Source of the DNA: Salinivirgaceae bacterium
GTDB taxonomy: Bacteria; Bacteroidota; Bacteroidia; Bacteroidales; SZUA-534
Reading direction: 5' to 3'
Assembly (NCBI GenBank): GCA_024405635.1
Contig: JAKSOL010000003.1
Span: 96,001 to 160,000, forward strand
DNA length: 64,000 nucleotides
How positions within the stretch are numbered: the first letter of the stretch is position 1; each line of letters begins with the position of its first letter. A program made the translations under genes and the position numbers. Shown one piece after another: positions 1-64,000 of the stretch. A model generated the notes under the pieces. It had not been told where the DNA came from. It saw nothing but the letters and a program-made list of their open reading frames with translations, and ran no database searches.

Positions 1-86
1 ACTGAAAGAAATACGTTTACCCCAAAGCCAACCCAAGTTGCTTTGCTTATTGCTTTTTCTCGCTGGTTGTTGGTAAGTGTTGGCAT
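1..86 (-). CDS. Partial CDS (5' end), probable cation diffusion facilitator (CDF) transporter
   Basis: The minus frame from ATG at 86 reads MPTLTNNQREKAISKATWVGFGVNVFLS and runs off the window. It resembles the N-terminus and first TM helix of Bacteroidetes CDF transporters. Confidence 0.45.
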   Translation of the reverse strand, partial: MPTLTNNQREKAISKATWVGFGVNVFLS

Positions 87-213
87 GCTTTTACAGGTTG
101 AAATGCGTATAGTTTGAGTTTATTTTTGATTAGTGCCTTGCCTTGCGTTGTGGTAGTAATGTTTCCTTTTCGACAAATTTATGTCTTTTTGTGTTTTAAA
201 AAGTAAATGAAAC

Positions 214-255
214 AAAAAAGCGCCCCAAATTGGTTTAATTCAACTTGGGGCGCTT
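214..255 (-). terminator. Rho-independent terminator after carB
   Basis: Inverted repeat aagcgccccaa (218-228) / ttggggcgctt (245-255). The A-run at 214-219 gives a U-tract on the minus strand. Confidence 0.8.
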
Positions 256-296
256 GGCTTATTGTAAAAGTCTGGTTTGTGCGACTTTACATTTTA

Positions 297-3200
297 TTAA
301 ATGTACTCTTGCCAACTGCGAATTGCAATGTCCGAAATGTTTTTCTCGGTAAATGCAGTGATGAATGCACTTGCAAGACGAGCATTGGTTAGCAATGGAA
401 TGTTATGGTCGATTGCCGAGCGGCGAATTTTGTATCCATTGGTTAACTCGCGTTTTGTTTGGTTCTTTGGAAGGTTTATAACCAAATCAATCTTGTGCTC
501 TTGCATCAAGTGCATAACATTGTCGTTGTTGTTCTCGTCTGGCAAATATGCGCGCAAAGCTTCAATTCCATTTTCGGCAAGGAATTTTTGAGTGCCTTCG
601 GTTGCATAAATTTTCAAGCCGGTTTTGCTCAATTCGCGGCAAGCCTCAAGCAAGTCAACTTTGCCTTTTGCATCGCCCGACGATACTAGTACGCCTTTGG
701 TTGGAATGTTAACACCAACTGAAATCATTGCGTTAAGCAAAGCCTCGTTAAAATCGGCACCAAGACAACCAACCTCACCAGTTGAGCTCATGTCAACGCC
801 AAGAACAGGGTCGGCTTTGTGCAAGCGAGCAAACGAGAATTGTGATGCTTTAACACCTACGCGGTCAACATCGTATGTTGAAGAGTCTTTCTTCTCAACG
901 TTTTGGTCGAGCATAATTTTGGTTGCGGTTTCAATAAAGTTGCGTTTCAACACTTTTGATACAAATGGGAACGAACGTGAAGCGCGCAAGTTGCACTCAA
1001 TAACTTTAACATCGTTGTTCTTTGCAAGGTATTGAATGTTGAAAGGTCCGCTAATGTTCAATTCTTTAGCAATCTTAGCCGAAATTTGTTTGATGCGGCG
1101 AGCGGTTGCCATGTATATTTTTTGTGCAGGGAACACCAAAGTAGCGTCGCCAGAGTGAACTCCAGCAAACTCAACGTGCTCGCTAATAGCGTATTCAATT
1201 ATCTCACCGTTTTTAGCAACAGCGTCAAATTCAACCTCTTTTGCGTTTTGCAAGAATTTTGAAACCACAACAGGGTATTCTTTTGAAACTTTTGCAGCAG
1301 CACCAAGGAATGTGTGAAGTTGGTCTTTGTCGTAGCAAACGTTCATTGCAGCACCCGATAGTACATACGATGGACGAACAAGAACAGGGAATCCAATCTC
1401 GTCAATAAATCCATCAATATCGTCGTAGCTTGTTAGTTCTTTCCAACGTGGTTGGTCAATGCCAAGTTGGTCAAGCATTGCCGAGAATTTGAAGCGGTTT
1501 TCTGCACGGTCAATTGAAACTGGCGAAGTACCAAGAATTGGCACGTTTTGACGGTGAAGTTTCATTGCCAAGTTGTTTGGAATTTGGCCGCCAGTTGACA
1601 CAATAACGCCGCGTGGAGTTTCCAAGTCAATTACGTCAAGAACACGTTCAAAGCTCAACTCGTCAAAGTACAAACGGTCGCACATGTCGTAATCGGTTGA
1701 AACGGTCTCGGGGTTGTAGTTAATCATAATTGATTTGTAGCCCAACTTGCGAGCGGTTTGTGTAGCGTTAACCGAGCACCAATCAAACTCAACTGATGAA
1801 CCGATGCGGTAAGCTCCCGAACCAAGAACGATAATGGTCTTTTCGTTTTTGTAGTCGTAGCTAATTGAGTGTTCGTCAACGCCGTAAGTCATATACAAGT
1901 AGTTTGTTAGCTCAGGATGTTCTGAAGCAACAGTGTTGATGCGACGAACGGCTGGTTTAATGTTTGCTTTTTTGCGAGCTGCGCGCACACGCAAAATCTC
2001 AGATTCCATATTGCCTTGAGGATCCTCAACGTAACGTGCAATTTGGAAGTCGCTAAAGCCAAGGCGTTTAGCTTCTTTTAGTACGTCGGCTGGAAGGTCT
2101 TCAATTTTGTTGTATTGCGAAAGAACTTTGGTGTAGTCAACAATGTTTTTCAGTTTGTTGATAAACCAAATATCGATTTTTGTAAGATCAACAATGCGCT
2201 CAGGAGTGTAGCCTGCTTCCAAAGCTTTTGCAATGGCAAAGATGCGCAAGTCGGTAGGGTGCGAAAGTTCATAGTCAAGGTCCTCAAACTCAAGGTCGTT
2301 GTTGCCAACAAAACCATGCATGCCTTGGCCAATCATGCGCAAACCTTTTTGCATAATTTCCTCAAACGATTTACCGATTGACATAATCTCGCCAACCGAT
2401 TTCATTGAAGAACCAATTTGGCGGTCAACGCCAACAAATTTGGTCAAGTCCCAACGTGGAATTTTTGCAATGATGTAGTCAACTGAAGGTGCAACGTAAG
2501 CTGAGTTTGGAGTGCCCATTTCGCCAATTTGGTCAAGGCTATAGCCCAAAGCCAATTTAGCAGCCACAAAAGCCAATGGATAACCCGATGCTTTTGAAGC
2601 CAAAGCTGACGAACGGCTTAAACGTGCATTGATTTCGATAATGCGGTAGTCGTTGGTTACTGCGTTGAATGCAAATTGAATGTTGCACTCGCCAACAATG
2701 CCGATGTGACGAACTACTTGTTTCGAAATTTCTTGCAACATGCTTATTTGCTCTTGCGACAACGAAATGATAGGTGCCACTACAATAGACTCACCAGTGT
2801 GTATGCCAAGTGGGTCAAAGTTTTCCATTGGAACAACGGTAAAGCAGTGGTCGTTTTTGTCGCGAATTACCTCAAACTCAATCTCTTTCCAACCTTTAAG
2901 CGACTCTTCGACAAGAATTTGTGGTGAATGAGTAAGTGCGCTTTCGCAAAGCTCAACAAATTCTTTTTCATTTTGGCAAATGCCAGAGCCCAAACCGCCA
3001 AGAGCGTAGGCCGAACGAACCATAACAGGGAAACCAATTTTGTTTGCAGCTTTTAGCGCATCTTCCATAGTTTCAACAGCTTGCGAAACTGGAGTTTTAG
3101 CCGAAATCTCGTTTAGTTTCTTTACAAACAAATCGCGGTCTTCGGTAATCATAATGGCATCAACAGAGGTTCCTAAAACCTTTACGCCATATTTTTCAAG

Positions 3201-3515
3201 AGTACCACTTGTGTAAAGTTCAGTACCACAGTTTAATGCTGTTTGTCCACCAAACGAAAGCATAATGCCGTCGGGGCGCTCTTTCTTAATAATCTCCTCA
3301 ACAAAATAAGGAGTGATTGGTAAAAAGTAAACGCGGTCGGCCACTCCTTCTGATGTTTGAATGGTGGCAATGTTTGGGTTGATAAGAACAGTTTGAATGC
3401 CTTCTTCGCGCATTGCTTTTAGCGCTTGCGAACCAGAGTAGTCAAACTCGCCAGCTTGACCAATCTTTAATGCTCCTGAACCTAAAAGGAGCACCTTTTT
3501 AATTGAGTTTTCCAT
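297..3515 (-). CDS. carB: Carbamoyl-phosphate synthase large subunit
   Basis: 1072 aa. N-terminal LLLGSGALKIGQAGEFDYSG, duplicated ATP-grasp halves (GSGAYRIGSSVEFD; IEINARLSRSS / IECNLRASRS), C-terminal MGS-like domain. Confidence 0.97.
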   Translation of the reverse strand: MENSIKKVLLLGSGALKIGQAGEFDYSGSQALKAMREEGIQTVLINPNIATIQTSEGVADRVYFLPITPYFVEEIIKKERPDGIMLSFGGQTALNCGTELYTSGTLEKYGVKVLGTSVDAIMITEDRDLFVKKLNEISAKTPVSQAVETMEDALKAANKIGFPVMVRSAYALGGLGSGICQNEKEFVELCESALTHSPQILVEESLKGWKEIEFEVIRDKNDHCFTVVPMENFDPLGIHTGESIVVAPIISLSQEQISMLQEISKQVVRHIGIVGECNIQFAFNAVTNDYRIIEINARLSRSSALASKASGYPLAFVAAKLALGYSLDQIGEMGTPNSAYVAPSVDYIIAKIPRWDLTKFVGVDRQIGSSMKSVGEIMSIGKSFEEIMQKGLRMIGQGMHGFVGNNDLEFEDLDYELSHPTDLRIFAIAKALEAGYTPERIVDLTKIDIWFINKLKNIVDYTKVLSQYNKIEDLPADVLKEAKRLGFSDFQIARYVEDPQGNMESEILRVRAARKKANIKPAVRRINTVASEHPELTNYLYMTYGVDEHSISYDYKNEKTIIVLGSGAYRIGSSVEFDWCSVNATQTARKLGYKSIMINYNPETVSTDYDMCDRLYFDELSFERVLDVIDLETPRGVIVSTGGQIPNNLAMKLHRQNVPILGTSPVSIDRAENRFKFSAMLDQLGIDQPRWKELTSYDDIDGFIDEIGFPVLVRPSYVLSGAAMNVCYDKDQLHTFLGAAAKVSKEYPVVVSKFLQNAKEVEFDAVAKNGEIIEYAISEHVEFAGVHSGDATLVFPAQKIYMATARRIKQISAKIAKELNISGPFNIQYLAKNNDVKVIECNLRASRSFPFVSKVLKRNFIETATKIMLDQNVEKKDSSTYDVDRVGVKASQFSFARLHKADPVLGVDMSSTGEVGCLGADFNEALLNAMISVGVNIPTKGVLVSSGDAKGKVDLLEACRELSKTGLKIYATEGTQKFLAENGIEALRAYLPDENNNDNVMHLMQEHKIDLVINLPKNQTKRELTNGYKIRRSAIDHNIPLLTNARLASAFITAFTEKNISDIAIRSWQEYI

Positions 3516-3547
3516 CGTGTATTATTTAGTTTAACTTGCTTGCATAC

Positions 3548-3583
3548 AAAAAAAAGCATCGATTGAAAAATCAATCAATGCTT
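3548..3583 (-). terminator. Terminator hairpin inside the carB 5' leader (candidate attenuator)
   Basis: Minus RNA AAGCAUUGAUUGA-UUUU-UCAAUCGAUGCUU-UUUUUU forms a 13-bp stem whose one irregular pair is a G-U only on this strand. It ends 32 nt before the carB ATG. Confidence 0.75.
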
Positions 3584-3591
3584 AAATTTTT

Positions 3592-3669
3592 TTAAAACAA
3601 ACACCCAACGTTTGCCAAGGTTAAAACCATGTGCTTTTTAGACGAGGAATGTTCGTTTTTCATTTTCAT
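3592..3669 (-). CDS. Putative carB leader peptide (25 aa)
   Basis: MKMKNEHSSSKKHMVLTLANVGCLF* lies between the promoter motif and the leader terminator. Confidence 0.35.
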   Translation of the reverse strand: MKMKNEHSSSKKHMVLTLANVGCLF

Positions 3670-3685
3670 CGTTTCATCGTTTTGG

Positions 3686-3693
3686 CAAATATA
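3686..3693 (-). promoter_or_regulatory. Bacteroidetes -7 promoter element (TAnnTTTG) for carB
   Basis: The minus strand reads TATATTTG. Confidence 0.6.
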
Positions 3694-3823
3694 GAACCAT
3701 TTTTTCGTTTTTCTGTCCTTCAAAACCTGATTGTTGGCAATTACTTGCTACAAGTTTTCAACCATTTGTTATTTGTTGTTTTTTGTATGTTGATAAATGT
3801 GTAACAATTTGTAAATGTGTTGC

Positions 3824-4303
3824 TTACAATACGTCTTTTGTAAACGATAGCGATAAAAGGTCGGATGCACTATTGACTGAGTAGGTGTGGTTTGCGCCAA
3901 CCATAATAACCTCTAGTTTGCTGTTGTATCGAGTTTCGGTTTCGAGCAAAACTTGTCGGCACATGCCGCATGGGGTTATGGGCTCGTCGAGCAACTTGCC
4001 GTTGTTGAATGCTGCAATGGCTATGGCAACTGGAACAGCTTCGGGGTATGTTGAATTTGCGTAAAACATGGCAGTTCGTTCGGCGCAAATTCCGCAAGGG
4101 TACGATGCGTTTTCTTGGTTCGACCCTTCAATCATTTGTCCGTTGTTGAGCAAAACACAAGCGCCTACGTTAAATTTTGAGTATGGTGCATAGGCTCGTT
4201 TGGCTGCCGATTGTGCTCGTTTTGCTATTTCTTGTCGGCTTTGTTCTAGTTCGGCAATGCTATTAAACTGTTTTACGTTTATGCTTGATGTTAAGTTGTT
4301 CAT
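3824..4303 (-). CDS. cdd: Cytidine deaminase
   Basis: AYAPYSKFNVGA, NQENASY, CAER and PCGMCRQ zinc motifs. ATG at 4303 preferred over TTG at 4309. Confidence 0.93.
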   Translation of the reverse strand: MNNLTSSINVKQFNSIAELEQSRQEIAKRAQSAAKRAYAPYSKFNVGACVLLNNGQMIEGSNQENASYPCGICAERTAMFYANSTYPEAVPVAIAIAAFNNGKLLDEPITPCGMCRQVLLETETRYNSKLEVIMVGANHTYSVNSASDLLSLSFTKDVL

Positions 4304-4305
4304 AA

Positions 4306-5766
4306 TCAAAGTTTTTGGGCGTTTTTTAAAATGTCGAGCAAAAAGTTATAGAACATTGCAACGGTGGCAATTTCAACTTTTTCGCTAGGCGAGTGCACGT
4401 TTCGCAATGTTGGACCAACTGAAATCATGTCCATTTCGGGATATTTTTCTAAGAACAATCCACACTCCAAGCCGGCGTGAATGGCCTTTACTTTTGGTTC
4501 TTTTCCAAAGCGTTGCTTGTAACAATTGATGGCTACTGAAAGCAGTTGTGAGTTTGGATTTGGGTTCCAACCCGGATAACCTTCGGAGTGATTTATTTCG
4601 GCGCCATTGCTTTTAAAGGCGTTTGCAACCACAAGCGCAATGTTGTATTTCGAGTCTTCGACTGAACTGCGTTGGCTGGTTGCAATTTCTATTTTGTCGG
4701 CATCAATAAATTTGATTGATGCTAGGTTGGTTGATGTTTCAACCAGATTATCAATCGATTGGCTCATTGCAATAACGCCATTTGGGCAGGCCATTAGCGA
4801 GTTGAGCAACTTGTCGCGGTTTTCGGTTGCGAGTATTGTTGCAGGAGTTTCGTTTTTTTCAGCCAGCAAATTCATGTTTGGTTCGGTTTGGCTGAATTGG
4901 TTTGTTACTTGTTGTTTGTAGTTTTCAACGTAGGCAACAAAATCGGTTTCGGCATTTGCATCAACAGTAACAATGGCGTAGCAGTCGCGTGGAATGGCGT
5001 TGCGAAGGTTGCCGCCTTCAATTTTTGCCACACCTATATTAAATTGGTGCGATGCCGACCAAAGCAGTTTGGCAATTATTTTGTTGGCGTTGGCAAAACC
5101 TTTGTTAATGTCGTCGCCCGAATGGCCGCCATGCAATCCACCTATTGAAATTTTGTAGGCCGATGAATTGTCGGGGCAAGCTTGTGTTTTGTACTTCATG
5201 GTGGCGGTTGTGTCGATGCCGCCAGCGCAGCCTATGAAAATTTCGCCTTCGTCTTCTGAGTCAAGATTTATAAGCGTTTTTCCGGTAAGAAAATTGTCTT
5301 TTAGTGCAAATGCGCCAGTCAGACCAGTTTCTTCGTCAACGGTAAACAAACACTCAATTGCTGGATGTTCAATGCTTTGCGATGCCAAAATAGCAAGTTG
5401 AGTTGCTACTCCCATGCCATCGTCGGCGCCAAGTGTTGTGCCGTTTGCGCAAACCCATTCGCCGTCAATAATTGGTTGAATGGCATCGGTTTCAAAATTG
5501 TGAGTTGAATTGGCGTTTTTTTCGCACACCATATCTATATGACTTTGTAGCACAATGGTTTTGTGGCTTTCAAACCCTTTGGTTGCGGGTTTTTTAATAA
5601 GCACATTGCCTATCTCGTCGCGTTGAGTTTCAAGGTTGTGGCTTTTGCCAAAGTTGAGTAGGTATTCAATTATTTTTCCTTCTTTTTTCGATGGACGAGG
5701 CACTTTGCAAATTTCGGCAAAGTATTTCCAAACATCGGTAGGCTGAAGATTTTCTATCGAGTTCAT
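4306..5766 (-). CDS. pepD: Aminoacyl-histidine dipeptidase (M20)
   Basis: QSHIDMVCEK, TTLGADDG, DEETGL, NLDSEDEG, HAGLECG motifs. Confidence 0.93.
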   Translation of the reverse strand: MNSIENLQPTDVWKYFAEICKVPRPSKKEGKIIEYLLNFGKSHNLETQRDEIGNVLIKKPATKGFESHKTIVLQSHIDMVCEKNANSTHNFETDAIQPIIDGEWVCANGTTLGADDGMGVATQLAILASQSIEHPAIECLFTVDEETGLTGAFALKDNFLTGKTLINLDSEDEGEIFIGCAGGIDTTATMKYKTQACPDNSSAYKISIGGLHGGHSGDDINKGFANANKIIAKLLWSASHQFNIGVAKIEGGNLRNAIPRDCYAIVTVDANAETDFVAYVENYKQQVTNQFSQTEPNMNLLAEKNETPATILATENRDKLLNSLMACPNGVIAMSQSIDNLVETSTNLASIKFIDADKIEIATSQRSSVEDSKYNIALVVANAFKSNGAEINHSEGYPGWNPNPNSQLLSVAINCYKQRFGKEPKVKAIHAGLECGLFLEKYPEMDMISVGPTLRNVHSPSEKVEIATVAMFYNFLLDILKNAQKL

Positions 5767-5823
5767 TTTTTATGTTTTCAATTATCAGTTAATATCAATT
5801 GGCAATGTAGAAAATGTTAGGCA

Positions 5824-6234
5824 TTACGAAACAATTGTAGCAACAATGCGGCGCGAACCGCCCCAATCGCGAAACTCGCATAGGTAAATGCCTTGCCAAG
5901 TTCCTAAATTAAGCCTGTGGTTGGTTATTGGAACAGAAACCGAAGGCCCAATTATTGAAGCTTTAATGTGCGCGGGCATATCGTCGTCGCCCTCAAGCGT
6001 GTGCTCAAAATAAGGCAGTTGCGAATCAACTGTGCGGCGAAAAAATGTTTCAAAGTCGATGCGAACTGTTGGGTCGGCATTTTCGTTTATGGTGAGTGCC
6101 GCACTTGTGTGCTGAATCATTAAATGCAGTATTCCACTTTCGGGCAATTCGGGTAATTGCTTTGTTATTTCGCTGGTAATCAAATGATAACCACGTTTGC
6201 GTTGTGGTAGCGAAAATGTAACTTGTGTAACCAT
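5824..6234 (-). CDS. yjbQ: YjbQ/UPF0047 family (secondary thiamine-phosphate synthase)
   Basis: HTSAALTINENADPTV, EGDDDMPAHIK, LGTWQGIYLCEF. ATG at 6234 preferred because the TTG at 6267 lies within a TAAATTTG promoter motif. Confidence 0.9.
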   Translation of the reverse strand: MVTQVTFSLPQRKRGYHLITSEITKQLPELPESGILHLMIQHTSAALTINENADPTVRIDFETFFRRTVDSQLPYFEHTLEGDDDMPAHIKASIIGPSVSVPITNHRLNLGTWQGIYLCEFRDWGGSRRIVATIVS

Positions 6235-6421
6235 GTTAGTGTTGTTCAATGTTTTTTCGTGTGTCAAATTTACTTATTGGCATTGGTTCAAAAAAACAGA
6301 TTGTTATCGAATGCGGCTTTTTATTGTTTTGGTGAGCAATAAACTTGTGAGTTTTTGAGTTATTGCGGCAATCAATCTTCACATTATTTTTGTGCCACAT
6401 TCAAAAAAACAACAACGTTAA

Positions 6422-8857
6422 GTGAGGCAAATTATCACCGCCATCTTGCTCTTTTTATCTTGCTCGTTGAGTGCTCAGCAAGCCATGCTTACGGGTGTGG
6501 TTACCGATGCGTCGGGCAATGGCATCGAAATGGCTAATGTGGTGGTGAAAGATGTTGCAGGAGGCGAAACAACCGACCAAAACGGAAAATATTCAATAAA
6601 AGTTCCTGCCGGAAAATCGATTTATGTGGCTTTTTCGTGCATCGGTTTTGAAACGCATTGGGAGGAACTGATAATTGCGCCAAATCAAACTCGAAAACTT
6701 GATGTGGTGCTTAACGCATCGATGCAAGATATTGAGCAAGTGACAGTTGAAGATGCACAAGTGCGAAAAAGTACGTTGTTGCGCATCAATCCAAAGGTGA
6801 TGAACGTGTTGCCCGATGCATCAGGCTCAATTGAAAGTTTGGTGAAAACCATGCCGGGTGTGGCATCAAATAACGAGATGAGTTCGCAATACTCGGTGCG
6901 TGGCGGCAGCTTTGACGAGAATTTGGTTTATGTGAACGATGTTGAAATTTATCGCCCAATTTTGGTGCGTAGCGGCGAGCAAGAAGGCTTGAGCTTTGTA
7001 AACTCCGACATGGTTTCGAACTTGCTTTTTTCGGCTGGCGGATTTGATGCTAAGTATGGCGACAAAATGGCGTCGGTGCTCGACATTAAGTACAAACGTC
7101 CAGTTGGGTGGGGCGTTTCGGCATCGGCAAGTATGTTTGGCGGTTCGGTTACGGCTTTTGGCGACGCTTTTAACCATAGGCTGCATCACATTTCGGGCTT
7201 AAGGTACAAGCGCAACAAATATTTGCTTAACTCGCTTGAAACATCGGGCGATTACGACCCAAAATTTGCTGATTTTCAAACATATATAACCTGCGATTTA
7301 ACTGACCGCGTTGAGGTTGGCTTTTTGGGTAATTACTCAAGCAACGTGTACAATTTTTGGCCAAAAGACCGAACTACCAAATTTGGTCTTTATAACCAGC
7401 CAATGGAGTTGCGAATGTATTTTGAAGGCAGCGAGCGCGACTCGTATCGTACACTTATGGGGGCCATTACTACCAATGTTAAGATAAACGACGGTTTTCA
7501 ACTCAAGTTTACGGCATCGGCTTTTAAAACTGCCGAGCGTGAAACCTACGACATTTTGAGCGAGTATTACATAAACGAAATTGAAACCGCAGTTGGTGCT
7601 GCCAATTTTGGCGATAGCGTGAAAACATTGGGCATTGGCGGTTTTTTAGAACACGGAAGAAATTATCTTGATGCTAAAGTGTTTGCCGTTGAGCATCGTG
7701 GCTTGTTAACTGCTGAAAACCATTTTTTTAATTGGGGAATAAAAGCCAACAGGCAGATTATTGACGACGACCTGTCGGAATGGGTTATGATTGATTCGGC
7801 AGGCTATTCCATTTCGAACAATGGTAGCGGATTGTATCGCACGTTGCGAGCAAAAAATAATGTGGAGTCGGGTAGGGTAACAGCTTATGTGCAAGATGTT
7901 TACAGTTTTGTTGCCGACTCGGCCAATGTGCATGTTACTTATGGCGTGAGGGCTAATTATTGGAACTTTAACAACGAACTTTTGGTTTCGCCACGAGCAA
8001 GCATTTCGTACAAACCAAATTGGGAGGCCGACTGGCTTTTCAAATTCTCAACGGGTTTTTATTATCAGTCGCCGTTTTACAAAGAGATGCGCACGCCGCA
8101 AGGTGTTGTGAATAAAGACATTAAAGCCCAAAAATCAATTCATTTTGTGTTGGGGGCCGATTATAACTTTTCGGCATGGAACCGACCGTTTAAGTTTATT
8201 ACCGAGTTGTATTACAAAATGTTACGCGATTTGGTTTCGTATCAAGTCGATAACCTGCGAACCATTTATTCGGGCTGCAACGATGCCGACGGCTATGCGG
8301 TTGGGCTCGATATGAAGGTTGCTGGCGAATTTGTAAAAGGTGTCGATTCGTGGATTAGCCTTTCGTTAATGAAAACAGAGGAAGATATTAAAGGCGATAG
8401 TTATCAGCGAACAATCAACAACGGCACAACGCAAACCGTTTTTCCGGGCTACATTCCTCGTCCAACCGATCAGCGCGTTAACGTGAGCATGTTTTTTCAA
8501 GATTATTTACCTGGAAACGAAGCATATAAAGTGCATTTGCAGTTAAATTATGGTAGCCGTTTGCCATTTGGTCCACCCAACTCGCCACGATACATGGCAA
8601 CAGGCCGAATGCCAGCCTATCAGCGCGTTGACCTTGGTTTTTCGCGCACACTGAAAAACAAAAACCGAAACTATGCAAGCGGACACATTTTGCACTACGT
8701 GAAAGATGCGTGGATTGGCGCCGAAGTGCTCAATGTTACCGATAGACAAAATGTGGCATCGTATGAGTGGGTTACCGATTTTAACAGCCTGCAATATGCT
8801 GTTCCAAATTCGCTTACAGGCCGAAGATTTAACGTAAAACTTTCAGTTGAATTCTAA
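6422..8857 (+). CDS. TonB-dependent receptor with N-terminal carboxypeptidase-like regulatory domain
   Basis: Signal peptide, LTGVVTD...ANVVV...TTDQNGKY, plug YSVRGGSFDENLVYVND, GGFDAKYGD, C-terminal Phe. Confidence 0.88.
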   Translation: MRQIITAILLFLSCSLSAQQAMLTGVVTDASGNGIEMANVVVKDVAGGETTDQNGKYSIKVPAGKSIYVAFSCIGFETHWEELIIAPNQTRKLDVVLNASMQDIEQVTVEDAQVRKSTLLRINPKVMNVLPDASGSIESLVKTMPGVASNNEMSSQYSVRGGSFDENLVYVNDVEIYRPILVRSGEQEGLSFVNSDMVSNLLFSAGGFDAKYGDKMASVLDIKYKRPVGWGVSASASMFGGSVTAFGDAFNHRLHHISGLRYKRNKYLLNSLETSGDYDPKFADFQTYITCDLTDRVEVGFLGNYSSNVYNFWPKDRTTKFGLYNQPMELRMYFEGSERDSYRTLMGAITTNVKINDGFQLKFTASAFKTAERETYDILSEYYINEIETAVGAANFGDSVKTLGIGGFLEHGRNYLDAKVFAVEHRGLLTAENHFFNWGIKANRQIIDDDLSEWVMIDSAGYSISNNGSGLYRTLRAKNNVESGRVTAYVQDVYSFVADSANVHVTYGVRANYWNFNNELLVSPRASISYKPNWEADWLFKFSTGFYYQSPFYKEMRTPQGVVNKDIKAQKSIHFVLGADYNFSAWNRPFKFITELYYKMLRDLVSYQVDNLRTIYSGCNDADGYAVGLDMKVAGEFVKGVDSWISLSLMKTEEDIKGDSYQRTINNGTTQTVFPGYIPRPTDQRVNVSMFFQDYLPGNEAYKVHLQLNYGSRLPFGPPNSPRYMATGRMPAYQRVDLGFSRTLKNKNRNYASGHILHYVKDAWIGAEVLNVTDRQNVASYEWVTDFNSLQYAVPNSLTGRRFNVKLSVEF

Positions 8858-8879
8858 AAAAAACTAAACAAGCAAAGCC

Positions 8880-9866
8880 ATGTCGCAACTAGCCGAATCG
8901 CTAAAATACATTTACACCAAAGGCAAAAACTCGTGCATCATTTTGTTTAAGCTGATGATACCTGCATCAATAATAATCAGGGTTATTCAGCAACTCAATT
9001 TGCTGCCATATATATCGGAGTGGCTCGATCCGGTGATGCGAGTGGTTGATTTGCCAGCCGAAATGTCGTTGGTGTGGCTCACCGCCATTATGGTGAACAT
9101 TTACGGTGCGTTTTTGGCATTGTTTGGCATTTACCCAAATTTGGCTGAGCCGCTAACTGTGGCCCAAATGACAACGCTTTGCACAATGATTTTGTTGGCA
9201 CACTCGTTTCCCATTGAGTTGGTGGTGGCAAAAAAAACAGGCACCAAACTTTGGATAATGTTCATCATTAGGTTTGGTTTTGCCATTTTGTTGGGATTCA
9301 TAATGTCGCGAACCTACCTTTTGCTTGGTTGGTTGCAGCAATCGGCAACCATTGCGACTTTTCTTACCGCCAAATCAACCTTGTGGACCGATTGGATAAT
9401 AAACGAGCTAAAGAATTATGCCATAATAACTTGCGTCATTTTTGCATTGGTAACAATGATACGCATTCTCGAAATAACGGGAATGATAAAAATTGTGAAT
9501 AAAGTAATGGGCCCAATGCTCAATTGGCTCAAAATAAGTAATCAAATGATGCCACTTACTGTGGTTGGACTTACACTTGGCATTGGTTATGGTGGCGGTT
9601 TAATTATTGAAGAAAGTAGGCGACAAGCAATGAAACCAAAAGGTATTTTTTATGCAATGATGCTCATGGGGCTATTTCACAGCATTTTTGAGGACACCAT
9701 TCTGATGCTTTCAATGGGAGGGCATTGGTCGGGCGTTATAGTGTTCAGATTAATTTTTGCGGTTGTAATAACTTTTTGCTTTGTGCGGCTCACTCAAAAT
9801 ATTGACGATCAAAAGTTTGCGCGCCTTTTTATGACTCGCGAATTTCTAAATAGAAAATATGAGTAA
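8880..9866 (+). CDS. Nucleoside-recognition (Gate)-domain / SpmA-SpmB-like membrane protein
   Basis: Polytopic hydrophobic protein with AHSFPIE, GIGYGGGLII and HSIFEDT motifs. Confidence 0.65.
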   Translation: MSQLAESLKYIYTKGKNSCIILFKLMIPASIIIRVIQQLNLLPYISEWLDPVMRVVDLPAEMSLVWLTAIMVNIYGAFLALFGIYPNLAEPLTVAQMTTLCTMILLAHSFPIELVVAKKTGTKLWIMFIIRFGFAILLGFIMSRTYLLLGWLQQSATIATFLTAKSTLWTDWIINELKNYAIITCVIFALVTMIRILEITGMIKIVNKVMGPMLNWLKISNQMMPLTVVGLTLGIGYGGGLIIEESRRQAMKPKGIFYAMMLMGLFHSIFEDTILMLSMGGHWSGVIVFRLIFAVVITFCFVRLTQNIDDQKFARLFMTREFLNRKYE

Positions 9867-9958
9867 CGGCAAACTATGTTGTTTGTAGAAACCATAAGGT
9901 TCCCCCGCAAGGGCAAAAAGTCTATATTTGCAGTTCAAAAACATAAATACAACAAATC

Positions 9959-10987
9959 GTGAAGAAGTTTCTTTCGGCACTTAAATACGTGCTTTTTCTG
10001 GCAATAGGCATTGCTGTTTTCTACTACATATACAAAGAATTTAAATGGGACGAACTAAAAGGCCAATTGTCGTCGCTCAAATGGGGTTGGATAGTTTTAG
10101 GTTTGGCAATAGGTTTGGTTAGTCACACATGCCGAGCCTTGCGTTGGAATATGCTAATCAATCCGTTAGGCTACAAAACCAACCTTTTTCGCACCTTTTG
10201 TGCGGTAATGTCAATGTATTTCACCAACCTGATTATTCCACGAGGCGGCGAGTTTGTACGTTGCACGGCACTCAATCGTTCCGATCGCATACCATTTGCA
10301 GTGTTGCTAGGTACTGTGGTGGTTGAGCGCTCGGTTGATATTATTTTGCTTATAGTGTTGGTAATCATCACCTTTTGCATTCAATTGCCATTTTTTAAAG
10401 ACTTTTTTAGCCAACCTGGGCACGAAATTGATGTTCAAAAATTTGAACTTTTTCTTTCGCCTTGGTTTTGGGTTATAACCGTGTTGGCATGTGTAGCAAT
10501 TGTGTTTGTGCTATGGAAAATGCGCAAAACAATAAGCCAATGGCGCATAATGCAACCAGTTATTGAGTTGATGCACAAATTCTTAGACGGACTGAAATCG
10601 GTAACCAAACTGAAAAATCCATGGCTCTTTGGGTTCTACTCGTTGTTTATCTATTTCACCTATTTCCTAATGACATTTGTGGTGTTTTACAGCTTTGAAC
10701 CAACTCAAAATCTGACCTTTTCGGCTGGACTAACCACCTTTATTATGGGAGGTTTGGCAATGCTTGTTCCTGTGCAAGGCGGCATAGGTCCATGGCACTT
10801 TATGGTTTACGAAACATTGGCGCTTTATGGCATTCAAATTGCTGACGGAAAGGTGTTTGCACTTATTTGCCACACATCAACCAATGCCTTTATGTTGGTG
10901 GTTGGTGCAGCTTGTTTGGTTTACTTGACATTGGTGGGGCGCCAAAACACAAATATTGAACAAACCGCAACGGTTAATGAAAAATAA
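9959..10987 (+). CDS. Lysylphosphatidylglycerol synthase TM-domain (flippase-like, UPF0104) protein
   Basis: RALRW, IPRGGEFVR, GTVVVERSVD, PVQGGIGPWH. Confidence 0.85.
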   Translation: MKKFLSALKYVLFLAIGIAVFYYIYKEFKWDELKGQLSSLKWGWIVLGLAIGLVSHTCRALRWNMLINPLGYKTNLFRTFCAVMSMYFTNLIIPRGGEFVRCTALNRSDRIPFAVLLGTVVVERSVDIILLIVLVIITFCIQLPFFKDFFSQPGHEIDVQKFELFLSPWFWVITVLACVAIVFVLWKMRKTISQWRIMQPVIELMHKFLDGLKSVTKLKNPWLFGFYSLFIYFTYFLMTFVVFYSFEPTQNLTFSAGLTTFIMGGLAMLVPVQGGIGPWHFMVYETLALYGIQIADGKVFALICHTSTNAFMLVVGAACLVYLTLVGRQNTNIEQTATVNEK

Positions 10988-12257
10988 CTTGTTAAACATT
11001 TTCAGTTTGTTGGTGGCGTTGCTCGTTTTGGCAATGCCATTCAGTCAAGTACTAACAAATTTTTTGCTCACACTTGTTTGTTGCGTTGCACTTACTCAAA
11101 ACTTTAAGTTTCAAATTTACCGATATAACAAACTGCAACTTTGTGTAATTCTGCTTGTTGCGGCTTATTTTTTAGTTAATCTGCAAGGCTTTGTTGTTTC
11201 GTCCGACAAGTATCACGCACAGCAAAATTTGTCAAAACTAACGCCATTTGCCGCATTGCCGTTGTTGGCTCTTTTGTTTGGCGAACAACTGGCTCAACAA
11301 TACAAACGTGTGTTAAAATGGTTTGTTGCGGCCGTAACCATAGCATCGTTAACTTGTTTAGCGTTAGCCGTTTATAGGTCGATATACATAACCCCCGATG
11401 GCTGGCAATTCAATCCATTTATAGGCTATCGCACACAGTTTGTTTACACATATTTGTCGGTTTTTCTCTACACCAACAGTTTTGCAATGTACGTGGTGTT
11501 TGCCTTGGCAGTGTTGTTGTGGCTGGCATTGTTTGGTGGCGTTAAACCACGAGTAGGTTTTTGGTTGCTTGTAACACTTTGTGTAGCAATGGTTTATTTG
11601 TTATCGTCGCGCACCAATGTGTACTCAATGTTCCTAATCTTGTATTTCACCATTGCCGTTTATTATTTGCTAAAGCGTAACATTCGCACAACAATTATTA
11701 TGCTGATAGGCGTTAGTGCGTTGCTCTACTTTTTTCAGAACTGCAACATGCGCGTTCACAATCTGTCGGACAAAGTTGCTGAATACGTTGAAGGTGGCGA
11801 GGTTGAAATTGTGTTAGACGACGGAACTGTTGTGGTTCGCGAGTATAAGGCAAGCGATGTAAATGTGCGAGTGGCAATGTGGCAATGTGGTTTGAAACTA
11901 GTAGCCGAAAAACCACTAACAGGCTTTGGCTTAGGCGATTATAACAATGAATTGCGTCGTGCTTATGCCGAAAACGACCTTTGGGAGGCCGTTGATAAAT
12001 TCTACGACCAACATAATCAGTATCTTGAAACTTTAGGCCGAAACGGAATTTTGGGTTTGATAGTGATGCTAGGACTTCTTTTATCGGCATTTGTTTTGGC
12101 AATAAAGCAACGTAACTACTTGATGGCGTGTTTGTTAATAGTGGTGTCGCTCAACATGCTTATGGAATCGATATTCAATCGCTACAGCAACTCTATTTTT
12201 GTTTGCCTTATGCTGATGCTAGCAATGTTTGGCGAGGGAAAAAATAAGCAGAATTAA
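10977..12257 (+). CDS. O-antigen ligase (Wzy_C) family protein
   Basis: Multiple TM helices, LLSSRT, RVAMW, PLTGFGLG, HNQYLETLGRNGILG. Confidence 0.82.
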   Translation: MKNNLLNIFSLLVALLVLAMPFSQVLTNFLLTLVCCVALTQNFKFQIYRYNKLQLCVILLVAAYFLVNLQGFVVSSDKYHAQQNLSKLTPFAALPLLALLFGEQLAQQYKRVLKWFVAAVTIASLTCLALAVYRSIYITPDGWQFNPFIGYRTQFVYTYLSVFLYTNSFAMYVVFALAVLLWLALFGGVKPRVGFWLLVTLCVAMVYLLSSRTNVYSMFLILYFTIAVYYLLKRNIRTTIIMLIGVSALLYFFQNCNMRVHNLSDKVAEYVEGGEVEIVLDDGTVVVREYKASDVNVRVAMWQCGLKLVAEKPLTGFGLGDYNNELRRAYAENDLWEAVDKFYDQHNQYLETLGRNGILGLIVMLGLLLSAFVLAIKQRNYLMACLLIVVSLNMLMESIFNRYSNSIFVCLMLMLAMFGEGKNKQN

Positions 12258-12702
12258 GTAAGTTGTTGGGTTGTTTAACAAGCATAAAATCTGTTTAGTT
12301 AATAATATTAATTAAATAAATTTTGGTTGCGGTTTGCGTTGAATTTTAGATTGTTAAGCATGATTAATGACTGATTGCCAAAGTGAGAGTGGACTTTTTT
12401 AATCCAGGTTGAAAAAACTCAAACAAAAATTTGGAAGTTTGTTTTTTTTGGCGCTGTTGGTGTAATTGGCGGAATGTTGTTTTCAATCGTTGCTTTTGTT
12501 TTGTTTATGCCAATTTGGTTTCCTGTTGAGGCTCGTTGCCAAAAATTGAAATAAATAATTCCTTGTGCATTATTTCAAAATGCAAGATTTTTCTCGTTCT
12601 TTGATGTAAAGTTATTTGTGCAATTAACCGTTTGATAACCAATTGAATGCACGGTTTTTTTGCATCAATTTTATAGTAATCGTTAACAAAACAAAAAACA
12701 AT

Positions 12703-13215
12703 ATGGACTTTCTAAAGCTAGTGCAAGAGCGCTATTCTTGCAAAAAGATGAACGGCGAGAAAATAACCGAACAACAACTGAACATTATACTCGAGGCAGG
12801 CCGATGGGCGCCAACTGCCAAAAACTTGCAAGAGCAACGCATATATGTAGTGGAGTCGGCCGAAGGTTTGGCAAAAATCGATTCTGTTACGCCATGCCGA
12901 TACGGAGCATCAACCGTGTTGGTTGTTGCATGGAACAAAAACAACGTGTTTACCTATCCCGGTGGGCAATGCAATTCGGGTTGCGAAGATGCCACCATTG
13001 TAGCAACTCACATGATGTTGGCTGCCAAATCGGTTGGCGTTGAAAGTTGCTGGATAAAATTTTTCGATCCCGAAAAAACGGCCCAAGTGCTAGGCTTGCC
13101 CAACAACGAGGAGGTGCTAATGATGCTTAACCTTGGTTTTCCTGCCGATGGTGGCCAACCACTTGCTAATCATGCATCGCGAAAACCTATTTCCGAAACT
13201 GTAACTCGTTTATAA
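12703..13215 (+). CDS. Nitroreductase family protein
   Basis: ERYSCKK, APTAKNLQ, DATIVATHMMLAA..GVESCWI. ATG at 12703 follows an A-rich initiation region. Confidence 0.88.
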   Translation: MDFLKLVQERYSCKKMNGEKITEQQLNIILEAGRWAPTAKNLQEQRIYVVESAEGLAKIDSVTPCRYGASTVLVVAWNKNNVFTYPGGQCNSGCEDATIVATHMMLAAKSVGVESCWIKFFDPEKTAQVLGLPNNEEVLMMLNLGFPADGGQPLANHASRKPISETVTRL

Positions 13216-13233
13216 TAAAAACATTACGCAGCA

Positions 13234-14208
13234 ATGTTCGTCGTACTCACACTTTTCTTGTGCATCTTTTTGGCACTAGTTCCCAATGTGCTTTACCTTG
13301 TTTGCTACATAATTGCATTGCCGTTTCATTATCATTTGCCATATCGTTTTTTTGGCTACACGGCTATAACTCTGGTTGTTGTGTGCGCAAGTTTGTTGTT
13401 GTACGGCAATCTTATAGGCCGATTTCTTCATCAAGTAAAGCAAGTCAATTATGTTAATGCCGATGTCCCAAATGCGTTTGTTGGTTACCGAATTGTGCAC
13501 ATAAGCGACCTTCATCTCGATAGTTGGAAGGGACATAGCCGTCAACTTGAAAAACGCATCAACGAGATTAATAACCTTAATCCTGACCTTATTTGCTTTA
13601 CCGGCGATTTGGTGTCGATGTCGGCAAACGAAATTGAGCCGAATATTGAAATTCTGAAAAAACTGAAAGCAAAAGATGGGGTAGTGTCGGTGTTGGGAAA
13701 TCACGATTACATGCCTTATAGCCGCATTAGTGCTGAACAGCGGAACGAAGCAATTGAAAGCGTTGTGCGCAGTCAACGAAACGATTTAGGTTGGCAACTG
13801 CTACTAAATGAGCATGTTATGTTGCATCTAGGAACCGATAGCATAAAAATAATTGGTTGCGAAAACCATAGCGTTGGAGCACATTCGGTAGTTCAGCGTG
13901 GCAATTTGGCTAGGGCAATGGGGGAACCGCAAATGGCTGGTTTCCAAGTTCTTTTAACTCACGACCCTTCGCATTGGCGACACGAAGTGCTTGAAAAAAC
14001 GCCTATTCAATTAACCTTGAGCGGACACACTCACGCAATGCAGTTCCGCATTTTTGGTTGGACACCTTCGCGGTGGCTATATCCCGAGTGCGATGGCCTT
14101 TACACCGAAAACAACCAAACGCTGTACGTAAACATCGGTTTGGGCGGAACAGCTCCGTTTCGTATAGGTGCGATACCTGAAATAACACTTATCACTCTTG
14201 CTAAATAA
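13234..14208 (+). CDS. Membrane-anchored calcineurin-like metallophosphoesterase (YkuE-like)
   Basis: SDLH, TGD, GNHD, THDP, GHTH metal motifs and N-terminal TM helices. Confidence 0.9.
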   Translation: MFVVLTLFLCIFLALVPNVLYLVCYIIALPFHYHLPYRFFGYTAITLVVVCASLLLYGNLIGRFLHQVKQVNYVNADVPNAFVGYRIVHISDLHLDSWKGHSRQLEKRINEINNLNPDLICFTGDLVSMSANEIEPNIEILKKLKAKDGVVSVLGNHDYMPYSRISAEQRNEAIESVVRSQRNDLGWQLLLNEHVMLHLGTDSIKIIGCENHSVGAHSVVQRGNLARAMGEPQMAGFQVLLTHDPSHWRHEVLEKTPIQLTLSGHTHAMQFRIFGWTPSRWLYPECDGLYTENNQTLYVNIGLGGTAPFRIGAIPEITLITLAK

Positions 14209-14225
14209 TTGAAACCGAGCTAACT

Positions 14226-15479
14226 ATGAAAGCGTTTAGTCCGTTGCTCTTCTTTTTTGTGGCCTATGTTGGTGGTAGCATTTTGCTGCACGATTTTTAT
14301 GCCATACCAATTATTGTGGCTTTTGTAGCGGCAAGTCTTTATGCTCTTTTTGTTTTTCGCACAAAACCATTTAACAACATAGTAATGGCGTTTGCACGAG
14401 GCGCAGGCAACGAGAACATTATGTACATGATTCTCATTTTTATTCTTGCAGGAGCATTTGCCTCGCTTGCTAAAAGCATTGGTGCGATTGATGCCACAGT
14501 TAATCTTTGCTTGTACTTTTTGCCTACATCGTTGTTGCTACCCGGACTTTTTATTGCCACATGTTTGGTGTCGATGAGCATAGGTACATCGGTTGGCTCA
14601 ATAGTGGCAATGGTGCCACTTGCGGCAGGATTGGCTACACAAACAGGAAACAGCGTGGCTCTTTACACAGCTTGTATAGTTGGTGGCGCGTTTTTTGGCG
14701 ACAATTTGTCGTTTATTAGCGATACCACTATTGTAGCAACTCGCACGCAAGGTATTGCCATGCACGAAAAATTTAAGGCCAACTTGCGCATTGTGTTGCC
14801 AGCCGCTTTGATTGCAATGGTTATTTATGCGGTTATTGGTTTTGGCAGTTCGGCAACTCATAGTGTCGATGCTCCCGACATTGTTAGAGTGCTGCCATAC
14901 TTGGTGGTGCTTGTTACAGCCATTTGTGGGTTTAATGTAATTGTGGTGCTTGCCATTGGTCTGTTGCTTTGTTCGGCTTTGGCACTTGGGTTATATTCAT
15001 TAACTATTACTAGTGTAATGCAATCTGTTGATAGCGGTGTAAAGGCAATGTGTGAACTTATAGTGGTTACAATGCTTGCTGGTGGACTAATGGAAATGGT
15101 TCGCATCAACGGTGGTATCGATTCGTTGATGAACAAAATAAGTAGGCGCATTAAAAATCGTCAAGGTGCTGAACTGAGCATCGGTGCGCTTGTTGTTTTG
15201 GCCGATTTCTGCACAGCCAACAACACCATTGCCATTTTAACCGTAAGCAGCATAGCCAAACAAATTGCTGAACGATTTGGCATTGCTCCGCAACGTGTGG
15301 CTAGTTTGCTCGATACTTGGAGTTGCTTTGCTCAATCGCTTATTCCGTATGGCGCTCAGTTGTTAATAGCCTCAGGTTTAGCCGGCATTGCGCCAACTCA
15401 AATAATACAATTCTTGTTCTATCCGTTTGTATTGGCATTGGTCACACTGGGTTCAAGTTTGGTTAAAAAGGGCAAATGA
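14226..15479 (+). CDS. NhaC family Na+/H+ antiporter-like transporter
   Basis: SIGTSVGSI, GGAFFGDNLSFISDTTI, ANNTIAIL, IPYGAQ. Confidence 0.85.
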   Translation: MKAFSPLLFFFVAYVGGSILLHDFYAIPIIVAFVAASLYALFVFRTKPFNNIVMAFARGAGNENIMYMILIFILAGAFASLAKSIGAIDATVNLCLYFLPTSLLLPGLFIATCLVSMSIGTSVGSIVAMVPLAAGLATQTGNSVALYTACIVGGAFFGDNLSFISDTTIVATRTQGIAMHEKFKANLRIVLPAALIAMVIYAVIGFGSSATHSVDAPDIVRVLPYLVVLVTAICGFNVIVVLAIGLLLCSALALGLYSLTITSVMQSVDSGVKAMCELIVVTMLAGGLMEMVRINGGIDSLMNKISRRIKNRQGAELSIGALVVLADFCTANNTIAILTVSSIAKQIAERFGIAPQRVASLLDTWSCFAQSLIPYGAQLLIASGLAGIAPTQIIQFLFYPFVLALVTLGSSLVKKGK

Positions 15480-15505
15480 TTAGTTATTAATCATTCCAAA
15501 GGCGG

Positions 15506-15555
15506 CTTCGGCAAGCTCAGCCACCCAATGCACCCGGTGCCTGAGCTTGTCGAAG
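15506..15555. repeat. REP-like inverted repeat between convergent genes
   Basis: cttcggcaagctcag (15506-15520) / ctgagcttgtcgaag (15541-15555): a GC-rich 15-bp stem with one G-U pair. Confidence 0.6.
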
Positions 15556-15665
15556 GCACGGTTAGAATATTGATGCGTTGAACTGATGATTTGCTATTGA
15601 CTATTAACCGTTGACCATTGGTCGCAAAAGGCTAAAAGCTAACAGCATAGTTTATTAAACATTAA

Positions 15666-16943
15666 TCATTGTTTACAATTAGTTAGCCATTCATAAGCTG
15701 GAATGCATTGTATTTTAATACCATTAGCTTCTATTGTTTCTGAATGACTGTTGGTTATTAGCCATACGTTATTGCAATTAGTGGCATTGGCTGCCGATAC
15801 GCATCCTGAAATTTCACGTTTGCGAGTTTTGGCATTAGATATGTCGTAGCTTACTTGATAAATACCTGTAACGCTATTGCCACTTGTTGTTACAAAATCG
15901 CATTCGCTCTTTTGTACAGCATAATAATAAATGTCCTCATTGGTGTACTTTATGCGTCTGCGTAACTCTAAATAGACAATGGTTTCTAACCTCCAACCCA
16001 AATTGTTGCCTGCCAACGCATTTTCCCTCTTGTTCATCATGGCCACATCTATAGCATATATTTTTTCGCTTTGGGTTCTTATGCTGCTCTTGTTTGAAAA
16101 CTTTTTTATGGGCAAAATGAGATATGCTTGAGTTAAATACGAAAGGTAGTTGTCCATTGTAATAGGCGACTTCATTTCAAATAATTTTCGGAGATTGGGT
16201 TTGTTGATTATTGCTGGTGATATGTTCAAAAGATGTTGCGACAATAGTCTCAAACCCTCAATGTTTTTTACATTGAATCTTCGTTTAATATCTTGAGTTA
16301 TTATGCTTTCATATAATGAATTTACGTAGCCTAAAGAATTTTTTTCGTGCAGAAGTTCAGGCAACCCACCTTGTGCAATATACTGGTCGAAACATCTTGC
16401 CAACAATCCTCTGTTTTTTGTTGTTAATGGGGTTGTTGCCACTTTGTTGTAATTGCAAAATTCGGCGAAAGAAAAGGGCAGTAGTTCTATTTTTGAATGT
16501 CTTCCAGTTAGGTGCGTAGCTAAGTCTTGCGACAATAATTTTGAATTACTGCCAGTTATCAATAAATGCTTGCCTTGACGTAATAGCCTGTTAATGAATA
16601 ATTCCCAGTGATTAATGTTCTGTATTTCGTCAAAAAAGAAATAGTCCAAGTCGCCATGAATTTGATATAGCGTCATCAGAATGTCATCAAGTTCCTCGGT
16701 TTTTAGTTCTACAAGGCGTTCGTCGTCATAGTTCACATATCCAAACTTAACGGCTGCTTTTTGCAAAACATTCTTGCACAATGTTGATTTGCCGCACCGC
16801 CTAACTCCTATTACAACTTGGGCAAGCTGACTATGTAAATCAACTAAATCTTCCTCCTTGCGATGACAAAGATTAGGTATTGTCCTTGTATCAAGTTCAT
16901 CTGCTTGATCTATAATAATTTGCTTTAATTTCTCTTTGTCCAT
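15666..16943 (-). CDS. AAA+ ATPase, AAA_14 plus DUF4143-type C-terminal domain
   Basis: Walker A GVRRCGKST, Walker B FFFDEIQ, ITGSNS, LLPFSFAEF, GGLPE, KIYAID, LETIVYLEL, ECDF. Confidence 0.88.
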   Translation of the reverse strand: MDKEKLKQIIIDQADELDTRTIPNLCHRKEEDLVDLHSQLAQVVIGVRRCGKSTLCKNVLQKAAVKFGYVNYDDERLVELKTEELDDILMTLYQIHGDLDYFFFDEIQNINHWELFINRLLRQGKHLLITGSNSKLLSQDLATHLTGRHSKIELLPFSFAEFCNYNKVATTPLTTKNRGLLARCFDQYIAQGGLPELLHEKNSLGYVNSLYESIITQDIKRRFNVKNIEGLRLLSQHLLNISPAIINKPNLRKLFEMKSPITMDNYLSYLTQAYLILPIKKFSNKSSIRTQSEKIYAIDVAMMNKRENALAGNNLGWRLETIVYLELRRRIKYTNEDIYYYAVQKSECDFVTTSGNSVTGIYQVSYDISNAKTRKREISGCVSAANATNCNNVWLITNSHSETIEANGIKIQCIPAYEWLTNCKQ

Positions 16944-16962
16944 AATAGTCGGTTTTTATTCG

Positions 16963-16970
16963 CAAATATA
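16963..16970 (-). promoter_or_regulatory. Bacteroidetes -7 promoter element for the ATPase gene
   Basis: TATATTTG on the minus strand, about 20 nt upstream of the ATG. Confidence 0.6.
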
Positions 16971-16989
16971 CACTTATCTTCTATTCAAA

Positions 16990-17072
16990 TATATTATCTC
17001 GGTCCAAAATGGCATGTTCTACTATATTATCTCGGTCTAAAATGGCACTTGCTACTATATTATCTCGGTCCA
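16990..17072. repeat. 33-bp tandem repeat, 2.5 copies
   Basis: Units start at 16990, 17023 and 17056: tatattatctcggtccaaaatggcatgttctac / tatattatctcggtctaaaatggcacttgctac / tatattatctcggtcca. Confidence 0.9.
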
Positions 17073-17271
17073 GATATGAGGCTCGCGAACGGATGGCCTT
17101 TATCCGTTAACCGTGGTAAAATGTTGATTTGCTGAACCGTTGAGTGGTTGAGGCTCAGGTAACGTAAAACGCACTATGTGTGCTGAAATATTTTTTTTGT
17201 GTAAAAATACTTCGGCAAAAGAAATGTTGTAAAGTGCAGTATAACAGCTTGTTCCTGTTGACAAACATCGG

Positions 17272-18186
17272 TTACCGATAAGCAAATTTTCGGTATTCGG
17301 TGGGAGTGATGCTCGTAAAACGTTTGAAGAAGTTGGAGAGATGGGCTTGCGACGAAAATTCAAGTTCGTAAGCTATTTCTTGAATGGTTTTGTCGGTTAG
17401 TAGTAGCTCTTTTATTTTGTTTAAAAGAGTGTTGTCTATTATCGATTTTGGCGACTGTGATGCTACTTTTCGAGTTACTTGCGATAGGTATCGGGCCGAA
17501 ACGTTAAGTCGCGATGCATAGTAATTTACATCGTGGCTGTTTTTGCACTCGTCGGTTTGCATGGCTGTAAAACTGCTATATAGAGTAATGCAACGGCTTG
17601 AGTTTTCGGGGTTTACGTTTGTCGGAAGCATGAATTTTGCCTTTTTTTCGGCCTTGTCAAGAGTCATTTCTTGGCATAGCAAAGTTGCAATGGTTGAGCA
17701 CAATTCGTTGCATCGGCCGTGGCTATCGTCGGCTACAATGGTGTGTTCGGCTATAAAGTGGTTGCTATCGCGCTTGCGAACAACAACAGCATGGCACAAA
17801 GGAATTAGTTTTTGCTGAATGCGGTCAATCAGTTCGTCGCTCATCATCATCTCCTCGTGGCTTGAGTAAACCACAGGCGAAAACAGAACCCACTGCGGTT
17901 TGTATCGCACTATGCAGCGTATTATGGCATCAAGTGTGTAAATGTTGCGTATCAGTCCTATTTTGAAAACAAAAGGCGAAAAATCTTCGGCAACAGCATC
18001 TATCTGGCGTTCAACCATTTCGGCAGGAATGTCAAAATAATCTTGAATGCCAAGCGTGTTTTGCATTGTGAGCGTAGTGATTACCGAAAGAGCCTTGCCT
18101 CCAAGTCCAGTTATGGTTTTTATGTCGGCTTGTATTCCAGCACCTCCAGCGCTATCCGATCCTGTTATTGTAAGTGTTGCGTTCAT
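17272..18186 (-). CDS. Fusion of a ThiD-like (HMP kinase) domain and an AraC-type HTH
   Basis: N-terminal LTITGSDSAGGAGIQADIKT...TMQNTLGI (ThiD). C-terminal VNYYASRLNVSARYLS...IQEIAYELEFSSQAHLSNFFKRFTSITPTEYR (AraC). Confidence 0.85.
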   Translation of the reverse strand: MNATLTITGSDSAGGAGIQADIKTITGLGGKALSVITTLTMQNTLGIQDYFDIPAEMVERQIDAVAEDFSPFVFKIGLIRNIYTLDAIIRCIVRYKPQWVLFSPVVYSSHEEMMMSDELIDRIQQKLIPLCHAVVVRKRDSNHFIAEHTIVADDSHGRCNELCSTIATLLCQEMTLDKAEKKAKFMLPTNVNPENSSRCITLYSSFTAMQTDECKNSHDVNYYASRLNVSARYLSQVTRKVASQSPKSIIDNTLLNKIKELLLTDKTIQEIAYELEFSSQAHLSNFFKRFTSITPTEYRKFAYR

Positions 18187-18294
18187 TGTTGGTTGTTAAT
18201 ATAGCCATTAGTGCTCTTTGTAAAAGCAATTGTTCTCATTCTTGCAAAGATAAGCCGACAATGTGCAAAATTTGACGGTAAAATGTATGTGCAA

Positions 18295-18331
18295 ACAAAA
18301 AAAGAACCGCCCCATCAGGGACGGTTCTTTT
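18295..18331. repeat. Left copy of duplicated terminator (candidate attL)
   Basis: acaaaaaaagaaccgccccatcagggacggttctttt, 35/37 identical to 23081-23117. Confidence 0.8.
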
Positions 18332-18433
18332 GTGAAAGGGTTTTTAAAGCGTTACAAAATACCATAAGTAAATGATTCTCAGCTACATGAACAATATTCG
18401 ATACTATAATGAAACCCAGGCAGGTGGGATGGG

Positions 18434-18670
18434 GAGGCGCTATTCGTCACCCTCGCATCACCACATACGCGTCTGACCATCAGCGGAGTTGAGAAGAGAA
18501 TCAAGGAATTGGGCAAACGACTAGATATGCCCAAAGTGCATCCTCACAAGTTTAGGCGAACTATGGCGACAATGGCCATTGACAAGGGTATGCCCATCGA
18601 GCAAGTGCAGAAACTTTTGGGTCATGTGCGCATAGACACGACGCTACGCTATGCCATCGTGAACCAGAAT
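18434..18670 (+). pseudogene. Tyrosine recombinase C-terminal fragment
   Basis: EALFVTL...VHPHKFRRTMATMAIDKGMPIEQVQKLLGHVRIDTTLRY (HxxR, LGH, catalytic Tyr). The N-terminal part is absent; an in-frame stop lies at 18410. Confidence 0.85.
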
Positions 18671-18674
18671 AAAT

Positions 18675-18881
18675 TTAGTGGTATGCGACGAGTTTGGATA
18701 TGTAAACTGCGACAAGGAAGGAGGCGAACTCTTGTTCAATCACTTGTCTCTACGGGCGGGTAAGAAGGCAATAATAATCACTACTAATCTTGCTTTCAAC
18801 AGATGGAACGAGATAATTAAAGATAAGGTCCTGGTCGCGGCTATGGTAGATCGGTTGACTCATAAAGCCATGTTGGTAAAC
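18675..18881 (+). pseudogene. istB: IS21-family IstB ATPase C-terminal fragment
   Basis: LVVCDEFGY (Walker B), IIITTNLAFNRW, AAMVDRLTHKA. No Walker A and no istA. Confidence 0.85.
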
Positions 18882-18902
18882 TCTCAAGTGAATTTACATT
18901 AG

Positions 18903-22697
<3,795 letters not shown>

Positions 22698-22729
22698 TCC
22701 TACTAGGAGAAGTGCCAGACTAAGATATT

Positions 22730-22773
22730 AAGGTACTGATAATTCTGTTATTTCAGAATTATCAGTACCTTTT
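22730..22773 (+). terminator. Terminator after GH2
   Basis: Perfect 18-bp stem aaggtactgataattctg / cagaattatcagtacctt with a 6-nt loop. Confidence 0.75.
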
Positions 22774-23080
22774 GGTATTACAGAAAGCTACATATTAATT
22801 TAAACGCACATTGATTATGGCTAAAAAGTCATTACAGGCACTCATAGTGATTTATTTTGATGATAGTGCGGTGAGAATCAGTGTAGAATACCATTGAGAC
22901 GGAAATTTTTGCTTGTGCGTATGATGAGCGTATGACGTGCGTATGTGTTTGGAGGGAGATAGACATTGGTATTATTGGGGAAAGTATGGTCGCAAACATT
23001 CAGTACCATTTAAAAAGTGTTTGAACTTAATTGAGGAAGAATAATTTGCTAATGCGCCAAAATTGAGAGAAAAAGGGAAG

Positions 23081-23119
23081 ACAAAAAAAGAACCGCCCCA
23101 TTTGGGACGGTTCTTTTTT
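23081..23119 (-). terminator. proS terminator / right repeat copy (candidate attR)
   Basis: aaaaagaaccgcccca-tt-tgggacggttcttttt hairpin with A and T tracts, about 25 nt past the proS stop. Confidence 0.85.
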
Positions 23120-23142
23120 AAGTTATATGCAAAACTTGCAGT

Positions 23143-24618
23143 TTAGTAGCTGCGAGCAAACAAAACGCGTTGTTTCGAAGGTTTGCCAGAGTAGATGCAA
23201 ACGCCATCTTCCAATGGATTGCCAATAGGAATGCAACGGATAGTGGCTTTTGTTTCTTCTTTAATTTTTTCTTCGGTTTCGGTTGTTCCGTCCCAGTGAG
23301 CATAAACAAAGCCGCCTTTTTCGTCAAGCACACGTTTAAATTCATCGTAAGTATCAACTTTGGTAATCATGCCATCGCGGTACTCTTTTGCTTTGTTGAA
23401 TATGTTAGCTTGAATGTCGTCAAGCAACTTAACAATAGCTTCGTCAATGCCGTCAAGCGACATTTGCTCTTTGGTTAACGTGTCGCGGCGAGCCACTTCA
23501 ACGCTGTTATTCTCCAAGTCGCGGTTGCCAATAGCTAAACGTACAGGAACACCTTTTAGTTCGTATTCAGCAAACTTCCAACCTGGTTTCTTTTGGTCGT
23601 TGTCGTCAAACTTAACCGAAATGCCTTTTGCTTTAAGTTTTGCAACAATTTCGTTCACTTTTGCCGAAATAGCTTCAAGTTCTTCGGCTTTTTTGTAAAT
23701 AGGAACAATAACAACCTGAGTAGGAGCCAAGCATGGAGGCAATACAAGGCCGTTATCGTCGGAGTGAGTCATAATTAAAGCACCCATTAGTCGGGTTGAA
23801 ACGCCCCACGATGTTGCCCAAACATATTCAAGTTGGTTTTCTTTGTTAACAAACTGAACCTCAAAGGCTTTAGCAAAGTTTTGTCCCAAGAAGTGCGATG
23901 TTCCAGCTTGAAGCGCTTTACCATCTTGCATCATAGCCTCAATGGTGTAAGTGTCAAGTGCACCAGCAAAACGCTCGTTAGCACTTTTAACACCTTTCAC
24001 AACAGGCACAGCCATGTATTTTTCAGCAAATTCGGCATAAACCTCAAGCATCTTTTTTGCCTCAGCTTCAGCCTCTTCGCGAGTAGCGTGAGCGGTGTGT
24101 CCTTCTTGCCACAAGAATTCGGCGGTGCGCAAGAACAATCGTGTGCGCATCTCCCAACGCATTACGTTAGCCCATTGGTTGCACAAAATAGGAAGGTCGC
24201 GATACGACGAAATCCAGTTTTTATATGTGTTCCAAATAATGGTTTCTGATGTTGGGCGAATGATGAGTTCTTCTTCCAATCGAGCTTCGGGGTCAACAAC
24301 AACACCTTTGCCATTAGGGTCGTTCATTAAACGATGGTGAGTTACAACGGCGCATTCTTTAGCAAAACCTTCAACATGTTCGGCTTCTTTGCTCAAAAAC
24401 GATTTTGGAATCAAAAGGGGGAAATAAGCGTTAACGTGACCAGTTTCTTTAAACATGTTGTCAAGCTGACGTTGCATTTTTTCCCAAATGGCATATCCAT
24501 AAGGTTTTATAACCATACAGCCGCGCACTGCCGATGTTTCGGCCAAGTCGGCTTTTACAACTAATTCGTTGTACCATTGCGAGTAATTCTCGCTGCGTGA
24601 TGTTAAAAATTTGCCCAT
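23143..24618 (-). CDS. proS: Proline--tRNA ligase (eukaryote/archaea-like type, usual in Bacteroidetes)
   Basis: [42 protein letters not shown]-terminal FARSY. Confidence 0.97.
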
Positions 24619-24723
24619 CTTTCTGTCAAGAGTATAATTGAATTGTTATATTCGCATTGCATAGTTTATGCTTAATTGTGCGCAAAGAAAACATTTTAAT
24701 AAACACACTAAAAATCTAACGAC

Positions 24724-26061
24724 ATGAAAAATTTCAACCAACTCTTAATGGTGCTGCTCATGGCGGTTACAATGTCGTCGTGTGCTTCGTTAACTAGTAT
24801 GAATTCATATTATAACGATGCGTATTATAATCCAAGTGTAAAAGCAACTCCTGTTGCACAACAACCAGTTACTACTCAAGAGCAATCTTCTGAAAAATCA
24901 ACTGTTTCTGATGATGCAACTGCTGCGGTTGCTGACGAAGAAATGGGCGACATTGAACGCCGTTTGGTTCGCTTTAGCGACGATTATAATGGCGCTTATT
25001 TTACTGAAGAAGAAAAAGAAGCCAATGTTAATGTGTATCTCAATGTAGTAAACGATGGTTGGGAACTTGGTTGGTATCGTCCATTGTATAGCGATTTTTG
25101 GTGGAACTCCTCATACTACTATGGCTCATATCGTTTTGGTTATCCTTATTATGGATATTACTATCGTCATGGCTATTATATGTATGGTTTGTATGATTAT
25201 CCGTATTTTGACTATGCGTTGACATCTTACTATGGTTATCCTTACTATTATGGATATCCATACTATTATTACCCAAATTATGGTCATCACCATCATCATT
25301 GTGGTTATCCATACTATCATTATCACAATAATTATGGTTTTGCAACCAATACAAGCCATACAATGAATTCGTCACGCAGAATGTCGCAAACAACAAATTC
25401 TCGTTTTGAGGATGTTGAGGCTCGTATGAATTTGGGAGGAAGTACTCGTGCATCGCGAGGAGGAACAACCTCGGCAATAAAAAATGTTAAGCCAGCCCAA
25501 GGTATAAGAAACAACGCTGCAGCTAGTCATATTTCATCTGATAGAACTCCAACCACGGTTTCAAAAAATAGTGGTTCTAAATTGTCAACTGAAAGTAAGC
25601 GCACTAACTCGCATATTAAGTCACAAGGCACGGGTCGTGGACCAATTGTTTCGCCTTCAACTTCTTCAACCACTCAAACACGACAAGGCACAATACAACA
25701 ACGTGCTGAGCGTCAAAAGGAGTCTCAACAACGAGCAATGCAACAACGTACTACAACCACAACTCAAACTCAACGAGTTAGTACACAACCACAACGTGCA
25801 ACTACAACCACTCGTTCTACAACAACAGGTGTACGCACAAATACTTCGTCGGGTGTGCAACAACGTAGTCATGTAAATACAACAAACCGTTCAACAAGTA
25901 CACAAAACCGAAGCAATCCTACTCCTCGAGTTCAAAATAGTTCAACAACACCGCGTACAAGTACCCCTTCATACAATAGCGGAACACGTTCAAGTGGAGG
26001 TTCTTATGGTGGAGGATCTCACTCAAGTGGTGGTTCTCATTCAGGAGGTCGTGGCCGTTAA
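24724..26061 (+). CDS. Lipoprotein with Tyr/Gly/Pro-rich and Ser/Thr/Arg-rich low-complexity regions
   Basis: Lipobox MSSC, YYGYPYYY repeats, disordered tail ending GGSHSGGRGR. Confidence 0.75.
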   Translation: MKNFNQLLMVLLMAVTMSSCASLTSMNSYYNDAYYNPSVKATPVAQQPVTTQEQSSEKSTVSDDATAAVADEEMGDIERRLVRFSDDYNGAYFTEEEKEANVNVYLNVVNDGWELGWYRPLYSDFWWNSSYYYGSYRFGYPYYGYYYRHGYYMYGLYDYPYFDYALTSYYGYPYYYGYPYYYYPNYGHHHHHCGYPYYHYHNNYGFATNTSHTMNSSRRMSQTTNSRFEDVEARMNLGGSTRASRGGTTSAIKNVKPAQGIRNNAAASHISSDRTPTTVSKNSGSKLSTESKRTNSHIKSQGTGRGPIVSPSTSSTTQTRQGTIQQRAERQKESQQRAMQQRTTTTTQTQRVSTQPQRATTTTRSTTTGVRTNTSSGVQQRSHVNTTNRSTSTQNRSNPTPRVQNSSTTPRTSTPSYNSGTRSSGGSYGGGSHSSGGSHSGGRGR

Positions 26062-26089
26062 AGGAAAATGTTTCAAAAAAGTAAGGTAA

Positions 26090-27535
26090 ATGAAACTAAA
26101 GTTTTTTTCTGTATTAACATTGGCATTATTGGCTTTTGCATCCACAGCGCAAAATATCGACGATGCCATTCGTTATAATTATTTGGCTCCAGTTGGTTCT
26201 GCAAAATCTGTAGCAATGGGTGGCGCTCTTGGGTCCATTGGTGCCGACATTTCTGCGGTGTCAACCAACCCTGCAAGTGTTGGCGTTTTTCGAACTAATT
26301 ATTTTTCTTTCACGCCATCGTTCAATATGAGCAAAAGTACTGCGTCGTATTATGGAAATGATTCAAAAGTGAGCAAGAGCAAGTTCAATATGTTTGACGA
26401 TGTTGGTGTGGTTTTTTCGCTTGATACTGAACGCGAAAAGGGGTGCAAAATGGTTAACTTTTCTTTTGCATACGATAAATTTCACGATTTTCGTTTGAAT
26501 AGGATGAATGTTAGTGGAGCCAATAATAAGGGGTCGTTTCTTGATGGCGAGGTTTATTATTATTGCGAAAATCCTAGCGACGATAATATGTATTTAGAGG
26601 CTGGTGCTATCCTTATTGATACTTTGGCTAACGAGTGCTTTAATAGTTATCAAGAATATGGCCAGTATGGTTCTACTCAATTGTATGAAGAAAAACCTTC
26701 GGGCTCAATAGGAGTATTGAATTTTAGCATTGGTTGCAATTTAAACGACAAATTCTATATCGGAGGCTCGCTTGATATTTATGATGTGAACTATTCTATG
26801 GATAGCCGTTTTAAGGAAGTGTCAATGCTTCCTACTGATTTTGAAAATCTTTCGCTCAGCAAGTATTTTTCGTCCAAAGGTTCAGGTGTTGGAGTAAAGT
26901 TGGGTGGCATTGTTTGGCTTAACCAATTTGTTCGTGTTGGAGCTGCAATGCATTCGCCTGTGCTACTATCAATGAACGATGTGTTTAATAGTCGCGAAAC
27001 AGTTTCAACAACATACATTAAAACACCAAATCAAGGTTCGTCGTACGACGACTTTAAATGGACAATGACTTTGCCTGGCAAACTAGTAGGTAGTGTGGCT
27101 ATGGTTATCCCTAGTTTTGCAATGTTGTCGGTCGATTGTGAGTATGTAAACTATGCCAATACATCAATGGATGATGGAGATGACGAAATTTTTTCATACA
27201 ACTCGTTAAGTGGTGTAAATGACGAAATTGAACAAACATTGCACAACGCGCTTAACCTTAAGGCTGGTGCCGAAATTAATTTAGGTCCTGCTGTTGTTCG
27301 TGGCGGATTTGCTTACTTTGGTAGCCCTTACAAAAGTGGCGAAGTAAACGAGTCGGCTAAAAAAATGGTATATAGTGCAGGTATAGGATTTGGAGGAGCC
27401 GTTGCTTCTTTTGATTTGGCATATAGGTTTGAACATAACAAACTAAATAGTAGAATATATTCAACCAACGATAGCCAATATGTATTAAAGAATAATATTG
27501 GATCTGTTGTAGCAACTTTTGGTTTCCGATTTTAA
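26090..27535 (+). CDS. OmpP1/FadL-family outer-membrane beta-barrel
   Basis: GSAKSVAMGGALGSIGADISAVSTNPASVG hatch motif, C-terminal FGFRF. Confidence 0.82.
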   Translation: MKLKFFSVLTLALLAFASTAQNIDDAIRYNYLAPVGSAKSVAMGGALGSIGADISAVSTNPASVGVFRTNYFSFTPSFNMSKSTASYYGNDSKVSKSKFNMFDDVGVVFSLDTEREKGCKMVNFSFAYDKFHDFRLNRMNVSGANNKGSFLDGEVYYYCENPSDDNMYLEAGAILIDTLANECFNSYQEYGQYGSTQLYEEKPSGSIGVLNFSIGCNLNDKFYIGGSLDIYDVNYSMDSRFKEVSMLPTDFENLSLSKYFSSKGSGVGVKLGGIVWLNQFVRVGAAMHSPVLLSMNDVFNSRETVSTTYIKTPNQGSSYDDFKWTMTLPGKLVGSVAMVIPSFAMLSVDCEYVNYANTSMDDGDDEIFSYNSLSGVNDEIEQTLHNALNLKAGAEINLGPAVVRGGFAYFGSPYKSGEVNESAKKMVYSAGIGFGGAVASFDLAYRFEHNKLNSRIYSTNDSQYVLKNNIGSVVATFGFRF

Positions 27536-27616
27536 GCAACTTGAGTTTTAATAAAAAAGGCTAATTAAAAAAGATTGACACAAACAAACTTTAAATTTGA
27601 GGAGTGAAATTATAAT

Positions 27617-27994
27617 ATGAAACCGCTAATTATTACAGGAACATCGTCAACGCCATCAATTGTTTTGGACAAGGATGGTGGTGTTTTTGAAATTCAGGGT
27701 ATTTCGCGACCTGAAGATACGTTGACATTCTTTCGTCCTGTTGTTGATTGGTTTAAGGAGTATTCAATAAATCCTAACCCAGTAACCAATGTGGCGTTTA
27801 AAATGATTTACCAAAATTCGTCTTCGTCGCGAATGTTTATGAGCATCCTTCTTAGTTTGAAACAGAATTTGGTGCTTAAAGGAAACCAAGTTAATGTTGA
27901 GTGGCATTATGTTAAGGTTGACGAATCGCAACGTGAGGTTGGCGAGGACTTTTCTTCGTTACTTGATATGCCATTTGATTTTGTAGAAATGTAA
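27617..27994 (+). CDS. SiaC/DUF1987 family protein
   Basis: [36 protein letters not shown]. Confidence 0.75.
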
Positions 27995-28004
27995 TATCGT
28001 AACA

Positions 28005-28382
28005 ATGAAAAAGGTTATTGCAACATCAAACGCTCCTGCTGCTATTGGCCCATATAGCCAAGCAATTGAAACAAATGGTTTTGTTTTTGTGTCTGGTCAA
28101 ATTCCAATTGTTCCTCAAACCGGAAATCTTGTTGATGGCGGTATTGAACAGCAAACTGAGCAAGTTTTGAAAAACATAGCAGCAATTTTAGAAGCTGCAG
28201 GTCTTTCGTTGGCCAATGTTGTAAAAACAACAGTGCTACTCAAGAGCATTAACGATTTTGCAGCAATGAATGCGATATATGCAAAGTTTTTCACTAACGA
28301 AGCACCAGCGCGCGCTGCGTATGAAGTGGTTAATTTGCCAAAAGGAGCTTTGATTGAGATTGAAGCTATTGCAGCTCGATAA
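28005..28382 (+). CDS. ridA: RidA family reactive intermediate deaminase
   Basis: [38 protein letters not shown]. Confidence 0.92.
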
Positions 28383-28395
28383 GTATTTTTGTAAG

Positions 28396-29421
28396 TTAAT
28401 TTTGTTTGCTTTTATCTGACGAGGCCCTAACTATAAGTGTTGCGGGTACAATAATCTCTTTACCTTCGGCTACAGGCTTACCTTCTATTTGGTCAAACAA
28501 TAGTTTAGCTGCCAAAATTCCAATTTTCAAAGGATTTTGGTCCAATGTACTTAATGCAGGTTCCATATAACTAGAGCGACGGCTGTTTGAAAAACCAACA
28601 ACAGCAACATCATCAGGAATACTTAATCCTTTTTCTTTAATTGCATATAGTGCGCCAATTGCAACGTCGTCGTTAATGCCAAATATAGCATCAGGTGGAT
28701 TCTTTAGGTTTAGCAATTCGCTTGTGGCTTGTTTTGCATTGTCAACGGTAAGATTGCAGCGTACAATTAAACTATTGTCAATTGGTAGCCCGTGGTTTGT
28801 TAGTGCAGCTCGGTATCCTCTAAATCTGTTGCGACCTATCAACATGTGCTCTGGGCCTGTTATTAACGCTACTCGTTTTGCTCCGTTTTCAATAAGATGA
28901 GAAACTGCCATGTATGCGGCATCGGCATCGTTAGCAACAACTTTTGGCACGTTTATTTCTTTTGATGTGCGGTCAAATAGTACCAATGGTACGTTGTCGC
29001 CTTCAATTCGGTGAATATGTACAAACTCATCGGTTGCTTTTGATAGCGATACTATCATACCATCAACTCTATGATCAAGAAAACCATATACGTTTTGCAT
29101 TTCTTTTATCATGTCTTCGTTTGACGATGATACAAAAACTTGATAACCAAGTTCGTTTGCAACTTGTTCAATGCCTTGAACAACAGTAGCATAAAAGAAA
29201 CTTACAATTTGAGGTACAACTACTCCAATTGAATATGTTTTGCGCGTTTTTAGGGCAACCGCCATTGTGTTTGGCCTATATTGGAGTTTAGCTGCGGTGT
29301 CGCGAACAAGTTGTTTTGTCTCGTCAGATATTTCTGGCTTGTCTTGTAGCGCTCGCGATACTGTTGAAACCGAAACCCCAAGTTCTTTGGCAATGTCTTT
29401 TATTGTTGCTGCTTTTTTCAT
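28396..29421 (-). CDS. LacI family transcriptional regulator
   Basis: TIKDIAKELGVSVSTVSRAL HTH, YRPN, periplasmic-binding-protein-like sensor domain. Confidence 0.93.
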   Translation of the reverse strand: MKKAATIKDIAKELGVSVSTVSRALQDKPEISDETKQLVRDTAAKLQYRPNTMAVALKTRKTYSIGVVVPQIVSFFYATVVQGIEQVANELGYQVFVSSSNEDMIKEMQNVYGFLDHRVDGMIVSLSKATDEFVHIHRIEGDNVPLVLFDRTSKEINVPKVVANDADAAYMAVSHLIENGAKRVALITGPEHMLIGRNRFRGYRAALTNHGLPIDNSLIVRCNLTVDNAKQATSELLNLKNPPDAIFGINDDVAIGALYAIKEKGLSIPDDVAVVGFSNSRRSSYMEPALSTLDQNPLKIGILAAKLLFDQIEGKPVAEGKEIIVPATLIVRASSDKSKQN

Positions 29422-29442
29422 AACAAGTAGTTGTTTTACTAT

Positions 29443-29468
29443 AGGTATCGGTTTACCTTACAAATATA
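29443..29468 (-). promoter_or_regulatory. lacI-type promoter -7 element with adjacent imperfect palindrome (candidate autoregulatory operator)
   Basis: TATATTTG (29468-29461) followed by AGGTAAACCGATACCT (29458-29443). Confidence 0.4.
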
Positions 29469-29522
29469 TATTTTTTGAGTTCGTTTTCTTTATGGCGTTG
29501 GTTACATGTGAGAAAAACATAT

Positions 29523-29556
29523 AAAAAAAGCCGCATTCTATAGGAATGCGGCTTTT
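29523..29556 (-). terminator. Terminator after the glycogen cluster
   Basis: aaaagccgcattc / gaatgcggctttt stem with an A-run giving a minus-strand U-tract. Confidence 0.85.
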
Positions 29557-29576
29557 GTATGTTATTGCCTTTTGTA

Positions 29577-32500
29577 TTAAATCCAACGAAGCAATGGAAG
29601 GTCTTGACGATGAGGCAATTCTGGATGTTTTGCAAACACGCGAATACCGTAATCGTACGAACCTGGTAGGTCAAGTTGGAAATCAATTGCAAAGAATGCC
29701 ATTGAATTTACCGATTTAGAAAGTGTTAATTCACGGCAACCAATGAATTTATTTCCATCAGGTTGAACAAGAACCAATTCAACGCCTATGTCGTTAATAT
29801 TTAGGTCTTTAATGTCAAGGGCTACTTCGCCGTGGTAGTTTTGACCAGTTCTAAAATCGCTATTCAATGTGTTAGGGAAGTCAACTGATACAATTTCAAT
29901 TTTGTCCCAATTCTCCATAAGTTTTGCTTTCCAACTAGTAAGTTCACGAGCCAATTGATAGTTGTTATCAATGATTTTTTTGCTGCGAACGTATTGCTTG
30001 CTATAGTATTGAGCAATGTAGTCGTCAAGCATACGTTTTGTTGTAAAGTTAGGAGCGATGCTTGCAATTGAACGTTTGATGTATTGTACCCATTCTGTTG
30101 GAACACCATCTTCGCCACGTTGGTAGAACAATGGGATGATTTCGTTCTCAAGAATACTGTAAATAGTGGCAGCATCAAGTTCGTCTTGGAATTGAGTGTC
30201 TTGGTATGTTTGTTTTTCAGTTAAAGCCCAACCAGCTTTTTCTTTGTAACCTTCGCACCACCAACCGTCAAGCACACTAAAGTTTAGTACACCATTCATT
30301 TCGGCTTTTTGACCACTTGTACCACTGGCCTCAAGTGGGCGAGTTGGGTTGTTCAACCATACGTCAACACCGCGAACCAAACGTTTTGCTAGGTCAATAT
30401 CGTAGTTCTCAAGGAACAATATTTTGCCAATGAATTCAGGACGACGCGAAATCTCAATAATGTTTTTGATAAGGTCTTGACCTGGTTTGTCGTGTGGGTG
30501 AGCTTTACCAGCAAACAAGAATTGAACTGGACGCTCTGGGTTGTTTACGATTTTAGCCAAACGGTCAATATCGCTGAACAACAAGTGTGCACGTTTGTAT
30601 GTAGCAAAACGGCGAGCAAAACCAATTGTCAAGGTGTTCTCGTTAATTGAGTTAAGAGTCTTAACGATGTATTTTGGGCTCTCGTGACGACGAATGAAAC
30701 TATCCTCGTAACGTGATTTTACGTAATCGATAAGTTTTTTGCGGAGTTTGTTTCTCAAATCCCAAATAACGTTGTCTTTTACTTTGAATATTTTCTCCCA
30801 ATAGTCTGTGTTTGATTGGTCTTGCATCCAACCTTCGCCAAATTCTTGCTCATACAAACGACGCCATTCGTTTGCTGTCCATGTTGGCATGTGAACACCA
30901 TTGGTAACGTAGTTGATGTATAGTTCTTCTGTAAAGAAGCCTTTCCACATATATTTAAACATCTCCTTTGTTACTTCACCATGCAAGCGGCTTACACCGT
31001 TCATTTCTTGCGAAGTTTTTGTTGCCAAAACGCTCATTGAGAATTTGTCGGTTTGGCTTCCTTCGTGTTCGCGACCTAGGTTTAAGAATACCTCCCAATC
31101 AACTTTCAAGCGCTCTGGAATTGGGCGCAAGTAAGTTCTAATCATTTGTTGGTCAAAGGCATCGTGGCCAGCGGCAACAGGTGTGTGTGTGGTAAACAAT
31201 GATGATGAGCGAACTACTTCAAGAGCCTCGCCAAATGTCAAGTTCTCGTGTTGAACAAGGTCGCACAAGCGTTCAACGTTGATAAGAGCTGCGTGGCCCT
31301 CATTGCAGTGATATACGTTAGGTTTGATGCCTAATGCTTTTAATACTCGAATACCACCCAAGCCAAGGAACATTTCTTGTTTCAATCGGTTTTCCCAGTC
31401 ACCACCATAAAGTTGGTGTGTAATGGTACGATCCTCTGGTGAGTTTTCAGGGCATTCTGTATCAAGCAAATACAATGGAACGCGACCTACTTGAACTATC
31501 CAAACTTTAGCCATTACCATACGACCTGGCAGGTTCAATGTAATCATCAAATGGTGATTGAACTCGTCAAGAACTGGTTTGATTGGAAGGCTATCAAGGT
31601 TTTGTGGAATCAAACTAGCTTGTTGCTCGCCTGATACTGTTAATTCTTGTGTAAAGTATCCGTATTTGTATAGGAAACCAATTGCAACCATGGGCATGTT
31701 AGAGTCGCTGGCTTCTTTCAAGTAGTCACCTGCCAAAATACCCAAACCGCCCGAGAATATTTTAAGGTTGTCAGTCAAACCATACTCCATGCTGAAATAG
31801 CCAACTAGTGGCATATCGGTACGTGGAGCAACGCTCATGTATTTTGAAAAGTCGTTGTAAACTTTTTCATATTGTGCAAGGAAAACAGGGTCTTTGCTTA
31901 ATTCGTTCAAACGAGCTGTTGAAACTCGTTTAAGTAAGGTGATTGGGTTCTTTTCGCTCTTTTTCCAAAGTTCTGGATCAATGTATTTAAACATATCTAG
32001 AGCTTCGTAGCTCCAACACCACCATAGGTTGTTTGAAATTTCTTCAAGATTTTCCAATTTGCTTGGTAAGTCTGAATGGATAACCATTCTTTTCCAAACA
32101 GGTTCATTACTTGTCTGTCTATTCTCCATAATATAATTTGTGATAATCTGTGTGTCGTTAACTTTTTTTCTTGTTGAAATGCTCAAGGCTTTTTCGTACA
32201 CCTCAATGTAGTATGGGAATAAGTTCTCCCAACTTATTTCTAGCGATTGTTTACGAGCTGCTTCGCCAATTTCTTTACGTTTTTGTACTGGCATGCGGTA
32301 AACGTTTTCAATTACATCTACCAAATCGTTTACAACATCCCAATATCCGTCTTCGTTGCGATTGATAACAGCAATACCGTCTTCAATGCCATCGGTACGT
32401 TTTTGCATCCATTGTCCAAAACCAGCCAAGTTGTCGGTAACTGTTGGAACTCCAACTGCAATACTCTCAAGTGGAGTATAGCCCCAAGGTTCGTAATATG

Positions 32501-33782
32501 ATGGGAATGCAGTTAAATCAAATCCGCTTAGCAATTCGTAGTACGACATGTTGAAAATGCCATCGTTTCCTTTTAGGTAAACAGGAACCGATACAATATT
32601 AATGTCGCTACCATCGTTGTTTAGCAACTGTAATTGGTTGCATTTATCAAGGATAGGGTCGTATGCGTTACGGTCAAGTTCGTGAGTTAAAATACGATCG
32701 CTAATAGGTTTCATTCCTCCGTTTAGCGCGGTAATCAATTCTTGTCGAGGTCCGTAATTGTTGTTTGGTACAAGAATAAAACCAACAATCTTGTGGTCGT
32801 GTTTGGTTTGACGCAGTTTACCTAGAGCATCAATAAATACATCAATTCCCTTGTTTTTGAATTCGTAGCGACCAGAAATAGCTACAAATAAAGTATCGTC
32901 GTCGTATTGGTTGCCAGTTAGTGCAGATGCAACTTTGGCTAATAGTTGACGTGCTTTTTTAGGGGTGTCTTTTGCAATTTTTGGCAAGTGCTCAAGTGAA
33001 AAACCATTTGGGGTAATTACATCTGGAGCATTGTTCAAAATAACCGAACATTCGGTTGCTGTAACTTTACTCACTGTTGTGTATGCCGATGCATATTTTG
33101 CCGACATTTTTTCAAGCGAGTGCTTTGCCATCACATTCAAGTCGCGAGCTTTGGTGTCGGGGTCAAAAGTGCCAAGGCTTTTATACAATGGAAGTCCGTT
33201 GCCTGCTATTGAGCGACCAAGAACGGTTGCGTGTGTTGTAAATACTGTGCCAATTTGTGGACAATTTTGTTCAAGGTAAAGAACGCCTGCTCCTGTTTGC
33301 CATTCGTGGAATTGGGCAATAACTGGAGTGCCTTTAAGAACGTACTTCTTAAAACTTTCAATTACCATGCCCACAGCATAACCAAACAATGCCGATTCAA
33401 CATAATCCCAGTCGCCGGTAATAGAATCGAGTTTATATGTTTCCCACCATTTAGCAAAGATTTTATCTTTTTGTGGAATTAAAACTGTATAGTCAACCAA
33501 GAATGCTGTTGGCTTGTGTGCAACGTTCCATTTGCCAATTCTAACTCTAATACCTTCTGCTGCAATTGCTTCTCGCCATTCAGAATATAGAGTTTTATCC
33601 TCGGTGAACTCCATGTTTTGTGTGTCGCGAATAAAATCAGGACCAACAAATATTACGTTGTCACCATATTTGGCATGTTGGTATGGCATTTTTGATGTAA
33701 TAACAGTATGGATGCCTCCAACTTTGTTGCAAACTTCCCAACTTGTTTCAAAAATAAAACATGATGAGGGGGTAGTACTCAT
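29577..33782 (-). CDS. glgP: Fusion of GT3-type glycogen synthase and alpha-glucan phosphorylase (GT35)
   Basis: N-terminal FETSWEVCNKVGGIHTV and PSYYEPWGYTP (GT3). C-terminal YFSMEYG, SGGLGILAGD, GFARRFATYKR, EASGTSGQK (phosphorylase PLP-Lys). Confidence 0.9.
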   Translation of the reverse strand: MSTTPSSCFIFETSWEVCNKVGGIHTVITSKMPYQHAKYGDNVIFVGPDFIRDTQNMEFTEDKTLYSEWREAIAAEGIRVRIGKWNVAHKPTAFLVDYTVLIPQKDKIFAKWWETYKLDSITGDWDYVESALFGYAVGMVIESFKKYVLKGTPVIAQFHEWQTGAGVLYLEQNCPQIGTVFTTHATVLGRSIAGNGLPLYKSLGTFDPDTKARDLNVMAKHSLEKMSAKYASAYTTVSKVTATECSVILNNAPDVITPNGFSLEHLPKIAKDTPKKARQLLAKVASALTGNQYDDDTLFVAISGRYEFKNKGIDVFIDALGKLRQTKHDHKIVGFILVPNNNYGPRQELITALNGGMKPISDRILTHELDRNAYDPILDKCNQLQLLNNDGSDINIVSVPVYLKGNDGIFNMSYYELLSGFDLTAFPSYYEPWGYTPLESIAVGVPTVTDNLAGFGQWMQKRTDGIEDGIAVINRNEDGYWDVVNDLVDVIENVYRMPVQKRKEIGEAARKQSLEISWENLFPYYIEVYEKALSISTRKKVNDTQIITNYIMENRQTSNEPVWKRMVIHSDLPSKLENLEEISNNLWWCWSYEALDMFKYIDPELWKKSEKNPITLLKRVSTARLNELSKDPVFLAQYEKVYNDFSKYMSVAPRTDMPLVGYFSMEYGLTDNLKIFSGGLGILAGDYLKEASDSNMPMVAIGFLYKYGYFTQELTVSGEQQASLIPQNLDSLPIKPVLDEFNHHLMITLNLPGRMVMAKVWIVQVGRVPLYLLDTECPENSPEDRTITHQLYGGDWENRLKQEMFLGLGGIRVLKALGIKPNVYHCNEGHAALINVERLCDLVQHENLTFGEALEVVRSSSLFTTHTPVAAGHDAFDQQMIRTYLRPIPERLKVDWEVFLNLGREHEGSQTDKFSMSVLATKTSQEMNGVSRLHGEVTKEMFKYMWKGFFTEELYINYVTNGVHMPTWTANEWRRLYEQEFGEGWMQDQSNTDYWEKIFKVKDNVIWDLRNKLRKKLIDYVKSRYEDSFIRRHESPKYIVKTLNSINENTLTIGFARRFATYKRAHLLFSDIDRLAKIVNNPERPVQFLFAGKAHPHDKPGQDLIKNIIEISRRPEFIGKILFLENYDIDLAKRLVRGVDVWLNNPTRPLEASGTSGQKAEMNGVLNFSVLDGWWCEGYKEKAGWALTEKQTYQDTQFQDELDAATIYSILENEIIPLFYQRGEDGVPTEWVQYIKRSIASIAPNFTTKRMLDDYIAQYYSKQYVRSKKIIDNNYQLARELTSWKAKLMENWDKIEIVSVDFPNTLNSDFRTGQNYHGEVALDIKDLNINDIGVELVLVQPDGNKFIGCRELTLSKSVNSMAFFAIDFQLDLPGSYDYGIRVFAKHPELPHRQDLPLLRWI

Positions 33783-33808
33783 TTGTAGTATAGGTTTTTG
33801 TTTTTTAG

Positions 33809-35116
33809 TTACAATTTGCTAGAACTGCTCAGAGCTAATTTTAGCTTGCTCTTAAGTTTCTTAATCTCGTCTTGTTGCGAAAGAACAGTTTTTTGTAGCT
33901 TTTCAATGTCTTGGCCTTCAATTTCGCCATACAATTCACGATTTACACGAATTGTAAAATCGCTTAGCACGTTCATGTAGTTGATAAATGCCTCGTATGG
34001 ATCTTTGTAAGGATTGAAGTATGCATGAACCTCACCATCGCTGAACCATTTGGTTGACATGTAGTAGAAGTGGTCGCTAGTTTGTAAATACTTCCAATCT
34101 TGAAGAATTTGAGGGTCTTTAATTTTTTCCATCTTTTCGGTCAAAGCATACAACTTGCTGAATGCCTCGTTTTGCATGCTATTACCTAACCAAGCGGTAA
34201 TGTCGCGTTCTTCATCGGCCCACGAAATAGGATAAGGAACATTAATGGCTGCAACTGGTTGAACTTTCTTAATAATTGATGATGGTGTCTCAAATTTGAA
34301 GTCAGTCATGTTGAGCACAGTTTCTGGCAAACGTTCAACAAAATTGAAAATTCCAGTTTCTGCGCTTTGGTGTTCACCAAATGTTTCGTAGTCCATAAAC
34401 AAGTTCACAACTTCCTCTTTGTTTGATATCTCATTGAGCCATGATGCGTATTTCTCAGGAGTAAGAGGATAGTTTTCCCAACCTTGGTTTGAGAATCGGA
34501 ACGAAATGTCGTCACTTAATACATAGTTGCGTAATAACAATTTTAGCTGAGGCTCAATTGCATTGTAGTATAAGAAATTTGGCGATTTCCAACCCAAAAT
34601 GTGTTTAGCACCCTCGGTAAGCATTCCTTTGAAACCCATTTTGTACACAGCAGCACCAATTTCGTCGGAGTATATAAGCTCGGTGTTTCGGAATACTTTT
34701 GGTTTGTAACCAAATAGCTCCTCAATTTTTGCTGTGTGGGCTTTTACTTGTTTGCTGAAAACCTCAAATGTGGTTTGCGATGCCAATGAGTGTGAATATG
34801 TTTCAGCAAGAAATTCAACTTGGCCAGTTTTTGCCAAACGTTGAAAACTCTCAATAACTTCTGGAGCATAAAGCTCAAATTGGTCAAGAGCAATACCTGT
34901 GATTGAAAATGTTACTTTGAAGTTCTTACCATGTTTTTCAATTAGGCGCAACAACAAGTCGTTAGCTGGCAAATAGCAGCGGTGAGCCACTTTTTGCATA
35001 ATTGATTCGTTGAGGTAATCGTCATAGTAATAATGGTTTTTACCCATATCAAAGAACGAGTAGTTACGGAACCGAAATGGTTGGTGAACTTGAAAGTATA
35101 AACACAAACTCTTCAT
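33809..35116 (-). CDS. Glycoside hydrolase family 57
   Basis: VHQPFR, RNTELIYS, MDYETFGEH, SWADEERD, QTSDHFYYM. Confidence 0.9.
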   Translation of the reverse strand: MKSLCLYFQVHQPFRFRNYSFFDMGKNHYYYDDYLNESIMQKVAHRCYLPANDLLLRLIEKHGKNFKVTFSITGIALDQFELYAPEVIESFQRLAKTGQVEFLAETYSHSLASQTTFEVFSKQVKAHTAKIEELFGYKPKVFRNTELIYSDEIGAAVYKMGFKGMLTEGAKHILGWKSPNFLYYNAIEPQLKLLLRNYVLSDDISFRFSNQGWENYPLTPEKYASWLNEISNKEEVVNLFMDYETFGEHQSAETGIFNFVERLPETVLNMTDFKFETPSSIIKKVQPVAAINVPYPISWADEERDITAWLGNSMQNEAFSKLYALTEKMEKIKDPQILQDWKYLQTSDHFYYMSTKWFSDGEVHAYFNPYKDPYEAFINYMNVLSDFTIRVNRELYGEIEGQDIEKLQKTVLSQQDEIKKLKSKLKLALSSSSKL

Positions 35117-35128
35117 GGCTTATATGTT

Positions 35129-36424
35129 TTAAATATTTTTTTCTGAAATAACTGAATTATACACTTTGTATACCTCTTTGGCTGATGCGCTCCAACGCAA
35201 GTTGTTTGCCTCGTTACGACCATTTTCGCTGATTGTTTGAGCCAACGATGGGTAGTTGAGTATTGCGTATATAGCGTTTGCCATTTTGTCGATATCCCAA
35301 AAGTCAATCTTAATAGCGTGCTTCAATATTTCGCTTACGCCCGATTGTTTTGAAATGATTACTGGCACACCAGACTGCATTGCCTCAAGTGGCGATATTC
35401 CGAAAGGCTCTGAAATTGATGGCATAATGTATAGGTCGCTATAGTTGAACATTTTGAACACTGCATTTCCTTTCAAGAATCCTGTGAAGTGAAATTTGTC
35501 CATAATACCCAAACTTGCAGCACGCTCTACCATTTTGTTCATCATGTCGCCGCTACCTGCCATAACAAAGCGAACATTGTCCATACGTTTTAAAACTTTG
35601 TATGCAGCTTCAACAAAGTATTCGGGACCTTTTTGTAAGGTAATGCGGCCAAGGAAAGTTACAACTTTCTCGTCCATGCCTTTTTTCTGTTTAACTAATG
35701 CTGCTTCGTTTGGCTCAACAGCATTGTAAACGGTTACAACTTTATCAGGCGATTGTCCGTATTTGTTAATAACAATGTCGCGAGTCAGATTACTTACAGT
35801 AATTGCACGATCTGCATTGTCAAGTCCTTCTTTTTCGATGCGGTAAACGGTTGGGTTTACGCTTCCTCCACTACGGTCAAAATCGGTTGCGTGTACGTGA
35901 ACAACCAATGGTTTGCCCGAAACGCGTTTTGCTGCAATTCCTGCTGGATATGCTAGCCAATCGTGTGCGTGGATAATGTCAAAGTCGTACATTTTGGCAA
36001 TTTGCTCGGCAACAAGACTATAGTAGTAAATCTCTGTGTAAAGAGAACTGCCATATTTACCAGTAAATGGAATGCAACCTTGCTCGTTTACCTCAACTAT
36101 GCGCGATTTGTTAGTTGTACTTTTGCTTACAAGTTCAAAATATTCCTCTGGAGTAGAGTAGGGTACAAGGTTAGAATCAACTTGCAAGTATTCAAGGTTA
36201 CTGACGTATGAGTCGTCAGTAAAACGAGTGATTTTAACTGGAATGTTGCCTGCACCAACAAGTTTTATGGCATCTTGTGGTTCGTCGCCATAGGCTTTTG
36301 GCACAACAAATATCACTTCCAAGTTAGGTATTTCAGACATTCCTTTGGTCAAACCATAGCATGCTGTTCCTAAACCACCAGAAATATGAGGTGGGAATTC
36401 CCAACCAAACATTAATACTCTCAT
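35129..36424 (-). CDS. Glycosyltransferase family 4 (glycogen cluster)
   Basis: MRVLMFGWEFPPHISGGLG, HAHDW, GRITLQKG, PSISEPFGISPLEA. Confidence 0.9.
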   Translation of the reverse strand: MRVLMFGWEFPPHISGGLGTACYGLTKGMSEIPNLEVIFVVPKAYGDEPQDAIKLVGAGNIPVKITRFTDDSYVSNLEYLQVDSNLVPYSTPEEYFELVSKSTTNKSRIVEVNEQGCIPFTGKYGSSLYTEIYYYSLVAEQIAKMYDFDIIHAHDWLAYPAGIAAKRVSGKPLVVHVHATDFDRSGGSVNPTVYRIEKEGLDNADRAITVSNLTRDIVINKYGQSPDKVVTVYNAVEPNEAALVKQKKGMDEKVVTFLGRITLQKGPEYFVEAAYKVLKRMDNVRFVMAGSGDMMNKMVERAASLGIMDKFHFTGFLKGNAVFKMFNYSDLYIMPSISEPFGISPLEAMQSGVPVIISKQSGVSEILKHAIKIDFWDIDKMANAIYAILNYPSLAQTISENGRNEANNLRWSASAKEVYKVYNSVISEKNI

Positions 36425-36425
36425 A

Positions 36426-38492
36426 CTATTTCTTTCCTTTCTTGGTTTCTTTCTTTTCGGTTGAAGCTTTTTTGCTTGTTGTTTTTGCTTCAGCTTTTGG
36501 TGCTACAACTTTTTTTGTTTTGGTTGTTTTTGCTACAATTTCATTTGCCTCTTGTATTGCAGCTGTGCTGTTAAGTTGGAATACTAATTTAAGCAAGCAA
36601 GCTGTATTCATTGCAAACGAAATGGCACCTTTTCCTTTGTATGGTGGGTCTCCATGATACAACTCTGAAACTGAGCAAATGCCCGCCATGGTCATTTCTT
36701 TTTCAAAATTGTCAACAAACTCGGCAATTTTTGCATTCAACATTCTTGGTTGAATTTTTGCCAAAGTGTCGATGTAGAACGACAATAACCAAGGCCAAAC
36801 TGAACCATTGTAGGCTGCATTTTCGCGGCGGTCTTGGTTGCCTTTGTATAGTGAAATGTATTGCGAGTCTGATGGCGAAAGTGAACGCATTCCGTAAGGG
36901 GTAAGTAATTGACTTTCGGCCAATCGAAATGCTTTCTTAATTTGGTCTTTTTCAAGTGGGCAATAGTCTAGCGCGCAAGCAATTACTTGGTTTGGTCTCA
37001 TTTGCCAATTTGCTCCATATTCGTTTACGTGGTCGGCAAGATAGCCTTTCTCTTCGCTCCAGAATATTTTGCTATAGTTTTCAAGCACTTTAACTGCTAT
37101 AGGTTCCCATGCTTTAATAAATGCGTGGTCTTTGTTTTCGTGACTCTTGGCTAGTGCGTATTCAATAGCATTGTACCATAGTGCATTGGTTTCAACAACA
37201 TAACCATTACGCGAAGTAACTGGGCGGCCACCAATCACAGCATTCATCCATGTGTTTGCTACGGTGTTGTGGTTGTTGTATATAAGTCCGTTGTCGTCAA
37301 CTTTAAAGTGATAGTTTTGAGTCAGGTAGCTATTAAGAATCTTTTTAACCTCTTTGCCGTATTGTTTCCAGATGTTTTCGGCTGGGAACATTTTTTCAAG
37401 TTGTTGGATGCACCAAATAAACCACAAAGCAATGTCTGATTGGAATTCGTAACTATCGGTGTTTGTGAATTCGCCCATTAGGCAACCATCGCTGTGCGAA
37501 AGTATTGTGGATAAAACGCTTTTGTAAATGGTAGGATTTTGCGATCCGTTGAGCAAACCTGGCAACGCAATTAATGCATCGCGAGTGCGTGCAGGTAACC
37601 ATGGGTATCCTGCTAATATGTGAGTTTGCTTACCATCGGTCATAAAGAACTGTGATGCACTATTTATCAAGAAGTTGGTAAAACTGTTGCGAGGTACGCG
37701 GTTCTTTATCTCGTTGCTAAATTTGGTTTTAAGCGTTTGTGGATTAGCCTCGTTCAAACCAGCTGATATAATAATGCTTTCTCCTTTTTTGATTGATGTC
37801 TCAAAGTATCCAGGAACAAACAAGTCTTCCTTGAAATCGTAACCGCGACTTTGTTCTTTCATGTACTCAATGTTGTAGTACCAATCAGGTGCAGGAACAA
37901 ATTCACATTTTTTTGAACTTTGAATGTATAGGTCTGGGTATGGACTATACAAACGAGCTGAAATGCCGTTTTCTACTTCGCGAACCTTTGTGTTAGCATC
38001 CATATTGGCTTTGCTCAGCGCGTGTATGTTGCGGAATGCCAAAAATGGTTTGAAACGAATTTTAGTTTCGCTATGAGCATCAAGCAATGTGTATTTGATG
38101 AGAATACGTGGCTCGTTGTAAACCAAAATCTTTTCTTTCGAAATCAATACGCCACCCACGCGATAAACCAAAGTTGGAATAGGGTTGCTTTTGAAATCGG
38201 TTATGTACTTGTGCCCTTTTGGCTCGTAGTTGTCTCCTTCGTATTTGTGCAATCCAAGGTTGAATTCACAATCGTGTTGAATGATTGTTTCGTCAAGACT
38301 TGATAATAGTACGTGGCGGCCTCCGTCAAGTGCGGGGAGTGGGGTTACCAACAATCCGTGATACTTGCGGGTGTTGCAGCCAATAACTGTAGTGCACGAG
38401 TAGGAGCCTGCTCGGTTGGTTCGCAAAACCTCTTTCTTTAGAGATTTTTCAAGGTTGACCAGTTCTTTCTTGTTGAATTCCAAAGAGTTCAT
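36426..38492 (-). CDS. Glycogen debranching enzyme / amylo-alpha-1,6-glucosidase-like
   Basis: NTRKYHGLL N-domain, AGYPW, ETNALWYNA, MRPNQ, LTPYGMRSLSP, YNGSVWPW. Lys-rich C-terminal tail. Confidence 0.88.
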   Translation of the reverse strand: MNSLEFNKKELVNLEKSLKKEVLRTNRAGSYSCTTVIGCNTRKYHGLLVTPLPALDGGRHVLLSSLDETIIQHDCEFNLGLHKYEGDNYEPKGHKYITDFKSNPIPTLVYRVGGVLISKEKILVYNEPRILIKYTLLDAHSETKIRFKPFLAFRNIHALSKANMDANTKVREVENGISARLYSPYPDLYIQSSKKCEFVPAPDWYYNIEYMKEQSRGYDFKEDLFVPGYFETSIKKGESIIISAGLNEANPQTLKTKFSNEIKNRVPRNSFTNFLINSASQFFMTDGKQTHILAGYPWLPARTRDALIALPGLLNGSQNPTIYKSVLSTILSHSDGCLMGEFTNTDSYEFQSDIALWFIWCIQQLEKMFPAENIWKQYGKEVKKILNSYLTQNYHFKVDDNGLIYNNHNTVANTWMNAVIGGRPVTSRNGYVVETNALWYNAIEYALAKSHENKDHAFIKAWEPIAVKVLENYSKIFWSEEKGYLADHVNEYGANWQMRPNQVIACALDYCPLEKDQIKKAFRLAESQLLTPYGMRSLSPSDSQYISLYKGNQDRRENAAYNGSVWPWLLSFYIDTLAKIQPRMLNAKIAEFVDNFEKEMTMAGICSVSELYHGDPPYKGKGAISFAMNTACLLKLVFQLNSTAAIQEANEIVAKTTKTKKVVAPKAEAKTTSKKASTEKKETKKGKK

Positions 38493-38773
38493 TTTATATA
38501 GTCTTATGAACAGTTACTTTTTTTACAAATGCAAAGAAACAAAAAAAACAGTCAAGGATTTTTTCGTCTCGTCAATATTCTTGTTAAGTTTTTGCTCAAT
38601 TGTAAATATACGATTGCCAAATCTTTGCAAGTGCTTACGGAAACGTTTGTGTATTTTTTTTGTGTACAAAATATGTGCTTTTGGCAAAATAATCGTTTGG
38701 TTATGTTTTAAAATGAAAGTAGCCCAAAAGATTTTATCTATTGGGCTACCTGCTTCTTTATGTCGTGTTAATG

Positions 38774-39814
38774 CTAGTTCTCTTTGTTAATCAATTTGTT
38801 GTAAACATTGATTTTTGCTTGGTTGCGTAGTTTTTCTTGCAATTGTTTTGTTGGTAATTTTTTCTTTGCTGATAATTTTTTCGTAGGAGTTAGATTGTTT
38901 GTTGCTCGTGCGTAATCAAATTCATAGTCTAGCTCGTATGCAACTGTATTGTCGTCGTTTAATTCAATGTCCCAATCGTAGCTATTTGATTCGTTCAATG
39001 GTCCACTTTCATCAATGCCTGTAGTTTTGTATGAGTATTTCATTGGGAGTTTACTTGTTCCCTTTCCAATTAATCCAACCATTTGTAATTCAGTTAGATA
39101 ATATATGTTACATATCTCGTTTAGTGCAAATGTGTTTTGATAAAGAGGATTTTGACCATTGTATGTTAGTGTTGCGGTTCTTTTTGTTTTGTATTTGCCG
39201 TTGGTTGCTTCTGATGTTGACGAAACTGCACAACCGTTTTCCCAGTTGATATTTGTATTGATGGTTATGGTTTCGTTTTGTGTTACTCCCATATATGAAC
39301 CGCTAATTTTGTATTTTTCTACAATAGCTACAAGGTTTTTGTTGCTGTTGTATGAAAGACTATAATTGTCTGATATAGTTGCAGTTATCTTTTCTCCATG
39401 GTATTCTTCAACTATTTTTTCTTCTATTGTTATTTTGCTTAAAAATCCATTGCTGTTAAACTCTGGCAATACTTTAATTGTAGATATGTCTGTGTCTTCT
39501 TCGTCGTATATGTCTTCAACAACGCTGATTTTTGTTTTGTTGCCCGAATAATTGAATTTGCCAATAAAGATAGTTTCGCTCATTGTTGAAGCCCAAAATT
39601 CGTCAAGTGAGCCATCGTTGTTGTAATAGTAATTAGCGTAATTGTAGTCGTCTTCGTAGTTGTATATGTTTAATAGCAAATTGTTACCCAAATTAACATT
39701 ATTGCTAATCTGGTTTCTAATTTCAGATGCATCAATTGTGTTTGAATCTTCTTTGTTGCATGCTGCAAATAGCATTGCAAAAGCAACTAATAACAAAGTT
39801 TTTTTTGTTCCCAT
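38774..39814 (-). CDS. Hypothetical beta-rich lipoprotein
   Basis: Lipobox FAAC followed by NKEDS (acidic surface-export-like signal). Tyr/Asn-rich beta repeats. Confidence 0.65.
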   Translation of the reverse strand: MGTKKTLLLVAFAMLFAACNKEDSNTIDASEIRNQISNNVNLGNNLLLNIYNYEDDYNYANYYYNNDGSLDEFWASTMSETIFIGKFNYSGNKTKISVVEDIYDEEDTDISTIKVLPEFNSNGFLSKITIEEKIVEEYHGEKITATISDNYSLSYNSNKNLVAIVEKYKISGSYMGVTQNETITINTNINWENGCAVSSTSEATNGKYKTKRTATLTYNGQNPLYQNTFALNEICNIYYLTELQMVGLIGKGTSKLPMKYSYKTTGIDESGPLNESNSYDWDIELNDDNTVAYELDYEFDYARATNNLTPTKKLSAKKKLPTKQLQEKLRNQAKINVYNKLINKEN

Positions 39815-39845
39815 TTTATTGCTTGTACTAGAGGTTTAACGTGTT

Positions 39846-41279
39846 TTATTTTTTGTCTTTTGGACCGCTTGATCCAACCATTATATTCATGCCAAATGCC
39901 ATGCTAAAGTTGTTGAAGCTATAAGGCGCGTTTATTTTCGATATTGATTTGGTTTCAGATTCAGGCAAAATGTATGAGCGATAGGTTAGCGGAATGTTAT
40001 CTATTACTGTATATAGTTGCAAAACTTTTAGGTTTATTGACATTCCCATACTTGCGGTAAGTGCACCTTTTATGCTATAGTTGAATCCTGTTGTGGCCGA
40101 AAACCAATCGTGACGTGGATTAAAGTTTGCTGAAACACTGAATTGTTGGTCGATGCTTGGTTTGGAGAATTTTGTTGCAGATAAAATACCAACGCTAAAA
40201 CATCTGCATGGTTTATATTCAGAACCAATAAGCAACGATGGTGTGAGGGCGGTTGCGTATGTTTTGTGCCCGGGTTTGGGTTTTATTTGTGTTTGAATTG
40301 AGTCGGCAATGTTTTCAAATGAATTAACCACGTTGTCGCGAATATCGTTGAGTGAACTTGTTTCGCAGTGGATACCTGTGTAGGTGTATTTGCCTTTCAT
40401 TGTTATGTTGTTGGTTTGTCGCGCCCACACTACAAAACCAATATTGTTTAGTGCTGCCGATATGCTTAGTTTTTCGTTTATATCGTATTGGGTACCAAAA
40501 TCGAATCCCCAACCAGGATTTCGCAAGCTAGGAATGAATGATTTTACACTACTATTAATGGTAATGCTATCAATTAATGCCATTTCGCCGTTTTCGTCGG
40601 TAATGTCAATAGGTAGGGCAACGTCAACTTTTCCATCAAGTTTAAGTTCCCATTTGTCTTTGCTAGTGTATAAGTCGAGTTGGTTAAACTTGGTTCTAAT
40701 ATCGGTTATACCCAAAATTTGTTTTGCGCGCACGCCTGCGGTCAAGTTGTCGGTTAGTTTTGCCGATAATGCAGCCGAAAGGTCTGTGTAAATCAAAGTG
40801 TTGAATCGAAGATCTTTGAAGCTAAGGTTTGATCCGTCGGGTAGGCCGCGGTCTATTAACTTAAATGCGTCGGAGGGAATGTTTGAGCGTAGGTCGATGT
40901 GTGCGTCATACGAAATGGTGATGTATGCTTTGCCTAGTCGAAAACCTCCGCTTAACAAACTTGTGCTAAAGTCGTTGTTTAGACTAAAACCATGTTTGTA
41001 TTTGCTGTATAGTTGATTGTATTCGAATTCTTTTTGTAAAAAAGTGTAGGTTAATCCATTTTTTTCTTGGAACAGGTTTTTTACATTGAAATTGGTGTGT
41101 AGGTTTTCGTAAAAATTAAGAACAGGAATTCCAACAAATATATTTGTGCGAGGTTGTAGTGCTGGATTGAGTTTTGTGCTTTGTGGCACATTCTCCATAA
41201 AATATAGCGATGTTGATGTTTGAGCTATTGCCCCAAAAAACAACGATGCGAACAATATTGAAAGAACTATTTTTTTCAT
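39846..41279 (-). CDS. DUF5723-like outer-membrane beta-barrel protein
   Basis: SLYFMENVPQSTKLNPALQP N-terminus, GWGFDFG, SAALNNIGFVVW, amphipathic strands. Confidence 0.7.
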   Translation of the reverse strand: MKKIVLSILFASLFFGAIAQTSTSLYFMENVPQSTKLNPALQPRTNIFVGIPVLNFYENLHTNFNVKNLFQEKNGLTYTFLQKEFEYNQLYSKYKHGFSLNNDFSTSLLSGGFRLGKAYITISYDAHIDLRSNIPSDAFKLIDRGLPDGSNLSFKDLRFNTLIYTDLSAALSAKLTDNLTAGVRAKQILGITDIRTKFNQLDLYTSKDKWELKLDGKVDVALPIDITDENGEMALIDSITINSSVKSFIPSLRNPGWGFDFGTQYDINEKLSISAALNNIGFVVWARQTNNITMKGKYTYTGIHCETSSLNDIRDNVVNSFENIADSIQTQIKPKPGHKTYATALTPSLLIGSEYKPCRCFSVGILSATKFSKPSIDQQFSVSANFNPRHDWFSATTGFNYSIKGALTASMGMSINLKVLQLYTVIDNIPLTYRSYILPESETKSISKINAPYSFNNFSMAFGMNIMVGSSGPKDKK

Positions 41280-41282
41280 TGT

Positions 41283-42899
41283 TTATTGGTTTATTAGGTT
41301 AGAGTTACTTTTTGCTTCAACGGCCATACTTATATTTAAATAGTAGTCTTTGTACAAAGGAATGAAGTTGTTGCCAGCGGTTTCGCTTGTTGTGGCTCTC
41401 GATTTTAACACAATATGTGTAACATTTGAGTTTAGACACTTTGTGGCTCGAGGGTTGTCAAGTGCAATGTTGAATGTGTTGTGGGCTGGTTGGTTGGCTA
41501 TCATATTGTTGTTTAGTTTGCAGCCTTTCCAAAGCGGGGCGGATGTGTTCATTAGCGAGTCAACAATTTTACCATCTTCAGACATAAGGTAAGCTTGTGA
41601 GTACACATCAAGTGGAATTAGGTTTTCGGTGTTGAATACAAATATTAGCGAGTCAATGGCTTCTATTGTACTATTGCTTAATTGCGACGATAGGTTAAAG
41701 TTGATGGTATCGAAACGCAGTAAATGGTTTATTCTTAAATATATGGGAACGTTTACTTCGCTCACTACACTCATTTTGTTGGTTTTGGTTATAAAGTTTT
41801 CGTCTTTTTCGCCGTCGGGATTGGTTTCAATGTTAATTGTGTGAGAAAAATGGTTTGGAAAAAGGTTAATAACTTGCTGTATGGTTGAGTTTGTTGAGTC
41901 GAATGTAAATTTGTTGTGCTTTGGCTCAAGGTTGTTCAAACTTAAGTTTGTTGAGTAAGGTATTTGTTCAATTTTAAGCGAATTGTCAATGTTGAATACC
42001 AACGGGGTGGAATCGTCTTTACAATGAAAATGCATGTCGGTTACGCTTACCTTGTATGGTATGCCGGTGTGGTTTAGTACATCAATATTTACACAAGCCC
42101 CAGCAAATTCAATTTCGTTAGGAATGTCGTAGTCTTTAAAAAATACTATTGAGCGATTGTTTTTTTGCGATAGTACAATGTTTTTACCCAAGTAGCCGTA
42201 TGCAACTTGTGGAATTAGTTTTTCGGCAACAAGGTTAAAGTTAAATTGTTGTGTTTCGTTAGAAAGGGCGGTACCTTTTATTGTAACGTTAATAGAGATG
42301 CTACTGCCGCTGCTTGTAATATCGGGGTAAATTGTGTAGCCAGTTAAGTTGGCTTGTGACGAGTAACCATCGGTTAAAGGCCATGATAGGGTGAAAGGCT
42401 CGCCATTGCGGCGAATGTTTTTTATTTCTAGTATTCCGTTTCCACTTATTTGTAGAGAAGAAATGTTTAAGACGATGGGCATGCTGTCAATAACTATTGA
42501 ATCGATGCGCTGATTGTTGTCGGTTGTAATTGCTTGGGTAATAGTAAACGACAAGTCGGCATCTTTGCCTTTTACAAGCGACACGCTATTGTTTTGTTTG
42601 CAACTAATGTTGTTTAAGTCCAAAACTTGTTCCCAACCAATTTCGCTAGTGTCGCGGTAATACACATGTAGCAAACCATTGTTGTTTGCACGTAAAACGC
42701 TACTGCTGTCTTTTGCAAAATGATTGAACAAAGCATTTACGTCGAGTTGAGTTGTGAATATTGGCGCGGCAATTTCAAGCGGGCGCGAGTATTCGTTGTA
42801 ACCAGGAGCTAGAATGGCATCGTCTTTATGGCAACTATGCATAAGCAAACAAGTTGCTGGCAATGCAATCATCAGTTTTAGTATGTTATGTTTATTCAT
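41283..42899 (-). CDS. Hypothetical lipoprotein
   Basis: Lipobox MHSC then HKDD. Beta-rich, with IAAPI, NHTGIP and ENLIPL repeats. Confidence 0.65.
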   Translation of the reverse strand: MNKHNILKLMIALPATCLLMHSCHKDDAILAPGYNEYSRPLEIAAPIFTTQLDVNALFNHFAKDSSSVLRANNNGLLHVYYRDTSEIGWEQVLDLNNISCKQNNSVSLVKGKDADLSFTITQAITTDNNQRIDSIVIDSMPIVLNISSLQISGNGILEIKNIRRNGEPFTLSWPLTDGYSSQANLTGYTIYPDITSSGSSISINVTIKGTALSNETQQFNFNLVAEKLIPQVAYGYLGKNIVLSQKNNRSIVFFKDYDIPNEIEFAGACVNIDVLNHTGIPYKVSVTDMHFHCKDDSTPLVFNIDNSLKIEQIPYSTNLSLNNLEPKHNKFTFDSTNSTIQQVINLFPNHFSHTINIETNPDGEKDENFITKTNKMSVVSEVNVPIYLRINHLLRFDTINFNLSSQLSNSTIEAIDSLIFVFNTENLIPLDVYSQAYLMSEDGKIVDSLMNTSAPLWKGCKLNNNMIANQPAHNTFNIALDNPRATKCLNSNVTHIVLKSRATTSETAGNNFIPLYKDYYLNISMAVEAKSNSNLINQ

Positions 42900-43207
42900 T
42901 TGACAATTTGTTATTTATGGTAAATAGTAATTGTTGTTCTTTCTTAAAATACAATTTACAAAAATAACTAAAGTATAGATATTGTAAATGATGTTTTGAT
43001 AGACGATAAAATATGAAGAGAGGTTGCTTGGGGTTACTAATAATAATGGTAGCCGCAATTAAATATTCCGAAACCTGAAAGCAATTTTAAAACAACTCAG
43101 AAAAAATAGTGTCGATTATTTGTTTGATATTCATGTGGTTGGCGATGTTGAATGAAAAAATGTTGAATTTTTTTAACTATAACACTTGCAGATAACCAAA
43201 AAAGCAC

Positions 43208-43215
43208 TACTTTTG
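43208..43215 (+). promoter_or_regulatory. -7 promoter element for tRNA-Asp
   Basis: TACTTTTG, with a TTG-containing -33 region near 43186. Confidence 0.6.
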
Positions 43216-43250
43216 CATCGCTTTTGAGACATAAAGCAAGTTCTAAAAAT

Positions 43251-43324
43251 GGTGCGGTAGTTCAGTTGGTTAGAATATCGGCCTGTCACGCCGGGGGTCG
43301 CGAGTTCGAGTCTCGTCCGCACCG
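43251..43324 (+). tRNA. tRNA-Asp(GTC)
   Basis: Acceptor GGTGCGG/CCGCACC, D-arm AGTTGGTTAGA, anticodon loop CTGTCAC, T-loop GTTCGAG. CCA not encoded. Confidence 0.97.
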
Positions 43325-43326
43325 CA

Positions 43327-43358
43327 AAGCACTCAAGCAATTGGGTGCTTTTTTTTTG
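43327..43358 (+). terminator. Terminator after tRNA-Asp
   Basis: aagcactcaa-gcaa-ttgggtgctt followed by a long T-run. Confidence 0.85.
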
Positions 43359-43541
43359 CTCACACTTTTCGTGGTGCGTGCTATTTTTTTTGCCGTTTGC
43401 TTTTTTGTAAATTGTTGTTTTGCTGAAGATTACAATGTGTTTACAATTAACGATAATTACTTTTTATAAAGTTATTCACTACACATATTTGCTACTGTCA
43501 TTTATCTAAATTTGCCAATTATTATTTAAAAACGAATTGTT

Positions 43542-45338
43542 GTGCAAGAGAAAATAATTGTATTGGATTTTGGTGGACAATATGCTCACCTTATTGCAAA
43601 CAGAGTGCGCCGTTTGGGCGTTTTTACTGAAATTTGTTCTCCAACAGCACCAGTTAGCGAACTGGTAGGAGCAAAGGGCATTATATATAGTGGTGGTCCT
43701 TCAAGTGTTTATGCTGAAGATGCACCAGAGTATAATCCTGAAATTTTGGACATTCCTGTGCCAAAATTGGGAATTTGTTATGGTCACCAACTTATGGCAT
43801 CGCAGCTTGGTGGTTCGGTTCGACCAGGAAAAGTAAAGGAGTATGGCATTGCCGATCTTTTGCTAACAGAACCACAACATCCGCTTTTGAAAGATATTCC
43901 TGCATCGTCGCCAATGTGGATGAGTCATGGCGATGCTGTTGAAAAATTGCCAGAGGGTTACAAAATTATTGCATCGACTAAAGATTGCCCAATTGCCGCT
44001 GTTGCACTTGATAGTCGAAAAATATATGGAATTCAGTTCCATCCCGAAGTAACTCACAGCAAATATGGCATGAAGATTCTTGATAACTTTATTGACATCT
44101 GTGGCTGCCAACGTACTTGGAACATGAAGAGCTACATGCCGCTTATTTCCGAAAAAATTAAAAACGAAGTTGGCAATCGCAAAGTGTTCTTGCTTGTTTC
44201 GGGAGGTGTTGATAGTACAGTTGCTTTTGTGCTCCTAAACAAAGTGCTTGGAACCGACCGTGTTCTTGGCCTTCATATCGACAACGGTATGATGCGTATG
44301 GACGAGAGCCAAAAGATTATTGAGTTTCTTAACGCTTCGGGTATGAACAATCTTCGCGTTGTTGATGCAACCGATTCATTCCTTGGTCGTCTTGAGGGAA
44401 TTACCGCTCCAGAAGAAAAGCGCAAGCGCATTGGTGCAACATTCCTTGTTGTTAAAGATGAGGAAATGGCTAAACTGAACCTCGATCCAAAAGAGTGGAT
44501 GATTGCTCAAGGAACTATTTATCCTGATACTATTGAAAGTGGCGGCACAAAGAATGCCGACCTAATTAAAACCCACCACAACCGTGTGCAAGAGGTGATG
44601 GACTTAATGGCACAAGGACTTCTTCTTGAGCCACTTGCCGACCTTTACAAAGACGAGGTTCGTATGCTTGGCGAGGAACTTGGCATTCCTCACAATCTTG
44701 TATGGCGCCACCCATTTCCAGGCCCAGGCCTTGGCGTGCGCATGCTTTGCACCGATGGCAAAGGCGAATTTGCAACCAATGCCGAAGTGGCAGGTTTGGC
44801 CGAGTATTTGAAAGAAAACAACATTGAAGGCAAAGTGTTGCCAATTAAGAGTGTTGGCGTGCAAGGCGACGGCCGCACATACGCGCAACCATTTTTGCTA
44901 ACAACCAAAAACCTAACATGGAAGCAATGTGAGAAATTTAGCACCGAATTGGTAAACCGTTTTAAGGTGATAAACCGTGTTATTTGGCAAGTTGGCTCGG
45001 TAAGCGACGATGATCCAAAACTTGTTGAGCAATATGCAACCAAAGACAAGTTCGACACCTTGCGCAAGTTTGACAACATTTGCACCGAGTTTTTGCAAGA
45101 GAACAACTTGTACGAGTCAATTTGGCAAATGCCAGTTGTGTTGGTTCCGCTTACAGTACAAGACAAACCTTGCATTGTGATGCGTCCAGTAAACAGCTCG
45201 GAGGCTATGACAGCCAACTTTGCCGAGATTGACCAAAAACTTCTTGAAGGACTTTGGGGCCGCTTTGTAGCCGAAGGCGCAGGTTCGCTTTGGTACGATG
45301 TTACCCACAAGCCTCCAGGCACTATTGAGTGGGAATAG
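43542..45338 (+). CDS. guaA: GMP synthase (glutamine-hydrolysing), long form
   Basis: LDFGGQY, SGGPSSV, LGICYGHQ, QFHPEV, SGGVDS, QGTIYPDTIES, IKTHHN, RHPFPGPGL, KPPGTIEWE. Confidence 0.96.
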   Translation: MQEKIIVLDFGGQYAHLIANRVRRLGVFTEICSPTAPVSELVGAKGIIYSGGPSSVYAEDAPEYNPEILDIPVPKLGICYGHQLMASQLGGSVRPGKVKEYGIADLLLTEPQHPLLKDIPASSPMWMSHGDAVEKLPEGYKIIASTKDCPIAAVALDSRKIYGIQFHPEVTHSKYGMKILDNFIDICGCQRTWNMKSYMPLISEKIKNEVGNRKVFLLVSGGVDSTVAFVLLNKVLGTDRVLGLHIDNGMMRMDESQKIIEFLNASGMNNLRVVDATDSFLGRLEGITAPEEKRKRIGATFLVVKDEEMAKLNLDPKEWMIAQGTIYPDTIESGGTKNADLIKTHHNRVQEVMDLMAQGLLLEPLADLYKDEVRMLGEELGIPHNLVWRHPFPGPGLGVRMLCTDGKGEFATNAEVAGLAEYLKENNIEGKVLPIKSVGVQGDGRTYAQPFLLTTKNLTWKQCEKFSTELVNRFKVINRVIWQVGSVSDDDPKLVEQYATKDKFDTLRKFDNICTEFLQENNLYESIWQMPVVLVPLTVQDKPCIVMRPVNSSEAMTANFAEIDQKLLEGLWGRFVAEGAGSLWYDVTHKPPGTIEWE

Positions 45339-45350
45339 AAGATTTGTGAT

Positions 45351-45376
45351 ATAGAGGCGCCGAAAGGGGCCTCTAT
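45351..45376 (+). terminator. Hairpin after guaA
   Basis: atagaggcgcc-gaaa-ggggcctctat with a GNRA loop and a weak T-tract. Confidence 0.6.
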
Positions 45377-45399
45377 TCGTATTTTGGGGGAATTGCAGA

Positions 45400-45493
45400 A
45401 CGAAAAACATAACCAACTATGGTAAGCAAATACAAAATAAATCTCCCCACAGAAAACGAATTACAAGATTATTTGTCGAAAATTGAAATATAA
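45400..45493 (+). pseudogene. 3'-end relic resembling YhcG/DUF1016 nuclease-like genes
   Basis: (HNQL)/MVSKYKINLPTENELQDYL resembles the SKYxxxLPxxxEL C-terminus of that family. Frameshifted, and the rest of the gene is missing. Confidence 0.4.
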
Positions 45494-45581
45494 ACAAATG
45501 AAAATTAAAGAATTAAAGTAATAAATAGAAATAATTTTAGACTAACATATTATTAATCATAGCGTTTGCTATTTGTTCCAT

Positions 45582-45773
45582 CGAACTGAAACGTAGGAAA
45601 TTTCAAAACTGATGAAGGAATAAAGACAAAAGTGCAAACGTCCGTCATAGGCGGGCGTCTCTTGTCGTTCCTTCTGGTTTCCTACGACCACAGTTCGGGC
45701 AGGTTTCGCCCGTTCTTTATGTCGTAGGTTGTAAGAAGGACATTGGCAATTCGCTTAATAGCAAGTTGCCATG
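45582..45773 (+). ncRNA. Structured RNA leader upstream of the R-M genes (unassigned family)
   Basis: Five nested helices spanning 45582-45697, an alternative pairing with 45721-45740, and a hairpin running into the ATG. G-U pairs favour the + strand. Confidence 0.55.
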
Positions 45774-47831
45774 GCGAAAAGTATTGAAGAAAAAATCGAG
45801 GATATTGCTAAAAAGCAACTCGACAGATTTGGTGTGAAGTATCACATAAAGACGGACAACATAAATAGCGAGATTGACAATGCTCTGCAAAGCGCAAAGT
45901 CAAAGTCGGGAAATGATGGAGGTAACTATCCCGACATCAAGTGTCTGATTCAGTTACCACAAAGTCAGAAGTTTGTTCCTGTAATGATAGAGGTTAAAGG
46001 AACAAAGGGAGATTTCGCAAAAATCGAGGATGGAGAGGTCGCCAATTATGACGATAACGGCAAACCTATTTATAAACACATTAAGAAGTACGCTGTGAAT
46101 GGGGCCGTGCATTATTCGGAAGCCATAGCAAAAATCACTAAATCATATAGCGATGTTATAGCCATCGGATTCAACGGCTTTGATGCGTCGGGAAATGCTG
46201 AGCCGACAACAGAAATGGGTGTATATTATGTGAGCAAATCGAACATGTATTGCCCCAAGAAGGTGGGAGATTACAGCGATTTCTCTTTCTTGAAGGCAGA
46301 AAATGGCTCGATTTTAGAGGAAAGGCTTAACGCCATACTGCTTTCTGACGAGGAAAAGGAACGCCAAACTCGTGAGTTGGAGGATAGAATTGAAAATACC
46401 CTTGCCGAACTTAATCAGGATATGCGAGACAAGATGCGTGTGTCGGAGCCTAAAGATCGATTGAAGTTGGTGTGTGCTTTGATAATGGCAGCTCTTGGCG
46501 TGGAAGGGAAAATTCCGCCTCTTGAAATTGCCGATTTAAGAGGTTTACAAACCGAAGATGACCACGATGGAGCTATTATTTTGCGAAAGATAAAAGTGTT
46601 TTTGAACGAAAAACATATACCACAAGAAAAGCTCGACAATATATATTCGCTCTATAAAGGAATACTGAACGACGCTCTTTATTATCGGGCAATAAACGGC
46701 GAAAGCACGATAAAGACAGCCTTTATTTATGTGAAGGAAGAAATTATGCCAATCTTTACTATGGGAGAGGAAGTGCATATTGATTTTACTGGAAAACTGC
46801 TCAATGTGTTGACAGGTTGGATTACGGAGCGTGCAAGTGATGATGAAAGAAATGATGTTGTGCTTACTCCTCGATATGTTACCGAACTGATGGCAAAGCT
46901 ATGCAAAGTGAACAAGGATAGTTATGTTTGGGACTGGGCGACTGGCAGTGCTGGTTTTCTTGTCTCTGCTATGAAGTTGATGATTGACGATGCCAACAAA
47001 ACAATCCAAAGCGAAGATGAGCGAAAAGCAAAGATTGCAAAGATAAAAGTGGATCAGCTGCTTGGTATAGAGCTTAGGCAGGATATTTATGTTCTTGCCG
47101 TGCTTAATATGATTCTGATGAAAGATGGTTCAAGCCACATCTTGAATAAGGATTCGCTAAATGAATACAACGGAAAATATGAGCAGGGAAAAAATAAAGA
47201 TGATGAGTTCCCTGCCGATGTGTTCCTATTAAATCCTCCCTATTCGGCGGAAGGTAAAGGTTTTGTCTTTGTAGAAAAGGCTTTGAATCGAATGAACAAA
47301 GGTCGTGCGGCTGTGATTATTCAGGAAAATGCAGGAGGTGGCAAAGGCGATGGCTTTACTAAAAACATTTTGAAGCATAGCACATTGTTGGCTTCCATTC
47401 GTATGCCAATAGATTTGTTTATAGGCAAATCGAGTGTGCAGACTGCAATCTATTTGTTCGAGGTGGGGACACCACATGATACAGAGAGTCTTGTTACATT
47501 TGTAGATTTTAGTAATGATGGTTATGCCCGACAGAACCGCAAGAAATCAAACTCTAAAGTGAATTTGAAAGATGTGGATCATGTAAAGGAACGCTATGCA
47601 GAGTTGGTGGATATTGTACTTAATCGTAAGACAAAGACAAACTATTACACTGAGGCGAACGGACTTGTGGTGAAAGATTCCATTTCGCTCGAAGGCAACG
47701 ATTGGACATTCAATCAGCATCGCAAGATTGACACTATGCCAACCGAAGCAGATTTCCGCAAGACTGTTTCAGACTATTTGAGTTGGAAACTCTCAACCAT
47801 CATTAAGGAGGACGCTGCAAATTTTCAGTAA
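45771..47831 (+). CDS. Type IIB/IIG (BcgI-like) fused endonuclease-N6-adenine methyltransferase subunit
   Basis: N-terminal YPD...MIEVKG (PD-ExK), VVLTPRYV, motif I DWATGSAGF, motif IV LLNPPY (gamma order). Confidence 0.85.
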   Translation: MAKSIEEKIEDIAKKQLDRFGVKYHIKTDNINSEIDNALQSAKSKSGNDGGNYPDIKCLIQLPQSQKFVPVMIEVKGTKGDFAKIEDGEVANYDDNGKPIYKHIKKYAVNGAVHYSEAIAKITKSYSDVIAIGFNGFDASGNAEPTTEMGVYYVSKSNMYCPKKVGDYSDFSFLKAENGSILEERLNAILLSDEEKERQTRELEDRIENTLAELNQDMRDKMRVSEPKDRLKLVCALIMAALGVEGKIPPLEIADLRGLQTEDDHDGAIILRKIKVFLNEKHIPQEKLDNIYSLYKGILNDALYYRAINGESTIKTAFIYVKEEIMPIFTMGEEVHIDFTGKLLNVLTGWITERASDDERNDVVLTPRYVTELMAKLCKVNKDSYVWDWATGSAGFLVSAMKLMIDDANKTIQSEDERKAKIAKIKVDQLLGIELRQDIYVLAVLNMILMKDGSSHILNKDSLNEYNGKYEQGKNKDDEFPADVFLLNPPYSAEGKGFVFVEKALNRMNKGRAAVIIQENAGGGKGDGFTKNILKHSTLLASIRMPIDLFIGKSSVQTAIYLFEVGTPHDTESLVTFVDFSNDGYARQNRKKSNSKVNLKDVDHVKERYAELVDIVLNRKTKTNYYTEANGLVVKDSISLEGNDWTFNQHRKIDTMPTEADFRKTVSDYLSWKLSTIIKEDAANFQ

Positions 47832-47877
47832 GCCCTCGTTTGACAAAACTCAAAGAGGATTTTGAGGCAAGCGGGGG
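47804..47877 (+). promoter_or_regulatory. Candidate -1 programmed ribosomal frameshift cassette
   Basis: TAAGGAGG (47804-47811), A AAT TTT (47819-47825) in correct codon phase, and a 10-bp stem (47833-47842/47868-47877). Confidence 0.6.
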
Positions 47878-49060
47878 AGTTTGGAAAGAGTGGAGAATTG
47901 GGGATTTGTTTGACATACACCCGACTAAAGCATACAAGATGACTAATCTTGATTTGTTTAAGAATAAAGGTGATATACCAGTAGTAACAAATTCAAGTGT
48001 AGAAAATGGTATTACCGGATATGTAAATTTGAAACCAACTGAAAAGGGTGGTATTGTTACATATAGTGACACAACTACTGATGAAGGAATATTTTATCAG
48101 CCTTATGATTTTGTTGGGTATTCTCATGTTCAAGGTGTTTATCCGTTGAAAACCTATAATTGGAATGAGGACAAGCTTTTGTATTTTGTTTCATTATTCA
48201 AGAAATCTGCAAAAGGTCGTTTTGATTATGCTAGCAAATTCAATAGAGCAATAGCAAAAGAAATGCTTGTGAATCTTCCAACATTCAATGGCGAGCCATC
48301 CTATTTCTACATGGAACAATACATCTCTTTGTTAGAAAAAGAAAAGATGCTTCAAGTGGATAAATTCCTAAAAGATTCTGGCTTGAATGATACCACACTT
48401 ACTGTCGAAGAAACAGCTGCACTTGAAAAGTTTAGAAATGGAGAGGTGAAGTTTGTGGAGAGGAAGATAGGGGATTTGTTTGAAAAAGTCAAGTTAGGGA
48501 TTAGTAATCCTAATTTTAATAAAAAAACTGATTTGTCTGCTTGCAAAGATTTAGAACACCCAATTCCTGTGATAAATGCAAAAATTGGAGATAATGGAAT
48601 AATGTATTGGGCAAAGCAAGGAGATTTTGAGACTATTTCAAAGTGTATAGATGTTATTCAAAATGGAGCAATTGCTACAGGAAAAGTATATGCTCAACCT
48701 CAAGAAACAGGCGTGTTGTGGGATTCTTATTTGATTAAACATGTTAAAACAACTTTAGAAGATGAACAACTTTTTTTCTTTGCGACAGTCATAGAAAAAT
48801 CAATACGATTAAAATTTTATTATGATTGTAAGGCTTACTGGAATGAAGTAAAAGAAGAATTTATTATGTTGCCTTGTACTCTTGATAATGACATCGACTA
48901 CACCTTTATGCAACACTTTATATCGGCTTGGGAGAAGTTGGTGATGAGAGGTGTGGTAAAGTATAAGGACGAGATGTTGAATGCTTATGACAAAGCATTA
49001 GATTTTGCTGTGGCAGCTGAGCAAATGTTAAATTATGGACAAAAATCAGAATTTTTATAA
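47840..49060 (+). CDS. Restriction-modification specificity (S) subunit with two TRDs
   Basis: Internal duplication WKEWRIGDLF / FVERKIGDLF and PSYFYMEQYISLLEK / IDYTFMQHFISAWEK. The frame is open from 47807, and only a TTG start precedes the first conserved block. Confidence 0.85.
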   Translation: MTKLKEDFEASGGVWKEWRIGDLFDIHPTKAYKMTNLDLFKNKGDIPVVTNSSVENGITGYVNLKPTEKGGIVTYSDTTTDEGIFYQPYDFVGYSHVQGVYPLKTYNWNEDKLLYFVSLFKKSAKGRFDYASKFNRAIAKEMLVNLPTFNGEPSYFYMEQYISLLEKEKMLQVDKFLKDSGLNDTTLTVEETAALEKFRNGEVKFVERKIGDLFEKVKLGISNPNFNKKTDLSACKDLEHPIPVINAKIGDNGIMYWAKQGDFETISKCIDVIQNGAIATGKVYAQPQETGVLWDSYLIKHVKTTLEDEQLFFFATVIEKSIRLKFYYDCKAYWNEVKEEFIMLPCTLDNDIDYTFMQHFISAWEKLVMRGVVKYKDEMLNAYDKALDFAVAAEQMLNYGQKSEFL

Positions 49061-49131
49061 ACTTGTCTTCAAAACCTTCTCTACTGAAAACTTTTGTGCG
49101 TTTTTGAAAAAGACGCCCACTCACTAACAAC

Positions 49132-49166
49132 CAAATCGTGTCGAAACACTCGGCACGATTTGCTTT
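49132..49166 (+). terminator. Hairpin closing the R-M operon
   Basis: 13-bp stem caaatcgtgtcga / tcggcacgatttg followed by cttt. Confidence 0.55.
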
Positions 49167-49282
49167 ACAATATCTCTGTCCTTTTAGGTTGTTAACTTTC
49201 CGATGATAAAAATAGTTTTCGGAATAAAAATAATACCAAAGAATTGGTTTTCTTTGCTCATTGAAAGTAACGGCAAAAATGA

Positions 49283-49759
49283 ATGGACAACAATTCGAGA
49301 ATAGACGCGCTTGACAGAAAGATTTTATCGATAATATCGAAGGATGCGCGCACGCCATTCCTTGAGGTGGCTCGAGAGTGCGGAGTGTCTGGTGCTGCCA
49401 TACACCAACGTGTTCAAAAGCTTGTCAACATGGGCGTTATTATAGGCTCGGAGTTCATTGTTAGTCCTCAAAGCATGGGATACAAAACATGCGCTTTTGT
49501 GGGCATCAACCTAAAAAAGGCTTGTCTTTATCAAGACATAGCCGAAGAGTTGGCCAAAATACCGGAGATAATTGAATGCCACTACGTTACCGGCAACTAC
49601 TCGCTCTTTATTAAAGTGATGGCACACGATAACGAGCACTTGCGAAAGATACTATCAGACAAGTTGCAACGACTCGATATTGTGGAGCGCACTGAGACCA
49701 TCATCTCGCTTGAGGAGAGTTTCCGCCGACAATTCCCAATCGATTTAGCAGAACAATAA
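49283..49759 (+). CDS. asnC: Lrp/AsnC family regulator
   Basis: IDALDRKIL...[33 protein letters not shown]. Confidence 0.9.
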
Positions 49760-49788
49760 ATACAAAACATAATCTAACTTTAAGTAAA

Positions 49789-51069
49789 ATGAATAAGGAC
49801 AACGAGATTTTCTCACTTATTGACAAAGAATACGCCCGCCAAAAACGTGGCATTGAGATGATTGCATCTGAAAACTTTGTGAGCGACCAAGTAATGCAAG
49901 CAATGGGTTCGTGCCTCACAAACAAATACGCCGAAGGTTACCCAGGCAAACGCCACTATGGTGGTTGCGAGGTTGTTGACGAGGTTGAAACTCTTGCTAT
50001 TGAGCGCTTGAAAAAGATTTATGGTGCTGAATATGCAAACGTACAACCACACTCGGGCGCACAAGCCAATGCAGCTGTGTTGCTTTGCGTACTTAATCCA
50101 GGCGATAAATTCATGGGCCTTGACCTTTCGCATGGTGGTCACCTTTCACACGGTTCGCATGTTAACACATCGGGTATGATTTACACTCCATGTGCATATC
50201 ACTTGAACAAAGAAACTGGCCGTGTTGATTACGACGAGATGGAAGAAGTTGCAATGCGCGAAAAACCAAAATTGATTATTGGTGGTGGTTCAGCATACAG
50301 TCGTGAATGGGATTATGCTCGTATGCGTAAGATTGCTGATGCTTGTGGCGCTTTGCTTATGGTTGACATGGCTCACCCAGCAGGTTTAATTGCAGCAGGT
50401 TTGCTTGACAACCCAGTTAAATATGCCGACATTGTTACCTCTACAACACACAAAACACTTCGTGGCCCACGTGGTGGTATTATTCTTATGGGTAAAGATT
50501 TTGAGAACCCATGGGGCAAGGCTACCAAAAAAGGTAAAATCCGCACAATGGGTAGCTTGTTGAATTCGGCAGTGTTCCCAGGTCAACAAGGTGGACCACT
50601 TGAGCATGTAATTGCAGCAAAAGCAGTTGCATTTGGCGAGGCTCTTACACCAGAGTTCAAAACATACCAAGAACAAGTTAAAAAGAACGCTGCAGCTTTG
50701 GCTAAAGCAATGACCGACAAAGGTTTCTTTATTATCTCTGGCGGTACCGATAACCACTCAATGTTGGTTGACTTGCGTCCAAAATATGCTGATTTGACAG
50801 GTAAAGTTGCTGAAAAAGCACTTGTTGCAGCCGACATTACCGTAAATATGAACCTTGTTCCATTCGATACTCGTAGCGCAATGGAAACCAGCGGTTTGCG
50901 TCTAGGTACCCCAGCCATCACAACTCGTGGTTTGAAAGAGGCTGATATGGTTACAATTACCGATATGATTGACCGTGTTCTTGCTGACCCAGAGAACGAG
51001 AGTGTAATTGCTGCAGTTCGCAAAGAGGTTAACGCAATGATGGAACCACGTCCAATGTTTGCTTGGTAG
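49789..51069 (+). CDS. glyA: Serine hydroxymethyltransferase
   Basis: [52 protein letters not shown]. Confidence 0.98.
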
Positions 51070-51093
51070 TAGGAATCATTTTACCTCATAAAT

Positions 51094-51128
51094 AAAAAAC
51101 GCTCAACCAAAAGGTTGGGCGTTTTTTT
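51094..51128 (+). terminator. Terminator after glyA
   Basis: aacgctcaacc-aaaa-ggttgggcgtt followed by a T-run. Confidence 0.85.
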
Positions 51129-51297
51129 GTGTACTTAGTAGAGTTGAGGTGCGTACTTGTTATGTGCTACTGAAGCGTGCCAATTGTAATAGATAAATAG
51201 GGGATAAGTATCGACAATTGGTTTTGATATAGCCAAAGCACTATTATATATTTGCTGAACTACGAAAAATGAAAAAACATTACATAAATAAACTACT

Positions 51298-52152
51298 ATG
51301 AAAAAACTATTTACAATGCTTATGCTTATGGGCGGGATGCTAGTAAGCAAGGCGCAAATGCCAGAGAGTTTTGATATTGATCTTTGGCAAAATGGTTTGC
51401 CAAACACAAATGGCATCGACCATCAACCCTACAATGCAGAACAACGAAATTTTAAACCAAGTATCCGCGTGTTTTTGCCAGAGGAAGGTAATCGAAATGG
51501 CAAAGCAATTCTTGTTTGTCCTGGTGGCGGTTATCGTGTGTTGTCGTTAGCACAAGAGGGTTACGATTGGGCAAAAGAGTTTGTGCCACAAGGCATTGCA
51601 ACCATAGTGCTTAGCTACCGTATGCCAAACGGAAACAAAGAGGTGCCTATGAGCGATGCAAAAGAGGCAATGCGCATTATTCGCGAAAATGCCGAAAAAT
51701 GGGGCATCGACCCACAAAAGGTTGGTATTCTTGGTTCGTCGGCAGGTGGCCACTTGGCTTCAACCATTGCAACTCATAGCGACGAAGCAACTCGTCCAAA
51801 CTTCCAAATTCTGTTCTATCCAGTTATTTCAATGGATAAGTCAATTACCCACATGGATTCGCATAACTGTTTCTTGGGCGAGAATGCAACTGCCGAACAA
51901 GAGCAAGAATACAGCAACCACCTTCAAGTAAACAGCCAAACTCCCCCTGCCATCATTCTTTTGTCCGACGACGATTTTCTTGTTCCACCAGCAAACTCAG
52001 CAGAATATTACCTTGCTCTAAAAAAAGCAAAAGTAAAGGCTTCGATGCACGTTTATCCTTCGGGAGGACATGGTTGGGGTTGCGGCAAATTTTTCCGCTA
52101 TAACAAAGAAATGATGCAAGATTTGCAAATTTGGATTAACCAATTGCCATAA
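51298..52152 (+). CDS. Secreted alpha/beta-hydrolase esterase (acetylxylan/feruloyl esterase-like)
   Basis: Signal peptide, CPGGGY, GSSAGG nucleophile elbow, DD..V, GGHGWG. Confidence 0.85.
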   Translation: MKKLFTMLMLMGGMLVSKAQMPESFDIDLWQNGLPNTNGIDHQPYNAEQRNFKPSIRVFLPEEGNRNGKAILVCPGGGYRVLSLAQEGYDWAKEFVPQGIATIVLSYRMPNGNKEVPMSDAKEAMRIIRENAEKWGIDPQKVGILGSSAGGHLASTIATHSDEATRPNFQILFYPVISMDKSITHMDSHNCFLGENATAEQEQEYSNHLQVNSQTPPAIILLSDDDFLVPPANSAEYYLALKKAKVKASMHVYPSGGHGWGCGKFFRYNKEMMQDLQIWINQLP

Positions 52153-52200
52153 AAACCGAAACTATCTTTTGCAACAAAGTTGGTTTGTCAAAAAAATTGT

Positions 52201-52241
52201 AAACAGAGAGTTGGTAGTGTTCTGCCAACTCTCTGTTTTTT
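52201..52241 (+). terminator. Terminator after the esterase gene
   Basis: aaacagagagttggtag / ctgccaactctctgttt followed by a T-run. Confidence 0.8.
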
Positions 52242-52262
52242 ATGTAGCCTTTTAAACTCCAA

Positions 52263-53015
52263 ATGAAACTGACATACATTTTTCACAGCGGTTTTGCTTT
52301 AGAAACCAACCATTGTGTTTTGATATTTGACTATTGGACCGACCCCGCAAATGTGGTGCCGCAGTTGATAAACGTAAATAAGCCCATGTATGTGTTTGCT
52401 AGCCATTTTCACGAAGATCATTTTTCAAAAAACATATTCGAGTGGCGAAAGTTGAAAACAGACATAACTTATGTTCTTTCAAAAGATATTTTGAAGCATA
52501 AACGAGCACAACAAACCGATGCCAAAGTATGGATGGTGAAAGGCGATGTGTGGGAAGATGAAAATTTGAAGGTTACAGCAACCGGAAGCAACGACTGCGG
52601 AGTTAGTTGGGTAATAAATATCAACGGCAAAAGCATTTTCCACGCAGGCGATTTGTGCAACTGGTATGCCAGGTTTCTTGCCGATGAAATACCAGCAGAA
52701 TCGGTGTATAGCAAAATGTTAGGCAAAAATGTGAACCCAGTTATTGAGGAAAAACGATTTCTTGGCGAATTGAAAGATTTACGAAAAGTAACCCAATCAT
52801 TCGACCTTGCAATGTTTCCTGTCGATGGGCGAATAGGAAACGGTTATACACGCGGAGCTCGTCAGTTTATTGAAAGATTTAAAGTGAAAATGTTTGTACC
52901 AATGCATTTTGAGGCTAGTGGTTTTGAGTCGGCTTGGCGCATGGAACCTTTTTGCCAAGAAAGTGAAATTGCATTTTGGAAAATTAAAGAAGTGGGCGAA
53001 ACTGTTGATATTTAA
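52263..53015 (+). CDS. MBL-fold metallo-hydrolase
   Basis: YIFHSGF, ASHFHEDH, FHAGDL, PMHF. Confidence 0.85.
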   Translation: MKLTYIFHSGFALETNHCVLIFDYWTDPANVVPQLINVNKPMYVFASHFHEDHFSKNIFEWRKLKTDITYVLSKDILKHKRAQQTDAKVWMVKGDVWEDENLKVTATGSNDCGVSWVININGKSIFHAGDLCNWYARFLADEIPAESVYSKMLGKNVNPVIEEKRFLGELKDLRKVTQSFDLAMFPVDGRIGNGYTRGARQFIERFKVKMFVPMHFEASGFESAWRMEPFCQESEIAFWKIKEVGETVDI

Positions 53016-53069
53016 CAAAATACATCGCTTATATTTGTGCATATACTAAACCAAATAAAATTATCGTAA

Positions 53070-53696
53070 ATGAAAAAAACATTGTTTATGCTGGTATCGT
53101 TGTTTGCAATGGTATCGTGCACATCACCACAAGTGAAAAACGAAGTAGGTGACGCATCGCAAGTTGTAGATAGTGTAATAATGGCGCGAAGGAGTGTCCG
53201 TCAGTACACCGACAAAACAATTAGTCGCGATATGCTTAATCAAGTGCTGAAAAGTGGTATTAATGCACCCAATGGACAAGGACGTCAAGCTTATGAAATT
53301 CGTGTGGTTGATAACCCAGAAATGCTCGCAGCAATTACTATGGCAGTTTTAAACGACAATCAAGCTATGAAACCACAGAATGAAGTAAAAAACATTTTTG
53401 CAGGCGCACCTTGTGTTGTTTTTATAGCAAACGATACAACTTACGACATGTCGCAGGTTGATTGTGGCTTGTTGGGCCAAAACATCATACTTTCAGCATG
53501 GTCAAAAGGTATAGCGTCGTGTTGTATGGCATACCCAGTACGACTGATGAAAGAAAGTAAATTGTGCGCTCCGCTTATTGCGAAACTTGGTTTTAGCCAA
53601 GGTTACAACCTTTTGTATAGCATAGCTTTGGGATATGCCAACGAGTCGCCAAACGCAAAACCTCGAAAAACTGAAAAAATAAAATACGTAGATTGA
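53070..53696 (+). CDS. Nitroreductase family protein with lipoprotein signal
   Basis: Lipobox MVSC, RRSVRQY, NAPNG, DCGLLGQNIILSA. Confidence 0.85.
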   Translation: MKKTLFMLVSLFAMVSCTSPQVKNEVGDASQVVDSVIMARRSVRQYTDKTISRDMLNQVLKSGINAPNGQGRQAYEIRVVDNPEMLAAITMAVLNDNQAMKPQNEVKNIFAGAPCVVFIANDTTYDMSQVDCGLLGQNIILSAWSKGIASCCMAYPVRLMKESKLCAPLIAKLGFSQGYNLLYSIALGYANESPNAKPRKTEKIKYVD

Positions 53697-53697
53697 T

Positions 53698-54519
53698 ATG
53701 ATTACCCTAAACAATAATTTAACAATACCGCAAATAGGTGTTGGAACATGGACACTAAAAGGCGAAACTGCGGTAAATAATGTGCGTATGGCACTTGATG
53801 CAGGTTTTCGTCTTGTAGATACTGCACAGATGTACGAAAACGAAAAAGAGGTAGGCGACGGAATTCGTTTGAGTAAAGTGCCCCGTGAGGAAATTTTTCT
53901 TACCACCAAAGTTTCAACCGTTGTTATGCGCGAAAAGGAGTCGGTTATTCGTGCCTCGATTGACGATAGTTTGGCAAAGCTACAAACGCCATACGTCGAT
54001 TTGCTACTTATTCATTGGCCAGTAAAAGATTGCGTGAAAAAAACTTGGGTAATTATGGAAGACTATGTGCAACAAGGAAAGGTTAAGTCGCTGGGTGTTA
54101 GCAATTTCAACCGCCATCACCTTGAAGAACTTTTCCAATACGCAAACATTCGTCCTGTGCTGAATCAAATTGAAGTACATCCACTTATGAGCCAAGTGGA
54201 GAACATAGCTTACAACCATTCGCTTGGCATTCAAGTTCAGGCTTGGGGCCCTTTTGGTCAAGGCGATATTGATGTTGTTGGCAACGATGTTATTAAGCAT
54301 CTGGCTGCAAAGTATGGCAAAACATCATCGCAAATTGTGCTACGTTGGATAATTCAACGCGATTTAATTACCATTCCGCGTGCAAAACCAAATCACTTTG
54401 ACGAAAACCTTGGAGTTCTTTTGTTTGAATTGTCAAGCGACGATATGGCTGCTATTGATGCATTGAACATCAACCTTCGTTCAAATAAAAGCAACGATCC
54501 TGAAAACTTTCCGTGGTAA
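53698..54519 (+). CDS. Aldo/keto reductase
   Basis: DTAQMYENE, TTK, DLLLIHWP, GVSNF, QIEVHP. Confidence 0.93.
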   Translation: MITLNNNLTIPQIGVGTWTLKGETAVNNVRMALDAGFRLVDTAQMYENEKEVGDGIRLSKVPREEIFLTTKVSTVVMREKESVIRASIDDSLAKLQTPYVDLLLIHWPVKDCVKKTWVIMEDYVQQGKVKSLGVSNFNRHHLEELFQYANIRPVLNQIEVHPLMSQVENIAYNHSLGIQVQAWGPFGQGDIDVVGNDVIKHLAAKYGKTSSQIVLRWIIQRDLITIPRAKPNHFDENLGVLLFELSSDDMAAIDALNINLRSNKSNDPENFPW

Positions 54520-54573
54520 GTCTTTTTTATAGTATATGATGCTAATTGATTGAAATACAATTGATAAGTAAGT

Positions 54574-54608
54574 AAAAAAGCAACTCAAGTACAAGGGTTG
54601 CTTTTTTT
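54574..54608. terminator. Bidirectional terminator
   Basis: aaaaaagcaactc / gggttgcttttttt between convergent genes. Confidence 0.75.
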
Positions 54609-54629
54609 GTGTCAATTAGCAATGTATTA

Positions 54630-55559
54630 TCAAAGTTTTTTGAAAATAGAAGCAGCAATGCTACCCGAAAAGTTGTGCCAAACCGAAAAAATAGCACCAG
54701 GAACGGCCGCCAAAGGGTACATGGCAAAGTGTGTTGCAGCCAACGACGATGCAAGTCCAGAATTTTGCATGCCAACCTCAATTGAAATGGCTGTACGCTT
54801 GCTTTTTTCCATCTCAAATATTTTGCATACCACGTATCCTATTGTTAGTCCAAGCAAGTTATGCATAACCACCGCAATGCCAACAATCAAACTGCACGAC
54901 AAAATGCGTTGTGCGTTGTGCGAAACAATGGTACCAATTATTATAGCAATAGCAAATGTTGAAACCATTGGCAACAATGGTGTTGCTTTTTGAGTAAAAG
55001 AACTGAAGAAATGGTTAACTGCAAATCCTAAAATAATTGGAGCAATTACCACCTGTACAATGCTTAAAAACATTCCCCAAACATTAACATTTACAATTTC
55101 GCCTGCCAATAGGAAAACCAAAGCAGGCGTTACTAAAGGCGCTAACAAAGTTGAAACCCCAGTCATGGCTACACTTAAAGCAATGTCGCCTTGCGCCAGA
55201 TAGCAAATAACGTTGCTTGCTGTTCCTCCGGGACAACAACCTACTAATATCACCCCCAAAGCTAGCTCGGTTGGTAGGTTAAGCAATTTGCACAAAAGCC
55301 ATGCAACAGTAGGCATAATAACAAACTGAGCCAACTCGCCAACAATTATGTCTTTTGGATGGAGCAAAACGGGCTTAAAATCGCTTGGTTTTAGAGTTAA
55401 TCCCATGCCAAACATAACAATGCCCAACATTGGAGTTATTGTTGAAGTGCTAATCCAATTGAAAGATTTAGGCATAAGTAAAGCTAATGCACTAACAAAT
55501 AATACTATAAGAGTGATGTTTGATGCTACGATTGCCGATATTTTGTACAATGCCTTCAT
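54630..55559 (-). CDS. Bile acid:sodium symporter (BASS) family transporter
   Basis: MFGMGLTL, QFVIMP, GCCPGGTASNV, EVGMQNSGLA. Confidence 0.9.
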   Translation of the reverse strand: MKALYKISAIVASNITLIVLFVSALALLMPKSFNWISTSTITPMLGIVMFGMGLTLKPSDFKPVLLHPKDIIVGELAQFVIMPTVAWLLCKLLNLPTELALGVILVGCCPGGTASNVICYLAQGDIALSVAMTGVSTLLAPLVTPALVFLLAGEIVNVNVWGMFLSIVQVVIAPIILGFAVNHFFSSFTQKATPLLPMVSTFAIAIIIGTIVSHNAQRILSCSLIVGIAVVMHNLLGLTIGYVVCKIFEMEKSKRTAISIEVGMQNSGLASSLAATHFAMYPLAAVPGAIFSVWHNFSGSIAASIFKKL

Positions 55560-55839
55560 GCAAGCAAAATTAGAATTATTATCGCCATTATGTAATTGTC
55601 GTAAATAGCCATAATTGTTGGGCGTAATTCATTCCGATGAAATATATGTTTTGATGCTTAAACCAATGTTCGACAATTGACAAAAATTATTGCTGTTAAT
55701 CCACATAAACCATAATTCTGCATGAAACAAAAAACCATATTGCTCGTAAAAGTCAAAGCATTACTTTTGAGTTATATCTAAAAAGTGGAGAAGAATATTG
55801 TAATAAACTGATTGTTAATATATTAAACAAAAATAAAGC

Positions 55840-56388
55840 ATGAAACTTATCAGCAAAGTAATTGTGGGTTTGGCTATTTTGGTCTGCATCCCTTTCATTG
55901 TAGGCTTTTGCTTGCCAAAAGATCGTGTGGTAGATGCTCGCATTATGATTGACCAAATGTATTTTGAGGTGTTGAGCAACGTATCAAATCATTGGGAAGA
56001 GCCAATTTGGCGTACTGAGGTCGATTCAATGGTTGAACTAGAGCAAATAGATGCACGCGATGTGTGGATGGAATACTACACCAACGGCGATTCGGTAAAA
56101 CTACAAACACAAAGCCTTGGCGAGTTCGACTACATTCGTATGATAATTTGTCCCGATGGAACAGAACTAAATCGAAACATAACATTGGTAAACCTTGAAG
56201 ATGCTGAAGGCAATATGCGTACAGTGGTTCGTTATGTTGAAGAAGTTCATGTAACCGATCCGCTTAAACGATTCGTTAATCTATTTAACGACAAGTACGA
56301 AAAACGAGCTCATCGATATCTGTTCGATTTGAAAAATCGCGGTATTCAGCAAAAACAAGAAATGGAAGAGATGAATTCTGGTTGGTAA
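55840..56388 (+). CDS. Hypothetical membrane-anchored protein (possibly SRPBCC-like)
   Basis: N-terminal TM segment ending GFCLPK, WRTEV motif. The fold assignment is weak. Confidence 0.5.
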   Translation: MKLISKVIVGLAILVCIPFIVGFCLPKDRVVDARIMIDQMYFEVLSNVSNHWEEPIWRTEVDSMVELEQIDARDVWMEYYTNGDSVKLQTQSLGEFDYIRMIICPDGTELNRNITLVNLEDAEGNMRTVVRYVEEVHVTDPLKRFVNLFNDKYEKRAHRYLFDLKNRGIQQKQEMEEMNSGW

Positions 56389-56398
56389 TCAGTTGTTT

Positions 56399-56989
56399 AT
56401 GGAAGATATCGAAAGCGTAGTATATAACGATCGCACAGTAGCTTTTACGGCACTGGCTAATCAATTTTGCACCTTTATTGATAGAGTTGCCACATTTTCG
56501 CAAAAAGATTTTGTTGACAATGCTCACAAATTGCTGGCTTTGCTTTATGTAAAAGCACTCTCATTGCCACAAACCGAACCTACCGATCCCGATATGATTG
56601 AGAAAACAGTTACTCAAGAAGAGTGGGACGAGGTTTTTAATGCAGTGGCTCTAAAAATGGGCAAGTTTGATAAGTATAAAGAAATTGAGCAGCCAATTCA
56701 ATCGGGAGCAAAGGCCGAAATGGCTAGCATTGCCGAAGGTTTTGCCGATATTTTTCAAGATTTGAAGGACTACACCTCGCTTATGAGTTACGGTTCGCCT
56801 GAGATGATGAATGATGCCATTTGGGAATGCACCAACAACTTTCGCCAATATTGGGGACAACGATTGGTAAATATCCTACGCGTGTTGCATCTTTTGCAAT
56901 ATTCTGGTGTTGAACTCTGCACAACCGATGCTCGCCAATTTGACGAAAACAAAAGCCGACGTAAAACCCATAATAACGAGCAAGATTGA
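56399..56989 (+). CDS. DUF5063-like protein
   Basis: LLYVKALSLP, SIAEGFADIFQDLKD, FRQYWGQRLVN; lies upstream of a 3'-5' exonuclease. Confidence 0.7.
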   Translation: MEDIESVVYNDRTVAFTALANQFCTFIDRVATFSQKDFVDNAHKLLALLYVKALSLPQTEPTDPDMIEKTVTQEEWDEVFNAVALKMGKFDKYKEIEQPIQSGAKAEMASIAEGFADIFQDLKDYTSLMSYGSPEMMNDAIWECTNNFRQYWGQRLVNILRVLHLLQYSGVELCTTDARQFDENKSRRKTHNNEQD

Positions 56990-57573
56990 TGCGAACCTCA
57001 ATCCCAAAAGACGAACTCGCCTTGCTTGAAGTGAGAAGCTATACTGGCAATATTTATATGCCTGTTAATCAGCAAGAAATACAAGAGGCTGTTAACTATC
57101 TATCTAATTTTGAGGTTGTAGGTTTTGACACCGAAACCCGTCCAAATTTTGTTAAAGGTCAGCGAAACAAAGTAGCATTGTTACAATTGTTTGCAGGCGA
57201 ACGAGCGTATCTTTTTCGCCTTAATCAAGTTAAGTTTGGCTCTCCGCTTACCGATTTCTTGGCCGATGCTCGAATTATTAAAACAGGAGCCGCCATTCAC
57301 GACGATTTGAAAGGATTGCGCAAGTTGTGTGAGTTTGAGCCATGTGGTTTTGTTGATTTGCAAAACCTGGCAAAACAAGTTGGCATTCAGGAGTTTGGGT
57401 TACGAGGAATGTCGGGTTTGCTGTTAGGCTTTCGTATATCAAAAGCACAACAAACATCAAACTGGGAGGCTACAGTTTTAACTGAGGCACAACAACGCTA
57501 CGCAGCAACCGATGCTTGGATTTCGCTGCTTCTTTATCAAAAACTAATTTCGCTAACACCAAATAGTTTATAA
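56989..57573 (+). CDS. 3'-5' exonuclease (DEDDy, WRN-like)
   Basis: GFDTETRP, ALLQL, SNWE, YAATDAW. Confidence 0.9.
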   Translation: MRTSIPKDELALLEVRSYTGNIYMPVNQQEIQEAVNYLSNFEVVGFDTETRPNFVKGQRNKVALLQLFAGERAYLFRLNQVKFGSPLTDFLADARIIKTGAAIHDDLKGLRKLCEFEPCGFVDLQNLAKQVGIQEFGLRGMSGLLLGFRISKAQQTSNWEATVLTEAQQRYAATDAWISLLLYQKLISLTPNSL

Positions 57574-58760
57574 TGAACAACTTTGTTAAAATAATACTAA
57601 AGTCGGGCAAGGAACAATCGGTTCGACGCTTGCATCCTTGGATTTTTTCGGGCGCAATAAAACAAATACTTGGAGCCCCAACTGAAGGCGATGTGGTTGA
57701 GGTTTATGACAATCACAACGAATTTTTGGCTCTAGGTCACTACCAACCAAGTTCAATAGCTGTGCGCATTTTTTCGTTTGAAAAAGTTGAACTTGATAGA
57801 AACTACTGGAAAAACAAAATAGCAAGCGCCATTGAGTGTCGCCGTAAATTGGGCTTTTTTGATGCTCCCGATACAAATGTCTTTCGCCTTGTTCATGGCG
57901 AGGGCGATGGTTTGCCTGGACTTGTAATTGATTACTACAATGGTACTGCAGTTTTTCAAGCACACTCGGCGGGCATGTATAATTTGCGTAACGATGTTGC
58001 TCAAATTCTTGTGGAGTTGTTAGGCGATAAAATAAATGCAGTTTACGACAAAAGTTCGCAAACACTTCCGTTTAAGGCAGGTCTTGAGCCTGTTGACGGT
58101 TATTTGTACGGCAATTTGAGTCAAAACATTGTTGTTGAACATGGCAACAAGTTTGAAATAGATTGGGAGAAAGGACAAAAAACAGGCTTCTTTATTGATC
58201 AACGTGAAAACCGTCGTCTTTTGGGCGAGTATTCGCGAGGCAAAAAGGTTTGTAACATTTTTGGATATACTGGAGGTTTTAGCATCTACGCACTTAAAGC
58301 TGGTGCCGAATTGGTGCACACAGTTGATGCGTCAAAACTAGCTATTGATCTTACCGACCGAAATGTTGAAATAAACTTTGGCAATAGTGTTAACCACAAA
58401 GGCTTTGCAATGGATGCTTTTGATTTTCTATCGCAATCAACTGAAAAATACGATGTTATAATACTTGACCCACCTGCATTTGCAAAGCACCAAAAAAATT
58501 TGAACAATGCGCTTAATGGTTACAAGCGAATTAACCAACGTGCGCTTGAGCAAATTGCTCATGGGGGAATTCTTTTTACATTCTCATGTTCGCAGGCTGT
58601 TGATAAGGAGGATTTCCGAAAAGCTGTTTTTGCTGCGTCGGTTAATGCAAAACGTAACGTTCGTATATTACATTTCCTTTCGCAACCAATTGACCATCCA
58701 ATAAGCATGTTTCATCCTGAGAGCGAGTACCTTAAAGGGTTGGTTCTTTACGTTGATTAA
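57573..58760 (+). CDS. rlmI: RlmI-family 23S rRNA m5C methyltransferase
   Basis: HPWIFSGAI (PUA), EGDGLPG, GQKTGFFIDQRENR, ILDPPAF, FSCS, YLKG. Confidence 0.9.
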   Translation: MNNFVKIILKSGKEQSVRRLHPWIFSGAIKQILGAPTEGDVVEVYDNHNEFLALGHYQPSSIAVRIFSFEKVELDRNYWKNKIASAIECRRKLGFFDAPDTNVFRLVHGEGDGLPGLVIDYYNGTAVFQAHSAGMYNLRNDVAQILVELLGDKINAVYDKSSQTLPFKAGLEPVDGYLYGNLSQNIVVEHGNKFEIDWEKGQKTGFFIDQRENRRLLGEYSRGKKVCNIFGYTGGFSIYALKAGAELVHTVDASKLAIDLTDRNVEINFGNSVNHKGFAMDAFDFLSQSTEKYDVIILDPPAFAKHQKNLNNALNGYKRINQRALEQIAHGGILFTFSCSQAVDKEDFRKAVFAASVNAKRNVRILHFLSQPIDHPISMFHPESEYLKGLVLYVD

Positions 58761-58771
58761 AAATGAATTAT

Positions 58772-58813
58772 AAAAAAAGAGGTGTTGTTAGTAATTTACA
58801 ACACCTCTTTTTT
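58772..58813. terminator. Bidirectional terminator
   Basis: aaaaaagaggtgttgt / acaacacctctttttt. Confidence 0.9.
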
Positions 58814-58824
58814 GTTCCTAATTG

Positions 58825-60231
58825 TTAGTTTATCAGCGTTTTATATATTCTGTAACGTTCCATAATGCTGCGAACAAAGTTGTAGGTTTCAATGCCGCGG
58901 CAATAACCATTTCTAACAAGTTCGGGGTCGTAGTATTGGTTGTCTGATTTGTGTAGCAAAAAATAGTCAACATTTCCGTCCCACACTTGCGGATTGTATC
59001 CATTAGCACGCGCAACACGTTGAGCATCAAATATATGTCCTAGCCCAATGTTGTACGCTGCTAATACAAATTTTATGCGTTCGTTTTGGTCTGGAACGCT
59101 ATCTTGCAGTTGCTTATCAATCCATTTTAGGAATTTAGCACCAGCCTTAAGGTTAGCCTCGGGAGTCGATTCTTCGTCAACTCCATAGCGTTGAGCGGTT
59201 TCGGGCATCAGTTGCATCAAACCAAAAGCTCCAGCCCACGATATAGCATCGGCATTGAACCTCGATTCTTGGTAAACCAATGAAGCAAACAATCGCCAGT
59301 CCCAATTTATAATCTTGCTACATTTTTTTATTTCGTCATCGTAAACCGAAATGTTACCGCCTTTAAACGATAGATATGGGCTTTGAGCGCGTTTAACGGT
59401 TTTGGGGTCGCGGAAATACTTTTCGTATAGAATGGCATATTTTGGCGATTTTTTTATTTTGGTAATCCATTCATTTACAGCGTCTAACAACTGTGGGTTG
59501 TTTTTGTTTACAGCCCATGCCATATTTTGAGGCAGCGATGCTATGGTTGAAATATCGAGAGTGGGATAGTAGGTTTTATTAACTAGTGCCACTTCTTGGT
59601 CAGTAATGCAATAGTCAATGTCGTTGTTAACCACTTGCCAAATAAGTTGTTCCGAGTCTATATTGTCAACTTCAACAATGTTTATGCTGTCGCCAATTTC
59701 GGTTTCAATGTTGCGTAAACGAGCAGCAAACGACGAATTTTTAACTACATGAATGGTTTTTTGAGCCATGTCAAGTGTTGATTTAATATGTCCGCCACCT
59801 TTATAATCGGGATTGTATTTGGCACGTTGTTTATCGGTTAGTTGCACTAATATTTGCTGAGTTTGGCTTATTGGTTGGGTGAAATTAACCAACTTTTGTC
59901 GCTCCGATGTTATTGTTAGGTTGATGGCCAAAAGGTCGCACTCGTTGTTAATTAGCATGTCAAACGATTGCTGAAGGTTGTTGCTTACGTGAATTTCCAA
60001 ATCAAGGTCAAGTTCGGCAGCCAGGTCTTTTAGCAGTTCGTACTGATAGCCCATAGGTGTACCGCGGTAAATGAAGTAACTTATTGAGTTAAAGTCGGTT
60101 AGCGCAATAAGTTTGCCGCGTTTTTGAATAGCGTCCAAATCGGTGCTTGTGGTATTGTTAGTTTGGTGGTTGTTGCACGAAACGAGTAACACCGCCATCA
60201 AAAACAATAGTATGTTGCCAATTCTTTTCAT
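58825..60231 (-). CDS. mltF: MltF-like lytic transglycosylase (SBP_bac_3 plus SLT), lipoprotein
   Basis: Lipobox LVSC, YFIYRGTPMGYQYEL, YQESRF, GAFGLMQLMP, AAYNIG. Start chosen at the ATG of the signal peptide. Confidence 0.85.
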   Translation of the reverse strand: MKRIGNILLFLMAVLLVSCNNHQTNNTTSTDLDAIQKRGKLIALTDFNSISYFIYRGTPMGYQYELLKDLAAELDLDLEIHVSNNLQQSFDMLINNECDLLAINLTITSERQKLVNFTQPISQTQQILVQLTDKQRAKYNPDYKGGGHIKSTLDMAQKTIHVVKNSSFAARLRNIETEIGDSINIVEVDNIDSEQLIWQVVNNDIDYCITDQEVALVNKTYYPTLDISTIASLPQNMAWAVNKNNPQLLDAVNEWITKIKKSPKYAILYEKYFRDPKTVKRAQSPYLSFKGGNISVYDDEIKKCSKIINWDWRLFASLVYQESRFNADAISWAGAFGLMQLMPETAQRYGVDEESTPEANLKAGAKFLKWIDKQLQDSVPDQNERIKFVLAAYNIGLGHIFDAQRVARANGYNPQVWDGNVDYFLLHKSDNQYYDPELVRNGYCRGIETYNFVRSIMERYRIYKTLIN

Positions 60232-60354
60232 TGTCATAAACAACTGATGCTTAAAATTACGCAAATCTACTGAAACCTGCAAATTCCTATTGCAAAACAT
60301 GCCTTTAGCGCACCATATTATAATTACCTTCGCTCCCATTACTGATTAATAATT

Positions 60355-60939
60355 ATGCAGATGCTTAACTTGATTTTTGCCACTCATAACAATCATAAAT
60401 TGCAGGAAGTGGCACAATTGCTTGGTGATAAAATACAACTCCAAAGTCTTGATAATGTGAATATTACTGAGGATATTCCTGAAACTGCAAATACACTTGA
60501 GGGAAATGCTCGGCAAAAAGCGCATTACATTTTTGACCGAACAGGAGCTAACGTGTTTGCCGACGATACAGGTCTTGAAGTTGAGGCGCTTGGAGGTGAA
60601 CCTGGAGTTTTTTCGGCTCGGTATGCTGGGCCCGCTTGCAATTCGGCCGATAACATTACAAAATTGCTAAAAAACTTGAACGGCGTACAAAATCGCAATG
60701 CCCGTTTTCGTACAGTTATTTGTCTAATACTCAACGGAAAAGAGTATTTGTTTGAGGGCATTGTTAATGGTAGAATTATTGAAAACCTAGTTGGTGATGC
60801 AGGGTTTGGTTATGACCCGGTTTTTGTTCCTGATGGTTACAATGAAACTTTTGCTCAAATGTCGATGCAGTTAAAAAATAGCATTAGCCATCGCGGTAGA
60901 GCTATAGCTGAGTTGTGCACTTTTTTGAAAAACTTGTAG
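60355..60939 (+). CDS. rdgB: Non-canonical purine NTP pyrophosphatase (HAM1)
   Basis: FATHNNHK, ADDTGLEV, PGVFSARYAG, GFGYDPVF, KNSISHRG. Confidence 0.95.
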   Translation: MQMLNLIFATHNNHKLQEVAQLLGDKIQLQSLDNVNITEDIPETANTLEGNARQKAHYIFDRTGANVFADDTGLEVEALGGEPGVFSARYAGPACNSADNITKLLKNLNGVQNRNARFRTVICLILNGKEYLFEGIVNGRIIENLVGDAGFGYDPVFVPDGYNETFAQMSMQLKNSISHRGRAIAELCTFLKNL

Positions 60940-60946
60940 TTGGTCG

Positions 60947-63214
60947 ATGAAAAAACTTGTCTTGCTTATAGTATTGACCGTCAGCGCTTTGTGTCATTCA
61001 TTTGCGCAGGTTGAACCAACCTCGTGGCGCGACCATTTGTGCTATCGTGTAGCAAACTCGGTGGCCATAGCTGACCATAAGGTTTATTGTGCAACAGAGC
61101 AAGGCTTGTTCTACTACGATATTGACGACTATTCTTTAAATCGGCTTACTCCAATTCAAGGCCTTTCCGATTTGGGAATAGGTTATATTGCTTATTCGCA
61201 AAGTGCTGAAAAACTGGTGGTTGGCTATTCAGACGGAAACATTGATTTAATTGATAAAAAAGGCTCAGTTATTAATATGCCCGACTTGTACGAAAAAGAT
61301 CTTTCAATTGCCAAACAGTTGAATCACATTAATATTGAAGGAAACTTGGCTTATTTGTCGTACAATTTTGGGCTCACTGCTATTAATCTTAATCGTAGCG
61401 AATTTACAGATACGTATATTCTTGGCGAAAACGGTAACTATGAAAAAGTTTTGGGCTCGGCTGTGTATAAAGGAAAAATTTATGCCTTTACTCAAAACGG
61501 AATTTTGCAAGGCGATTTGAGTAATCCTTTTCTGAGCGACCGAAAAAACTGGAATCAAGTAACTGTCATTGCGCATCCAGATGCAAAATATACTTCGGGT
61601 TGTGTTTTTGACAATAAGTTATTGGTTAACTGCGAGTTGGATGATGGTAGCGTGTGCGAAGTTTCGGCCTTCGATGGCGAAAAATGGACTGTAGTTATTG
61701 AAAACGAACCCAACATAAAATCAATTAATAGCAATGGAAACTTGTTGGTGGTTGCTAAAGCCGCAACGGTTGATGTGCTTGATACTAAGTATAATGTGGT
61801 TAGTTCAATGGATGATAAAACTGGAGTGATGGGAATTGCTACTGATGCAAAAACTTTGTGGTATGCAAGTTCGTATCATGGATTATGTCGTCTTAAAAGC
61901 GGCAGTTGGACAGTGTATTTTCCATCGGGACCAATAACTAGTCATGCGTATGGTGTTGTTTATATTGGTGGAAGTTTGATGCTTGCGCCTGGTGGAATGC
62001 TAGCTACTGGCGAAGGCACTTGGTTTCAACCTGATATCTGTGTGTATAAAAATGACAATTGGGCCACAGTTGATAGCGATAAAATTCCTAGTAGCGTTAG
62101 CAATATTGTGGGCTTTGCAGGCAATGGAAACGATAATCATTATTATGCATCGGCTTGGCGTTGCGGATTAATTGAGGTTGATGGTGACGAAGTGCGTTTT
62201 TTCAATAGCGACAACACTAATAACATTCTAGGAAATAATGTTGCAGCTTGTGCTTTTGATAAAGATGCAAATCTTTGGATAGCAAGTTCATACACCAGTA
62301 ATGGACTTGTGGTTAAAACAAAAGATGGTAGCTGGTTTAACTTTGATTACACTAAAAATTTTACTCAAGTTCAACTTAATACGCTAACACATACTTCAAC
62401 CGACGATTTTTGGCTTGCAAGCAGTAGAGGTAATGGCATTTTGGTTTGGAATGCAAATGCTACTCCTGCTGATGGGGTTGATGATAAGTGTTTGTTTTTT
62501 GTGCCGAAAAACATTGAAGGTGAGGCATTTGATACTCGCATCAATACCATTGCTGAAGACAAAAATGGTGAGATTTGGGTGGGAAGTTCGCAAGGAGTTT
62601 ATGTTTTTCGTTCGCCAAAAAAAATTCTGAATGGCGATAATTTTTATGCTCAGCGGCCACAGATGGTTGTCGATGGTTATTATCAGGATTTACTTGGAAC
62701 AGAAAATGTTACAGCCATTGTGGTTGATGGCGGTAATCGCAAATGGATTGGAACCGAAAAACATGGTTTGTTTGTGGTGAGCGACGATGGAACAACTCAA
62801 TTAGCTCAATATACAAAGCAAAATTCATACTTGTTGTCCGATAACATTATGTCGTTGGCGTGGGATTCTGATTTAGGTTGGTTGTACATTGTTACCGACA
62901 AAGGTTTGCAGTCGGTTCGCATTTCGTCAACGCAGCGGCATTCTGAATATACAAACGTTTTTGCTTTCCCCAATCCAGTTGAGCCAAACTACAACGGTTA
63001 CGTAACAATCAGAGGCCTGATTGACGAATCGGTTGTTAAAGTGACTGATTTGTCGGGAAACCTTGTATATGAGACAATTAGTAACGGTGGCGATGCTTTT
63101 TGGAATCTAAAAAACATGGCGGGCGATGATGTCGCTACAGGTATTTATCTTATTCATTGCGCAACTGCCGACGGCCAACATTCTGCGGTAACTAAAGTGA
63201 ATGTAGTTAGGTAG
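60947..63214 (+). CDS. porZ: PorZ-like T9SS beta-propeller protein with C-terminal CTD
   Basis: WRDHL N-terminus, propeller repeats, VDGGNRKWIGT, FPNPV...GIYL..KV T9SS CTD; adjacent to recO. Confidence 0.8.
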   Translation: MKKLVLLIVLTVSALCHSFAQVEPTSWRDHLCYRVANSVAIADHKVYCATEQGLFYYDIDDYSLNRLTPIQGLSDLGIGYIAYSQSAEKLVVGYSDGNIDLIDKKGSVINMPDLYEKDLSIAKQLNHINIEGNLAYLSYNFGLTAINLNRSEFTDTYILGENGNYEKVLGSAVYKGKIYAFTQNGILQGDLSNPFLSDRKNWNQVTVIAHPDAKYTSGCVFDNKLLVNCELDDGSVCEVSAFDGEKWTVVIENEPNIKSINSNGNLLVVAKAATVDVLDTKYNVVSSMDDKTGVMGIATDAKTLWYASSYHGLCRLKSGSWTVYFPSGPITSHAYGVVYIGGSLMLAPGGMLATGEGTWFQPDICVYKNDNWATVDSDKIPSSVSNIVGFAGNGNDNHYYASAWRCGLIEVDGDEVRFFNSDNTNNILGNNVAACAFDKDANLWIASSYTSNGLVVKTKDGSWFNFDYTKNFTQVQLNTLTHTSTDDFWLASSRGNGILVWNANATPADGVDDKCLFFVPKNIEGEAFDTRINTIAEDKNGEIWVGSSQGVYVFRSPKKILNGDNFYAQRPQMVVDGYYQDLLGTENVTAIVVDGGNRKWIGTEKHGLFVVSDDGTTQLAQYTKQNSYLLSDNIMSLAWDSDLGWLYIVTDKGLQSVRISSTQRHSEYTNVFAFPNPVEPNYNGYVTIRGLIDESVVKVTDLSGNLVYETISNGGDAFWNLKNMAGDDVATGIYLIHCATADGQHSAVTKVNVVR

Positions 63215-63216
63215 TT

Positions 63217-63933
63217 ATGGTTACAGCCGATAGAATTATAGTGCTCAAGTACGTAAAGTATTCCGACTCGTCGATTATTGTTCAAGCTTTGTCGCAAAAG
63301 CATGGGCGGGTGTCGCTTATGGTGAGTGGTTTAGGTAAAAACCGAACAAAACTTGGTGCTTTTCATCCGCTTGCGTTGCTTGATGCGGTTTATAGTTATC
63401 GCGAAGACCGACAAGTGCAACGTTTGAGCGAATATAAACCTAATCCACTATTGGCCAATTGTACAACCGATTTGCGTAAAAGTACTCAACTAATGTTTTT
63501 GGCCGAGGTTGTGGGTAAAAGTGTAATGCCCGAAACTCCCGATAGTCTTGTATTCGCTTTTGTTGAGCAATCGATAATGATGCTTGAAGAAATGGAAAAA
63601 GGCTTGGCTGAATTTCACATAGCTTTTTTGGTTAAACTGAGCCAATTTTTGGGTTTTCACCCGGGACAAGAATCTGTTGATATGCCGTTTTTTGATCTCA
63701 CTCTTGGGCATGGCGTTGAAATACGACCACATCATAAACATTATATCGGCAACGACCTGTTTAAGAAAATGTATAGGTATTTCGGTTTGAAATATAGCGA
63801 ATTGGATGTTTGTCCTTTGTCAAAGACTGACCGCGATTTTTTGCTTGATGTGGTTGTTATGTGGTATGCCAACAACATTGTTTCAATGGCCGACATAAAC
63901 TCACACGAAATTCTGCATCAAGTGTTTAATTAG
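63217..63933 (+). CDS. recO: DNA repair protein RecO
   Basis: IVLKYVKYSDSSIIV...GRVS, FLAEV, FLVKLSQFLGF.P. Confidence 0.88.
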   Translation: MVTADRIIVLKYVKYSDSSIIVQALSQKHGRVSLMVSGLGKNRTKLGAFHPLALLDAVYSYREDRQVQRLSEYKPNPLLANCTTDLRKSTQLMFLAEVVGKSVMPETPDSLVFAFVEQSIMMLEEMEKGLAEFHIAFLVKLSQFLGFHPGQESVDMPFFDLTLGHGVEIRPHHKHYIGNDLFKKMYRYFGLKYSELDVCPLSKTDRDFLLDVVVMWYANNIVSMADINSHEILHQVFN

Positions 63934-64000
63934 TTTCTTTGTCGTTAAAAATGCACTCCTTGCGAGTTGTGCACCATGTTCCAAAGTAGCCAACTCCATT
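63926..64000 (-). CDS. Partial CDS (3' end), possibly a DUF4249-like lipoprotein
   Basis: The minus frame reads NGVGYFGTWCTTRKECIFNDKETN*. The GxGYF ending is suggestive only. Confidence 0.3.
   Translation of the reverse strand, partial: NGVGYFGTWCTTRKECIFNDKETN

Follow-up and report, generated by a model that had tools for sequence, protein, structure and literature searches.

An uncatalogued, multi-copy family of structured leader RNAs in the Bacteroidota, with one copy ahead of a type IIG restriction-modification operon

Introduction

Attenuators of the trp and pyr type, T-box leaders and riboswitch platforms share a co-oriented leader, a hairpin with a U-run before the gene and mutually exclusive pairings that covary; in the RNA family described here the first and last of these features recur, together with a terminator-like candidate for the second. 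Unlike those systems, the family has no leader peptide, no tRNA-binding features and no known aptamer. It departs further from the classic attenuators in that the arm before its U-run would pair with the apex of a long rod and not with an adjacent segment, and in that, among members preceding restriction-modification (R-M) genes, the competing segment lies past the terminator, where it would be unable to influence termination at that site.

Several other systems offer partial analogues. RNAs of the P1 c4 type (Rfam C4, RF01695) expose their antisense bases in loops, and their target extends into the ribosome-binding region of the gene that follows; in P1 c4 and P4 CI, as in the leader presented here, one segment lies between two complementary copies in the same transcript, and a short RNA and a longer message come from the same promoter, as would also hold at our locus. 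The put RNAs of HK022 and the EAR RNAs are structured RNAs made from the promoter-proximal part of operons for accessory functions or surface structures, with terminators following, and they are not known to need covarying alternative pairings. Our leaders likewise follow a candidate promoter of accessory and surface operons and precede a terminator-like hairpin, but have no sequence or model similarity to the put or EAR RNAs in Rfam. Finally, C-protein control of R-M systems meets the need that these leaders would meet, the maintenance or timing of restriction enzyme expression, but it employs a DNA-binding protein instead of an RNA, and the present leaders also serve genes unconnected with R-M.

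Gene regulation after the start of transcription is poorly known in the Bacteroidota, which are not known to have Hfq or ProQ or to make classical use of Shine-Dalgarno sequences. In Bacteroides, FopS and GibS belong to a conserved multi-copy family of noncoding RNAs with their own promoters and terminators; in the accessible part of its description, FopS has a single-stranded seed at its 5' end and a terminator hairpin behind it, targets susC messages in trans and is reported to be deposited in Rfam (PMC11697453). Measured against that part of the description, identity of our family with FopS/GibS is rejected, since ours is a long rod in cis before a gene and has no Rfam match. The entries HMP2_1881, HMP2_1032 and HMP2_4078 (PMC8040213) could overlap with our family; the letters of the motif were not found in the searchable supplement files of that paper.

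The leader of the type IIG operon

The window analysed is a 64,000-nucleotide stretch of a Salinivirgaceae genome (assembly GCA_024405635.1, contig JAKSOL010000003.1, positions 96,001 to 160,000), and all coordinates refer to it. A preliminary description, made from the letters alone, had drawn two alternative folds (A and B) and a start-codon hairpin directly upstream of R-M genes, likened their layout to that of P1 c4 and P4 CI, and suggested RNA-level control of a fused nuclease-methylase that has no C-protein, which might for instance delay or limit restriction when the system enters a new host. Every stem of both folds and of the start-codon hairpin is present, by direct reading and by repeat finder, where it had been drawn (Table 1), and RNAfold reproduces the rod of fold A from the + strand of 45575-45780 at -76.3 kcal/mol (z -6.57; none of 200 shuffles folded as well). 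The - strand also folds strongly (z -6.27), as expected of a near-palindromic region. Well over 100 loci of other genomes show the same covarying rod architecture, which is therefore more than the product of chance.

Table 1. Features of the leader and of the genes behind it (positions in the window).
Feature	Position	Strand	Basis
Candidate Bacteroidota -7 promoter box, TAATTTTA	45532..45539	+	sequence; inference
Small 5' hairpin P0 (UAGC-GUUU-GCUA)	45560..45571	+	relatives' covariation
Rod (fold A)	45582..45697	+	sequence, RNAfold, repeat finder, covariation
Rod P1	45582-88 CGAACTG / 45691-97 CAGTTCG	+	sequence
Rod internal loop	AAA 45589-91 opposite ACCA 45687-90	+	sequence
Rod P2	45592-600/45678-86	+	repeat finder I16: 9 nt, 100% complementary
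Rod P3	45614-20/45668-74	+	sequence
Rod P4	45625-29/45662-66	+	sequence
Rod apical P5	45638-46/45650-58	+	9 pairs including two G-U
Fold B arms	45669-88/45721-40	+	repeat finder I1: 20 nt, 75% complementary
Terminator-like hairpin (CGGGC, 7-nt loop, GCCCG) and U-rich run UUCUUUAU	45696..45720	+	terminator scan
Anti-rod segment (fold B 3' arm)	45721..45740	+	repeat finder; covarying equivalents in relatives
Hairpin abutting the start codon (UGGCAA.../...UUGCCA)	45744-55/45760-71	+	repeat finder I11: 12 nt, 83%; RNAfold
Type IIG restriction enzyme-methyltransferase, 686 aa	45771..47831	+	Pfam, PADLOC
Specificity subunit, 406 aa	47840..49060	+	Pfam, PADLOC

The first gene behind the leader encodes a product that matches PADLOC REase_MTase_IIG (PDLC03616) over residues 2-681 (E 4.9e-177) and Pfam N6_Mtase (1.4e-22), with the methylase domain at residues 364-612 and, by eye, a PD...EVK-type nuclease signature in the N-terminal half. 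The product of the second gene matches Pfam Methylase_S (5e-13) and PADLOC Specificity_II (3.8e-19). Nuclease and N6 methylase thus share a single chain with a separate specificity subunit next to it, which identifies the system as type IIG; no controller protein gene lies between the two genes. The fused nuclease-methylase without a C-protein, as first described, is supported, being a full-length type IIG enzyme with its specificity subunit.

Upstream of the rod, the candidate -7 box (the Bacteroidota consensus is TAnnTTTG) would place the start of transcription near 45544-45547. In relatives, boxes of this type cluster 60-100 nt before a conserved GAAAC and not in the control region, and sequence conservation reaches approximately 45 nt upstream of the rod. 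Downstream, a terminator scan of the locus returned the hairpin 45696-45712 followed by TTCTTTAT; its 5' arm overlaps P1 by 2 nt, and as a terminator it is weak, with five G+C pairs, a 7-nt loop and an interrupted U-run. The 50 nt separating U-run and ATG contain no TTTG and so leave no room for a separate promoter.

A widespread and covarying family

The leader before the type IIG gene belongs to a large family of structured leader RNAs in the Bacteroidota that is uncatalogued. Five copies occur in the source genome, only one of which is recovered by BLAST, and copies within a genome differ strongly from each other. Samples of 151 genomes each yielded the family in 47 genomes for the order and in 15 for the phylum, counts in which related genomes are not independent, and a genome may carry up to 16 copies or more. 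Rfam 15 contains no family that matches the element, C4 included, in the window (E up to 10), in 7 related loci (E up to 1) or in 12 more (E up to 0.1). The sole matches fell outside the element: PYLIS_2 at the guaA terminator (E 2.5), a tRNA lying 260 nt upstream of it in one related locus (L056) and a sub-threshold Gut-1-like match elsewhere in another (L178). Literature searches found no description of the family's RNA.

Covariation among the homologous leaders is strong. Across 76 relatives, 92.0% of cells are paired, compared with 77.4% in shuffles, and the covariation score is 0.418 against 0.157 when shuffled (reached by 0 of 500 shuffles) and 0.06-0.11 for slid partners. P1, P2 and P5 all covary in this set, each P1 pair showing 21-46 changes on both sides. 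The pattern-based sample was selected using part of the P2 sequence and its complement, and covariation of P2 within it is therefore partly by construction; the independent evidence comes from P1, from P5 and from 25 relatives found by model, in which P2 sequences are quite different and the pairing is retained. The small hairpin P0 is maintained too, with 86.8% of cells paired, changes on both sides in all three modelled pairs, and variants such as GCGUU/AACGC and AGUUA/UAACU; it may instead belong to the DNA signal, as a near-palindromic promoter box. A further candidate, a hairpin of the 5' strand joining UGAAA with UUUCA, was weakly supported and rejected; its single informative pair (n=25) comprised 13 GC, 4 GU, 1 UG, 2 AU and 1 CG, with 4 non-pairs.

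Multiple copies of a near-palindrome, folding on both strands and lying before a gene set like that of phase-variable genes, might instead represent a DNA-level element: a site of inversion or recombination, a cruciform, or a mobile repeat of miniature size. The observation that one conserved long-form leader precedes different methylase genes in Prevotella-like relatives would also fit. Yet G-U pairs are abundant: in the apical helix, 82 of 380 cells are G-U or U-G, which would be A-C mismatches on the other strand and so point to an RNA on the + strand. Furthermore, orientation to genes is strict, the copies in one genome are dissimilar, and the motif is nearly absent from mobile DNA (3 pattern matches in viral contigs, and by BLAST none in plasmids and 1 partial match in phage records). 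The interior is wholly self-complementary, leaving no space for an invertible promoter, and the Bacteroidales inverton, in which inverted repeats flank a non-palindromic promoter and both orientations occur, is disfavoured on the same grounds of self-complementarity, common G-U pairs and fixed gene orientation. We consider a DNA-level element scarcely credible.

Gene context

The association of the RNA is with the gene downstream. The leader and the nearest long ORF downstream of it point the same way in 55 of 56 loci (median gap 90 nt), which is true of the upstream ORF in 37 of 56; in the window, the 3' strand of P2 runs to 45686 and the gene starts with the ATG at 45771. Among 74 downstream ORFs, 32 encode R-M proteins or DNA methylases, 18 envelope or surface proteins and 3 other products, while 21 have no Pfam family; restriction helicases, fimbrillins, TonB-dependent receptors, lipoproteins and secretion cargo are all represented among the genes that follow family leaders. 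A metabolic or transport theme was not found among these 74 ORFs and further loci, and no regulator gene was consistently adjacent to the leader in the loci read. By folding in alternative ways, family leaders probably set the expression level of the gene downstream.

Conservation within the rod is uneven. Stems vary in length and covary across the family, the internal loops at the rod base are near-invariant, and conserved nucleotides concentrate in the loops beside P1. This is the pattern that a small-molecule riboswitch might show, with the rod base as an aptamer and P1 competing with the terminator that follows, which P1 does overlap in part of the family. However, the downstream genes have no common metabolic theme, copies reach 16 or more per genome and the overlap of P1 with the terminator is confined to a minority, and we think a riboswitch improbable. 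The same near-invariant loops, together with a position directly after a candidate promoter and before a terminator-like hairpin, ahead of accessory operons as diverse as those for R-M, surface proteins and TonB receptors, would suit processive antitermination of the put or EAR type, in which the rod would bind the transcribing RNA polymerase so that it resists the following terminator and later stops without need of a ligand. Besides the lack of similarity to known put and EAR RNAs, this would leave the covarying pairings with the terminator arm and the anti-rod, described below, unexplained, and we regard antitermination of this kind as quite unlikely.

Competing pairings

In fold B, the 3' strand of the rod pairs downstream instead, its arms enclosing the terminator-like hairpin; GUCGUAGG at the start of the anti-rod pairs with 45681-88 and AGAAGGA with 45669-75. 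Both 45592-600 and 45721-28 complement 45678-88. A complement of at least 7 nt to the rod 3' strand, right past the terminator, occurs in 25 of 84 loci compared with 2 and 3 of 84 in control windows, and covaries with the rod 3' strand, including loop nucleotides that are unpaired in fold A. On this comparative evidence both of the mutually exclusive pairings exist and have been kept in evolution, as the drawing of two alternative folds had implied. According to predicted energies, fold A is about 2 kcal/mol more stable than fold B in the window, and fold B is favoured in 11 of 13 R-M leaders, by 1.6-6.6 kcal/mol.

Most family members have no anti-rod, and its distribution is skewed: it is found in 17 of 33 R-M leaders and in 4 of 42 others. 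The preliminary description had linked the RNA to R-M genes; the anti-rod upholds that link, while the family at large is not restricted to it, preceding receptor, lipoprotein and secretion-cargo genes as well. The second R-M leader of the source genome has a 15-nt perfect anti-rod match, and the pairing sequences of the two leaders (8 nt and 15 nt) are unrelated and mutually orthogonal.

An antisense mechanism like that of c4 would make use of these features. The short terminated rod RNA would pair in trans, through its 3' strand, with the anti-rod of its own read-through message and repress the R-M genes after a delay, and each R-M system would then have its own negative feedback with no C protein. 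The segment flanked by two complementary copies, the restriction of the anti-rod largely to R-M leaders and the orthogonality of the two leaders in the source genome are all consistent with this. However, the supposed antisense strand is buried within helix P2 and not exposed in a loop, the downstream copy ends at 45740, off the ribosome-binding region and 31 nt before the ATG, and predicted accessibility of the start site is unaltered by the pairing; pairing in cis explains the same complementarity and is kinetically favoured. Nor are the genes those of phage immunity, and, as noted, there is no Rfam C4 match and most members lack the anti-rod. The comparison with P1 c4 and P4 CI is an analogy of layout only, and c4-like repression seems to us unlikely. 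An extended version can be imagined, a module of promoter, short RNA, terminator and anti-RNA site in which abundant rod RNA throttles its own R-M operon in trans, specifically for each locus, and which the Bacteroidota reuse with another output stage ahead of surface genes. If true, restriction would be on in a naive cell and be throttled as the short RNA builds up, an RNA-only counterpart of C-protein control; we hold this to be doubtful.

A second set of competing pairings involves the terminator. A U-run occurs 20-75 nt past P2 in 94 of 111 family loci, and the predicted optimum includes a clear local terminator hairpin for only 22 of the 66 short forms and 5 of the 28 long ones (27 of the 94 loci with a U-run); the logic of attenuation may differ among subfamilies. 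In 39 of 98 loci the 12-mer preceding the U-run is complementary to the interior of the rod over at least 7 nt, compared with 3-6 of 98 for control 12-mers, and most matches in short forms fall on the 3' strand of the apex. The window conforms to this: the terminator 3' arm, taken one base wider (CGCCCG 45707-12), is complementary to the apex 3' strand (CGGGCG 45652-57). Such a pairing would need the apical helix to open or a pseudoknot to form, and the support for a conserved alternative that would exclude the terminator is statistical. Adding the terminator costs P1 at least 2 pairs in 14 of the 66 short forms and in 10 of the 28 long ones; a universal competition between P1 and terminator is rejected, as it is seen in a minority of members only.

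The coexistence of rod and terminator in the predicted optimum of most members, with P1 kept in 55 of 66 short forms, and the lack of a known effector might suggest that there is no switch, but a constitutive leader in which rod and hairpins stabilise the 5' end and a leaky terminator damps expression, or a stand-alone small RNA that merely lies upstream. A passive stabiliser would not be expected to have covarying alternative complementarities at specific positions, however, and an unrelated small RNA gene is contradicted by the near-uniform co-orientation of the gene downstream. We judge a leader without a switch to be rather improbable.

A model for the leader

We give about even chances to the explanation that we prefer, in which the type IIG operon is transcribed with 45544-45770 as its 5' leader, a cis-acting, attenuator-type member of this widespread multi-copy family. 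The structure, its conservation and covariation, its association with genes and the alternative complementarities are observed; transcription, both ends of the transcript, its termination, which way the switch works and what acts on it are inferred. Transcription would begin at the promoter approximately 40 nt upstream of the rod and proceed through P0 and the rod of about 115 nt to the terminator-like hairpin and its U-run, where many transcripts would stop, yielding a short RNA of approximately 175 nt. Read-through into the gene would be set by which of the competing pairings forms: the arm before the U-run would either close a local terminator hairpin or pair back to the rod apex, on its 3' strand, and in part of the family P1 and the terminator 5' arm would compete through their common bases. 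The conserved loops at the rod base might be where a factor acts to decide between them, whether a protein, a small ligand or RNA polymerase. In R-M leaders, this one included, the anti-rod right after the U-run is an extra element; in a read-through transcript it would take the rod 3' strand from the 5' strand to form fold B, and the read-through message would thus be shaped differently from the short terminated RNA.

Present in about a third of sampled Bacteroidales families and sometimes in at least 16 copies per genome, the leader would rank among the commoner regulatory RNAs of its phylum. Through the phage-defence and cell-surface genes that it precedes, bacteria of the gut and rumen resist phages and interact with their hosts, and for R-M biology it is a candidate answer to how fused systems, or those without a C protein, stay in check. 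Its several covarying alternative pairings, which could be locked or broken in reporters, make the family a ready test case.

The start-codon hairpin is a separate matter. It ends at 45771, on the A of the ATG, and control of the start codon by fold B was considered and found no support, predicted start-site accessibility being nearly equal in folds A and B. Similar hairpins can be drawn at the start codon in some relatives, and predicted start-site accessibility ranges from 0.18 to 0.69 across 13 leaders.

The leader and its surroundings

The leader is the predicted folded RNA at 45544-45770 that precedes a type IIG restriction-modification (R-M) gene. Each stem named in the preliminary description is present in the sequence where it was placed, including those of fold A (a nested rod, 45582-45697, of helices P1 to P4 and apical helix P5, preceded by a small 5' hairpin, P0), of fold B, in which the 3' strand of the rod pairs with a downstream 'anti-rod', and of the start-codon hairpin. 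All folding energies reported here are predictions; for 45575-45780 the RNAfold optimum is the nested rod (-76.3 kcal/mol, z -6.57, equalled by 0 of 200 shuffles), and the reverse strand also folds strongly (z -6.27) because the leader is nearly palindromic. A simple terminator scan marks 45696-45712 together with TTCTTTAT as a terminator-like site. In an Rfam 15 search of the region, with E up to 10, nothing matched the leader; the sole match, PYLIS_2 (E 2.5), falls on the guaA terminator and was rejected as chance.

Features of the leader region and of related copies in the same genome
Feature	Position	Description	Source
GMP synthase (guaA)	43542-45338	upstream of leader	
Probable guaA terminator hairpin	45351-45376	directly after guaA; 11 bp, G+C-rich, T-rich run next	
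Candidate -7 box	45532-39	TAATTTTA	sequence
P2 pair (I16)	45592-600/45678-86	9 bp, perfect	repeat finder
Fold B arms (I1)	45669-88/45721-40	20 nt, 75% complementary	repeat finder
Start-codon hairpin (I11)	45744-55/45760-71	last base is the A of the ATG	repeat finder
Second R-M-linked leader	contig C31:66001-66168	also locus L142; L167:2001-2168	
Long-form leader	contig C34:14801-15005		
Long-form leader	contig C8:40387-40611 (-)		
Long-form leader	contig C27:206-408 (-)		

Between the guaA terminator and the leader lies a very A+T-rich spacer of about 160 nt (45400-45560), with short inverted repeats (repeat-finder entries I3, I6 and I14), which is probably a promoter region. The product of the downstream gene (686 aa) is matched end to end by a type IIG restriction-methylase profile (PADLOC, E 4.9e-177), and is followed by a specificity subunit, an AsnC-type regulator and serine hydroxymethyltransferase; no controller-protein gene intervenes between leader and enzyme, as the preliminary description had it. 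The 50 nt from the U-run to the ATG contain no promoter-like TTTG, and the enzyme's expression therefore probably depends on transcription running through the leader. Unrelated to the leader, a DUF5723 protein (39846-41279, minus strand) adjoins a 538-aa protein without Pfam family (41283-42899, minus strand).

A covarying family of leaders

A BLAST search with the leader gave one copy in the window's own genome. Across 61 related genomes, this one included, weak matches turned up in 14, and they had the base of the rod in common. A 19-letter degenerate motif derived from that base matches at least 121 loci in a collection of species-representative genomes. Among the matches listed, 106 of 121 carry an exact 7-nt P2 complement 60-175 nt downstream, the other 15 being consistent with chance, and carriers are, by record title, mostly Bacteroidota (Prevotella and relatives, Paludibacteraceae, Alistipes, Muribaculaceae, Chitinophagaceae, Mucilaginibacter, Sediminibacterium) with a few Kiritimatiellae. 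The shared architecture runs from P0 through a linker to a variable P1 (6-9 bp), a loop UGAAAC facing RCCNCA, P2, a variable rod interior (about 90-108 nt in short forms, 124-198 nt in long forms) with a G+C-rich apical helix, and finally a hairpin and U-run.

Covariation among homologous leaders, a comparison suggested in the preliminary description, was scored on 76 short forms aligned with MAFFT, using the structure P0+P1+P2+P5, P3 and P4 being left out because the middle of the rod aligns poorly. The stems do covary: the structure scores 0.418, against 0.157 for shuffles (0 of 500 reach it) and 0.06-0.11 for slid partners, and 92.0% of its cells are paired, against 77.4% and 38-46% respectively. 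P1, which played no part in selecting loci, shows 21-46 both-side changes per variable pair and P5 shows many, while P2 pairing in this set is partly fixed by the locus filter, which required its complement. R1, a covariance model of the family, adds independent support, finding more distant members with other P2 helices (for example CUUGGCGG/CCGCCAAG, CUGGACAA/UUGUCCAG, CUACCAC/GUGGUAG).

Conservation might also have reflected a DNA element, but about one fifth of apical-helix cells in the 76 short forms are G-U pairs, which fits RNA of the plus strand rather than the opposite strand or DNA, and the strict orientation to genes likewise speaks against it. P0 in particular might conceivably be a palindromic site in the DNA, and the parts of PMC7366714 drawn on here describe a near-palindromic promoter motif, 'PM2', in B. 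thetaiotaomicron; that the sequence of P0 varies while its complementarity stays favours RNA. Conservation extends about 45 nt upstream of the rod, and Bacteroidota -7-type boxes cluster 60-100 nt before the conserved GAAAC (60/91, against 7/44 in the corresponding bins of a control region). From the candidate box in the window, transcription would start near 45545.

Alternative pairings

Two sets of pairings could compete with the rod or its terminator. In 39 of 98 loci, a stretch of at least 7 nt within the last 12 nt ahead of the U-run is complementary to the rod interior (control 12-mers from elsewhere: 6, 3 and 3 of 98); in short forms its partner mostly lies 0.56-0.68 of the way along the interior, on the apical helix's 3' strand. 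The match changes with that helix (CCACGCC/GGCGUGG, GCCCGCAU/AUGCGGGC, CUCACGC/GCGUGAG), and in the window CGCCCG (45707-12) complements CGGGCG (45652-57); the 3' arm of the terminator thus has two possible partners. Its 5' arm shares bases with P1 in part of the family: in predicted folds, adding the terminator costs P1 at least two pairs in 14/66 short and 10/28 long forms, a competition that is not universal, P1 being kept in 55/66 short forms.

The second pairing is fold B, sought as the longest Watson-Crick complement between the rod 3' strand (P2 3' strand, loop and start of P1) and the 100 nt starting 25 nt after P2. Of 119 loci, 37 have a complement of at least 7 nt, which invariably lies just behind the U-run at a distance of 34-68 nt downstream of P2; in 27 of the 119, no more than 5% of shuffles equal the complement found. 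Against real sequence, 25/84 loci compare with 2/84 at 200 nt further downstream and 3/84 upstream. The anti-rod changes with the rod (CCUACGAC/GUCGUAGG in the window; elsewhere CCGACGGC/GCCGUCGG, ACGACCGCA/UGCGGUCGU, AGGACCUCA/UGAGGUCCU) and its matches take in loop bases unpaired in fold A.

Fold B is conserved and marks R-M leaders: among loci that could be classified, an anti-rod is present in 17/33 of these and 4/42 others (Fisher p about 8e-5, kin not being independent). The second R-M-linked leader of the window's genome, on contig C31, has a perfect 15-nt match unrelated in sequence to the window's; the three other copies in that genome have none. When folding is extended through the start codon, predicted energies favour fold B over fold A in 11 of 13 R-M leaders (by 1.6-6.6 kcal/mol); the exceptions are the window (fold A better by 1.9 kcal/mol) and one other (0.2). 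Predicted start-codon accessibility in these 13 shows no consistent difference between folds; it goes from 0.18 to 0.31 in the window and shifts either way in others.

Genes behind the leader

The nearest long downstream ORF lies on the same strand in 55/56 loci (median gap 90 nt), compared with only 37/56 for the nearest upstream ORF. All samples of these genes include relatives, and the motif-found one leans to the window's own subtype. Its 74 ORFs comprise 32 R-M or DNA methylase genes (C5, N6, D12, N4/N6, EcoRI-type and Eco57I-type methylases, SNF2/PLD helicase-nucleases, GmrSD/HNH), 18 envelope or surface genes (fimbrillin, BspA-type LRR, TonB receptors, porins, PAP2, GtrA, acyltransferase, CsgG), 3 others and 21 without Pfam family. 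Of 25 ORFs found by R1 in the order sample, 6 are R-M or methylase genes and 12 have no Pfam family, most of the rest being proteins with a signal peptide, type IX secretion cargo among them; the 21 from the phylum sample include 6 TonB-dependent receptors, 12 without Pfam family and a single R-M gene, which is that behind the second copy in the window's own genome (PADLOC). Given these mixed classes, the leader is a general cis leader of accessory genes, among which R-M genes are strongly over-represented within Bacteroidales. The same set of genes argues against a metabolite riboswitch.

Within the window's genome, the C31 leader is followed by a type II methylase of 345 aa and a type IIG enzyme of the helicase/Eco57I type (1335 aa); upstream of it are two DUF1016/YhcG PD-(D/E)XK nuclease genes, one short and possibly a fragment. 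Of the long-form copies on C34, C8 and C27, one has a Listeria-Bacteroides-repeat surface protein behind it, another a lipoprotein-like ORF, and the third a short open frame that is truncated where the contig ends, 205 bases away from the match.

In seven loci of one genus (L008-L012, L016 and L018), the 174-nt long-form leader is almost the same throughout, and the methylase gene behind it differs between species (unrelated C5 methylases, a D12 methylase); the upstream ORF ends alike in 5 of 7. The pattern resembles an exchange of cassettes behind a leader that stays constant. At another locus, L040, a short candidate frame between the anti-rod and a 156-aa ORF resembles by eye a helix-turn-helix protein and, if real, could be a controller-type regulator behind a family leader. 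At L056, a long-form copy has a tRNA gene (2157-2238) about 260 nt ahead of it.

Proposed mechanism and known systems

Co-orientation, conservation, a terminator-like stop shortly ahead of the gene and two or more alternative pairings that are position-specific and covary add up to an attenuator- or riboswitch-type signature, and we give about an even chance to the leader being such a platform. By default, transcription would terminate within it to yield a short RNA of about 175 nt, and read-through would be conditional, decided by which pairing wins the terminator arm. The near-invariant loops at the base of the rod are probably where a putative effector docks. In R-M leaders the anti-rod would then re-pair the read-through message into fold B, which might release the effector, alter message stability or processing, or offer the short RNA a site on which to act in trans.

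The family is thus proposed to work like terminator/antiterminator leaders, and scanning the window and related loci against Rfam places it in no family. The preliminary description had likened it to the phage antisense immunity RNAs P1 c4 and P4 CI; the layout is indeed shared, but three defining points fail: the covariance model gives no match, the antisense bases are not exposed, and the target does not lie over the ribosome-binding region. FopS/GibS of Bacteroides, as presented in the parts of PMC11697453 consulted, are different RNAs. Our literature search found no description of the leader RNA, large candidate lists being compared by description only. One of these, PMC8040213, reports as expressed a candidate of 108 bp from Bacteroidetes that has radical SAM and Dam genes nearby; judged by description, its list may include the family under a number, for example as this candidate.

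Distribution

R1 finds five copies in the window's own genome. In samples searched under strict filters, where 'not found' does not equate to absence, matches occur in 47 of 151 genomes of the order (roughly one per family; up to 16 matches per genome, among 18 candidates scored in each), in 15 of 151 genomes of the phylum, all within the window's class, and in 0/31 and 0/22 genomes of the two most-sampled families. Viral contigs rarely carry the motif (3 loci); phage-like records gave one partial match and a plasmid collection none. Many copies in the order sample lie 150-900 bases from contig ends in fragmented assemblies (several contigs each of genomes such as G047, G223 and G255), which suggests that assemblies break at repeats of the leader or of a sequence immediately upstream of it.

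What the first reader, a model, noticed from the sequence alone, without database searches (positions are those of the whole stretch)
47804..47877. Candidate -1 programmed frameshift making both RM and RM-S fusion proteins in a BcgI-like R-M system
Seen: the RM ORF ends GCA AAT TTT CAG TAA, giving a correctly phased X XXY YYZ heptamer A AAT TTT (47819-25) one codon before the stop. The S ORF is in the -1 frame, which opens only at 47807. A perfect TAAGGAGG lies 7 nt upstream of the heptamer. A 10-bp stem, CCCTCGTTTG (47833-42) / CAAGCGGGGG (47868-77), with an inner CTCAAA/TTTGAG helix, starts 7 nt downstream. The only plausible S start (TTG 47840) is buried in that stem and is 28 nt from the SD, too far for initiation. 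Established: SD plus slippery heptamer plus 3' hairpin is the dnaX/IS911 -1 frameshift architecture. Type IIB enzymes occur either as separate RM and S subunits (BcgI, 2:1) or as single RMS chains (AloI, HaeIV). Inference: frameshifting yields a 686-aa RM and a 1096-aa RM-S, so one RM plus one RM-S would supply two catalytic units per S. This would be an intermediate architecture I do not know to be described. Caveat: Bacteroidetes ribosomes largely ignore SD at initiation, so its role as a stimulator needs testing.
Basis: partly seen in the sequence, partly recalled or inferred. Interest (0 to 1): 0.87.

Follow-up and report, generated by a model that had tools for sequence, protein, structure and literature searches.

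The report
Programmed frameshift in restriction-modification genes
The end of a restriction-modification enzyme gene carries a conserved ribosome-slipping signal that very probably makes both the enzyme alone and the enzyme fused to its DNA-recognition subunit, which would fix their 2:1 ratio in a way I could not find described.

Summary

- **Junction classes.** I classified 79 homologous RM/S junctions: 78 loci from public genomes plus the window. In 57, S lies in the -1 frame.
- **Slippery site.** 55 of those 57 carry an in-phase A_AAT_TTT (27), G_GGA_AAA (21) or T_TTT tetramer (7) just before the RM stop.
- **Hairpin.** A GC-rich hairpin follows 3-7 nt later. Its mean energy is -21.9 kcal/mol, against -8.3 for random RM windows.
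- **Upstream element.** A Shine-Dalgarno-like core lies upstream in 26 of 52 distinct junctions.
- **Start codons.** 15 of 52 distinct junctions have no ATG/GTG/TTG before the first recognition domain. The window's TTG 47840 is TTG in only 18 of 52.
- **Natural fusions.** In-frame RM~S proteins are colinear with the predicted trans-frame product, starting upstream of that TTG.
- **Control.** Junctions where S has its own start lack heptamer and hairpin.
- **Assembly.** Contigs from three studies show no indel.

There is no protein-level evidence. Eight literature searches found no description of this.

The parts
45771..47831 (+). RM gene (686 aa). It has an N-terminal PD...EVK nuclease motif and a gamma-type N6-adenine methyltransferase. 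This is the zero-frame product, ending at TAA 47829-31.
   Evidence: ORF and translation. Pfam N6_Mtase covers residues 364-612, E 1.4e-22. P54, D55, E74, K76, N488-P489-P490-Y491, G392, G395 and F396 are invariant in 18 diverse homologues.
47804..47811 (+). Shine-Dalgarno-like TAAGGAGG inside the RM coding sequence, 7 nt upstream of the heptamer. Candidate 5' stimulator.
   Evidence: Sequence. A core of 5 nt or more lies 7-13 nt upstream of the slip site in 26 of 52 distinct junctions, against 115 of 4316 background 20-mers.
47819..47825 (+). Slippery heptamer A_AAT_TTT, in phase with the RM frame (Asn684-Phe685).
   Evidence: The same or an equivalent site is present at 55 of 57 -1-frame junctions. 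The slippery codon choice was seen in 25 of 25 and 21 of 21 loci, where codon usage predicts 0.12 and 0.027 per locus.
47829..47831 (+). Zero-frame stop TAA, one codon after the heptamer. It ends the RM-only product.
   Evidence: In relatives the stop lies 0, 3 or 15 nt after the heptamer. In L064 it is lost while the signal is kept.
47833..47877 (+). 3' stimulatory hairpin: a 10-bp outer stem (47833-42 / 47868-77) and an inner 6-bp helix (47849-54 / 47861-66).
   Evidence: Fold at -20.2 kcal/mol, z -3.0. Equivalent hairpins are found at 56 distinct junctions with 24 different 5'-arm 7-mers. The spacer is 6 nt in 37 of the 56. Energies are compared with controls.
47825..49060 (+). S (specificity) coding sequence in the -1 frame, read from the slip site. 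It encodes the linker SVSPRL...GG and then two target-recognition domains. The mechanical ORF from TTG 47840 is 406 aa.
   Evidence: Translation. Pfam Methylase_S covers residues 26-136, E 5.6e-13. Alignment to the in-frame fusion P0123 begins at SPRL, three codons before the TTG.

Best explanation
This is a BcgI-like (Type IIB-like) restriction-modification operon whose specificity subunit is expressed by -1 programmed ribosomal frameshifting.

Proposed mechanism:
1. Ribosomes translating the RM gene reach A_AAU_UUU with tRNA-Asn in the P site and tRNA-Phe in the A site.
2. The GC-rich hairpin 7 nt downstream holds them there. The internal AAGGAGG 7 nt upstream may help.
3. A fraction of ribosomes slips back one base.
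4. Non-shifted ribosomes stop two codons later and release the 686-aa RM.
5. Shifted ribosomes read SVSPRL... and continue through S, making a 1096-aa RM~S chain.

One free RM plus one RM~S would give two catalytic RM units per two-domain S. That is the 2RM:1S ratio known for BcgI, with one RM tethered covalently.

Shown here: the signal exists, it is conserved at the nucleotide level across phyla, S often lacks any start codon, and in-frame fusions of the same design exist in nature. Inferred: that shifting happens, its efficiency, and the composition of the complex.
For: **Window anatomy.** All elements are confirmed.

**Junction classes.**
- 57 of 79 classified junctions have S in the -1 frame.
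- 55 of these carry in-phase A_AAT_TTT (26 by script plus L064), G_GGA_AAA (21), or G_GAT_TTT / G_GTT_TTT (7).
- Three named plasmids add G_GGA_AAA twice and G_GGA_AAG once.

**Hairpin.**
- The 55 nt starting 3 nt after the site fold at a mean of -21.9 kcal/mol (n=49 distinct). The comparison values are -8.3 (sd 4.3) for 980 random RM windows and -7.05 for 21 junctions without the signal.
- 46 of 49 fall below the 5th percentile of the random windows. Mann-Whitney p = 5e-31 and 2e-11.
- The spacer is 3-7 nt, and 6 nt in 37 of 56. The uninterrupted outer stem is 6-14 bp in 55 of 56 (median 10; the 3-bp value for L021 comes from a differently placed fold). There are 24 distinct stems, and the encoded peptide changes while the pairing is kept.

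**Start codons.**
- 15 of 52 distinct junctions have no ATG/GTG/TTG anywhere in the open S frame before the first recognition domain.
- 27 of 52 have none at or after the slip site.
- The codon aligned with the window's TTG is TTG in 18 of 52. Otherwise it is CTT, TTA, CTG, TCT and others.
- Yet these S frames stay open for 174-592 codons (the shortest are cut by the locus end or broken).

**Codon choice.** The slippery nucleotide version was found in 25 of 25 N-F sites and 21 of 21 G-K sites. Expected per locus: 0.12 and 0.027.

**Natural fusions.**
- P0123 (1378 aa) aligns to RM residues 1-679 and to the -1 frame peptide from SPRL onward.
- L082 has a 1081-aa open frame.

**Control.** 17 junctions where S has its own ATG/GTG and SD overlapping the RM stop lack the heptamer, the hairpin and the roughly 20-aa linker.

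**Protein ends.** 112 of the 120 listed RM homologues end in [N/D]F plus 0-1 residue.

**Annotation.** RefSeq had to call CTG and ATA as S starts on two plasmids.

**Published motif rules.** In passages I read of PMC4066793, H_HH.U_UU.Y and V_VV.A_AA.R are among the most efficient heptamers in E. coli, and U_UU.U is a shift-prone tetramer.

**Assembly.** Contigs of 4 runs from 3 studies show no inserted or deleted letters on the stretch; records in each run cross the heptamer, and those of three runs also span the hairpin.
Against: - There is no protein, ribosome-profiling or RNA evidence. No RNA run was listed.
- In the window and in 25 of 52 junctions, a canonical start codon lies after the slip site. 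In the window this is TTG 47840, 8 nt after the RM stop. Free S made by termination-reinitiation therefore cannot be excluded there.
- In a 141-nt context the window's fold is not better than shuffles (z -0.82).
- In the long-loop group the stem overlaps a conserved peptide (SPR...GG). Only 3 of 8 consensus pairs show two-sided changes, so part of the stem conservation could be protein-level.
- 12 of 52 junctions have no SD-like core, among them Prevotella and other Bacteroidales. From recall, Bacteroidota ribosomes make little use of SD pairing.
- Among the closest relatives the junction is not clearly better conserved than the rest of the RM 3' end: 4 against about 7 variable sites per 30 nt.
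Confidence: 0.85

Rival explanations
1. Ordinary translational coupling. S is made only as a free 406-aa protein by reinitiation at TTG 47840 after termination at TAA 47829. The heptamer and hairpin are incidental or serve another purpose.
For: TTG 47840 lies 8 nt after the stop. 25 of 52 junctions have some ATG/GTG/TTG between the slip site and the first recognition domain. RM and S genes with overlapping start and stop codons exist in this same family.
Against: 15 of 52 junctions have no start codon at all, and the TTG is kept in only 18 of 52. The TTG sits in the 5' arm of a -20 kcal/mol hairpin. Coupling does not explain the in-phase heptamers, the slippery codon choice, or the homology of the pre-TTG codons to the linker of in-frame fusions.
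Confidence: 0.08
2. A decaying single-chain RMS gene. A 1-nt deletion split an ancestral fusion, and S is now an unexpressed remnant.
For: In-frame fusions exist among relatives. L037 has a stop inside S.
Against: The same -1 arrangement, with intact S frames (most 375-592 codons), recurs in 55 junctions across many phyla. The break is always at a slippery site with a hairpin. A random indel would not be conserved in place or in phase.
Confidence: 0.02
3. A change at the DNA or RNA level rather than in translation. This could be an assembly or sequencing indel, phase variation by slipped-strand mispairing, or transcriptional slippage at AAATTTT.
For: Short homopolymer runs are present. L070 has an A8 run at the same place, where slippage of either kind is conceivable.
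Against: Contigs from 4 runs in 3 studies show no indel at the junction, despite up to 47 substitutions per 701 nt. Independent assemblies L002-L007 share the frame arrangement. Runs of 3 and 4 bases are far shorter than those known to give phase variation or transcriptional realignment (recalled knowledge).
Confidence: 0.03

Closest known systems
E. coli dnaX tau/gamma -1 frameshift, and IS911/IS3 OrfAB
   Same: Three-part signal: an internal SD-like element, an X_XXY_YYZ heptamer, and a hairpin a few nt downstream. Two products come from one mRNA in a set ratio. IS elements also make a fusion (OrfAB) by shifting near the end of the first ORF. The dnaX heptamer is named in the listing (PMC1851650). 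The SD, the hairpin and the roughly 50% efficiency are recalled.
   Different: The heptamers are different: A_AAU_UUU and G_GGA_AAA/G rather than A_AAA_AAG. In dnaX the shift shortens the protein, whereas here it lengthens it. The gene family is a restriction-modification system, for which I found no report of frameshifting. No Rfam family matches the element.
BcgI and BcgI-like Type IIB systems (separate RM and S, 2:1)
   Same: RM polypeptide with nuclease plus N6-adenine methyltransferase, and an HsdS-like S with two recognition domains. A 2RM:1S ratio is needed (PMC3592466 and PMC3592470 abstract starts in the listing; PMC3874165 passages).
   Different: In BcgI, S is described as a separate polypeptide. 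Here S would be made, at least partly, as an extension of RM. Homology to BcgI itself was not tested because no BcgI sequence was at hand.
Single-chain Type IIB/IIG enzymes AloI, CjeI, TstI and HaeIV
   Same: RM and S are in one chain. Natural in-frame relatives of the window's RM have this form (P0123 at 1378 aa, L082 at 1081 aa).
   Different: Those have a fixed 1RM:2TRD ratio. The review PMC3874165 calls this 'a mystery', because one recognition domain lacks an RM partner (passage). TstI behaves differently from BcgI for this reason (PMC4027205 passages). The frameshift would supply the missing free RM.
Engineered EcoKI HsdM-HsdS fusion ('Type IMS', PMC3510504)
   Same: Removing the frame offset between M and S gives an active fusion. 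In vitro it needs added free M (passages). That is the pair of products predicted here.
   Different: It was made in the laboratory in a Type I system with a separate HsdR. The natural EcoKI genes use coupling, not frameshifting.
[quoted passage not shown]
   Same: [quoted passage not shown] After adding an RBS and a start codon they obtained m6A at TCAN6TRG (PMC3936762 section 27). That is the same start-less S arrangement.
   Different: It was read there as a cause of inactivity. Whether those genes belong to this family and carry a heptamer and hairpin was not tested here. A Helicobacteraceae relative, L029, does carry them.

Membership tests
-1 programmed ribosomal frameshift site (dnaX / IS3-type) | Slippery X_XXY_YYZ heptamer (or Z_ZZN tetramer) in phase with the upstream frame | tested here: met
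   A_AAT_TTT at 47819-25 is in phase. 55 of 57 -1-frame junctions carry an equivalent site. Both motif classes rank among the efficient ones in E. coli (PMC4066793 passages).
-1 programmed ribosomal frameshift site (dnaX / IS3-type) | Stable downstream RNA structure about 5-9 nt after the slippery site | tested here: met
   The window hairpin starts 7 nt after the heptamer and folds at -20.2 kcal/mol. In relatives the spacer is 3-7 nt and the mean energy is -21.9 against -8.3 kcal/mol for controls.
-1 programmed ribosomal frameshift site (dnaX / IS3-type) | Upstream SD-like stimulator (optional in known cases) | tested here: inconclusive
   Perfect AAGGAGG lies 7 nt upstream in the window. It is enriched in relatives (26 of 52 against 115 of 4316) but absent from 12 of 52. 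Its use by Bacteroidota ribosomes is unknown.
-1 programmed ribosomal frameshift site (dnaX / IS3-type) | Conservation of site, phase and open downstream frame across diverged homologues | tested here: met
-1 programmed ribosomal frameshift site (dnaX / IS3-type) | Two protein products, with the trans-frame peptide demonstrated | not testable with these tools
   No proteomic or ribosome-profiling data were available, and no RNA run was listed.
Type IIB (BcgI-like) restriction-modification system | One polypeptide with a PD-(D/E)XK nuclease and an N6-adenine methyltransferase | tested here: met
   Invariant P54-D55...E74-x-K76 and N488-PPY. Pfam N6_Mtase. The nuclease is inferred from the motif only, with no Pfam hit.
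Type IIB (BcgI-like) restriction-modification system | HsdS-like specificity subunit with two recognition domains, and no separate HsdR translocase | tested here: met
   Pfam Methylase_S on P0002. There are two IGDLF-type repeats. The neighbours are GMP synthase, an AsnC regulator and SHMT, with no HsdR.
Type IIB (BcgI-like) restriction-modification system | [quoted passage not shown] | not testable with these tools
   These are biochemical properties. No solved structure is closer than the EcoKI M protein at E 1e-4.
Type IIB (BcgI-like) restriction-modification system | Sequence homology to BcgI A and B themselves | not tested

The most novel reading that the evidence does not exclude
Frameshifting is the only route to S in this family. 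It is tuned to about one shift in two, so that each RM~S chain pairs with one free RM to form a covalently tethered equivalent of BcgI's A2B protomer.

Three gene layouts coexist among close relatives: frameshifted RM / RM~S, RM fused in frame to a half-S that dimerises, and separate RM plus S. All three would be alternative solutions to the same one-RM-per-recognition-domain rule.

By extension, two further cases may involve the same kind of recoding or a second, shorter product. One is the set of 'inactive' start-less BcgI-like systems of Helicobacter pylori. [quoted passage not shown]
Probability: 0.45. Interest if true: 0.9.

Novelty: new variant of a known kind. Interest (0 to 1): 0.82.

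Why it matters
Few programmed -1 frameshifts are known in cellular, non-transposon, non-phage bacterial genes. This one would be widespread: many phyla, plasmids, and an anti-phage defence system.

It offers a concrete answer to a puzzle stated in the restriction-enzyme literature (PMC3874165 and PMC4027205 passages). That puzzle is how fused RM-S enzymes supply one catalytic unit per recognition domain.

There are practical consequences.
- Annotation pipelines call these S genes with CTG or ATA starts, or miss them.
- Such systems can be scored as inactive for lack of a start codon (PMC3936762).
- Cloning S alone for methylome or restriction studies may not reproduce the native enzyme.

The three natural cassette types (A_AAU_UUU, G_GGA_AAA/G and the U_UUU tetramer), with hairpins of varied sequence, form a ready comparative series for studying frameshift efficiency. 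This includes Bacteroidota, whose ribosomes treat SD sequences unusually.

Tried and rejected
- **RNA evidence.** The look-up of sequencing runs listed no RNA holder, so expression and transcriptional slippage could not be examined. Only contigs, not raw reads, could be laid.
- **Wide-context fold.** The 141-nt fold gave z -0.82. I relied on the local fold and on comparative controls instead.
- **Covariance model.** Model R1, built from 24 long-loop sequences, recovered the long-loop group and L023, L027 and L049. It missed most short-loop hairpins and gave weak reverse-strand hits. I therefore did not use its alignment for pair counts. I described stems from each sequence's own fold, which is structure-fitted.
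- **RNAalifold.** On the long-loop group it gave only 3 of 8 pairs with two-sided changes.
- **Close-relative conservation.** The profile among the 8 closest sequences showed no clear dip at the junction.
- **Known families.** NCBIfam gave only a sub-threshold MAD2 methyltransferase hit, 53 bits against a cut-off of 720. PDB gave only distant HsdM matches. Rfam gave nothing meaningful.
- **H. pylori.** I tried to reach it through the family of L029's genome.
- **Protein names.** The listing of cluster members gave only generic names such as 'N-6 DNA methylase'.
- **Literature.** Eight searches found no frameshift in any restriction-modification system. Term look-ups inside PMC3711429, PMC5009743 (first 300,000 characters only), PMC4066793 and bioRxiv 10.1101/2025.10.02.679949 found none either. 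Supplementary tables of the genome-wide frameshift surveys could not be opened and might list this family.
- **Jobs not sent.** I sent no structure or complex prediction.
Full report
**1. The observation.**

- The 686-aa ORF 45771..47831 ends GCA AAT TTT CAG TAA.
- A_AAT_TTT (47819-25) is in X_XXY_YYZ phase.
- The -1 frame is closed by TAA 47804-06 and open from 47807 to 49060.
- TAAGGAGG (47804-11) ends 7 nt before the heptamer.
- The hairpin 47833-42 / 47868-77, with an inner helix 47849-54 / 47861-66, begins 7 nt after it.
- The first ATG/GTG/TTG of the S frame, TTG 47840, lies in the 5' arm.

The local fold is -20.2 kcal/mol with z = -3.0, and 2 of 200 shuffles fold as well. In a 141-nt context the z-score is only -0.82, though the centroid structure keeps the hairpin.

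**2. What the genes are.**

- The upstream protein has Pfam N6_Mtase at residues 364-612.
- In an alignment of 18 homologues of 56-81% identity, a PD...ExK nuclease motif is invariant (P54, D55, E74, K76). So are methyltransferase motif I (G392, G395, F396) and NPPY at 488-491.
- The downstream frame has Pfam Methylase_S and two IGDLF-type recognition-domain starts.
- The neighbours are GMP synthase, an AsnC-type regulator and serine hydroxymethyltransferase. There is no HsdR.

This is the BcgI-like layout of RM plus S. Homology to BcgI itself was not tested.

**3. Relatives.**

A protein search listed 120 homologues of 55-93% identity.
- 112 of them end in [N/D]F plus zero or one residue.
- 4 are longer in-frame fusions of RM to a single recognition domain.

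A scan of one genome per species found 223 relatives and returned the best 80 loci. With the window that makes 81 junctions. Two were left out of the script's classification. L001 has too little DNA downstream, although it shows the same junction. L012 has an anomalous long open frame.

Of the 79 classified junctions:
- 57 have S in the -1 frame;
- 19 have the longest downstream ORF in the +1 frame;
- 3 have none.

**4. The -1 class.**

55 of the 57 carry an in-phase slippery site within 0-15 nt of the RM stop. In L064 the site lies further upstream, because the zero-frame stop has mutated to CAA.
- A_AAT_TTT in 27 (26 by script plus L064);
- G_GGA_AAA in 21;
- G_GAT_TTT or G_GTT_TTT, where only the A-site tetramer T_TTT is slippery, in 7.

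The two exceptions are L054 and L070. In L054 a GTG start overlaps the stop, with an SD upstream. L070 has an A8 run and no hairpin.

L037 falls outside the 57 because its S frame is broken. It still keeps G_GGA_AAA and the hairpin.

Elsewhere in the RM ORFs, in-phase AAATTTT or GGGAAAA occupy 36 of 49,737 codon positions.

Given the amino acids N-F or G-K and each locus's own codon usage, the slippery nucleotide version is expected with probability 0.12 or 0.027. It was found in 25 of 25 and 21 of 21 distinct loci. These loci are related, so the counts are not independent events.

**5. The hairpin.**

For 49 distinct junctions, the 55 nt starting 3 nt after the site fold at a mean of -21.9 kcal/mol (range -15.8 to -29.2). 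The comparisons are:
- 980 random windows of the same RM genes average -8.3 (sd 4.3);
- 21 junctions without the signal average -7.05, taking the best of five offsets for each;
- 46 of 49 fall below the 5th percentile of the random windows, and 31 of 49 below the 1st.

Across 56 distinct junctions:
- the spacer is 6 nt in 37, 5 in 8, 4 in 5, 7 in 4 and 3 in 2;
- the uninterrupted outer stem has a median of 10 bp;
- there are 24 different 5'-arm 7-mers.

Examples of stems are GCCCTCG/CGAGGGC, GCCCACGCTT/AAGCGTGGGC, GCCCCACTTGAC/GTCAAGTGGGGC and GCCCGCGGCTG/CAGCCGCGGGC. The 3' arm encodes different peptides in these (..EGG, ..AWA, ..KWG, ..PRA) while the pairing is kept. These stems come from each sequence's own fold, so they are structure-fitted.

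In the long-loop subgroup the alignment has no gaps and the stem overlaps a conserved peptide. There RNAalifold finds two-sided changes in only 3 of 8 pairs.

**6. The upstream element.**

An SD-like core of at least 5 nt lies 7-13 nt before the slip site in 26 of 52 distinct junctions, against 115 of 4316 background 20-mers. Predicted pairing to the anti-SD averages -7.4 against -2.3 kcal/mol. 12 of 52 have no core of even 4 nt. These include Prevotella and other Bacteroidales and Treponema. The element therefore looks helpful rather than essential. Its role in the window's own lineage is open. That lineage is Bacteroidales, judging by the titles of its closest relatives.

**7. Start codons.**

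This is the strongest single argument.
- In 15 of 52 distinct junctions there is no ATG, GTG or TTG anywhere in the open S frame before the first recognition domain.
- In 27 of 52 there is none at or after the slip site.
- The codon aligned with the window's TTG 47840 is TTG in 18 of 52. Elsewhere it is CTT (7), TTA (7), TCT (5), CTG (4) and others. In this family it behaves as a leucine codon rather than a start.

Yet the S frames are intact, most at 375-592 codons.

On two RefSeq plasmids the annotation pipeline resorted to CTG and ATA starts. These are a Clostridium perfringens plasmid and an Arsenophonus plasmid, both with G_GGA_AAA plus hairpin. On an Acinetobacter haemolyticus plasmid with G_GGA_AAG plus hairpin, S is not annotated.

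**8. Natural fusions and the control class.**

- A 1378-aa Helicobacter himalayensis protein (P0123) aligns to the window's RM over residues 1-679 at 50% identity. It then aligns directly to the window's -1 frame peptide from SPRL onward, which is three codons before the TTG.
- L082 has a 1081-aa open frame of the same design.
- Shorter in-frame fusions carry one recognition domain. These are P0012-14, P0048, L025 and L067, and by open-frame length also L045, L050 and L076.
- In 17 junctions S has its own ATG or GTG overlapping the RM stop, with an SD-like sequence upstream. There S begins only 3-10 residues before the recognition-domain motif. There is no slippery heptamer of the two types, no hairpin and no roughly 20-residue linker.

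The linker and the RNA signal therefore occur together, and only where the frames are offset by -1.

**9. Artefacts.**

Contigs from four runs in three studies were laid on 47500-48200, and records in each run cross the heptamer. They carry up to 47 substitutions and no inserted or deleted letters. One of the runs may be the source of the window. Seven independent assemblies at 90-93% protein identity share the arrangement. Runs of three and four identical bases are too short for the known forms of phase variation or transcriptional slippage; this last point is recalled knowledge.

**10. Mechanism and meaning.**

I read this as a dnaX/IS3-style -1 programmed frameshift.
- Zero-frame reading gives RM (686 aa).
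- Slipping on A_AAU_UUU gives RM~S (1096 aa).

In passages I read of PMC4066793:
- H_HH.U_UU.Y and V_VV.A_AA.R are among the most efficient heptamers in E. coli;
- U_UU.U is a shift-prone tetramer;

All three site types found here fit these rules.

The biological logic comes from the enzyme literature.
- BcgI is 2RM:1S (abstract starts of PMC3592466 and PMC3592470; PMC3874165 passages).
- TstI differs from BcgI for that reason (PMC4027205 passages).
- An engineered EcoKI M-S fusion needs extra free M in vitro (PMC3510504 passages).

A frameshift that yields both RM and RM~S supplies exactly that pair. The efficiency and the composition of the complex are inferences.

**11. Prior knowledge.**

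Eight full-text searches found no report of ribosomal frameshifting in a restriction-modification system. Term look-ups in two genome-wide frameshift surveys, a large review and a 2025 preprint found none either.

[quoted passage not shown] The authors read this as a cause of inactivity (PMC3936762 section 27). Whether those genes carry the signal was not tested here.

**12. Verdict.**

In the window itself, a contribution of free S from reinitiation at TTG 47840 cannot be excluded.

Noticed in passing
P0012, P0013, P0014, P0048; L025, L045, L050, L067, L076: Close and distant relatives exist as in-frame fusions of RM to a single recognition domain (a half-S), about 870-956 aa long. In P0012-14 the joining peptide resembles the central conserved region of the window's own S (...EETAALEKFRNGEVKF...). 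This suggests repeated conversion between fused, frameshifted and separate layouts.
   Followed up: partly
L070 (Chitinivibrionia MAG), around locus position 4300: At the same junction there is an A8 run (in-phase A_AAA_AAA) with no hairpin, and no start codon before the recognition domain. This may be a third solution, by ribosomal or transcriptional slippage.
   Followed up: no
L064 (Opitutales MAG), locus 4510-4590: The zero-frame stop after the heptamer is CAA, so RM runs on for 24 more codons. GGAGG, A_AAT_TTT and the hairpin are all kept. The signal therefore does not depend on an adjacent stop.
   Followed up: partly
L037, locus about 4530-5000: G_GGA_AAA and the hairpin are kept, but the S frame contains an internal stop (..FYAG*FTK..). 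This is a possibly decaying copy or a sequencing error.
   Followed up: no
L003, L014, L015, L020, L030, L031, L038, L055, L058: The S frames here are 540-585 codons, about one and a half times the usual 380-430. They may carry a third recognition domain or an added domain.
   Followed up: no
L087 (NZ_CP102305.1), L088 (NZ_CP123501.1), L089 (CP085285.1): RefSeq and GenBank annotate the S gene with a CTG start, with an ATA start, or not at all at frameshift-type junctions on plasmids. This looks like a systematic annotation gap.
   Followed up: partly
window 47910-49060 compared with L002-L007: Among relatives with 90-93% identical RM, the S recognition domains diverge abruptly from about 47910 onward: 23-35 variable sites per 30 nt, against about 7 upstream. 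This fits swapping of recognition domains between strains.
   Followed up: no
window 43542-45338 and 49283-51069: The RM-S pair sits between housekeeping genes: GMP synthase upstream, and an AsnC-family regulator and serine hydroxymethyltransferase downstream. No mobility gene lies in the immediate flanks.
   Followed up: no
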